Shown here: positions 1 to 64,000 of the stretch, one piece after another
How positions within the stretch are numbered: position 1 is the first letter of the stretch
How the letters are laid out: each line of letters begins with the position of its first letter
DNA from: Dictyostelium discoideum
Lineage: Eukaryota
NCBI GenBank assembly: GCA_000004695.1
Contig: CM000151.3
Location: forward strand, 5,408,001 to 5,472,000
DNA: 64,000 nucleotides
Reading direction: 5' to 3'
The notes under the pieces: model-generated
What the model saw: the letters and a program-made list of their open reading frames with translations, nothing else
The model's database searches: none
What the model was told of the DNA's origin: nothing
Program-made: the position numbers and the translations under genes

Positions 1-1851
1 ATAATTCAATGGGAATAAAATTTTACAAAGTTTTATAAATAAATAAATAAAAAATAAAAAAAAAAAATATATATATTATTTCTCCCACAAGAATAAACTA
101 TTTATTATTATTTTTTTTTTTTTTTTTTTAAAAAAAAATCTAAATAAAATCTTTAACTATTTTTAAATTATTACCAAATATATTATTTGCTTTTTTTTAA
201 AAAAAAAAAAAAAAAAAATCAAAAAAAAGATACAATTAAAAAGATATCTTTTTAATAAAAAATCTTAAAGTTAATCTATTAATTATATTAAAAAAGTTAA
301 TGTTATTTATTTATAATTTTATAATTTTTTAATTTTATTTTTTTTTTTTTTTATTTTTTTTTTTTTTCATTGTTTGATTAATAATATTTATTTTTTTTTT
401 AAAAAAAAAAAAAAAAGATTGTTAATGATTATCTTATTGATTATTTGGGTGGTTGATTTCAAGCCTATTCAAAGTGTTTAAATTTTAATATTAAAATATT
501 TTTATTAATTTTTTTATATTTTTTTTATTTTTCTTTGGAGTGTTTTTAGATTATGTCACTTTTAACTATTTTTGGGTAATCAAAAATAAAAAAATAATAA
601 AAAGTGAGGCCAATTGAAAATATATAAAAATGGTAAGGGATTTTGTTTTATTATTTGTTATTAAATTTCAGAAACTTGTAAATAATAAATTTTTTAAAAA
701 AATTCCCTTTTTCAATATTCTCTTTTAGTGGGCCAGGGGCTTTTTTTTTTTTTTTTTATCTCAAATAATATTATTTAAAAAAAATAAAAAACTGACATCG
801 ACAGTTTGTTTTTCAAAAACTGAATAATTTTTTAATTTCTTTTTTTTTTTATTTTCTTTTTTTTTTTTTCTTTTTTTTTTTTAATTTTTACTTTTTATTC
901 TTTTTTTTTTTTTTTTTTTTTAACTTACCAATAATATTTAATAAATAATAAATATTAAAAAAAAAAAAAAATCAGAACGAGTGTTATAAATAAAAAAAAA
1001 AGGTAAAAAATAAAAACTAATCAAATAATTGGAACAAAAAAAATAATTGGAAAAAAAAACCACGTTGCGTGCACACCACTCGCATTCTGAAGAATAATTT
1101 ATTTTAAGAAAATAAATATCTAAATTTTTTCTTTTTTTTTTGTTTTTTTTAATTTTTCGTGTCCCCAGGTTTCACCAAAAATAAGACACTTTTTTTTGGT
1201 TTTTTTTTTTTTTTTTTTAGTAAAAATTTCATAAGAATTTTTTTTTTTTAAATTAATATAATAATTTCATCATTTTAAAAACAGTTTGAATAAAATAAAA
1301 ATAATAATACCAAAATCAACGTTTAAACAAATATAGATTGGAAAATAATTTTTAGTAAAAATTTTTAAATAAAAACAAAACAAAATTAAAAATAAAATAA
1401 AAATAATAAAGAAGTGTGAGTGTGTTTCCTTTTATATATTTTTTTTTTTTGTGTTTTGTTTTTTATCTTAATTTTTATTTTTATTTTTATTTTTATTTAA
1501 TTTGTTTTTTTTGTTTTGTTTTTTTTTTTTATTTTTTTTATATTTTTTAATACAACAAAATAATTTTTTAAAATTTCAACAACTTTACTAACACTTTCAA
1601 CACCCACACATAATATTAACAATAACAAAATATAGAATATAGAATATCGCTGTATATACAAATACAACACAAGCATCTATATATATATATATATAAAATA
1701 AATTCATTTTGAAGTTTTGTAACAATAGTATAAAACAGATAAACAGATAAATAGATAATCTTTTTTTTTTTTCCTTAAAATTTTTTTTTTTTTAAAATTA
1801 TAATAATTACACTTATAAAAAATAAAAAAAAAAAAAAAATCAACTTTAAAG

Positions 1852-1888
<37 letters not shown>

Positions 1889-1974
1889 ATACATTAAAAA
1901 AAAAAAAGAAACTTTATAGAAAAAAAAAAAATATATAATAAAAAAAAAAAAACTTGTTTAAACGATCATTAGTA

Positions 1975-3608
<1,634 letters not shown>

Positions 3609-3611
3609 AAT

Positions 3612-3644
<33 letters not shown>

Positions 3645-4016
3645 AGTCTTGAACCAAAAAAAAAAAAAAAAATAAAAAAAAAAATAAAAATAAAAATAAA
3701 AAAATGATATAGTTATTTATTTAATATAATATCATAAAGTACATATATAAATAAAAAAAAAAAATAAAAAAAAAAGTATTCAAAATATAAAATCTTATAT
3801 TTATTAAAAAAAAAAAAAAAAAAAATTATTATTTATTTATTATTTACTTTTAATAATTTCATTTATTATTTCCATTTATTATTTATATTAGTTATTATTA
3901 TTTACAAAGAGTGAGAATCTTATTACTACTATTATTTAATTTTTATTTTTTTTTTCTTTCTTAATTTTTTATATGATTGGCATTATTTTATTTTTAGTAT
4001 TTTTTTTTTTAAAAAA

Positions 4017-4463
4017 TTATTTATTTGGTTTAATAGTTTGCATTACACCAGCTAAACCAGAGAGTAAAGGATTTTCAGCTTTTTCTAATTTATTTTGAAT
4101 TTCATAATTTGAAAATATAATAGTTGGATTGGTCTCTAATACCAAACCACCCATTACCATTTCATCTAAAATATAGTGTACTTTATCAATGTGAAAAATG
4201 AGATCTAATTCACAAACATTTTCAAAACCTATTAATATTTATAAAAATTTCATAATAATAATAATAATAATAATATTTTTGATTAAATTGATTTGTAAAA
4301 ATTATATTGAATTGTTAATTGAATTGAATTATAATTGAATTGCAATTGCAATTGGATTGTAATTGAATTGATTTAATTTAATTTAATTTAATTTTAAAAT
4401 GAAATTAATATGTATGTATGTATGTAAGTATATGAGGGGGGGGGGGGGGGGGTATTAAAATTT

Positions 4464-4494
<31 letters not shown>

Positions 4495-4878
4495 AATAAT
4501 TACATTTATCTAAAGATTCAACAAAAGTTTGGATTAAATCAATTATTGATAATTCACTTTCAGATGAATCAACGCAAAATATAAAAAATAATGTAGCATA
4601 ATGACGATAAATGATTTTTGTATCTTTATCAAATATATTTGAATTATTACCAATTTCTAAAAAATTACATGATCTTTCTGTTCTCTTTGATACTAATAAA
4701 AATAATTCTCTAATAATTTGTTGTTGTTTTTCTTCACTCTATTAAATATTGGTTTTTTTAGTATATATATATCTGACAATTTATGAGAAAATAAAAAAAT
4801 AACACTTACATAATGTTCATAAAATTTAATTAATCTTGGTTTACCATGATTATTTATAATTAATATAGACTTGATCAT
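4017..4878 (-). CDS. ap3s1: AP-3 adaptor complex sigma subunit (clathrin-adaptor small chain). Three exons, join(4878..4810,4738..4504,4228..4017).
   Basis: Translation MIKSILIINNHGKPRLIKFYEHY|SEEKQQQIIRELFLLVSKRTERSCNFLE...IIYRHYATLFFIFCVDSSESELSIIDLIQTFVESLDKC|FENVCELDLIFHIDKVHYILDEMVMGGLVLETN... is near-identical in pattern to metazoan AP3S1 (MIKAILIFNNHGKPRLSKFY...QQQIIRETFHLVSKR...YRHYATLYFVFCVDSSESELGILDLIQVFVETLDKCFENVCELDLIFH). Introns have GTAAGT/GTAATT donors and AG acceptors, and phases are consistent, including the split Cys codon T|GT. Confidence 0.85.
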
Positions 4879-5400
4879 TATAAATTATTTTTTTTATTTA
4901 TTTTTAATAGTGCGTCGAATATGTGGTTTGACAATTTTTAAAATAAAAAAAAAAAAAATCCAAAACAAAAAATTTTTTTTTTTATTTTTTTATTTTATTT
5001 TTTTTTTTTTTATTTTTTTTTTGCGATTAATTTGGCGTGGTCATTGGTAGTATTGAAGTGTTTTTATGTTGACAAAAGAAAAAAAATAAAAATAAAAATA
5101 AAAATAGAAATATAATTTTAAAAGTAATAATAAATAAATAAATAAATAATCTGTTTAATCTTTATTTTCAAAAAAAAAAAAAAATTTATATTTTATTGAC
5201 TTTGAAAATCAAAATTTTTTATATTTTATTGACTTTGGAAATCAAATTTTTTTTTTTTTTTTTTTTTATTTTTTTTACATTTTATTTTTTTTTTTTATTT
5301 TTTTTTTTTCACTTTTTTTTTTAAATTTTTTAAATTTCATTTTAACAATTTTATCATCATTTTTTTTTTTTTTTAATATTGATAAATAAATACAAAAAAA

Positions 5401-5571
5401 ATGAACAGATTATTTAAAGTTCAATCTGTAATTTCAAAACCAGTTGGATGGTCAAGCATTAGAAGTTTTCACTCATCTAGTGCAAACTATGTAGGTTTTT
5501 ATTATTAATTATTATTATTATTATTATCATTATTATTTCATCAATTGGTTGTCAGTATTGATGATCAGCTG

Positions 5572-5604
<33 letters not shown>

Positions 5605-7816
5605 AAATAAAATAAAATAAAAAAAAAAAAATTATAAAATAAATTAATAAATTAATTTAAAATAATTATAATTATAATTAATAAATAATAATTTATACAA
5701 ATAATAATAATTTTTATTTATTTTTTTTTTTTTTTATTATTATTATTATTTATAATTATAGATGTTTGAAAAGATTTTAATTGCAAATAGAGGTGAAATT
5801 GCATGTAGAGTTATGGAAACATGTAAAAAGATGGGTATTAAAACAGTAGCAATTCATAGTGATGTTGATAAGAATGCTAAACATGTAAATATGGCAGATG
5901 AAGCAATTTGTGTTGGACCAGCACCAACATCAGAATCATATTTGAATATTGATGCAATTGTAGAGGCAATTAAGATGACAGGTGCACAAGCAGTACATCC
6001 AGGTTATGGATTTTTATCAGAGAATTCAAGATTTGTAAAAGAGTTGGAGAATATTGGTGTAACATTCATTGGACCAGGATCATATGCTATGCATGCATTA
6101 GGAGATAAGATCGAATCAAAACGTATTGCCAAAGAGGCAGGTGTTAGTGTTGTACCAGGTTACATTGGAGAAGTCGATGGTATGGATCATGTTATAAAGA
6201 TTGCCAACGAGATTGGTTATCCAGTTATGGTTAAAGCATCAGCAGGTGGTGGTGGTAAAGGTATGAGAGTTTGTAGAAATGATGAGGACGTTAAAATTGG
6301 TTTCCGTCTCTCAAAACAAGAGGCAAAATCTTCATTTGGTGATGATAGAATGTTGATTGAGAAATACATTGAACACGGAAGACACATTGAGATTCAAGTA
6401 CTCTCTGATGGTGAAAATGCACTTTATTTCCCAGAACGTGATTGTTCAATTCAACGTCGTAATCAAAAGGTTATCGAAGAGGCACCATCACCATTCATGG
6501 ATGAAGAGACACGTACTAAAATGGGTAAAGAAGCTGCCGCCCTCTGCAAAGCCGTAGGTTACAAAAGTGCAGGTACCGTAGAGTTTTTGGTTGATCATGA
6601 CAAGAGTTTCTACTTTTTAGAGATGAATACTCGTCTTCAAGTCGAACATCCAATCACTGAGGAAATCACTAAACAAGATCTCGTCGAACATATGATTCGT
6701 ATTGCCTATGGTGAGAAATTAAAGATTAAACAATCTGATATTAAAATTCACGGTTGGGCAATGGAAAGTCGTGTCTATGCCGAGGATCCATATCGTAATT
6801 TCCTTCCATCAATTGGTCGTGTTAAGAAATACATTCGTCCAAGTGGTCCAGGTATTCGTATCGATGGTGGTATCTTTGAAGGCGCTGAAATCTCAACTTA
6901 CTATGATCCACTCATTAGTAAACTCATTACCTATGGTGAGAACAGAAAGAATGTTATCACCAAAATGAAGAGAGCTCTCGATGAATACTACATCAAAGGT
7001 GTCAATCATAATGTCGCCTTCCTTCGTGATGTCATGGAGAATAAGGATTTCGTCGATGGTAATGTCACTACCGATTTCATTCCAAAGGAGTATCCAGAAG
7101 GTTTCCAAGGTTATAAATTCTCTCCAAAACAAATCGAACAACTCTCAATTTGTGCAGTTTTCTTACGTTTTGTTGAACAACACAAAAATTTGACAAACTC
7201 TTCAAATACAAATCGTACCTCTTCCATTTCACCAGATATTCTTTACATTGCCAAGGTTGAAAATGTTCGTCACTCCATTCATTTCTATCCACTCGATAAT
7301 TCTGAAACTGACGCCGCTGCCAATGGTGCCAATGGTGATGATTCCTCAAGATTCATGGTTCAATTCATCGATCAAGAGAAAGATGGTCAAGTCATTAAGG
7401 AATTTGAATTAAATTTAGTCGATGCAACTCCACAATTTATCAAATTAAACATTGGTGGTATCTCTCATCGTTTCCAAATTCACGATAAAACTTCCACATC
7501 CTACACCCTTCAATTCCATGGTTCAAAGATTCCAGTCACCGTTTTATCTCCAGAAGAAGATTTACTCTGCCAATACATGCCAGTTAAAAAAACTGTTGAC
7601 TCTTCAAACTCTTTAATCTCACCAATGCCTGGTACTATCCTCTCTTTGGCCGTTAATGTAGGTGATAAAGTTGTCCTTGGTCAAGAACTTTGTATCGTTG
7701 AAGCAATGAAAATGCAAAATGTTCTCAGAGCTCCAAAAGATTGTGAAATTAAATCAATCAATGTTAAACCTGGTCAAGTCGTTTCTGTTGATGAAGTTTT
7801 AATTGATTTTAAATAA
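5401..7816 (+). CDS. pccA: Propionyl-CoA carboxylase alpha subunit, mitochondrial (biotin carboxylase plus biotinyl/BCCP domain). Two exons, join(5401..5490,5762..7816).
   Basis: The 684-aa ORF is collinear with PCCA: MFEKILIANRGEIACRV..TCKKMGIKTVAIHSDVD...PGYGFLSEN, the ATP-grasp segment YPVMVKASAGGGGKGMR, EMNTRLQVEHP, and the biotin attachment motif EAMKMQN near the C-terminus. A 30-aa upstream exon (MNRLFKVQSVISKPVGWSSIRSFHSSSANY, donor GTAGGT at 5491, acceptor AG at 5760-5761) looks like a mitochondrial presequence. Confidence 0.85.
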
Positions 7817-8777
7817 AAATAAAAATAAAATAAAAATAAAAATAAAATAAAATAAAAAAATAAAATAAAAAAAATATTTAATTAAAAAATTATAAAAGAA
7901 ATCTTTAATAATAATTTTTTTATTATACTTTAATAAACTATTATTTGGTATTATAAAAAAATGTTATATATTTTTATTAACATTAGTTAATCATTGTTTA
8001 GTTTATATTTTATTTATCAGGCAATTCAATTATTATTTTTAATTTTAAAATACAGTTTTGTTATAATTAATATTTTTATTTTATTTTTTTTTTTTATAAA
8101 TATCCAGTTATAATTAAAATATCCAATTTTGATTTAAATTTTAAAATTTTTTGGAAGTGGGAGCTATGTTTGGACTGGGACAAAATAAACTTTTCTTTTT
8201 AATTTTATTAGGATAAATTTAAGAGATTTTCAGATTAAATCACATTATATAAACAACCAACAAATTAATAAGACACCGGCTTCAACAACAACAACTCCAT
8301 AGGTTAAGAAAAAGGAAGGTGAAATTGAACAATGAGCTACCGGGGCTCATTTAGAGACCATTTTTTTTGCATTTATTTTTTTATTTTTTATTTTATTCTC
8401 AATTATACAAATTAAGATGGCTGATAATTAAAACCAAAACATCCTGTTTTTTAATATGATGGAGTTTAAAATTAAATAAATTACATATATCAAATATAAA
8501 ATTGTAATTAATTATATGAGTTGTCAAATGAGATTGTTTGGGGCACTGGTTTTGGGTTAAAAAAATTTTGCAAATTAACTTATTATAATTGTTTGATTGG
8601 ATCATTTGAAAGTTAGTTTTATATTTTGCTTTTTTTATTTATTCCAAAATAGATATTCTGTACCATTTACTAAGTAGAGTAGAGCATGAGAGTTTTTCTT
8701 CTCCATTTTAAACGTTCTTGGAGCAATTATTGAAAATAGGAAGTTCTTAAAATGGTGCGTGTGCTTTTAAAAAAAAA

Positions 8778-8850
8778 TGTCAAGTCAGAGGATCGAACTC
8801 TGGACCTTAGGATTATGAGACCTACGCTCTACCAACTGAGCCAACCTGAC
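8778..8850 (-). tRNA. tRNA-Met (anticodon CAT), elongator type, 73 nt, no intron.
   Basis: The minus-strand sequence GTCAGGTTGGCTCAGTTGGTAGAGCGTAGGTCTCATAATCCTAAGGTCCAGAGTTCGATCCTCTGACTTGACA folds as a cloverleaf. It has a 7-bp acceptor stem, an A-box GCTCAGTTGGTAGAGC, an anticodon loop CTCATAA and a B-box GGTTCGATCC. A T-run follows on the coding strand. It is close to vertebrate elongator tRNA-Met. Confidence 0.85.
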
Positions 8851-9521
8851 ATGTTAATGTTTTTTTGTTTTTTTTGTTTTTTTTTGATCGCCCCACAATT
8901 TTTCATTAAATAACAACAAAAATTTTTTTTAATTAAAATGAAAAAAATAATAAACATTTAATAATTAAACTATTAATTTAACTACACATTAAAAAAACAT
9001 TAAATAATAAAATTGATAGGACTTCACTCAAAAATACAAAAATTTGAAAGGGAACATTCACTCAGCCATTACCATAACAGAATACCTAATCCTTAAATAA
9101 TTTAATTTTACCAAAACTGACTCTAAATATAATGGTTTCTTTTCTTTTTCTTTTATTTGATTTTTAAAATTAAATAATCCTGATATTAAAAAAAAAAAAA
9201 CAAAAAAAAAAAAACAAAAAACCTTTTTTTAAATTTAATATAATATCTACAATGAATTTATTTTGAAAGTTTTTTTTTTTATACAAAGAAAAAGAGTTTT
9301 TTAAAAAAAAAAAAGTTATGAGCACTTCTTTAGTTGATTTTTTTTTTTTTTCCTCTTTTTTTTTTTTTCTTGGTTTTTTTTTTTTTTTTTTACTGATAGG
9401 ATTGGTATATTCTTTAATTATTTGTGTATTATAATAATGATTTCCATATTGTTAAATCGATATATTTTTCTTATAATTTATAAGGAAAAGTAATAATGTC
9501 ATTATTATTAATTATCTTATC

Positions 9522-9568
<47 letters not shown>

Positions 9569-9597
9569 CAAAGAAAAAGGTTTTTACAATTATTATT

Positions 9598-9970
<373 letters not shown>

Positions 9971-10159
9971 TTTTTTTTTTTTTATATATATATATTTATT
10001 TTCTTTTAAAATTAAAAAAAAAAAAAATTATAAATTGATTAATCACAAGTTTTTTTTTTTTTTTTTTTGAGATTTTATTTGTAATTATTTTTGTAATTTT
10101 TACTATAAATGACAACAATGAATGAAATTGAATTTGAAATTGAATATGAGTATATATGT

Positions 10160-10193
<34 letters not shown>

Positions 10194-10549
10194 GGTTATT
10201 ATTTTTGAAATAAATAAATATTTAAATATTTTATAATTCTAACTAAAATATCTTTATTGTTTTAGATTATTTTAATTTTATTTTTAATTTTTATTTTTAT
10301 TTTTAATTTTTTTATTTTTATTTTTATTTTTATTTTTATTTTTAATTTATATATGTTTTAGTTTAATGTTTTTTTTTGCTCTTAGTCTGAAATTTTTTAT
10401 TTTTATTTTTTTTTTTGTTTTTTTTTATTCTAACTGATTTTTTTAAAATTTTTATTAAATTTCGTTATGAATCCAAAAATTATCAGAATTAATTTAAATA
10501 ATGGGATTGATTTATTTTATTTTTGCAGAATGAAGTATTATTTTAAAAA

Positions 10550-10580
<31 letters not shown>

Positions 10581-11074
10581 GGATTTTGATTTATTTTATT
10601 ATTATTTTTATTTTTTTCCATAAAAATTAAAAAAAAAAAAAAAATAGTTATTAAAACAACAATAGCAGTTTTTAAATGAGATTATTTACAATTAAATTAT
10701 AGTTATATAAAATAAATAGTGCAGTTAAAATACTTTACTGTATAAATATATTTGTATAAATAAAAAGTTTGTGTAATATTCTGTGTGTGAATTTTTGTGT
10801 GTAATGTCTTTATGTGTGGTAGGAGTGTGTGTTTGTGTTTATGTTCTTGAATGATTTATTTATATTTAAAAAGAAAAAAATATTATTTGGTAAATTTCAA
10901 AATTTTGATTTTAATTAAATTTTGAAATTGAATTAAAAAATATAAAAAAAAAAAAAAAATAAATAATTATTAAATTTTGTTTTTTTTTAATATTTTTTTT
11001 AAATATTTTTTTTTATTTTTTTTTTTATTCAAGTGGTATGCCACCCATGGTAATAACCCCATTCCTCCCAAAAG

Positions 11075-11113
<39 letters not shown>

Positions 11114-12541
11114 AAATAAAATTTGAAACCAAAACCATTCCCCCTTTGCGTGAGTGTGGGTGTGGTGTTTTTTTTTTTTTTTTTGGTGGATATTCAACAT
11201 TCCCCAATTTAGGAAATTGAAAAAAAAAAAAAAAAAAACAAGATATTAATCAAATTTTTTTTATTGTGTGGTTATCATGGTTGATATAGGAGCGAAATGT
11301 AATTTGTATTTTGTATTTTGTATTTTGTAATTTGTTTTTTTTTTTTTTTTTTTTAATATTACATAAATTTATCATACCAAGTTGGTATGTTGTTATTTTT
11401 GTGGTTTATTATAATAATATTATCAACTCCCAAAAAAAAAAAAATTTAATAATAGAATTTTGTGTGTTTTTTTTTTTTTTTTTTTATTAATGGAATTGTT
11501 ATTATTTTGGGTGCATTGAAAAAAAAAAAAAAAGAAAAAAAAAACAAATCAAGAAAAAACAAATATTGATTATTTACCAATAATACACATTTATCTATTT
11601 TCTAAATTTATATAATTTATACCACACAAAATGATGATTTTTTTTTTTTAATTTTTTTTTTTATGATTATTATAAAAATATTAATTACCTTTTTTTTTTT
11701 TATCTACACAAAGCGACAATCATTAATATTATGACAATAGATTTTACTTTTTATTTTATTATTTGTATTTAATTATAAATATATAGATATATATTTATTG
11801 TATTTTCTAATCTTTAATTTTTTTTTTTTTTTTTTTTAGTAATGTTAATTTTACTAATGAAGGTTTAATATATAAAAAAAAAAAAAAAAAAAAAAAATAA
11901 TAATTTATATTGAAATTTAAAAAATGGGAAATTTGAAAATTTTTTTCAAATTAAAATTATTTTATTTTATTTTTTATTTTATTTTTTATTTTATTTTATT
12001 TTTTTTTTTTTTTATGGTTAACCAAGGGTCCCAATTAAGTTAAAGAACAAGAGAAATCAAATTTGACTTTTGAAAAATTAAAGTGAAAAAAAAATCAAAA
12101 AAAAAATCAAAAAAAAAAAAAAAAAAAACTAATTTGGAAAATGTTTTTAAAAAAAAAATTAAATAAAAAATAAATTTAAATGTTTTAAAAAAAAAAAGAT
12201 ATTTTTTAAGTATCTCATTCTATCTCCAAAATAATTTTTTTTCACTTTACAACTTGGCATAAAATCATAGGAATAGAATATATGTTACTACTGGTGATAT
12301 TAATTACTTCTATGAATTTTTTTTTTTTTTTTTTGGATGAGGGGTTTATTTTAAATATTTTTATATTTTAAAGATTTCAATTTGGAATGATTTGGAATGA
12401 AAAAAAAATAAAATAAAAAAAAAATGTGAAAAAGAAAAATAAAAAAATAGATTATAATAATTCCATTTTTAATTAACCCACTCCAGTAAATTTAAATTTA
12501 AATTGAATTTGAATTTAAAGCCAATGTTTTTTCATATTTTT

Positions 12542-13421
12542 TTAATTATTTTTTATTTTTTTTTTTATTTTTTTAATTTTTTTTTTTTGTTTTTTTTTGT
12601 TTTTTTTTTTTTTTTTTTTTTTTAAAAATTTATATTGGGGTGAAAAATCTCTTGGGGAATTAACAAGACCTTTTCCTTTTCTAGCACCTTTATAAACAGT
12701 CTCAATGATATCAATCATATCTTGTTTATTTGTTAGTGCCCAATTAACTTTTTTTTTAAATTTTTTTTTTTTTTTTTTTTTTTTAATAATATAAAATAAA
12801 AAGTTAGTTACCAATTTTTTTTTTTTTTTTTTGGTTTTTTGGTTTTTTGGTACTTACTTTTATTATTATTACCAGTACCTAAATCGACCATAATATGTTT
12901 ATTTCTATAAAAAAACATAGTTGGGCAATCGTCATATAACTCATACATTGAATTTAAATCTGGGACTTCTGTAATATCAACCTAAAAGTTTTTTTTTTTT
13001 TTTAAAAAAAATATTTTATTTTTTTTTTTTTAAAAATTATTATTAAAGTTTTAATTAAAGTTAGAAAGTCAGTTAAAAATTATAAAAATAATTAAAAACA
13101 AATGAAAAAAATTCACACAGAATACACACCATTCCCATGATAAAGTTTATTTTATTTTTATTATTATTTTTTAATTTATTTTATTTTAATTCATAAAATT
13201 TTTATACATATAATTCAAAAATCATTTTTGAAAATTCTAAAATTAAAAGGTGAAATAATTATACTTACCACATAAATTACAGCCATATTTTTAACTTTCT
13301 CTGCAATTGATGCTAAAATATCATCTTGTTTCATACATTCCGGATTATAATCATGGCCAAAACGTATAACTACAACTCTATCTTCTTCAGTGGACAATTG
13401 CTTGATCAATAGCCCACCCAT
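12542..13421 (-). CDS. Dim1 / thioredoxin-like 4A (U5 snRNP 15 kDa protein) homolog. Three exons, join(13421..13269,12981..12858,12747..12542), 3' end uncertain.
   Basis: Spliced translation MGGLLIKQLSTEEDRVVVIRFGHDYNPECMKQDDILASIAEKVKNMAVIYV|VDITEVPDLNSMYELYDDCPTMFFYRNKHIMVDLGTGNNNK|INWALTNKQDMIDIIETVYKGARKGKGLVNSPRDFSPQYKF matches human TXNL4A almost residue for residue (..EEDRVVVIRFGHDWDPTCMKMDEVLYSIAEKVKNFAVIYLVDITEVPDFNKMYELYDPCTVMFFFRNKHIMIDLGTGNNNKINWAMEDKQEMVDIIETVYRGARKGRGLVVSPKDYSTKYRY). Donors are GTAAGT, and phases are 0 and 1 with a split Ile codon A|TT. After the conserved ...QYKF no stop follows, and the frame runs through poly(A)-encoded Lys/Asn to 12542. Confidence 0.8.
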
Positions 13422-13844
13422 TTGGAAGATGTGTTAATAAATATGACAAAATAATAATAATAATAATAATAATAATATTAAAAAAAAAGAGGTTTAGTTT
13501 AAGTTGGTTGTTTATAAAAATAAAAAAATAAAAAATAAAAAATTAAAAAAATGAAAAAAAAAAAAAAAAAAAAATTAAAAACTTTTTTTATTTTATTTTT
13601 ATTTTTTTTTTTTTTTTTTTTTTTTAATTTTTTTTTTTAAGATTTAATTACAATAAAAATAAATTTTTTTTTTTTTTTTTTTTATTGTCTTTTAATTTTT
13701 TTTTTTTTTTTTTTAAAATCCATTGTGTTAAAAACTTTATTTATTTTTTTTTTTTTAAAAAAAAAAAAATAACTATACAAAATAATCAAGTTGATAATAA
13801 ATAAAATAAAAACTATAACCAAATAAAATAAAAAACATAAAAAA

Positions 13845-16350
<2,506 letters not shown>

Positions 16351-16565
16351 ACTAGTAACAAATAAAAAAGAAAGAATAAATAGTTTAAAATTTCGTTTCT
16401 TATTTTTTTTTTTTTTTTTTTTTTTCTATTTTTATTTTATTTAAATTTTATATCACAGATTTGTAAATTTTTAAATCTTTAGATTTATATAAATATTTTT
16501 TTTTTTTTTTTTATTAAAACATAATTTATTTATTTATTATTTATTATTTATTATTATTTTTTTTT

Positions 16566-17954
16566 TTAAAGTTTAGCAGCATTTGGTTTTGAAGATAAGA
16601 ATCTACCGAGAACAAAAGCACCAGCACGAGCACCTTCAGATAAAGCGATAGCACCAGAAATCATCATTTCAATGGTTGGATCTACAGAACCTTTTGGAAG
16701 AGCTTTGAAGGTATTGATAGTTTTGTTATCGAGGACTTCCCAATTTCTGAGGATATTACCTTCTTGAGTTAAATCCATAGCGATGTGAACGTAGAAACCA
16801 GCACTTTCCATCATACTACGATAGGACATGAGAGAACCCATATGTGGAACAGAGTGATGAGCACAAATTGGTTCAATGAATTGAACGATATCTTTTTCAG
16901 TTGGTTTTTCACATTGTAACCATTCAGAACCAGACATACGACCACCTGGTTTTAAAACTCTGTAACATTCTTTGATGAAAGCTTGTTTATCTGGCATATG
17001 ACAAGTGGATTCAAAGAAAGTGACAACGTCAAAGGTGTTATCTGGGTATGGCATTTTCATGGCATCACCATGATCGAATGAGGCACGGTCAGAGACACCG
17101 AGGTCTTTGGCTCTTTGGGTGGCAATACCGACTTGTTTCTTATTGATGTTAAGACCACGGATTTTGCAACCAGTGTATTGACAGATTTCGAGGGTTGGAC
17201 CACCAACACCACAACCTACATCCAATACTAAACTGTCCTTGGTGATACGAGCGGAATCGGCAACAGAGTGTTCTAAACGTTTGACGGCGGTTTCTAATGG
17301 TTCAGTATCGGTTTTGAATGGAGCGAAATGGAAATGATTACCCCAACCACTTTGGTAGGTTTCAGTGACGATATCATAGTAATCACTGACCATGGTGTTG
17401 TAGTTTTCGACACGTTTCTCTTCCTTTAAACGGACACCTTCGAATTTTTCATCCTTGACAACGTCTTCTTGTGGGGCGATCTTAACGATTGAACCAGTTT
17501 CAACGGTTTTCTTGATTGATTCGAGGAAGGCATTCCAGGTGTGGGTCATTTCACGATTACCCATAGTACGAGCAAAACCAACTAAAAGTTTTGGAATTTC
17601 AATATCGGTTTCAATGTTGGCTTCTGCTGATAATGTGCATTTGTTGGCACCAGTTGATACAATGGTGTATTTACCATAGGATGACATGTTACCTCCTGTC
17701 ATGTTTTCCCATTGAACGGTGGTGGCGTTAACTTTGGTGTATTTGGCAATGTGAGTGGCTTTCATTTGAATTGAACCAACTTTACGTTCTTGCATGGTCC
17801 ATTTGTAGGTATTGGCATTAACCTTTACAACACTATCAACAAATGGATAACATTTGGCAACTGTTGGTACATCTAAAAGGAATGCAATAACTTTTTCTGC
17901 TGATTGATTAATTTCAATTGGTTTTGATTGATGATTAGTTTGAATTAATACCAT
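16566..17954 (-). CDS. Sterol 24-C-methyltransferase (Erg6/SMT)-type SAM-dependent methyltransferase with an N-terminal SRPBCC/CoxG-like ligand-binding domain, 462 aa, single exon.
   Basis: The C-terminal two-thirds matches Erg6/SMT1: YYDIVTETYQSGWGNHFHFAP, SAM motif I VLDVGCGVGGP, ...DAMKMPYPDNTFDVVTFFESTCHMPDK and YRVLKPGGRMSGSEW. The N-terminal ~150 aa (MVLIQTNHQSKPIEINQSAEKVIAFLLDVPTVAKCYPFVDSVVKV...) looks like a polyketide-cyclase/CoxG (SRPBCC) fold. Confidence 0.75.
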   Translation of the reverse strand: MVLIQTNHQSKPIEINQSAEKVIAFLLDVPTVAKCYPFVDSVVKVNANTYKWTMQERKVGSIQMKATHIAKYTKVNATTVQWENMTGGNMSSYGKYTIVSTGANKCTLSAEANIETDIEIPKLLVGFARTMGNREMTHTWNAFLESIKKTVETGSIVKIAPQEDVVKDEKFEGVRLKEEKRVENYNTMVSDYYDIVTETYQSGWGNHFHFAPFKTDTEPLETAVKRLEHSVADSARITKDSLVLDVGCGVGGPTLEICQYTGCKIRGLNINKKQVGIATQRAKDLGVSDRASFDHGDAMKMPYPDNTFDVVTFFESTCHMPDKQAFIKECYRVLKPGGRMSGSEWLQCEKPTEKDIVQFIEPICAHHSVPHMGSLMSYRSMMESAGFYVHIAMDLTQEGNILRNWEVLDNKTINTFKALPKGSVDPTIEMMISGAIALSEGARAGAFVLGRFLSSKPNAAKL

Positions 17955-18167
17955 TTTATTTTTTTTTGTTTTTTTAATTTAAAGGGTTATTGTATTTTGG
18001 TAGGAAAAAAAAAAAATAATAAATTATTTATAAATATAAATTATTTGAAATCCTTAAAAGACTCGGTTTGTTTTTAGATTATATTTATTTAAAAATTATT
18101 GATTTAAATTGAAATTTATTTATTTATAAAAATAAAAAAAACTCGTTTGCCGTTGAACAATGAAAAG

Positions 18168-18199
<32 letters not shown>

Positions 18200-18303
18200 A
18201 AAAAAAATCAGTCGAAAAAAAAAAAAAATAAAAAAAAAAAATAAAAATAAAAATAAAAAAAAAATATTTTTAAAATATCTAACAAGCCATCAATCACCAC
18301 CTC

Positions 18304-18344
<41 letters not shown>

Positions 18345-18477
18345 ATTAAAATTTCAAGTAATCCTTTTAAATTTACTAAATTATCTAATAATCCAAAATT
18401 AAAGCTTTTTTTTTTTTAAAAAAAAAAATAAAAAAAATAAATATTGATAACTTTTTACTTTTTTTTTTTTTATTTGA

Positions 18478-18668
18478 TTAAATTATAAATACATACTTGT
18501 GTTGTTCTACTAAATGTGTTGTTACACTTGATCTATCACCTTTAAATGTTGCTGGACACATTGGACAAATACATGTAAAATTTAGATTTATTCTTTCAGA
18601 ATGTTGTTATTCTAAAATTGAATTCTGTTTTTATTTTGTATTTGGTTAATAAAAACTTTAATTCTAAA

Positions 18669-18700
<32 letters not shown>

Positions 18701-19177
18701 AAACTTACCAATTGACCAGTTTGTAATTTTCTTCTAATGTCACCAAGTAAATAATAGTTTGTAACAGGTTCAGATTTTGAAGTTTGAGTTTGAACGACTG
18801 TTGTAAATTCTGTTAGTGGTTTACCAACAACAATTGCTTTTTCCAATTGGTTCTAAATAACCAACTAAATTTGTAATTTCATTAACATCAGCAATAACAA
18901 ATTTATGTTGATTGAAAATGTGTTCTAATATAGTTCTAGATTAAAATTCAAAATGAGAACATAATAAACATGGATATTTAATACCAGTAGTGTTTGTGTT
19001 GCTTGATACTACCGATGATGTTGATTCTGCATCTGATGCACTTAATCTTCTGCATCTGATGCACTTAATCTTCTGAATCTGATTGATTAATATTTAAATT
19101 ACTAATTGAACCTATTGTTGTTATTGTTATAGTTGTTGAATTTGTTGTTGCTGGGGTTATAATGGTTGGTATTTGTA

Positions 19178-19276
<99 letters not shown>

Positions 19277-19337
19277 AATCAAATGTTAATGATGATTTTA
19301 ATGGTTCAACAGTAGGCCATTTACTCCAATCTTGCAT
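18478..19337 (-). CDS. C2H2 zinc-finger protein gene, multi-exon, structure unresolved and possibly disrupted.
   Basis: Minus-strand exons encode an N/T-rich N-terminus (ORF 19065..19337), then ...YPCLLCSHFEF*SRTILEHIFNQHKFVIADVNEITNLVGYLEPIGK, then NQLEKAIVVGKPLTEFTTVVQTQTSKSEPVTNYYLLGDIRRKLQTGQL followed by a GTAAGT donor. A terminal exon is LNFTCICPMCPATFKGDRSSVTTHLVEQHK, a complete C-x2-C-x12-H-x4-H finger. An in-frame TAA falls inside the first finger, pieces sit in different frames, and a 23-bp unit (ctgcatctgatgcacttaatctt) is tandemly duplicated at 19027..19072. Confidence 0.3.
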
Positions 19338-19802
19338 TTTTAATTTATAAATTTATATGTGTGAAAATGAATGTTTACAATAAATGAATAAACAAGGAAC
19401 TGTAATTTTGAGAAAAATAAAAAATTTTAGATTAAACTAGTGTTCGCCAATTTCCGGAAAAAAATTCAAATTATGGTGGAAAATGGAAAATGGAAGATTT
19501 TCCACCATATTTATAAATAATAGAATTAATTGGAAAAAAGATTATAAAAAAAAAAAAAATAGAAAAAATAAAAATAAAAAAAAATATTTTTAAAATATCT
19601 AACACAGTGTAAGCCATCAATCACCACCCCAAAAAAAAAAAAAAAAAAAAAAAAAAATAATTAAAATTACTGTAATTTTTGGGATAGCAACACTTTATTT
19701 TTTATTAAAACTTGGCATTACCAAAATAACCAAAAAAAAAAAAAAAAAAAAATTAAGGTGTACTTAATAAGATAATTTTAGGATAAAAAAAATTAAAACA
19801 TT

Positions 19803-19837
<35 letters not shown>

Positions 19838-20575
19838 TAAGTCCTCTTTTTGTATACTTAAATTTGCAACTCCAGTATCTTAATTCCTTTTATGTTTTTG
19901 AAATAAAATTTTTTTGTTAGTTTTGATTTTTTTAAATCTTGAAAAATTATTAAGGTTATATTTTTTACTTTTCAATATTATAATTATTATTATTATTTTT
20001 TACTTTTCAATATTATTATTATTAATATTTTATCACAATTTATTTTTTTCAATTTTTTTTTTTTTTTTTTTTTTTTAAAAAATTTTTATTAAAAAAAAAA
20101 ATTTTTGAAATTATCCAAATCTTTTTTTTTTTTTTCTTTTTTTTTTTTTTTAAAAAATTAACACCACAACAACCACCCAAACCTCACACCTTTTTCTTTT
20201 TTTCTTTTTTTTTCTTTTTTTTTCCACATATCCTTTTTATTTATATTCTTTTTCTTTTGTAATACTTTGGTTATAAGAAAAGATATCACAATAAAAAAAA
20301 AAACACAAAAAAAAAAAAAACACAAAAAAAAACAAAAAAAAAAAAACAACACAACTCATACTCACTGCCACACCACACCTCGCATCTTTCACTCACACCC
20401 TTCAACTGTTTAAACACTACATATATCATCTATATATATATTTTTTTTTTTCATTCACATACAATTGTATATTTTTTCCTTTTTTTTTTTTTTTTTTTTT
20501 TTTGTTTTTTTCCTCTTATAAACAATTATTTAATTTTATTATTTTAAATATTTTTTTTCTTCTTTCAAATAAAAA

Positions 20576-22860
20576 ATGTCGGCAACCAAAATTCACAACA
20601 GTTATAACGATGTGTAAGTAAAATTTTTTTTTTTTTATTTATTTTTTTTTAATAATACATATTTCTTTTTTATTTTTTTATTTTTCTCTTTTTCTTTTTA
20701 TTTTTTTTTATTTTTTTTGTTATTTTTCATAAAAAATAAACAAATATATAAATAAAAAAAAAAAAAAACTAATATTAAATTTTTTTTATTTATTTTTTTT
20801 ATTTAAATAGACCATCAGCAGTTTTACATATTAGATCAATTCCACAAGGTACAACAGAAAATGATTTATTTAAAATTACATTTGATCATAAATTTGGAAA
20901 ATGTGTTTCAGTTAGAATTTTAGAAAGATTTCATCAAGCACTTTTAGAGATGGATTCAGTTGAGAGTGCAACCAGACTTTTGAAATACAGCCAAAAGAAT
21001 TCATTACTTTTACACGGTAAACCAGTTCAAATCTCTTTCTCAAAAAGTCAATCAATCAATCAACCAACACCACAATCACCAACCAATACCACCACCACCA
21101 CTAATACTACCTCATCATCATCATCATCTCACCGTTCATCACCATCATCATCATCTTATAATGGATTACCACAAGCTGGTAGTCGTCAATCAAATTTTTC
21201 ACCAAATACAAATAATAGTGCACCAATTGCAGGTACAGTATTATTAAGTACAATTGAAAATCCAGGTTCAAACAGTATTACAATCGATCACCTTTATCAT
21301 GTATTCTCTTCATGTGGTGAGGTATTGAGAATCGTTATGTTTAACAAGAACAATTTACAAGCCCTCATTGAATTTTCAACTGTTGAAAGTGCACTCCATG
21401 CAAAGAAAACACTTTCAAATCATAGTCTTTTCCATGGTGGTCAATGTACATTGAAATTAGAGGTCTCAAAAACTGATCGTTTAAATATCACTCAAAATAC
21501 AGACAGAGCAAAGGATTTCTCAAAATCATTACCAACAGTTAATCAATCATCATCATCATCATCACAACAACAATCTTATTATCAATCTAATGGTAATAAT
21601 AACAATAATAATCAACAACAACAACATAGTAATAATCATCACCACCAATCATCATCATCACCATCTCAAGGCAGTCATCACCATCATCACAATAATAACA
21701 ACAACAATAATCACCATAGTCATCATCATTCATCACCATCACAACATCCACATCATAGTGGATCAGTTTCAACTAATCAACAAATTGGTAATCATCATAG
21801 TCATCATCATGGACATAACCATCATGGTGGTAGTCATCATCATCATAATCATCAAAATGGTGGCAATATTGGTCATCATAGAACCACAGTGTTATTAGTA
21901 CATGGTCTTGATGAAGCTGTTATGACATGTGATCGTATTTTCAATCTTTTCTGTGTCTATGGTAACGTACAAAGAGTAAAGATTCTTTCATCCAAAAAAG
22001 GTGCAGCATTGGTGCAAATGGAAGATGTTCAACAAGCAGAAGCAGTCATTAGATTCTATCACCAAATGCCACTATTCAAAGATACCCTTCAAATCAATTA
22101 CTCCAAACATCTATCAATCACAGATTCTCACAATCCAGAATCACCAACACTCTCAAAGGATTTTGCTCAATCCAATTTGAATCGTTTCACTCATCCAATC
22201 AATACCTACAAACATTTGTATAAACCATCACAAACTTTATACTTTTCAAATGTTCCAAAGGATTTCACAGAGACAAATTTCAATCAATTATTCCAATCTT
22301 TAAACCTTCAAAAACCAGTTGGTTTCAAAATCTTCTCTGCTCAATTGGCCCCTGGTGCTTCATCAGTACCAACTGTCGCTTCACCAACCACTCCAACTGG
22401 TGTTGTCACTGGTGTCTCTTCACCAAGTGTCAATGGTGGCGGTGCTGGTAGTGGTGCTTCAACTGTTGGTACAAACATTGCCAATAACACTACTACCTCT
22501 GTAAATGGAATTAGTAGTAATAGCTCAACACCTGAACCATCAAAACATGCCGATAAAATCGTTGGTCTTTTAGAGTTCTCTTCACCAGCTAATGCAATCG
22601 ATGCTTTGGTACTTTTAAATAACTCTGTTTTACCAAATTCAAATCATATGGGTTTAAGACTTTCATTTAGTAACTCTACAGTTTTACCAAAATCTTCAAC
22701 AAGTAATAATAATAATAATAATACTAATAACACCACCACCACTTCCACCAACACCAATAATAATAATAGCAACAATATCGCCTCACCACAACAACCACAA
22801 CAATTCCAACAACCACAACAACCACAACAACAATCTCCAACAACTCAAAAACTTTTTTAA
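20576..22860 (+). CDS. PTB/hnRNP-L family RNA-binding protein with four RRMs. Two exons, join(20576..20613,20811..22860).
   Basis: Exon 1 (MSATKIHNSYNDV, donor GTAAGT at 20614, phase 2) splices to an AG acceptor at 20809-20810. The protein carries RRM1 PSAVLHIRSIPQGTTENDLFKI...CVSVRILERFHQALLEMDSVESA, RRM2 ITIDHLYHVFSSCGEVLRIVMFNKNNLQALIEFSTVESALHAKKTL (the PTB RRM2 pattern), RRM3 TVLLVHGLDEAVMTCDRIFNLFCVYGNVQRVKILSSKKGAALVQMED and RRM4 TLYFSNVPKDF...LEFSSPANAIDALVLLNN. Long His/Asn/Gln/Ser linkers separate them. Confidence 0.8.
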
Positions 22861-22951
22861 ATTTTCTGTCTCAAATTTTTTTTTTTTAAAAACAAAAAAA
22901 AAAAAAAAAAAATACCTTTTTTCCATAAAAAACAAATATAAAAAAAAAACC

Positions 22952-22983
<32 letters not shown>

Positions 22984-23260
22984 AAAAAATAAATAATCAT
23001 ATATAATAATATCATATATAATCGACTAAAAACAAAATAAAAATAAAAATAAAAATAAAAAAAATAATTAAAAAGAAAAAAAAAAAACTAAATATTTTTT
23101 TTTTAAAACTTTTTTTTCTTTATTTCTTTTTTTTTTTTTTTTTTTTTTCTTTTTTTTTTTATGTTTAATACAAAAAAGATTGGTATTACAAATATAGATA
23201 GTATTCTTTTTATCTTGATTTTTTTTTAATTATTTATCATAATGTTTTTTTTTTTTTCTT

Positions 23261-23501
23261 TTATAAAATTAAAACTAATAAAACTGATAAAATTAAAACC
23301 ATAATACTGATTTGATTTCTAGTGGCACTACCTTCAAAAGTTCCATTAACATTTTTAACCAATTGGAAATCAGTTAAATTGAATGCTCTATGATCCCAAA
23401 GATCACTTTGCATTCCAAATGAAATTTCAAATTTATTTGGATTATCTTCGCAATAACTATAGTTTAAAAATAATAAAATAAAATTAATTGGTTTTAATTT
23501 T

Positions 23502-23535
<34 letters not shown>

Positions 23536-24380
23536 ACTTACTTAATAATATAAAGATAAGAATCAAAAATATCTTGAATTGAAGATAAATCAAATTTCTT
23601 TTCAAAATTTGGATAATAACGAATATAAATACTTTCTCTATTACCATTATAGAATAAACCATCAGTTGGAGTGAAATCTAATTTTTCCATGTAAAAATTT
23701 TTATCGAAACCAATTTCTTCTAATTTACGAACAGATTCACTATTGTTTTGAAGGTTACATGGAGTGATTCTAATATTGAAATCACCGGCTGGGAAGAGAG
23801 CCTTTGCCCAAGCACATTTTGAATGGAGTGCATATTTATCAGGTACACGACGACTAGTTCTAAAACCTGGATTAAAATCACATTTATAACCGGCTTGTGC
23901 TTTAATTCTAGAGTAAACTACTGGTTCATAGACTTTGGTTTCACCAAATCCTTTGGTAGGTTTCATAAATCTACTCCATGATTCAACCATGTCAACTGGT
24001 TTATCAACCATTGTATCAATGTCAAATACTGTTGAGAAATCTACACTACAATAGATTTCCTCTGCGTTATAGGTGATGGTACCATTGGAAAAAACTTGAA
24101 GACAATCAATTTCATAAACAAAACGTGATAATTCCTTTTTAAGTGATGGTTGACAATTGAAATTAACTGGATAATTAAATACTACATCTCCAGAAAAATA
24201 TAATTTAGCACCAAATGGTATTTGTATTATATCTTCACTTGTAAATTTATCTTGAGTAAAATAATATTGTTGTGATGTCTCATTACATGATGTTGCAGTT
24301 AATCCACCAATTGTACAATTATCTGATTTAACTTTATTAAAAATAAATAATAATAATGTTAAATAAAAAATTATTCTCAT
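23261..24380 (-). CDS. Secreted / probably GPI-anchored Cys-containing protein of unknown family. Two exons, join(24380..23542,23456..23261).
   Basis: N-terminal signal peptide (MRIIFYLTLLLFIFNKVKS), several N-glycosylation sequons and a hydrophobic C-terminus (IMVLILSVLLVLIL) after a Ser/Ala-rich spacer. ORFs 23538..24380 and 23261..23662 join through a phase-2 intron (GTAAGT at 23541, acceptor AG at 23458-23457) giving ...DSYLYII|NYCEDNPNKFEISFG.... Confidence 0.6.
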
Positions 24381-25011
24381 TTTTATTTATTTTTTTTATA
24401 ATTTTTTTATAAAAAATATATATATTATTTTTTTATATTAATTAATAGTTTAATAATTTTTATTAATAATAATAATTGGTTTTATGTTAAAAAAAATTAA
24501 TTTTGGTTTTTTTTTTTTTTTTTTTTTTTTTTTGAATAAAAAAAAATAATTATAATTTTGTATTAAATATTTATTTATATCAAGTGTGTATTAGGTGTGT
24601 TGTGTGCGTGTGTGAGAGTGTGAATTACAATGTAGTAATATAATAAATTATTATTGAGAAAATAAAAAAATAAAGAAAAAAAAAAAGTTTTTTTTTTGTT
24701 TTTTTTTTTCTTTCTTTCTTTTTTTTTTTTTTTTTTATTTGGAATAATTATTTAAAATGATTAAAATTAAAATAAGTAAAACTCTTTTTTTTTTTTTTTT
24801 TCTTTTTTTTTTTTTATATTTTGGGTTTAAAAAAAAAAAATTTTTAAAAAAAAATATTTTTTTTAAAAAAAACAAAATTTTAAATAAATTGAAAATAGAT
24901 GAATTTTTTTTTAATAAAGTTTGAATTTTGTGTGGTTTAAACACTTTAAATGTTTTATTATTATTTGATTTTTTTTTTTACCAGCGAAAGGATGGATTGA
25001 TATTAATTAAA

Positions 25012-25044
<33 letters not shown>

Positions 25045-25242
25045 GTGGTTATTTTTTTTTTTTTTTTTTTTTTTTTTGATTTAACTATATATATATATTA
25101 ATAGTGTGCCATTATTGTTTTAAAATACACACTGAGATATGATAATTTTAAAGAGGTAATTTTTTTGAATTGTTTTATTTTTTTTTGGGTATATCAAATT
25201 GATTTAAAATAATTTACTTAAAACAAAAAAAAAAAAAAAAAT

Positions 25243-25273
<31 letters not shown>

Positions 25274-25529
25274 TTTTGTAAGGAAATATTTAAAAAACAA
25301 ATAAAATATAATATAAATGTTAGTGGTTTAATTTGTGTGTGTTATTAATTTTATAAATTTATTGTAAACAACATCTTATTATTTGAATGATTATAATATG
25401 TTTTATTTTATTAAAAAAAATAATATTGTTAAAAAAAAATATGTTCCTATATGTAATCTAGGGATATAAAAACAAAAAAATATAAAAAAATAAATTTAAA
25501 AAATATTTTAATAAAGGTTCTAGTTTTAG

Positions 25530-25569
<40 letters not shown>

Positions 25570-25700
25570 TTTTTTTTTTTTTTTATCACTATAAACGAAA
25601 AAATATTATAAGGTCTTAAATTCATATATGAATTATTAAAATTATTTTTTTATTATACAATTTTTTTTATTTTAATGGAATATACACAATTTTTGTATTA

Positions 25701-25753
<53 letters not shown>

Positions 25754-26559
25754 ATGGAATCTGTAATCTATTATATTAAAAAGTATTCAATCAAAAATAA
25801 CAACCTTTATTTTAATTTACTTTTTTAATACATAAAATATATTTATTATTTAATTATTTGGAATTCATTGATATTAAATCTTTTAATATATTAAGAGTTT
25901 TGCGAAATATGTAGATTAAGTATAAAACAAGAAGTGATTCAGGCGCATAAAATAACAACCTTAACATTTCAATTTTTTTAAACAAATAATTAAAGATAAG
26001 ATAATGATATTGGTTAGAACACAATCAAAATTTAATAAAAAAAAAAAAAAAAATAATAATAATTATTATTAAAAAATAAATATATAATACAAATAAAAAA
26101 AATAAATTAATAAAAAACCAATAATATTTTTATAAAAAAAAGTTAAATTAAATTTAATAAAAAGAAAATATCATAAAAAGAGTAGAATCAAATATAAAGA
26201 AATTGATTATAATAATTAAAATCTGGATCTTAATTTTTAAGTTCCTTCATTTGACCTAATTTTCTTTATTATTTTTTGTAAAGTGTTTAAATAAATTTGA
26301 TTGCATAATAGTTTTTTTTATTTTATTTAATTTTTTTTATTAACTAATTAATTAAACAATTTTTTCTTTTTTTTTTTTTTCTTTTTTTTTTTATTATTTT
26401 TTTTTTTTTTTCTTCCAAAAATCCTAACAAAAAAAACAATACCAACAAAAAATTTAAAAAAAAGAAACATGAATATAAATTTTTTTTTTTTTTTTTTCTA
26501 TTTTATGTACATTTATTTTCAAACTTGATATTATTATTTAAAAAAGAATTGTGTTTAGG

Positions 26560-26595
<36 letters not shown>

Positions 26596-26708
26596 AAGGT
26601 AAACTAAATACTTTCTTTTTTTAAATTTTATATCTTTCAATTTGTTTTTTTTTTTTTGTTTTTGTTTTTTTTTGAATTGTTTTAAAAAATTATGTTATTA
26701 AAACTCTG

Positions 26709-27080
26709 TTTAAGCAGAGGCCATTGCTGGGAAACACTCTTCAAATTTATTCTTTGGGTGTTTGTTATCAGAGTGGATTCTGAGTTCAGTTTCTTTAGCA
26801 GTACATAAAAAGCTTGCTCTACAAATGTTACAAATTGTAGTTTTAGCAGCTTCGTTGGTTTTTAGTTGACTTTTGGCACTTGAAGCACCTTCGTTTCTCT
26901 TTAAATTTCTTTCTCTCTTTTGTTGAGCTTTGGCACCGTTTCCTATAATTATTTTTTATTTTTTTATTTTTAATTCATGTTAATATATTTTTCTTCTTTT
27001 TATTTTTGTTTATAATTTTAAAAAAAAAAAAAAAAAAAGATAAAAAAAAAATAGATAAAAATATATTTACCTGATGGCAT
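26709..27080 (-). CDS. ZNF706-like protein (4F5/SERF-type N-terminus plus one C2H2 finger). Two exons, join(27080..27071,26942..26709), with an apparent 1-nt frameshift.
   Basis: Exon 1 is ATGCCATCAG with a GTAAAT donor, and the acceptor is tatag. The N-terminal frame gives MPSGNGAKAQQKRERNLKRNEGAS... (compare MARGQQKIQSQQKNAKKQ). The +1 frame gives ...SAKSQLKTNEAAKTTICNICRASFLCTAKETELRIHSDNKHPKNKFEECFPAMASA* (compare AAKAALIYTCTVCRTQMPDPKTFKQHFESKHPK). The two frames swap at the run caaag, around 26873..26885. Confidence 0.5.
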
Positions 27081-27278
27081 TGTTGTATATGTATGAATGT
27101 GTGATAAGTTGGAAAAAAAAAAAAATAAAAAAAAATTTTGAAATTTTTAAAAAAAAAAAAAAAAGAAAAAAAAAAGAATAAAAATAAAATAAAAAAAAAA
27201 TTTAAAATAAAAATAAAAATAAAAAAAAAAAAAATTGAAATTAAGTAATCACCAAATTTTGTTTGTTAATTATCTAAA

Positions 27279-27310
<32 letters not shown>

Positions 27311-27451
27311 TATTTTTTAAACATTTTAATTTAAAATTTTAATCTTTTATTATTAAATTTTAAAAATTGACTTTGTTTTTTTTTTTTTGTTATTTTTTTA
27401 AAATAATATTTTTATTATTACAAGTTTTTTTTTTTTTTTTTTCCAGCTTTT

Positions 27452-31452
<4,001 letters not shown>

Positions 31453-32342
31453 TATTTGTTTTTTTTATGTGTATTTATTTTGTTTTTTTTTTTTTTTTTT
31501 ATTTTATTAAGAGAAAAAAAAAAAAAAAAAAAAAAAAAAGAGAGAGAAAATTTTGATAAATTAATGTGGTTTTGGATTGACTTAAAAATTTAAAAAAATA
31601 AAATTAAAAAAACAAAAAAAAATAAAAAAAAATAAAAAAATAAATTAAAATAATAATAAAAAAAAAAAAAAAAATTATGGGATTTGAAAAAATAAATTAA
31701 AAAAAAGAAATAAAACTTATTTTTTGTTTTTTTTTTTTTTTTTTTTTTTTGAGTTAAAATTGTTAATTGTTAATTTTTTTTTTTTGATTCACTAAATTAA
31801 TTTTGGTCCAAATTTAAATTTAGGAAAATGGATTGGTTTTACCAAATTGACTCAATTATGGAAATAAAATAAAATATAATATATAAAAAAAAATAGAAAA
31901 AAAATAAAAAAATTCTGAGAATTAAAAATAAATAAAAAAAAAATAAAATAAAATAAAAAATAAATAAATTTGAAAAAAAAAAAAAAGAAAAAAAAATCTT
32001 TTTTTTTTTAAATTTTTTCTTTTTTTTTTTTTTATTTTTTATTTTATTAAATTATTTATTTATTTTATAAACTATAAAAAACAAAAAAGAACCTTAAATA
32101 TACAAATAGAAAAGAAGTTTTTCCTAAATAACAATTTTATAATAAAAATAAATCACAAATCACAAAATAACCAATAAAGAGTATTTTTTAATTATTAATA
32201 ATAATAATAATAATAATATTAATAATAAAAAAAATAATTGATACTTTTTTTTTTTTTTTCAAAAAAAAAAAAAAAAAAAAAAAAAAAGAAAAAATTTTTT
32301 TTTTTTTTTAATTAAAATTTTCAAAAAAAAAAAAAATATTAA

Positions 32343-32376
<34 letters not shown>

Positions 32377-32438
32377 GATATACATATTCAAATACACACA
32401 CATTCCTACACAAATTCACAGATACAAAATAATAAATA

Positions 32439-32806
32439 ATGTCCGAAACTAGAGATGTAAGGTACTTTGCTGATTTTATAAAGAATACTCCAAACAATGA
32501 ACCAAAGGAAGTGATCACAGTGGTGGGCCATGTCCTTCAATGTCTTGAAGAAAGTGAGGATTTCTTTTTTAATTTTGAAAAGTTTTCAGAAATGGTTGAA
32601 GTACTCTGGTTTAAATTGTAAGTAAAAAATATAATAGAAAATCTATATTTTGTTTTTTAATTTTATAGTTTTTTTTTCTTTTTATTTCAAATACTAATAT
32701 ATTACTTTTTTTATTTTTATTTTTATTTTTATTTTTATTTTTATTTTTATTTTTATTTTTATTTTTATTTTTATTTTTATTTTTTTCTCTTTTACTACTA
32801 TTCTTC

Positions 32807-32840
<34 letters not shown>

Positions 32841-33747
32841 TTATTATTATCCTTTTATACACAGAGGTCAAAATCCAAATCATAATGATTTAATTCAAAG
32901 AGTTGATCAATTTTTCAAAAAGATTATACAAATCATCTCAACTAGAATATCACAAAGTGAAGATTTTTCATCAGAGAATTTAAAGGTATTAAATTTAATA
33001 TTTTCACCAAAACCATCAGGTTATCGTGAATATAGATATCAAGAGAATGGAGATGATATTTCATCTAAATTATCAAGTTTTGAAGCAAATGGTTTTTTTG
33101 AAGGTGGTGGTCTTAATTGTTTAATTAACAGAATAGAGAAATTTAAACATTCATTTGAAAATTTAAAAAAGATTGTAAATACAATCAAAAAGGTATGTGT
33201 TTCACTTTATTTTACTTTTTTTTTTTTTTTTTCTTTTTTTTTTCATAAAAATTTTTTAAAAAAATTCCAAAAAAAAAAGTTCAAAAAAAAAAATTCAAAA
33301 AAATTCAAAAAATAGGACAATCACTAAATATTATCTTTTTTTTTTTTTTTCTTCTTTTCTATTTTTAGATTACAAAAAAAGTTGAAAAAGTTGAAGCACA
33401 AACTGTTGAACATTTAATAAAGATTGTATTCCAAAAGATATTAGGAGCTACTGATGAAGAGTTTAAGAATGAAAATAAGAAAGATTTAGATTTAATTATC
33501 AAACATCTTTCTGGAATAGTTAATAATTTACAATATGAACAAGGCCATAATAGTGGTACACTTCAAGATATGATTCATCAACAAGGTTTAATGGTTTCAT
33601 TAAAGTGTTTTAAATCACCATCTCTCTTTCAAAGAAATGCGGGTCTCAATGATATAATTAGATTTTGTAAATCAGAAAGTAATAGTAACAATAGTAGTTT
33701 TATGTTAAGAAATCAACAATTTTCAATTTATGTAGCACCACAGTAAG

Positions 33748-33782
<35 letters not shown>

Positions 33783-35022
33783 AAAAATAGAAAATAGAAA
33801 AAAAAAAAAAAATATTAATTTTTATTTTTATTTTTTCATTTTTTTTTATAAAAAAAGTAAAATTGTTGAATGGTTAAAAGAAAATCAAGTTGTTGAATTA
33901 TTATATGGTGAAACAAGTCATATTCAATTATTACAAAAATGTACAGATATATTAAAATTCCTTGCAGAACAAAAAGCATTTGATAGAAAGTATTTAGACT
34001 TGATATGGTCAGCATCTGAAGGAAAACATGAAACAATAGAGAATGCAATCTATGATAGTATTGGAGCGATCGCTCCATTACTTCCACCTGAAGATATCGA
34101 TTATCTCTTTGACAAGGTTCAAATGATTCCCTACAATCATTACACTCAAATAACATTGAATTTAGTACGTTCATTAACTCAAAGACAACAACAAGCCACC
34201 AATTCCGATGGTATTACATCAAGAGGTTTGGATATATTTTGGAATTTAATGCAAGAAGATTGTGATGTTTGTAATGATCTCTCCAATGCATCATTGGTTT
34301 CACTTCAAGATTCTTTCCAATTCTATCCAAATCAAAGGGGACATTTTTTAACTAGAGCCTTGGACCATATAGATAAACATCGTTCAGTTGTAGTTTCACT
34401 TCGTTTAGTCTTTCATCTAATCAATAGTTTTGCAGAGAAAAAAAAAAAGAGAGATTTACATGGTGGCAATAATAATAATAACAACAATATGATGAACAAT
34501 GAAGCAGAGATGGCAAATGTAATTGAAAGTATTGATAGTCAACACCATTTAGTAGATTTATTATACAATCATTTAGTTTATTATACTACACAATGTAAAC
34601 AGATTATATCGAATGGTTACAATACTGATAGAAATGCAATGAATGTAGATGGTGGTGGTGGAGGAAGTGATAAACATCCATATAAACCACCGCAAGCTTG
34701 TGATGATTATACGTTTGCTGATAGAGTCAGTCATATGGAACAAATTCAAGATTATTTAAATTTTATTCGTTTCTTATATGACAAGTCAAGTTTATCCCTT
34801 ACTAAACAACATATCGATATTTGGTGGAATATCTTTGTTCTAGAACCAGTATCACACTCTGATAGAACTCACTTTTTCAATTGGGTCATTGACCATTTAA
34901 GTTTGGATGAACATCAAGTTTTGTATTTTATAAACAAATTCCAAACCTTAACTTTTACAGATTTAGATATTACCGGTTTCGAATTTTATAAATTTTGTTT
35001 TAATTTAATTAAATCTCATGAT

Positions 35023-35053
<31 letters not shown>

Positions 35054-35080
35054 TAGATAATAATAATAATAATAATAATA

Positions 35081-35111
<31 letters not shown>

Positions 35112-35805
35112 TTTAATTGGTTTAGATGATTTATGGAGAATTTTATTAGAAGCACAAAATGAACAAGTTGGAAGAGCAGCATGTTCATTTATAATTGAAC
35201 AATATAAAGATTATAAGAATCCAGAAGAATTTTTAAATACTTGTATGGCTAAATTATCAAAGGTACCAATTGGTAACGATTCAACAATGGATCCAATTAA
35301 TTATATGTTAGTAACACGTTGTCTTTCATTGGTAAAGAAATATTTAGAAGAATTTGGTTCAAGATCATCCGACTCATTTAAGAAACATTTTTCACCATTG
35401 ATCACAGTTAGATTTAGTAGTCAAAGAAATGTATTTAAATTTGACGTAAAGAGTAGTGAATCAATTGGTACCATAAAACAAATGCTTGCATATAATATTA
35501 AATCATCAGAACATTGTATTTGTTTAACTTTTCAAGGTAAAATGATGGTTGATGATTGTCAAACAATTGAAGATTTTCGTGTTGGAAATGGTGATACTAT
35601 CAGTTTCCAAGAGATTGGAGAACCAAGACAACCACTCACCTATGTTCAATCGGTTTCAATTAATTTTGATCAAAATAATTTCGCATTACTTTTCAGTTTG
35701 TTAAATATTCAATCGATTGCTCAAGATGTTTGGGATTTATTAATGTTATTACCAGTTAATAAACAAATATTTAGTGAAATAACAATCGATATTGTAAATA
35801 ATAAA

Positions 35806-35881
<76 letters not shown>

Positions 35882-38800
35882 GTAATGAAGATGGTCAACA
35901 ACAACAACAACAACAACAACAAAATATAAATTGGGATAATTTATTTGATCCAAAATCATCTTATCGTTTATTATATAGTTTATTAATTATTGAATCAATG
36001 GTAGTTAATGATAGTTATCATAGTAGTGATGGTAATGATAATAATTTAGATGGTCCAAATGAATGGAAACAAAAGTTTATTTCATCAGGTGGATTTGATC
36101 ATTTAATAAAGGTTTTAATGACAACAGATCTTCAAAATCCATCACGTGGTGGTAAGAGAAATACTTGCCTTTCAGTACTTTTAAGAATTATTTTTAGTAT
36201 TTTAGAGAGCAACCATTTCGATTTTAATGCTATCACAAGCCATCAAATTTCACCAGCCGACTTTTTAAATCGTTTAATCAGCTTAACATGGAATCAAGTA
36301 ATACCAACTACACATGAAGAGAATCTTTCAACTCATGAAACAGAGGATGCTATGGTTGTTTCTCATTTGATGCATTTAATTGTTGCCATCCTTTCGAATA
36401 ATGATCAATTGTTTAGTATATTCACAAAGAATAAAAACATTTTACAATGGATTTCACTCATAATCCTCGATAGTAAAGATACTTTTCTTCGTGATAAAGC
36501 TGCCAATGGTATTCGTGACATTTGTCATTACATTTCACCAGCTACAACAAAACATTACTTTTTGGACCAATTCCTTACCCTACTCTTTAAAAATGTCGCA
36601 GACGATCGTCAATCATCAACTTGTCAACAATTCTTTGATGTACTCAATCATTTATTAAATGAACAAGTTAGATCGTTAACTATTGATGCTTCAACTTCTT
36701 CTTTTACATCAGTTTATGCCGATCTCTTGTTAAAGTTGGTAGATATGATTAAAACTCAACCAATCATTGAATCAACAGCAATTTACCAACCAGATGTTTT
36801 ATTAATGGGATTATTGAATCTTGTAAAGATTTTAATTCAAGACAATAATGAATTCAAGCTATTGGCAGGTCAAAAGGGTGGTTTAGTTAAAGAGGTTTTC
36901 CATGAATGTCTTTTCAATATTGCAACTGCAGATAATCATGGTTCAACTTGTCCACCAAAATGTAAAACAAAGGAAAGTAGAGATATTTGTTTTGCTGTAC
37001 TCTTGGAGTTGGCCAAAGGTTGTGAACCAAATTTACGTGAAATTACTACACTCTTAATGGAACACCATAAACCAGAGGAAAAACGTTCACTTTGGAGTTA
37101 TTTCCCAGCTGGTAATGAAAAATCAATCACAGGTTATGTTGGTTTAAAGAATTTAGGTGCCACTTGTTATATCAATAGTTTAATGCAACAACTCTTTATG
37201 ATTCCAGGTTTCCGTTATAATATCATTCAATCCGAAGAGAAATATAACTCACCACAAGAACAACAAGAATCACTCCTCTATCAATTGAAAATCATATTTG
37301 CAAATCTTCAAGAGTCTGAAAAGAAATCACACGATCCAAAAGATTTCTGTTTAACTTATAAATATGATGGTCAACCAATCAATACATCGATTCAAATGGA
37401 TGCTGATGAATTCTTTAATATGCTTTTCGATAAACTAGAGAATACTCTAAAATCAACACCACAAGAAAAGTTATTAAAAGATTTTTTCGGTGGTAGTTCA
37501 GTAAATCAATTCATCTCTCAAGAGTGTAATCATGTCTCTGAACGTGAAGAACCATTCTATACCATTAGTGTCGAAGTAAAGAATAAAAAAGAGATTCAAG
37601 AATCATTACAATTGTTTGTAGAGAGTGAAACTTTAGATGGTGATAATAAATATTTTTGTAGTAGTTGTTCTCAAAAAGTTAAAGCATTAATGAGAAGATG
37701 TATCAAAGATTTACCAAATACTTTAATCATTCATAACAAGAGATTCGAGTTTGATTTAGATCTTATGAAGAGAACCAAATTAAATGATGCACTTCGTTTC
37801 CCAATGACAATCGATATGGAACCATACACTAAAGAATATCTCGAGAGAAAAGAAGCAATCGAAAAAGCCAAAGAAAAGGGTGAACCAATTCCAGAGGTTG
37901 CTCCATTACATCCACCATCCTATTATCAATATGAATTGGCAGGTATTTTAGTTCATACAGGTACAGCCGATTCTGGTCACTATTATAGTTATATTAAAGA
38001 GCGTGAACCAATTTGTGAAGGTCAACCACGTCGTTGGATTTTATTCAATGACCAAGCAACCGAGGTTTTCAATCCTGATGATATTTCAAAGGCATGTTTT
38101 GGTGGTTATGATGATCAAAGCAAAGGTAATTTCCGTGCTGGCCCAAGAGTTAACAATGCTTATATGTTATTCTATGAACGTTCTTATATTCAAGGTGAAA
38201 TGACAAAGAAATATGAAAACATTAAACAATCTGATGCTTCTAAATTAGTACCAAAAGAAATGTTTTCAAGTGTTTGGAAAAAGAATATGAAATTCTTAAA
38301 TGATAAGAATATTTTCGATACAAATTATTTCTCATTCTTATTAAATATTATAAAGTTAGATGAACCATCCGATTTAGATTCAAATAATCAAATGGATTTC
38401 ATTTCTTCTCAAGAATTATTAAAAGGTACTGATTCAATTGATGATCAAAAACTAAGTAGTCAAGATAATGAATTATCAAGTGGTGGTGGTGGCGGTGGTG
38501 CAACAAGTGAATTATCAGGTGGAGAAGTTGGTTTATATAATGGCGGTAGTGGTAGTGAATTCAATCAAACTATGCAATCAATTGAATTAGGTACTAGATT
38601 TTTAATTGAAACTTTATTCCACTCAAAAGATAGAAAAATGTTAGGTGATACTGTAAATTATTTAATCTCATTATATGAAAGAAATTTAGATGCTTGTTAT
38701 TGGTTATTAAATACTATCGTTGAACAACAAGGTTCTGATAATTCTTGGATTAGACAAGTATTTTTAACTTGTGTAACATTTGATCCAAGAGAAGCTTTAA

Positions 38801-41800
38801 TCAAATTATTATTATCAGTTGTTAAAACATTAATTCCAAGTGAAAAAGAAAACTATGGTTTAGATGAAGATAATGAAATGATGTCAGAAAATAGTGGAGC
38901 ATCTATTACTTCAATCGATGAGGAGGATGGAGATGATGAAGATGATGGTGGTGGTGGTGATGATGATTCAATGAATACTTCATCTGGTACAACAGGTAAA
39001 GGTAAACAAAAAGTATCATCCTCTTCTTCCTCTTCTTCTTCCTCTCAAATGAATTATGATCAAGATGAAATTTATCCAAGTTTTTCAAGCCTAAAGAAAC
39101 CAAAATCCATCATATTTAAGTTTATGGATGTATTTTTAGATTATATCAAGGAGGCACCAATGCATTGGAAACATTTTAGTTATTACTTTTTGTTTATCAA
39201 AGATTTTTCATTATTGGGTGAAGAGGAAAGAAAATATTTAATCAATAGAAATGTTATTGGCCGTTTAATTGATCTCTTTTTGGGTGATGAATCACAACTC
39301 TCCAAAACCATTCCACCACATAAGAAACCAAAGATGGGTGATAAATATAGTAGTCCACAATTCCTTAATATGATTGAAACCATCAATATCTTGGTTCATA
39401 GTTGTCATACTAGATATAGTAAGATGGAGTTTGACAAGAATGGTTCCTATCAAACAATGCCTGGTCAATTCACTTTGAATTTAGCTCCAATGCCAGAAAC
39501 CGATATGGAGTTATTATATGATCCAATATTTGTTGCCAAAGCAATTAAGGATACTCTATTAATCAAACCAATCACAGAGATAGTCTCTTATATTTGTTTC
39601 AATGATATCGATACTACCAATACTATCACTCAATATATTGAAGGATTCGATCAATCAAAGACATCCTTAGAGGTTTTACTTCCATTGATTAAATTAGATG
39701 ATCAATGTAGAGAAGAACGTGTTGACATTGTAATTCCACAATATATCAATATCGTTGAGGAAATCTTTAAAAATCGTAATAATTTGTCATTCTTAAAAAC
39801 TTTGGTAGAAGCTGCTCAACAATATTATTTCATTTCAGATTGGTTCAAGAAGAACTTTGATCGTTGGGTTACAAGTTGGCTCATTGGTAATGAACATTCA
39901 GAGGTTAGAAGTGATGCTTTCACATTACTCATTCATATCAATCAATTGAATCAAGAACAACCAGATCATAGTGCAATCATTGAAACCTTTTCATTCCTTT
40001 CTAGTGTTGATACCATTAAATATGCCAAAAAGATTTGTAAAAAAGATAAAGATCATCGTGGTGTTTTCAAATTTGAATATTATTTCAAACTACTTAGATT
40101 GTCTTTGGTCGTACCAGAATGTAAACAAATTTTCACACAAGTCGCTTCATTATTCTATGGTTTTATCACTGATATCATCTTTCAACAAAATGAAATCGAT
40201 AGAAATCGTCAAGAGCTTACTCACTTTTTGGTCGATGTACTTCGTGATCAACCTGAAAATATTGCTCTCTTACAAAAGGATCAATGTTCAACCAAACTCA
40301 TGGACTACTTTATTAGTATTTCATCCAAAGAGGATTTGAAACAATTCAATCAAAAATCTTTACCATCTTTCTATGAACTCTTATTCATTTTATCTTGTGA
40401 TAAACAATCATTCCTCGAATATGTCGTTGGTCATTCCAATTTCCAATGGGCTTGCAAATTTTTATTATGCGAATGTGGTGAATATCAAGATATTGCCGTC
40501 TTCCTTTTCAAATTATTAGAGTTGGTATCAAGAACACCAAAACATGCTCAATCTTTGATTAGTCACTTTTTAGGTTTTCCAAACTTTTTCTTTTATCCAG
40601 CTCATTCATTGAAAGTAATGGATATTCTCACCTTTTCAAAGAAAGAAGCCATTTGTTTTGTTAATTCTCAAGGTATCAATGTATTTAGTAAATTCTTGGG
40701 TTCAAGTAAAGACTCTCAAGAGAATGTACGTCAATATCCAAAAGCAATCGATATCATTTTTAAGGTTTTATCATTAATTCACTCACCACAGTCACCACAA
40801 GATTCTTCTTCTCCAAAATCAACAAATGTAATCGTAATCGATGAAGATATCGCCTCCTCCTCTTCTTCCTCTTCATCAAATATTCAAAATCCAACCAATG
40901 TAAATGTAAATGAATTAACTCAAGAGGTAAAAACATTATCATCTGTATTATACAATTTAATGGATAGTGGTGAAATAGTTTGTCAAAAAGCTCAAAAACT
41001 TTTAAATTTTATTGCAGTTGAATCACCTGATATTACAATTTTAACATTTAGTGATTTCATTACAAAATGGATAAATAAAAAGAATTCAATGATAAATAAT
41101 AATATTAATTTAATTAATAATAATAATAACAATAATAACAATATGATGAATTCAATTAATTTGGTTGATAACGATCCAAAACAACCATCAATACCACAAT
41201 TTTCACATGGTAACCCAAGTCAACAATATCCATCACCATTTGCTCAACAACCACCACAACAACAACAACAACATTCAAGATTAAATCAAAATCAACAATT
41301 ATTAAATCAATTTTCATTTAGTGAAACATTTTTCAATTCATTAATTGAAATTGTTTTAATTTCAATGCAAAGTGCAACCTCTCAAAACTCAAATCCATCA
41401 TTGGAATCAAAAGCATCAATTTCCCTTGCAAAATTAGTTAAAGAAGTTTTAAATATTAACATGGAGATGGGTTCACGTATTCTTAGTCGTGTAATTGATA
41501 GTTTAAAGGTTGAAGATAGAAATTCAGTGATCTCTCATTGTATTGAACATGGTTTTATTGGTACTTGTGAAACTTCTCCAACAACTCCAACCTCACTTAA
41601 CTCATTGTATGATTTAGTTAAATCTTTCCTTCAAGACAAAGCAAATGAAGAAACTGTTAATAACTTTTGCACCGATCTTGAAGATAAAGTAACCACATCC
41701 ATCGTTTCCATTAAATCATTAGAGAATTCCAATGACAACCAAATCGATACTCATTTATTATCCTTAATAAATGCACTCCATCAAATTCAATTGTTTAATA

Positions 41801-41952
41801 ATTGTTGTCCAACTGGTAAATCTCATATATCCCTCTCGAATATTATCAACTCTTTAAATGAATTTGCAAACAAAGAGTGCTGTAACATTCAATCTGAAAA
41901 TGCCACATTATTTTTAACTTCTTTCAAACCAATTAGACCATCAAATAATTAA
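32439..41952 (+). CDS. Very large ubiquitin carboxyl-terminal hydrolase of the USP9X/USP24/USP34 type, about 2990 aa. Four exons, join(32439..32617,32865..33192,33369..33742,33858..41952).
   Basis: The 2650-aa ORF contains a ubiquitin-like domain (FKFDVKSSESIGTIKQMLAYNIKSS..LTFQGKMMVDDCQTIEDFRVGNGDTISFQEI). About 450 aa downstream is a USP catalytic domain with Cys box GYVGLKNLGATCYINSLMQQLFMIPGFRY, QQDADEFFNMLFDKLE, and His box YELAGILVHTGTADSGHYYSYIK...WILFNDQATEV...NAYMLFYER, embedded in about 2 kb of helical-repeat sequence. Three upstream exons (ORF 32439.. plus two further exons) join with GTAAGT/GTATGT donors in phases 2, 0 and 2, in frame with the main ORF. Confidence 0.8.
32700..32790. 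repeat. (TTTTTA)n hexanucleotide repeat of about 15 units inside USP intron 1.
   Basis: The unit tttttatttttatttttattttt is repeated. The mirror (AAAAAT)n lies at 51345-51425 and (AAAATAAAAT)n at 7806-7870. Confidence 0.9.
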
Positions 41953-42464
41953 AACAAAAAAAAAATAAAAAAAGTTAAAAATAAAAAAAGTTAAAAATAA
42001 AAAAAGTTAAAAATAAAAAAAAAAATAAAGCAATTAAAAAAAAAATATCAAATCAAAATAAAAATCTTTAATTTTCAACTAAAATGGTTATAAAAAAACA
42101 ATGACAATTTGATTTTATTTTTGATTTTTTTTTTTGGTTTTTTTTTTTATTATTTTAATTTTTTTTTTTTTTTTTTATTATTGTTTTTTTTGATTCAATT
42201 GTTTTTTTATTTTTTATTTTTTAATTTTTATTTTTTTATTTTATTTTTATTTTTATTATGTATTAAAAAATTTTGTATTATTTGAAATTAATTTATTTCC
42301 TTTTTTATTTTTAATCCGTATTTTTTTTATTATTTTTATTTTTTTTTTTTTATTTCATTTTTTTATTTCATTTTTTTTTATTTTTTTTATTTTTTTATTT
42401 AATTAAATAATAAACATCTCACACATTCACCCCCAAAACATTTACCATAAAAAAAAAAAAAAAA

Positions 42465-42831
42465 ATGAATTTTTTAAATAAAAATTTATTATTGGTTAGA
42501 AATTTGGGGAGGATTTCATATCCTAAATTCATTGATGTCCAGAATGGTATTAAAATCAATTATAATAATAGTGATAAAAATATTCTTTTAATGGCAGAAC
42601 ATCAAAGTCCTTTATTTTTATTTTCCACCACAAAAAAGAATCAAAGTAATTCCACCACAATCAATAATAATGATATTATAAATGATGCAAAATATAATAA
42701 ACTTAAACAATTAGGATATGATGTTTGTAAAGTTACAAAATCAATTGATAGTTTAGAAATTGACAATGACAATAATGACACAAATAATAATAACAATAAT
42801 AATAATAATTTTAATAGCAATAATAATATTA

Positions 42832-42862
<31 letters not shown>

Positions 42863-43672
42863 AAATAATAAAAATAATAATAATATTAGTAACAATCAAA
42901 TTATTTGGCATGGTCCAGGTCAATTAACAGTTTATCCAATTCTATCAAGTCAATTTAATATTGATAAAAATCAATATAAAATGAAATTAGAAAAAGTGGT
43001 TTTAAAATGTTTAGATCAATTATCAATTAAATGTAAAATTGAAAATAATCAAATTAAAACTATAAATAATAATGAAATAATTGGTGATATAAAAATTTTT
43101 AATGAGTAACTATTTAAATTATATAATTAAAAAATATATATAAAAAAGTAATAATTACTTAGTTTATTTATAATTTATTAATTTAATTGAATTTGATTTT
43201 TTTTTTTTTTTTTTAAAAAAGTTTTTATAAAGTGCCAGGATTTTCTTTGAATATTAATCCAAATATTGGAATTTGTAATGAAATTAACAATGTTGGTAAT
43301 ATTTCATCAATTAGTAGAATCATTAATTCTCAAATGATTACTGTTGCCGATGTTGTTCCCATTGTAAGCAGAAACTTTTTAGAAGAATTTGAGCTTGAAC
43401 AAATTGATCCTTATAATTATTACCTCTCTCAATATAATGATCAATTCATAAATAATAATTATAAAAATAATAATAATAATAATAATAATGACAATAACAT
43501 TCACAAAATTACTAATAACTACTACGATGATGATGATGAAAACCAATTAAATTCAAATGATGATAATAATATTTTATCAACATCATCTTTTATTTTAAAT
43601 AATAATAATAATAATAATAGTAATAATAATAACAACGATATTACAACTGATAATAACTCATTAATATTCTAA
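42465..43672 (+). CDS. Octanoyl(lipoyl)-[ACP]:protein N-octanoyltransferase (LipB / LIPT2 type). Two exons, approximately join(42465..43105,43222..43672).
   Basis: Motifs MAEHQSPLF, IIWHGPGQLTVYPIL (the LipB R-G-G-x-x-T-Y-H-G-P-G-Q core) and NNEIIGDIKIFNE in exon 1, then, after an intron of about 116 nt, KVPGFSLNINPNIG...VADVVPI.... An alternative junction (donor 43084 / acceptor 43220) is equally legal. The poly-Asn insert is typical of Dictyostelium. Confidence 0.65.
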
Positions 43673-43689
43673 AGTTTTTTTTTTCAACC

Positions 43690-43801
43690 TCAAAACATCT
43701 TCAATCATGTAAATATCTTTCAAACCACTTTTTTATAGTTTTTTTTCGTTTAATAAAGATTTGTAAATATCTTCAATGTTAATTATTTTAAACAGAAAAG
43801 A

Positions 43802-43835
<34 letters not shown>

Positions 43836-44345
43836 TTCAAATAACCCACAAATAATAGCAGATTTTAATTTTTTACATTTAAATAGTGAGATAAAACCAA
43901 ATGGTACATAAAAAGATTAGAAAAACCAAGTTCTACAAAAATTGTTGGAACTAAACTTGGTCTTCCATAAGGTAAAAAACCCGAATTTCCATAAGATGGA
44001 GTCATTTATTATAAATTTCTTCACAGTATCGGTACTGATACTATTATCATTTTCAAATAAGGGATGCATATTCGAATTTCTATTGTCTGAACAAATTTTG
44101 TTTATTTTCATTTATAAAAAAAGAAAAGAAAATAAAAAAAACTAATTATTCTTTTAAGGTCAAGTTGACGGCAGTAACCAATGGGAATTGAACCATTGTT
44201 CTTTTTTTTTTTTTTTTACCTAAAAGCGGTGTTGAACCATTGTTCTTAAATTTTCACAAAAAAAGCTCCCCATTCGGGAATCGAACCCGAGGTACCAGTG
44301 TGAAAGACTAGAGTGTTACCGACTACACCAATGAGGAATTTGTTG
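43690..44345. repeat. Segmentally duplicated tRNA-Glu unit, copy A (partner 45850..46725).
   Basis: A shared about 35-nt motif tttgtttaataaagatttgtaaatatcttcaatgtt (43745-43790 and 45893-45935), a shared gttggaactaaacttggtcttcc(a/t)ataggtaaa (43940-43985 and 46470-46515), a degenerate tRNA T-arm remnant gggaat(t/c)gaaccattgttct and the identical tRNA-Glu. Confidence 0.7.
44266..44337 (-). tRNA. tRNA-Glu (anticodon TTC), 72 nt, copy 1.
   Basis: Minus-strand TCCTCATTGGTGTAGTCGGTAACACTCTAGTCTTTCACACTGGTACCTCGGGTTCGATTCCCGAATGGGGAG has a 7-bp acceptor stem, an anticodon loop CTTTCAC and a B-box GGTTCGATTCC, and resembles metazoan tRNA-Glu-TTC. It is identical to the copy at 46647..46718. Confidence 0.85.
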
Positions 44346-44581
44346 AAATTTTTTAATATTTTACCTATAAATAAAGATATAAAAAATGTTATCCAATTCA
44401 AAAAATTTCGTTATTCCATTCAAAAAAATAAAGATGTAAAAAAATGCCTAAACATAATATTTTTAAATATCATTAAAAAGAATTTAAATTTTAAGGTATA
44501 AAACTGAACAGTTTTATAGTTTTTAACAGAAATACGTTATAGCAGGAGTAAAAAAAACCATTATTTTTAAATTTAAAAATC

Positions 44582-44622
<41 letters not shown>

Positions 44623-44632
44623 CAAAAAAAAA

Positions 44633-45727
44633 ATGGTTTATAAATTAATTATTTTAATAATTGTTATAATAATCAATGGAACTATATCTATGATGGTATT
44701 ACCATCAGATTTAAATATTCACTATGTTGGAAGAATTGACAAAACTCAATCCAATCACTATTATTCATTTTCGTGGTCTGGTTGTCAAATTATTGTAAAT
44801 ATTACAGGTATAACAGAAATTAAAGCAATTTTAAATTCAGAGAAACCAAATTGGTTTGATGTATTTATCAATGGGCAATTAAATAATGTTTTTAATGTAA
44901 CATTATCAGCACCACAACAACAAATAATAACTATTGCAAATAATTTAAATAGTAATGATATCTATCAAATAAAGATATCAAAAAGAACAGAAGCAGAATT
45001 TGGACAAGTTAATTTTTATGGTTTCCAAATAGATGATAATGATGAAAATTTCAAACTTTTTACATATAAACCATTAACAAATCGTAAATTTGAATTCATT
45101 GGTGATAGTATTGCAACGGGGTATGGTGATATGGGTAAGGCACCTTGTGCATTCACAGAATCAACAGAGAATGTTGATGTATCATTCGTTTCTGATATTA
45201 CAAATCAATTACTAGGTGAGATGAGTGTAATCGCATGGGAAGGTAAAGGTGTTGTAAAAAATTATGGATCACCAACACCAATTTCAAATCCAAATGAACC
45301 AACATTACCAGATCTTTATCCATACATATTACCATTATCAGATAATAGTAGTTTTTGGAATGCCTCTCAATTCATACCAGATGTGTTAGTTATTAATTTA
45401 GGTTCAAATGATTATACAGATTTACCATACCCACCAAATGATTACTTTCAAGTTAAATTTATTGAATTTGTAAAATCAATCATTATAAACTATAATAATC
45501 AAATTCCAAAGATTTTCTTTATATGTGGTGTAATGGTTAATGAACATCCATGTTGTACAATTACTGAAGCTGTTTCAAATGTTTTCAATGCTACTTATAT
45601 TGATATGCCAAATATTCAAAATTCAAGTGATGACTTTGGTTGTTATGGCCATCCAACTATAATTGCTCATGCTCATATGGCTTCAATTGCAATTCCAATT
45701 ATAAAACAAGTAATGAATTGGGAATAA
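44633..45727 (+). CDS. Secreted SGNH/GDSL hydrolase of the carbohydrate-esterase family 2 type (acetyl-xylan-esterase-like), with an N-terminal beta-sandwich and a C-terminal esterase domain.
   Basis: Signal peptide MVYKLIILIIVIIINGTISM, GDS block FIGDSIATGYGD, Gly block INLGSNDY and catalytic DxxH GCYGHPTIIAHAHMA in the CE2-style order. The ORF-track start at 44582 merely reads through a T-run, and the real ATG is at 44633. Confidence 0.65.
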   Translation: MVYKLIILIIVIIINGTISMMVLPSDLNIHYVGRIDKTQSNHYYSFSWSGCQIIVNITGITEIKAILNSEKPNWFDVFINGQLNNVFNVTLSAPQQQIITIANNLNSNDIYQIKISKRTEAEFGQVNFYGFQIDDNDENFKLFTYKPLTNRKFEFIGDSIATGYGDMGKAPCAFTESTENVDVSFVSDITNQLLGEMSVIAWEGKGVVKNYGSPTPISNPNEPTLPDLYPYILPLSDNSSFWNASQFIPDVLVINLGSNDYTDLPYPPNDYFQVKFIEFVKSIIINYNNQIPKIFFICGVMVNEHPCCTITEAVSNVFNATYIDMPNIQNSSDDFGCYGHPTIIAHAHMASIAIPIIKQVMNWE

Positions 45728-45767
45728 ATAAATAAATAAACAAATAAATAAAATAAAATAAATAAAA

Positions 45768-45810
<43 letters not shown>
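45724..45810. repeat. (AAAT)n tetranucleotide repeat in the 3' flank of the esterase gene.
   Basis: aaataaataaataaacaaataaataaaataaaataaat... Confidence 0.9.
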
Positions 45811-45814
<4 letters not shown>

Positions 45815-46607
45815 ATATATTTTGTTTATTACTTTTTTTTTTTTTTTTTTTTTTTTATTAATCAATTTTTCAAACTTTTAATTGTTTTTTTGTTTAATAA
45901 AGATTTGTAAATATCTTCAATGTTTTTTTTATTATTGAAAATATTGAAATAAGAAATTCACACTAAACTGTTTGGTAAATGATATATCATAGGAATTGTT
46001 TCTAATAAACTTTTAACTTCAAAGAAATCAGTTGGTAAATTTTTAACTATTTGAATATTAGGAAGAAGTTGAGGTGGAGGAACCGCACCATAAAATAATG
46101 TTGCTAAAGGGTCTATATATAAAAATTTATTAATTAGAATTTAATATATATATAAAATATATACATACATTTTTTACAAATGTTTGTGAATTTGGTATGT
46201 TGCTAAATATTTGGTTGGTAGATAAAACACCAGTACGTTTAATTCTGTTTGCAGAGTTGGTTATTTTTAAAGTTGTTCTACGACTACCAAATGAAATAAA
46301 TGAATGGCAATTGCCAATCCTAACGATTAAAAATAAAAGCAACATCTATAAAAGATATCAGCCTTTTTGGAAATACTTTAATACCAATAACCATTTCTCA
46401 TACTTTGGAAATCTCGAAATTGAAACACTTGTGAACCAAATGGTTAGTTGACTGAGAAACTTTAACTTCAACAACAAATGTTGGAACTAAACTTGGTCTT
46501 CCTATAGGTAAAGCTTAGGTCTATATAACACCATTTTAAAGCAATACTTTTCTAATGTAAAAATTATTGTCTTAAACATTTTAAAAAGCATATTTAATTA
46601 ATCGAAT

Positions 46608-46619
46608 GGGAATCGAACC
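46608..46619 (-). promoter_or_regulatory. Extra B-box (ex-B-like) downstream of tRNA-Glu copy 2, with degenerate equivalents near 44204-44215 and 44231-44240.
   Basis: GGTTCGATTCCC-type B-box consensus lies about 30 nt 3' of the tRNA on the same strand. Dictyostelium tRNA genes are known to carry such external B boxes. Confidence 0.5.
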
Positions 46620-46646
46620 ATTGTTCTAAGTTTTTCACAAAAAAAG

Positions 46647-46718
46647 CTCCCCATTCGGGAATCGAACCCGAGGTACCAGTGTGAAAGACTAGAGTGTTAC
46701 CGACTACACCAATGAGGA
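46647..46718 (-). tRNA. tRNA-Glu (anticodon TTC), 72 nt, copy 2.
   Basis: Same 72-nt sequence as copy 1, with a partly conserved flank both upstream and downstream. Confidence 0.85.
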
Positions 46719-46846
46719 ATATGTTGAATTTTTTGTTGTAATAAAGTTAGTCTATAAAATTAATTCTAAGTGTCCACCCTGTAAAAAAAAATAAAATAAA
46801 ATGAGATCTAGCATCTTTTTTTATTAGTTTTTTATTTTTTTTTTTT

Positions 46847-48469
46847 TTAAAATTTTAATAAATTTAAACCTTGTTTAAAAACTATATCAATTGGAATACC
46901 AGAATAATCAATAATAATATCTTCTATATTTAATGTACCCATTTCATTAATCCAACTTTGAGCAGCTTTTTTATTACCATTACCTTGAATTACTAAAATA
47001 TGATTTACTAATTTTGGAATTGCTAATTTCATTTTATTGAAATTTACAGAGAAATAATTTGTAGTTGAATTCTTTTCAAAAGCACCATATTTATGAAGGA
47101 AATTAAAATTTAAAGTATTTGCTTTTGCATGTGCATTTGATGAACCAAATCTAACTGAACGGAAAATACCAGCAATATAAGAAACATAATTGTCCATTAA
47201 ATCTTTATTTGAAATTAAATTATGCTCAGCTAGATAAGTTATAAAATAAATACCCAAGATATCAGCTTTAGCCTCTTCAAGTGGTGAATAATATACTTCA
47301 AGTGCTTGATGAACACTTGTGCCACTACCATCTACTAAAAATTTAACACCTAAACCATGAGAAATTTCATGAAACATAACATTCTCAAAAAAACCATTTT
47401 CAAAAGTAACATGTTTCAATTGAGTTGGATCAATTACTCTTTTAGCAATTGGCATTAGAATTTCATCAAATTTAGCCTTCATTAAATTTTTAATTTGAAT
47501 TTTACGAGTACCCTTATCAAGTTGAACTTTTGGATCATTTGGTAAATTAATTGCAATATTTTTTGGACCAGCGTTACCAGAACCATAACTTGCAATTAAA
47601 TCATAAACATACATATCACCTTTTGAACTACCACTTTTCTCACTTTTATATTTTTTATCTTCAACTGGTAAATTCTCTTGTAACTCTGGTAACATTGAAT
47701 TATATTTTTTAATTTTTTCACTCCATACTAAATCTTTAATTAATAATTGACTTTGAAAGGATGCTTTTAAACCTTTGAAAGTATCATCATAGGTTTCGAT
47801 TGGACCAATAACAATTTCAATTGGATTATTTGTCATTTCCATCCATGTTATATCACTATCATAATATTGATCATTTGATAAAGCAATTGATCTTTTTTTT
47901 AAATATTCTTTAAATCCTTTATCACTTGAATAATTTGATGCTTTCATTAATAAATTTGATATTTTCATTACTTCAGTTTTATATTCTTGATTATACCAAA
48001 TACATTTTAAATTTTTACTTTGACCATTATCTCTTCTTAAAACAGTATATGAACTTTTTTTTAAACTATTATTAAAATTATCAAATTCATCTTCTGTAAT
48101 ATCCAATGGATAAAAATTTAAAGTTGGTGGTTTATTACCAATACCATCAATAAATGAATTATCGTTATTTAATCTATCCCATGGTCCATAATTTATTGAA
48201 CAATATTCTCTAATATCTTTATCTTTATAATTTACTAAAAATTGTTGTTTGCTTTTACCCAATGTTTGTTTCCAAAATATATCATCAACAATTTTTGATG
48301 CATTAAATAATATCTCTATCATTAATTTATCATTTTTTGATAAATAACTGATATCTTTCTCTAATGATATTACAGAATATTGATTTATTAATTTTTTAAA
48401 ATCAAACTTTTCTTTTGCTAAAATTAAATTTAAAGATAATAATATTATAAAAAATATTATTATTTTCAT
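46847..48469 (-). CDS. Secreted zinc metallopeptidase, M49 (dipeptidyl-peptidase III)-like, 540 aa, single exon.
   Basis: Signal peptide MKIIIFFIILLSLNLILA, HExxH zinc motif VMFHEISHGLG and, about 40 aa downstream, the second M49-style motif EEAKADILG (compare the DPP III pair HELLGH...EECRAE). Confidence 0.5.
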   Translation of the reverse strand: MKIIIFFIILLSLNLILAKEKFDFKKLINQYSVISLEKDISYLSKNDKLMIEILFNASKIVDDIFWKQTLGKSKQQFLVNYKDKDIREYCSINYGPWDRLNNDNSFIDGIGNKPPTLNFYPLDITEDEFDNFNNSLKKSSYTVLRRDNGQSKNLKCIWYNQEYKTEVMKISNLLMKASNYSSDKGFKEYLKKRSIALSNDQYYDSDITWMEMTNNPIEIVIGPIETYDDTFKGLKASFQSQLLIKDLVWSEKIKKYNSMLPELQENLPVEDKKYKSEKSGSSKGDMYVYDLIASYGSGNAGPKNIAINLPNDPKVQLDKGTRKIQIKNLMKAKFDEILMPIAKRVIDPTQLKHVTFENGFFENVMFHEISHGLGVKFLVDGSGTSVHQALEVYYSPLEEAKADILGIYFITYLAEHNLISNKDLMDNYVSYIAGIFRSVRFGSSNAHAKANTLNFNFLHKYGAFEKNSTTNYFSVNFNKMKLAIPKLVNHILVIQGNGNKKAAQSWINEMGTLNIEDIIIDYSGIPIDIVFKQGLNLLKF

Positions 48470-48889
48470 TTTTATATTTTATTTAAAATAATAATAATAA
48501 ATTAATTTTTTTTTTTTTTTGTAGATATTAAAAATAATAATTATTTTTTTTTTTTTATGCTCCCCCTCTAAAAAAAAAAAAAAAAGTGGTAAGATTTTTA
48601 ATTTATTTTTATAAAAAATATTAATCGTGAGTGGTTTTTGAAGATTATTCGAAAAATTTAAATAAAAGGGAATTATTTAATTAATAATAATAATAATAAT
48701 AATTAATTTGATAATTAATAAATTGACAAACTGAATGTTATTATTATTATTATTTTATTATTATTTTTATTATAATGAAGATATTTTTTTTTTTTTTTTT
48801 TTTTTTTAATGAATAATAAAAATAAAAATAAAATAATAATAATAATAACATACTTAAAGTATGTTGCTGTTCAATTGGTGATGGTACAA

Positions 48890-49230
48890 TTGTAATATGT
48901 TCAATACTCATTTATTTGAGCAATCAACGCCTATAATAAATGGTGGATTCTTTGGCTCTTTTTTGTATCTATATGTAAAACTTTTGCTTTAAAGGAATCC
49001 CAATGATTGGAAAATCCATTGAAGATTAGTTAATTCATTTTAAACATTCTATTTGCTCCATAAACAAAACTTGTTGCTATATTTTTATACTTTTTATTTA
49101 ATGGTTCTACTAATTTATTTTTGTTAGGTCAATAATTTTGAGTTTAACCTGAATAATCATTTGCTGCTAAATATTGATATTTTGAATCTAACCTAACTTT
49201 TTATTTTATTTTTTTTTAATATAAACTTTT
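48890..49230 (-). pseudogene. Degenerate partial copy of the 5' part of the adjacent M49-like peptidase gene.
   Basis: A minus-strand translation with stops, ...VEPLNKKYKNIATSFVYGANRMFKMN*LIFNGFSNHWDSFKAKVLHIDTKKSQRIHHLL*, parallels residues about 40-75 of the intact gene (SKNDKLMIEILFNASKIVDDIFWKQTLGKSKQQFLVNY). It sits directly upstream of the intact copy. Confidence 0.4.
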
Positions 49231-50009
49231 ATTAAAGTCTAACGAGGTAATGAGTAAATAAAAATAAATTTTAAATAATAATAACAATAATAATAATAAT
49301 AAATAATAAAAATAATAATAATATAAATAATTTACCTTTTTTTTTTTTAAAAAAAAAAAAAAATATGAATATTAAGTGTAAAGAGGTAATGAAGATATGA
49401 AATTTAAAAAATAATAATTATCTCTTTCTTGATATAACCTGAAGTAGATGATACTGCATCTTGTCCTCATATAAATTATATAAATGATAAAAAAAATAAA
49501 TAATGAACCGATTGAATATTTTCAAAAAAAAAAAAAAAAAAAAAATTTTGTGACATATTTCATTCAAAAGATCAGATCTCTTTTTTTTTCAAGATTTGAC
49601 ATATTCTTTATATAAATAATAATCCCACCTTTAAAAAATTCATTGATGTCAAAAAATACAAACACAAATACAAATACAAGAAGTTAATTTCAATCAAACT
49701 AAAAAAACTAAAATTTTATTGTCATAAAAATAGTTACTTTCAATTTGTTTTTTTCTTTTTTTACAAATATAATATTAATAATATAATTTTTTATATTATT
49801 ATTAATATTTACTTTTTTTTTTTTTTTTTTAATAAATGGTCCCATTTGTAAATGATGCACACACTTAATTATTTGAATTAAAATAATTTTTGAATAAAAA
49901 AAAAGGGGGTGTGGGAAAATTAAACAAATAAAAGCAAATCTTTGAAGCTTTTTAGATTTATTTCAAAATAAAAAAAGATACATAAAAATTTTTTTTTTTT
50001 TTTTTTTTT

Positions 50010-50043
<34 letters not shown>

Positions 50044-50096
50044 TTCTTCACAAACTTATAAGAAACATCTTTTGCACCTTTCTTTTTTTTTCTTTT

Positions 50097-50127
<31 letters not shown>

Positions 50128-51588
50128 ATTAATTTTTTTTTTTTTTTTTTAATTTTAAAACAAAAATATCTAAAATTTTATTATAATAAAATTTTGTAAT
50201 CGGAGATCACTTAAAGTTTTAAAAAATTTGAAAAAAAAAAAAAAAAATAAAAAATAAAAAAAATAATAGACTAACATTGCATCATAAAATATGAGCACAT
50301 TTATTTATGTGTAATAAATATAACACAATAGGTTAAACTATTAATTAAAAAAAAAAAAAAAAACAAATAAAAATATTAAACAAATAAATAAATAAAAAGA
50401 GAAAAAGACATTAACAATCAATAATCACCACCAAAAAAAAAAAAAAAAAAAAAACAAACCCTCACACCCTTTCTAGGGGAGTTTTCTTTTTTTTTTTTTA
50501 TTAATTAAATATATAAGTGGGAAAAAAAAAAATAAAAAATAAAAAAAAATTAAAAAAATAAAAAATTAAAAAAATTATATTCTGTGTGCTAAAACACACA
50601 CTCACCTAACCTGCATAAATTTGCACTAGTATCACTGCAGACAAAAAATTATAATTTCTCCCCTCATAGTAAATTAATCATACATACTATCAAACATATA
50701 TACTAGATTGATTTGAAGATAATATTAAACCATTTAAATAGCAATATAATAGCAATATATATATTTTTTTTTTTTTTTTTATTATTTAATTAAATAATTT
50801 CCAACTTTTTTTTTTTTTTTTTTAATTTTTTTATTATTCTCTTTGTTTTTATTTTTTATTTTTATTTATTTATTATTTAAAAAAAAAACCAAATATCTCT
50901 TAACGAAAATAAATAAATTCCCACACAGTATCACCATTTTTGGGTAAAAAAAAGATTGTATTTTTTTCAAAACAATAAAGGAATTTATTTATTGATGATA
51001 GTGGGCCAATAATATTAATAATTTATTTATTTTACAAGTAACACCATATTCTAATTTAATGTGCCATTTAATAGGAAATCAACTATAATAATAGTTTACT
51101 TATTTATTTATTTATTTATATATTTCAATCATTTTATTATTTTATCCATCTATAAACTAATAGTAATATTATAAACAATAATAAAAAAATTATAAACCCT
51201 CATTCTGACACATAAAAAAATAAAAATAAAAATAAATAAATAAATATATAAACCATAAAAATTCACACATTTTTTAAAACTAATGATTTTTTTTTTTTTT
51301 TTGATTGTTATAGATTGTTTTATTCCATCATCAAAATAAAAAATAAAATAAAAAATAAAAAATAAAAATAAAAATAAAAATAAAAATAAAAATAAAAATA
51401 AAAATAAAAATAAAAATAAAAATAAAAAAAAAAAAAAAAAAAAAAAAACAATTTGTATAATAATAATAATAATAATATTTGTATATAATCAAAATTTTAT
51501 TTTATTTTATTTATTCATTAAATATTTATTTTTTAATAATAATTTATTGTGTTAAAAATAAATATTATAATTTGTTAATCAAAATAAT

Positions 51589-51697
<109 letters not shown>

Positions 51698-51787
51698 GTA
51701 AATTAAAACATTAATTTGTTTTTAATAATTAAAAAAAAAAATAATTAAAAATTAATAATAATTATAAAAAAAAAAAAAAAAAAAAAA

Positions 51788-55748
<3,961 letters not shown>

Positions 55749-56222
55749 AAATCTAATAAATTCAAAATAAAAATAAATTTAATAATATTTAACAATTATA
55801 ATAAAAAAATTATTAAAAAAAAAAATTAATTCATGTAAAAAAAAAAAAAAAAAAGATATACACGTTATCAATATATTTAATGTCTTTGGTAAATTAAATT
55901 TTTATATATTTTTTATTTTTTATTTTGTTGTTTTAAAAAATTATATGTTAAAATTTTATTTTACTTGATTGAAAATAAAATTTTTATTATAATAAAGAAT
56001 AATGGCACCAGTAAAAATAAAAAATCAAATTAATTTTTAAAAGATTAAATTGTAATCCTTTTTTATTATAATTATATATATATAAATATATTGTGATATA
56101 TGATGCTTTTTTATTTTTTATTGTTTTTATTATTTTAATTCTCAAAGTATGAGATAAAATAATTTATTGATTTTTTATTATTATTATTATTATTTTCTTT
56201 GGGGGTGGTCATTGTTTTTATA

Positions 56223-56336
<114 letters not shown>

Positions 56337-57797
56337 TATTATTATTATTTTAATTTTAATTTTTATTATTATTATTATTATTATTTTTATTTTTATTATT
56401 ATTATTATTATTTTCGTATTTATTCAATAATACATAATCAAAAGATATCAAAAAAAAACAAAAAACCCTTTTTTTATATATAAAAATTTATTTTGTATAA
56501 AATAGCAGTTAAAATTGCTATATGTATAAATTGTTTTATTGTTAACAACATTCTTCACAATATTCTACTGATATTTTATCATTTTGCAATTGTTACTTAT
56601 GATAACACAATATAAAAAAACATGGGCAAACAAATTTTCAAACACCACCAACTACTCACAAAATGTACCCTATTTTTGGTATGAATAATTATTTAATGTA
56701 TGTGTATTTTGGGTTTGTGTGGAAAAATTATATCAACTCTATCTAATTTCAAATTTTATTTTTTTAATTTAATAATATTATTTTTATTTTATTTTATTTT
56801 ATTTTTTTTTTTTTTTGGAATCTAAATATTAATTCGATAATGATATCAAAAAATATTACAAGTAAATTGATTGAGTGGGAAAAAAAAATTTTAACCTCCA
56901 ATACAAGATCCCATCAAAGAATTTAAGAAAAAAAAAAAAAAAAAAAAATTTTATTAGCAATAGTTGGGTGGGTGTGATGTGTGTATTTTGATTATTGATT
57001 ATTAATTACCACAATAGATATGAAATTATCATTTGATTAGTGTGGATTATTTATTTTACATTAATAAAATCATTAATGTTGAATGTGTGGTTAGGGGGTT
57101 TATTCTTTTAATTTTATTTTTTTTTTATTTTTTTTTATTTTTTTTTTCTCTCCCAATAGTTATTGTATTTTAACCGACGTATAATTGTTAATAACGAGAA
57201 ATGTGGGTATATTAGAGTATTATTAAATTATATCTTTATGTACAAGCGTGTATATATTATATATATATATGGATAGGATTTATAGTTTGTGTTTGGGTGA
57301 GAACGTGGGTTAGAGTGAGAAAGAGTGTGGTGTGTTAGTGTGTTTTTTTCTTTTGGTGGGTGTGGGCTTTAATGTAGTGGTTATATCAAAATAATAAAAA
57401 AATTTTAGTGTACTAGTGTGAACTGGTATTGAATTATATGAATTCTACCATATAATTATACAATCATTCAAAATTTGATATTTAATAATTTTTTTTTTTT
57501 TTTTTTTTTTATAATAAATAAAAAAAATAATTATTAAAATAATTATTAAAATAATTATTAAAAAAAAAATAAAATAAATAAATAAAAAAAAAAGTGGTTT
57601 GATTTTTGTATTTCCAAATATTTATTTAATAAATTATTTAAATAAAGATTGATTGCAACATTAAATAAAAATAAAAATAAAAATAAAAATAAATAATTTT
57701 CAAATAATAATAATTATTAAAAAAATTAATAAAAAAAAAAAAAAAAAAAGAAATTAAAAAAATTAATTAAAAATTCGTTGTCGTCTTTACCTTTAAA

Positions 57798-58265
57798 ATG
57801 GATACTTATAAATCTAAAAAATTAAAAATTGATCAAAGTGATGATGCTGGTGTAAATATATTATTGGGTTTAAGTAAAAAATCCAGTCCAATGATTTCAA
57901 CTCCAGTTTTGGGTTCATTATATGGAAAAACTGGTTTTTCATTTCCTTCTCCATTATCAATATCCTCTCCAATTAATTCAAACATTCAAAGTTTACCAAG
58001 TCCTCTATCGTTGTCCTCTTCAACAAATACAACTCCTCACTTGGGTTCCTTATCTTTAAAAAATGGATTTTCTTTACCATCTCCACTTACATTTTCTTCA
58101 CCAAATTTATTAAATGATAACCATTGTCCACCTTCTCCATATTTTTGTTTAGTGAATTTAAGTGCCTCAAGTCCTTCAATTTTTAATAATAATTTAAGTA
58201 ATAGTATTAATAATAGTAATAATAATAATGATAATAATATTAATATTAATAATAGCAATAATATA

Positions 58266-58349
<84 letters not shown>

Positions 58350-59183
58350 TATAATAATAATAATAAAGCTAATTATTTAATAAATAATCCAAATCAACAA
58401 AATAATATTTCATTGGTAAACCCACCATCCCCAATTTTATTAAATTCATTAAGTTCTTCACCAAATATGTCAGGCGAAAATGAACTTTTACCACCCTCAA
58501 CACCCTCATCACCAATAAATTCAAACCCAATAATAAAGGTTACAAATCCAACAAATAAAACAAATACTAATTGCACATTGAATTATTGTAAACTTTGTAA
58601 ATGTGGAACACCCGAGTTCCTTATTAAAAATACAACATGGGGTCATATAATGAGAGTTGTATTTTCATGTTTAAAATTAAATGATCCTGAAAAAGATTTT
58701 TTTAATTTAAAAAAAGAAGTCTATGGATTTATGACATCTCATTGGGAATTATTAAGTGTTTCTGGTGATAAAAGTAAGTTTTTATTTTTATTATTATTTA
58801 GTAAAAAGAAAAAAATAAGGATATTGATTTTTTTTTTTTTTTTTTTGTTTTTTTTTCTCTAAAAATAGAAACTGATAATTGGCATAAACAAATTCAAGAT
58901 ATGTTAAGTCATTCAAAAGATATTTTTGAAAGTGGTATGTCAGCATTACAACAAAATGGTTATTGGAGATTAAAAAAGTATGAAGTTGACTATTGGACCT
59001 TCAAAAAAGAAAAGGTTACAAGAACAAATAAAAGAAAACAAAGAGAGTTAAAGAATCAAGTTGATAACGAAACCATTAATAAAATGTTTATGGAAGCCAT
59101 TTTAAAAAAAGTGGATGTTGATAAAGAGAAAATCGATGAAAATTTAATTAAAAATTTTATTTTAAAAGAATTTGGAGTCCCTA

Positions 59184-59234
<51 letters not shown>

Positions 59235-59245
59235 ATTGTAAATAA
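57798..59245 (+). CDS. Putative winged-helix (forkhead-like) DNA-binding protein with an S/P/N-rich N-terminus. Two exons, join(57798..58773,58869..59245).
   Basis: The C-terminal region ...TWGHIMRVVFSCLKLNDPEKDFFNLKKEVYGFMTSHWELL...|TDNWHKQIQDMLSHSKDIFESGMSALQQNGYWRLKK resembles forkhead helix 1 plus the W-x-N-S-I-R-H-N-L-S...G-K-G-x-Y-W wing pattern (NWHKQIQDMLSHSKDIF..NGYWRL). Intron donor GTAAGT at 58774, acceptor AG at 58867-58868. The ORF ends in a poly(A)-encoded Lys tail. Confidence 0.4.
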
Positions 59246-59401
59246 TTGTAAATAACTATATATTTTTTTTTAATATTAAACTTTTTTTAAAAAAAATTAA
59301 AATAAATAAAAATTTAAAATATTTTAAAATGAAAAAAAAAAAAAAAAAATTCTAACTTTATTTTATTTAATTATTATTATTATTATTAATATTTTTTTTT
59401 T

Positions 59402-61149
59402 TTAAAAAAATGTAAAAAAATTATCTTGATTGTCATTATTATTATTATTTCCATTTAATTTTTTAATTAAATTTTGTTTAAATTGATAATTTTTTATATC
59501 ATCTTCATTTTTATAAATTTTAATTAAATAATTTTCTCTTTCAATTTGATTAAAAGGTAAATGGATTATATTTTCATTTAAATAATGTTTTATAATATTA
59601 TTAATGTTTAAAATTTGATTTTCATAATCGATTTCATTTGATACTAATAGATTTAAATAATTATATTTTGGAATTAAATTTAAAGAATAATAGAGTTTAC
59701 CATTTTCTATTTCTGCAAAACTATTTTCAAATGGCATTATATCATTACCATGAATATTAAAAATTTGTTTCAATTGATAATAATTATAATTAAATGTGAT
59801 TGTATAAATTTTATTCGAATAATCTTTTGATAGTATTAATTCAACCAATTCTTTATAACCTAATAGTATTGCAGATTTTAATGTTTGTAATAAATTTAAA
59901 TTTAAACCTCTATTTATGGATAAGAATTTTTTAAACAATTCAATATCACCACCAAATCCATCAGTATTTTCATTGATAATATTTGAAATATTAAATCTAG
60001 CTTGTTCAAATAAATTTAATTTTTTCATTGTTAAATCAGTTATAGTTTTATTTCCACCAATTAAAACTCTTTTCTTCATGAATGGTATAACTTCGGGAAT
60101 ATTACCATTTATAATTTTAATTGAACAATAATTAAATCTATATCTTGGTGATACAATAACGTCTTTATCATATGTTGATAATAATAAAATTGCAATATCA
60201 GGATCAATAATATCATATTGAATGAATTCTTTATCAAATTCTTTAATTAATTCAGGTTTGTATTTTATAATTATTTTAAATAATTTTAAATTATTTGATT
60301 TAAATAATGAATTCCTTGTTATTGGAATTTTTTGAAAAAATTCTTTTGAAATTATAACATCATATAAATTAATTGAATTTTCATCATCATCATTATTATC
60401 ATCATCATTATTTAAATGCTGTGGTTCTATTACTTGATTTAATTCTTTAATCTTTAAAATTAATAAATTAAATAAAAAATAATCATTTGTTTCAATTGAT
60501 GAATTTATTGATGATAATAATATTTCAAGTCTATCTTGAAAACTATAATTTTCAAGTACTAAATCTAATAATGATTTTGAAAATAATTCTGATTGATTTT
60601 GTATTACTGATATATTATAAATCATTTTAATAATAATTGAAATTGATAAATTAATTTGAAATTTATTTATTAAATATTAATTTAATTGTTGAACCATCTG
60701 AATTAAATGTTGGAATAATTAATAAATTATTTTCATCATTAATTAAACTATTTATATCAATTTGTTTTTCATATTTTTCAATTAAATATTGTATCATCTC
60801 TAATGGTAACCCAAGTAAATTTGATTTTAAATAATAATTAATTTCATTCATATTTTAAAATCTCTATTTCAAATCTTTTTTCTACCATTTTAAATAATTC
60901 TAATTCTTTCCAATTAATTAAATATTCTAAACATTCTTTATTAAATTCATTACATCCAATATTTTGATCGTGTAACATCATTCTATCTTTTAACATTGAT
61001 TGATTTTTGGTTTTAATTATTATTAACAAAGGGAAATTATAATATCCAAATGTTTTATAAAATAATTTTAAGTTAATCTCTTTTACATATTGAAATATTT
61101 TATTCCTTAATATATCATTTTTAAAAACTTTAAAAAATAATTTCATCAT
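59402..61149 (-). pseudogene. Uncharacterized Dictyostelium-specific gene split into three consecutive minus-strand ORFs in different frames, a probable frameshifted gene.
   Basis: ORFs 61149..60844 (MMKLFFKVFKNDILRNKIFQYV...), 60851..60663 and 60625..59402 (407 aa) abut or overlap by a few nt with no room for introns. Composition and codon usage are gene-like, and no domain is recognised. Confidence 0.35.
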
Positions 61150-61260
61150 TAAAAATTAAAAATAAAAAAACAAAAATAAAAATAAAAATAAAAAACTAAA
61201 AAAAAAGTAATTAAAATGAAAAAAAAAAAGATATTTTTTAAAAAAAAAAAAAATCTAAAT

Positions 61261-61941
61261 TTATTCAATTTTAATAGTATTATGAGTTTTTAATTCATGT
61301 TGGTAAAAATTAAACAAAGAAATATTTGAATCTAAAATATTTGTTAAAGAATCTAAACTTTTTGTATGATTAATTAAAAGACTCCATCTTTCTCTTTTTT
61401 GGAAATAATTTGCATATCCTATGAAAAATAATCCTATTCTTGGTATTAAAACTAATTTTTTAATCTTTTTTTTTTTTTTTTAGAAAATAAAAATGTTAAG
61501 TATTAAAGTAAGAAGGAAAATTTTTTTTTTTTTTTTTTTTTTTTTAATTTTAATATACATACAGTTCTTTGATCAGATTCACACCAATAACTCTTTGAAT
61601 TATCACCTTTTGTTCTAACTAATGACACTATTAAATAACTAAAATGATAATATTGAGCCATTTCAATTGGTAAAACATTGATAAAGGGTAAATCTAAAAT
61701 ATTCTTTTTGATTAAATTTCTTTGAGCTTCAAATGGAGAAACGATTACAATCTCTAATGGGTCCAATTTTAAAGTTTTTAATAAAAATCTAACTAATTTA
61801 CAAACAAACTCGCATTCTTTAATATTTGTAAACTTTTGAATCATTTCTTTGTCATCTAAATTTTCATTATCCATAATTTCTAAACTTTCAATTGATTCTA
61901 AATTAAAAAATGAAAATATTGGTTTTTCCTTTTTGTGAAAG

Positions 61942-61987
<46 letters not shown>

Positions 61988-64000
61988 TAGAATTATATAA
62001 AGAAAATAAAAAAAATAAAAAAAAAATAATACTTACTTTATAAAAATTAAAAAATGATAAATCTTGAAAATTAATTTTATCTAAAGATAATAAATTTGAA
62101 AAGATTGATGGTATATAATTTGAAGTTAAAGTAAATGGTCTAATATAATTTGATAATCTTTTGGAGAGATTAATTTTCATTAAATTTCTAAACTTTTTTG
62201 ATTTAACACTGATTGGACCAACTGAAATATCACTAACACTATCACCAAAAAGTATTACATGATCAGCTAAATTTAAAGCACATAAAGTTTTTGGTTCTAC
62301 CTCTTGATGTGAATTATCAACGATTACCCATTTAATATCTAAATTTCTAATTAAATCATTTGTTGCATCGGTTGATGTACAAAAAACTATATTTGAATTA
62401 TTAATATTATTTAAATCAATAATTGTTGAACAATTTGAAAATTGAAATATATTTGATTGATTATTATTATTATTATTATTATTATTATTTTTATTATTTA
62501 ATTTATAAAATTGATTTTTAAAAAATCTAATCATTTTAAAACTATTACTAAAATCCAAATCTAAAAATGTTTTACATGATGAATCCTTTTGAAATATAAT
62601 AAAAAAAATTATTTGTTAAGATTAATAATTATTTCTTTTTTAAAAATAAAAAAAAAAAAAAAATACATACTAAACTAAAATCATTTGGACCACAAATTAA
62701 AATTCTATTTGTTAATTTTAAATTTTGAATTGAAAATTTTGAAATTAAAAATGATAAAGTTGTTTTACCAGAACCAGGTTGACCTTCAATGATGGTTACT
62801 TTATTATATAATGAACTATGAACTGCCATTTCTTGTGAAGAATTTAAAGAGAAACCAGAGTTTGGAAGTTTAGATGGTGAAAATGGTATTAACTCGTTTC
62901 CAACACCAGTTGAAATGATAGATTGACAAGCTGATGGGATTTTTAATGGGGATTTTATATTTGAAAATAATGATACCCCAACCATTAAATCATGATTGAA
63001 TGAATCACGATGAGTAATTTCGACGAAAAAGGGTGTTCTCATCATTATTTTCTCGATTTTTGCTGGAAATTTAATCTTTAACCATTTTTCATCTTTAATA
63101 CCCACCTTTGAAATTATAGAATGAGTTGAAAATGGTGGGTTTCTATCATTACCCAAATAAATACAACAAATAAAGTCACCTTTTGAAATCTTTTCTAAAT
63201 TTAAATTTAATGGTAGTTCAATTGCTCCAACATATTTTCTCTTTTTCTTACTCCAAGAAATCAAAACTGATGATAAAAAAATTGAATTTTCATTTTGTTG
63301 TTGTTGATGATGGATACTATTACCAACATTCTTATAAACTGAATTTAAATCAATCATTGTACTCCAAAATTCAATATAATGATTAAAATTTTCAAATTTT
63401 GATCCAATTTTATAATCTTGAAAAATTTTATTTAAAAATATATCTTGATTCTAATAATAAAAAAGAAAAAAATAAAAAAGTTAATAAATTATAATTTTTT
63501 TTTTTTTATAGATTAAAAAAAAAAAACTTACAAATTTATGAAAACAATTAAAATTTGGTGTTGATTTAATTGAATTTAAAAATGATAATTCTAATTGATT
63601 TGATTGATTATTAAAAAATAATAAAACTTGAATTGAATGTAAAAGTTTTACAAAAATTTTATCATCATTTAAATTTGATAAATTTAATAATAAATGATTC
63701 TTTGGTAATTTAATTTCAACTGAATTATCAAATTGAACAGTTGGTTTAAAGTTTGAAATTGAAATTGTAAATAATTTATTATATTCTTTACACCAAACTT
63801 GTAAATAATCATTTGAAATACCAATTACTAAAACATTTACAACTATTGATGATTTTAATTGAATCAATGATTTAGTTGAAATCTTTTGAAACTTTTTTAA
63901 TGCTATAACTGATTTTTGAAATTTTTCATTTAAATGTAAAATTAAATTTTCTAAATTTAAAAATTCAATTGGTAAACATTTATTATTATTATTAATATTA
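61261..64000 (-). CDS. SF1 (Upf1/Dna2-like) P-loop helicase-like protein, 5'-partial with the start beyond the window end. Exons approximately join(>64000..63532,63450..62670,62585..61563,61464..61261).
   Basis: Walker A VTIIEGQPGSGKTTLSF, then ILICGPNDFS, then a motif-II region WVIVDNSHQEVEPKTL (Upf1 has ILIDESTQATEPECM) and HVILFGDSVSDISVGP. The C-terminal exon ...RIGLFFIGYANYFQKRERWSLLINHTKS resembles the Upf1 C-terminus (..KQPLWNHLLNYYKE). Three introns have GTAAGT/GTATGT donors, all phase 0. Confidence 0.55.

Follow-up and report, generated by a model that had tools for sequence, protein, structure and literature searches.

An unprocessed, truncated ZNF277-type pseudogene inserted between long target-site duplications in the AX4 lineage of Dictyostelium discoideum

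Introduction

Ectopic DNA can be captured at a double-strand break or copied into it, and work by Vaughn and Bennetzen from 2014 is said to be among the examples. Filler DNA, NUMT-type insertions, polymerase-theta/SD-MMEJ repair and staggered-break fill-in are described forms of such capture or templated copying (PMC7407515, PMC8355091, PMC2567098). When breaks with complementary overhangs are filled in, overhang duplications are produced (PMC8355091). Insertions that are templated or form inverted repeats can result from error-prone end joining, and microhomology-primed, error-prone synthesis is known to create them as well (PMC7407515). Unprocessed (duplicated) pseudogenes, retrocopies and the insertions of Dictyostelium TRE elements are the other systems to which the locus of this study is compared. 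The gene concerned is of the ZNF277 type; ZNF277 is a zinc-finger protein and a conserved partner of ribosomal protein uS5/RPS2 (PMC10216425).

Herein, a locus on the minus strand of D. discoideum chromosome 2, adjoining the gene DDB_G0275359, is analyzed within a stretch of 64 kb, which is called the window. Judged from its sequence, the locus is a copy of a ZNF277-type gene (Pfam PF12756), made at the DNA level, unprocessed, truncated and disabled by multiple lesions. A previous sequence-only reading had noticed a decayed-looking zinc-finger locus at this place and suggested that it could be a pseudogene, or else a cassette that is mobile or duplicated. Both the pseudogene and the duplicated cassette are borne out. 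No transposon hallmarks were found, and the flanking repeats are duplicated host target sequence and do not belong to a mobile element. A literature search returned nothing specific on Dictyostelium ZNF277 or on a described pseudogene at the locus.

Location of the locus and its verification in an independent assembly

The insertion lies in the spacer between two genes. On one side, a 462-aa ORF on the minus strand (16566-17954) matches DDB_G0275359 (XP_643680.1) of D. discoideum AX4, an SAM-methyltransferase gene, with 100% identity. On the other side, a gene for an RRM protein is located at 20950-22860. The window is extremely AT-rich (G+C content 14-35%) and contains (AAT)n tracts as well as long spacers of poly(A/T). 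The independent assembly GCA_054883475.1 (L002) was compared with the window and showed 99% identity over 21.5 kb. Around the locus, 1 mismatch and 4 homopolymer-length differences were counted over 1901 aligned bases, and all features are identical. The same pseudogene structure in an independent assembly excludes a sequencing error. L002 is annotated, and no gene is called in it at the pseudogene locus; a check of gene models found none on record that encodes the product of the first ORF.

Identification of the intact parent gene

The sequence-only reading had proposed a search for an intact paralogous C2H2 gene. Such a gene was found in the D. discoideum strains FIW and FIR, at another locus, and it was reached via its ankyrin neighbor; the parent gene is known here from these two strains. 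In FIW (L007:7181-9313) it has five exons and encodes 521 aa in a unique stop-free splice solution. In FIR (L014:20236-22463) the arrangement is the same, and the model encodes 546 aa. In both strains, the parent gene has an ankyrin gene and a glycosyltransferase gene as neighbors and lies on a contig different from that of the methyltransferase locus. The FIW product of 521 aa aligns colinearly with the ZNF277-like protein of a sponge (391 aa aligned at 34% identity, E 6e-76), and the intact parent protein carries PF12756 at 127.4 bits. Colinearity with full-length ZNF277, from the five finger regions to the C-terminal FPTYEND motif, is seen in the parent but not in the copy.

The repaired translation of the copy was made twice. 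The first was a draft made before the parent genes were at hand, and it had one database relative, the D. dimigraforme protein P0001 (231 aa, 73% identity), which carries PF12756 at 29.8 bits. The second was repaired against the parents, and PF12756 was detected in it at 43.4 bits (cut-off 26.9). The D. dimigraforme gene continues directly past P0001 with SFNIGLSDNLVNLKELLEILKEKCDEMQCLYCEK..., a part that is annotated as a separate gene and matches animal ZNF277-like proteins. This gene has an ankyrin gene and an 878-aa gene as neighbors, and no synteny was detected between its neighborhood and the window. This indicates that the insertion site is not the ancestral locus of the gene.

Protein-database searches with N-terminal and C-terminal queries returned only D. 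dimigraforme and animal proteins and missed all AX4, FIR and FIW proteins. The 521-aa parent is absent from the protein collection as an exact sequence, which explains why the D. discoideum parent was missed, and absence from this collection is therefore weak evidence. Among the clusters of neighboring genes at the parent locus, only the strains FIW and FIR are represented, and an exhaustive search of the representatives found only a more distant dictyostelid ZNF277 (P0137, 63% identity).

Structure of the copy

The alignment with the parents establishes what the copy is and where it is cut short. Window positions 19437-18346, a piece of 1.09 kb, align with the parent over a stretch that begins at position -99, takes in the introns and ends within exon 3. 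The copied span starts with about 99 bp of upstream sequence and includes the first two exons, the first two introns and the initial 59 nt of exon 3. The parental 5' flank (19338-19437, minus strand), which corresponds to parent positions -99 to -1, was copied with the gene. Exon 1 (18709-19337, minus strand) contains an (AAT)33 tract and the first finger; its ATG at 19337-19335 opens the reading MQDWSKWPTVEPLKSS...N33...NQSDSED*, and the finger CLLCSHFEF*SRTILEHIFNQH is read on the same strand in a frame different from that of the exon 1 start. Intron 1 (18625-18708, minus strand; GTAAGT...CAG, 84 nt, phase 0) is retained, as the parent alignment shows. Exon 2 (18497-18624, minus strand) carries the second C2H2 finger, CPMCPATFKGDRSSVTTHLVEQH. 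Intron 2 (18405-18496, minus strand; GTATGT...AG) is likewise retained, according to the parent alignment and the exon structure of the parent. The copy ends in a remnant of exon 3 (18346-18404, minus strand) that reads FNFGLLDNLVNLKGLLEIL. The retention of introns and upstream DNA indicates a copy made at the DNA level and not a retrocopy.

By approximate figures, the N-terminal 45% of the protein is present and the C-terminal 60%, three fingers included, is missing. No part of the missing C-terminal 60% of the gene was found within the 64-kb window by blastn and tblastn. The same searches of the window detected no second copy of the insert, and the only matches were low-complexity (AAT)n and poly(A/T) sequences.

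The coding pieces had been described as lying in inconsistent frames. This description holds for exon 1, but one apparent break is the 84-nt phase-0 intron at 18708-18625. Exon 2 was at one time taken as frameshifted; this was dropped when the comparison with the parent gave the correct acceptor, CAG at 18627-18625, with which exon 2 is in frame. Mis-assembly of the exons, which the sequence-only reading had itself raised against the pseudogene, fails as an explanation: correct splicing removes one frame problem, and two stops and the frameshifts stay.

Disabling lesions and relaxed constraint

The in-frame TAA that had been noticed within the finger CLLCSHFEF*SRTILEHIFNQH is located at 18943-18941 on the minus strand, in exon 1, where the intact parents have GAA. 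Another nonsense codon, CAA>TAA, is located in exon 2 at 18609-18607. The 23-bp head-to-tail duplication seen earlier was verified as an exact 2 x 23 bp tandem duplication at 19025-19070, with a partial third copy reaching 19083 (TRF score 111). Its unit corresponds to the parental 24-mer GATTTAAGTGCATCAGATGCAGAA from which one T is missing. One T was lost from GATTTAAG, and the resulting 23-mer was then duplicated between two CAGAA motifs, which provide microhomology. The T deletion and the 23-nt duplication together add a net 22 nt relative to the parent, at 19046-19067. Two 2-nt insertions are also found in exon 1 (+CA at 18849-18848 and +TG at 18832-18831), and an in-frame deletion of 21 bp, bounded by GA(C/T)ATT, lies between 18739 and 18738. 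The two stops and several frameshifts indicate that the copy cannot encode a ZNF277-type protein.

Derived substitutions on the lineage of the copy were counted with the low-complexity tracts left out. There are 13 of them in about 620 unique coding nt, with 4 synonymous and 9 nonsynonymous (2 of these nonsense). In this small sample, the substitutions look neutral, roughly as expected under neutrality. The neighboring methyltransferase gene shows 10 synonymous against 1-2 nonsynonymous differences between strains. Compared with the D. discoideum parents, the copy differs at 46 of 914 aligned sites (5%); compared with the D. dimigraforme gene, it differs at 152 of 914 (about 17%). The closer relationship to the D. 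discoideum parents indicates that the duplication took place within the D. discoideum lineage, after the split from D. dimigraforme.

Direct repeats and empty sites in related genomes

The copy is flanked by direct repeats, as the sequence-only reading had claimed, and the repeats are longer than it had them. The left repeat (18215-18353, 139 nt) lies beside the exon 3 remnant and is followed by flank B (CGACTGA...) and DDB_G0275359. The right repeat (19546-19668, 123 nt) lies on the 5' side of the insert and is preceded by flank A. The two repeats are 85% identical over 136 nt by BLAST (18214-18340 versus 19533-19666), and their mean column identity is 89% by MAFFT (18225-18365 versus 19545-19685). 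Between the two copies there are one or two substitutions, a 7-bp indel and length differences in the homopolymers. A core of 18 nt, AAGCCATCAATCACCACC, has exactly two occurrences in the 64 kb, versus 0.03 expected, and the 21-nt sequence ATATTTTTAAAATATCTAACA occurs twice in the window, versus 0.36 expected. Within the window, both cores are found only in the two repeats, and the objection that the repeats might be ubiquitous simple sequence falls away.

Orthologous spacers between the RRM and methyltransferase genes were obtained through the members of the methyltransferase cluster. The panel of seven genomes comprises D. discoideum FIR and FIW, D. cf. discoideum, two assemblies of D. citrinum, D. 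dimigraforme and D. firmibasis. ZNF277 sequence was detected in the orthologous spacer of none of the seven. All seven show flank A, a single copy of the repeat and flank B, colinear with the AX4 flanks. The repeat at the empty sites opens with a T-run, continues with GGGGTGGTGATGGCTT...AGATATTTTAAAAATATTTTT... and closes with a T-rich tail; flank B then starts with CGACTGA. The spacer is 1.1-1.5 kb long in the empty genomes, versus 2.6 kb in L002 and 3.0 kb in the window. The methyltransferase coding sequences of FIR and FIW diverge from that of AX4 by 0.8%. The presence of the copy in AX4 and its absence from the panel are thereby established, and the single repeat copy at the empty sites shows that the AX4 direct repeats are a target-site duplication of 123-139 bp around an insertion of 1192 bp.

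Both AX4 repeat copies contain GATTGATGGCTT, versus GATGGCTT in every other genome with the motif. This AX4-specific sequence in both copies indicates that the target was duplicated within the AX4 lineage, after that change had occurred, and argues against an ancient insertion. A 4-bp GATT/TTGA duplication is specific to AX4 and present in both repeat copies, and it is absent from FIR, FIW and the outgroups.

Junctions and filler

At the 3' junction, parental exon 3 and the start of the repeat share a microhomology of 8 nt (18346-18353), TTAAAATT, or AATTTTAA in gene orientation. The sequence is ...CTTGAAATTTTAAAAGAG in the parent and ...CAGTAATTTTAATTATTTT in the target; AATTTTAA is common to both, and the join lies inside it. 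At the 5' junction, parental homology begins exactly at GTTTAATC (19437), which in the parents comes after a T-run. A filler of 108 nt (19438-19545), which forms an imperfect hairpin, is located at this junction. Its core is the perfect inverted repeat that had been reported before, whose arms of 13 nt (19472-19484 and 19497-19509) enclose a loop of 12 nt. No other inverted repeat of this class exists in the window, where 0.08 would be expected, and the filler folds at a dG of -14 kcal/mol (z -3.75). No match to the filler was found in the parental upstream regions of FIW and FIR, in the window or in the fetched related loci. The filler may be parental upstream sequence specific to AX4.

The insert ends were also searched for terminal inverted repeats. 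None were found: the longest inverted match is 7 nt and was equalled in 262 of 300 shuffles. No second copy of the insert or of the filler was detected in the 64-kb window and about 200 kb of related loci. A check of tRNA genes placed the nearest one about 9.4 kb from the insert.

Discussion

The results are very probably explained by an insertion in the AX4 lineage, in which a truncated unprocessed ZNF277-type pseudogene was captured or copied at a staggered break and the target site was duplicated. We infer the mechanism from the scars that are left in the sequence. A 1.09-kb piece of the parent was inserted into the spacer between the RRM gene and DDB_G0275359. The most likely start would be a staggered double-strand break with long complementary overhangs. 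The filling in of both overhangs would have duplicated the stretch between the nicks (about 125-140 bp), and ectopic parental DNA would have been captured or copied between the ends, by microhomology-primed error-prone synthesis or by end joining. The hairpin filler at the 5' junction may have come from a snap-back step. On arrival, the copy would already have lacked three-fifths of the coding sequence, and it would then have evolved neutrally and gained its lesions. Some of the small indels inside the copy may date from the mutagenic synthesis instead of a later time. Three findings count against this explanation. No AX4 ZNF277 protein came back from the protein-database searches, and AX4 may lack the parent. 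The target duplication of 123-139 bp is longer than what is usually discussed for break fill-in. In addition, the derived coding divergence of the copy (about 2%) slightly exceeds one half of the divergence at synonymous sites that separates AX4 from the empty strains (about 1.5%), and both values come from small counts.

An insert that lies between direct repeats and ends on one side in 108 nt of foreign DNA able to form a hairpin could also be seen as a transposable element of the Pack-MULE-like or Helitron-like kind that captured a gene fragment; the repeats would then be terminal repeats or a target duplication, and the palindrome would be the remnant of an end. This is improbable. At the empty sites of seven genomes, the repeats are present as ordinary host sequence in a single copy, which indicates that they are not the termini of an element. 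The ends of the insert carry no terminal inverted repeats, the best match of 7 nt being no better than in shuffles, and neither the insert nor the filler has another copy in the window or the related loci that were searched. We know of no transposase family with a target duplication near 123-139 bp, which is far above what such families are known to produce. Dictyostelium TRE elements insert next to tRNA genes, and no tRNA gene is located within 9 kb of the insert. Another possibility is an old insertion in the common ancestor that was lost elsewhere by recombination between the direct repeats. Repeats of about 130 bp can recombine and leave exactly one copy, and the divergence between copy and parent (5% over all aligned sites) is larger than the coding divergence between AX4 and FIR/FIW. 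This history is quite improbable, as it needs several independent precise losses across the seven genomes. The grouping of the copy with the D. discoideum parents, and not with D. dimigraforme, places it after that split, and the GATT/TTGA duplication shared by both repeats and the one or two substitutions and the indels that alone separate them also speak against great age.

The copy keeps 99 bp of parental upstream DNA, an ATG and both splice donors, so transcription would be plausible. On this basis, the locus could be a working gene with unusual decoding, through introns, readthrough or frameshifting, or a gene for a regulatory RNA that acts on the parent. Both are very unlikely for a sequence with two in-frame stops, at least three independent frame-breaking indels, 60% of the protein missing and a neutral substitution pattern, for which no gene is called in L002 and no gene model exists for the first ORF. 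A retrocopy (processed pseudogene) or an artefact of assembly or sequencing is hardly credible at all. A long homopolymer run does abut the 3' end of the copy, and AT-rich Dictyostelium DNA is hard to assemble. Nevertheless, both introns and non-transcribed upstream DNA are present. Read in gene orientation, the homopolymer is poly(T), and it is derived from the target, as it is also found in the other repeat and at the empty sites. Intronless structure, a 3' poly(A) and a short target duplication, the marks of a retrocopy, are all absent from the copy. Against an artefact, the independent assembly L002 has the same structure.

Beyond the capture or copying of parental DNA at a staggered break, a wider idea can be put forward tentatively, and we consider it rather doubtful. 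Gene fragments might move between Dictyostelium chromosomes by a route that is independent of transposons, with a staggered break of about 130 nt, microhomology-primed ectopic copying and a snap-back filler, and with several of the internal indels arising from mutagenic synthesis. If this route is general, more insertions with target duplications of at least 50 bp are expected between AX4 and FIR/FIW. In a less likely variant, the hairpin filler would represent the end of a mobile element that is yet to be described.

The value of the locus is that of a cleanly resolved insertion in a model organism, with filled and empty alleles within one species and both junctions readable at the base level. 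The scar, with its long target duplication, microhomology and palindromic filler, constrains the non-transposon routes of DNA duplication in an AT-rich genome. The insert is also a ready presence/absence marker that distinguishes the AX4 lineage from other isolates of D. discoideum. In annotation, reads or peptides that resemble a ZNF277 homologue should not be assigned to the pseudogene locus.

Comparison with known systems

Through its intact parent, the copy is colinear with the ZNF277/Zfp277 family in its first two fingers and in the linker motifs HKFVIADV, KPLTEF, YYLL and FNIGL. It differs from the family by having only the N-terminal part, with two stops and several frameshifts.

Similar to retrocopies and the insertions of Dictyostelium TRE elements, the locus is a dispersed non-functional gene copy between direct repeats. 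Unlike them, it keeps introns and promoter-proximal DNA, has no poly(A) tail and has no tRNA gene nearby. The target duplications of retrotransposition are about ten times shorter than the AX4 repeats.

DNA capture at double-strand breaks shares with the AX4 locus a microhomology at one junction, a non-parental inverted-repeat filler at the other and a duplication of the sequence between the nicks. At 1.19 kb and 123-139 bp, respectively, the insert and the duplication in AX4 exceed the small sizes that are usually described for such events.

Compared with unprocessed (duplicated) pseudogenes, the AX4 copy is alike in being a DNA-level copy with introns and upstream flank, truncated at arrival, with neutral substitutions and disabling mutations. 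It differs in that it was dispersed to an unrelated locus instead of lying in tandem, and in that it is bounded by a long target duplication and filler, with the insertion resolved at the base level by presence and absence. As a pseudogene the locus is ordinary, but its insertion scar is unusually clear.

Presence and absence of the insertion in D. discoideum

Assemblies labelled D. discoideum are polymorphic for the presence of the insertion at window 18215-19668. The AX4-type sequences, namely the window and the independent assembly GCA_054883475.1, carry the insertion. When window 18215-19668 was compared with the corresponding loci of the strains FIR and FIW (L013 and L015), the insertion was absent from both GCA_054859355.1 and GCA_054859385.1. 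The coding sequence of the neighboring methyltransferase gene differs by only 0.8% between AX4 and these two assemblies.

Exon 1 of the pseudogene contains an (AAT)33 tract at window 19178-19275, which codes for poly-Asn. Compared with this tract, the number of AAT codons is far lower in the FIW parental gene and higher in the FIR parental gene. Such AAT triplet tracts were also found in many further ORFs of the window.

tRNA genes in Dictyostelium are typical landing sites of TRE retrotransposons. Three tRNA genes are present in the window, one Met-CAT (8777-8851) and two Glu-TTC (44265-44337 and 46646-46718), and none of the three is near the pseudogene insertion. The two Glu-TTC genes are on the same strand with a spacing of about 2.3 kb.

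Other features of the window

The spacer upstream of the RRM-protein gene holds a 35-bp tandem repeat in two copies with 94% matches (window 19959-20029) and a C/A-rich block, aacaccacaacaaccacccaaacctcacacc (window 20160-20195). The block contrasts with its AT-rich surroundings and may be a promoter element. Most of the middle of the window is taken up by a very long uninterrupted ORF of 2650 aa on the plus strand (34000-41952).

ZNF277 in the newly assembled genomes

The ZNF277 proteins of D. discoideum FIR and FIW, the 296-aa model of D. dimigraforme and the FIR ankyrin orthologue were all missed by the word-indexed protein search. All of them are called genes in the fetched loci; therefore, the negatives of this search are unreliable for these new Dictyostelium assemblies.

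The D. dimigraforme ZNF277 orthologue (GCA_054859025.1, L001:10001-12777) carries two gene annotations, one of 231 aa and one of 296 aa, which are divided at intron 2. This intron contains a long trinucleotide/low-complexity tract. The exons from both annotations belong to a single ZNF277-type gene, resembling the 521-546-aa models of D. discoideum.
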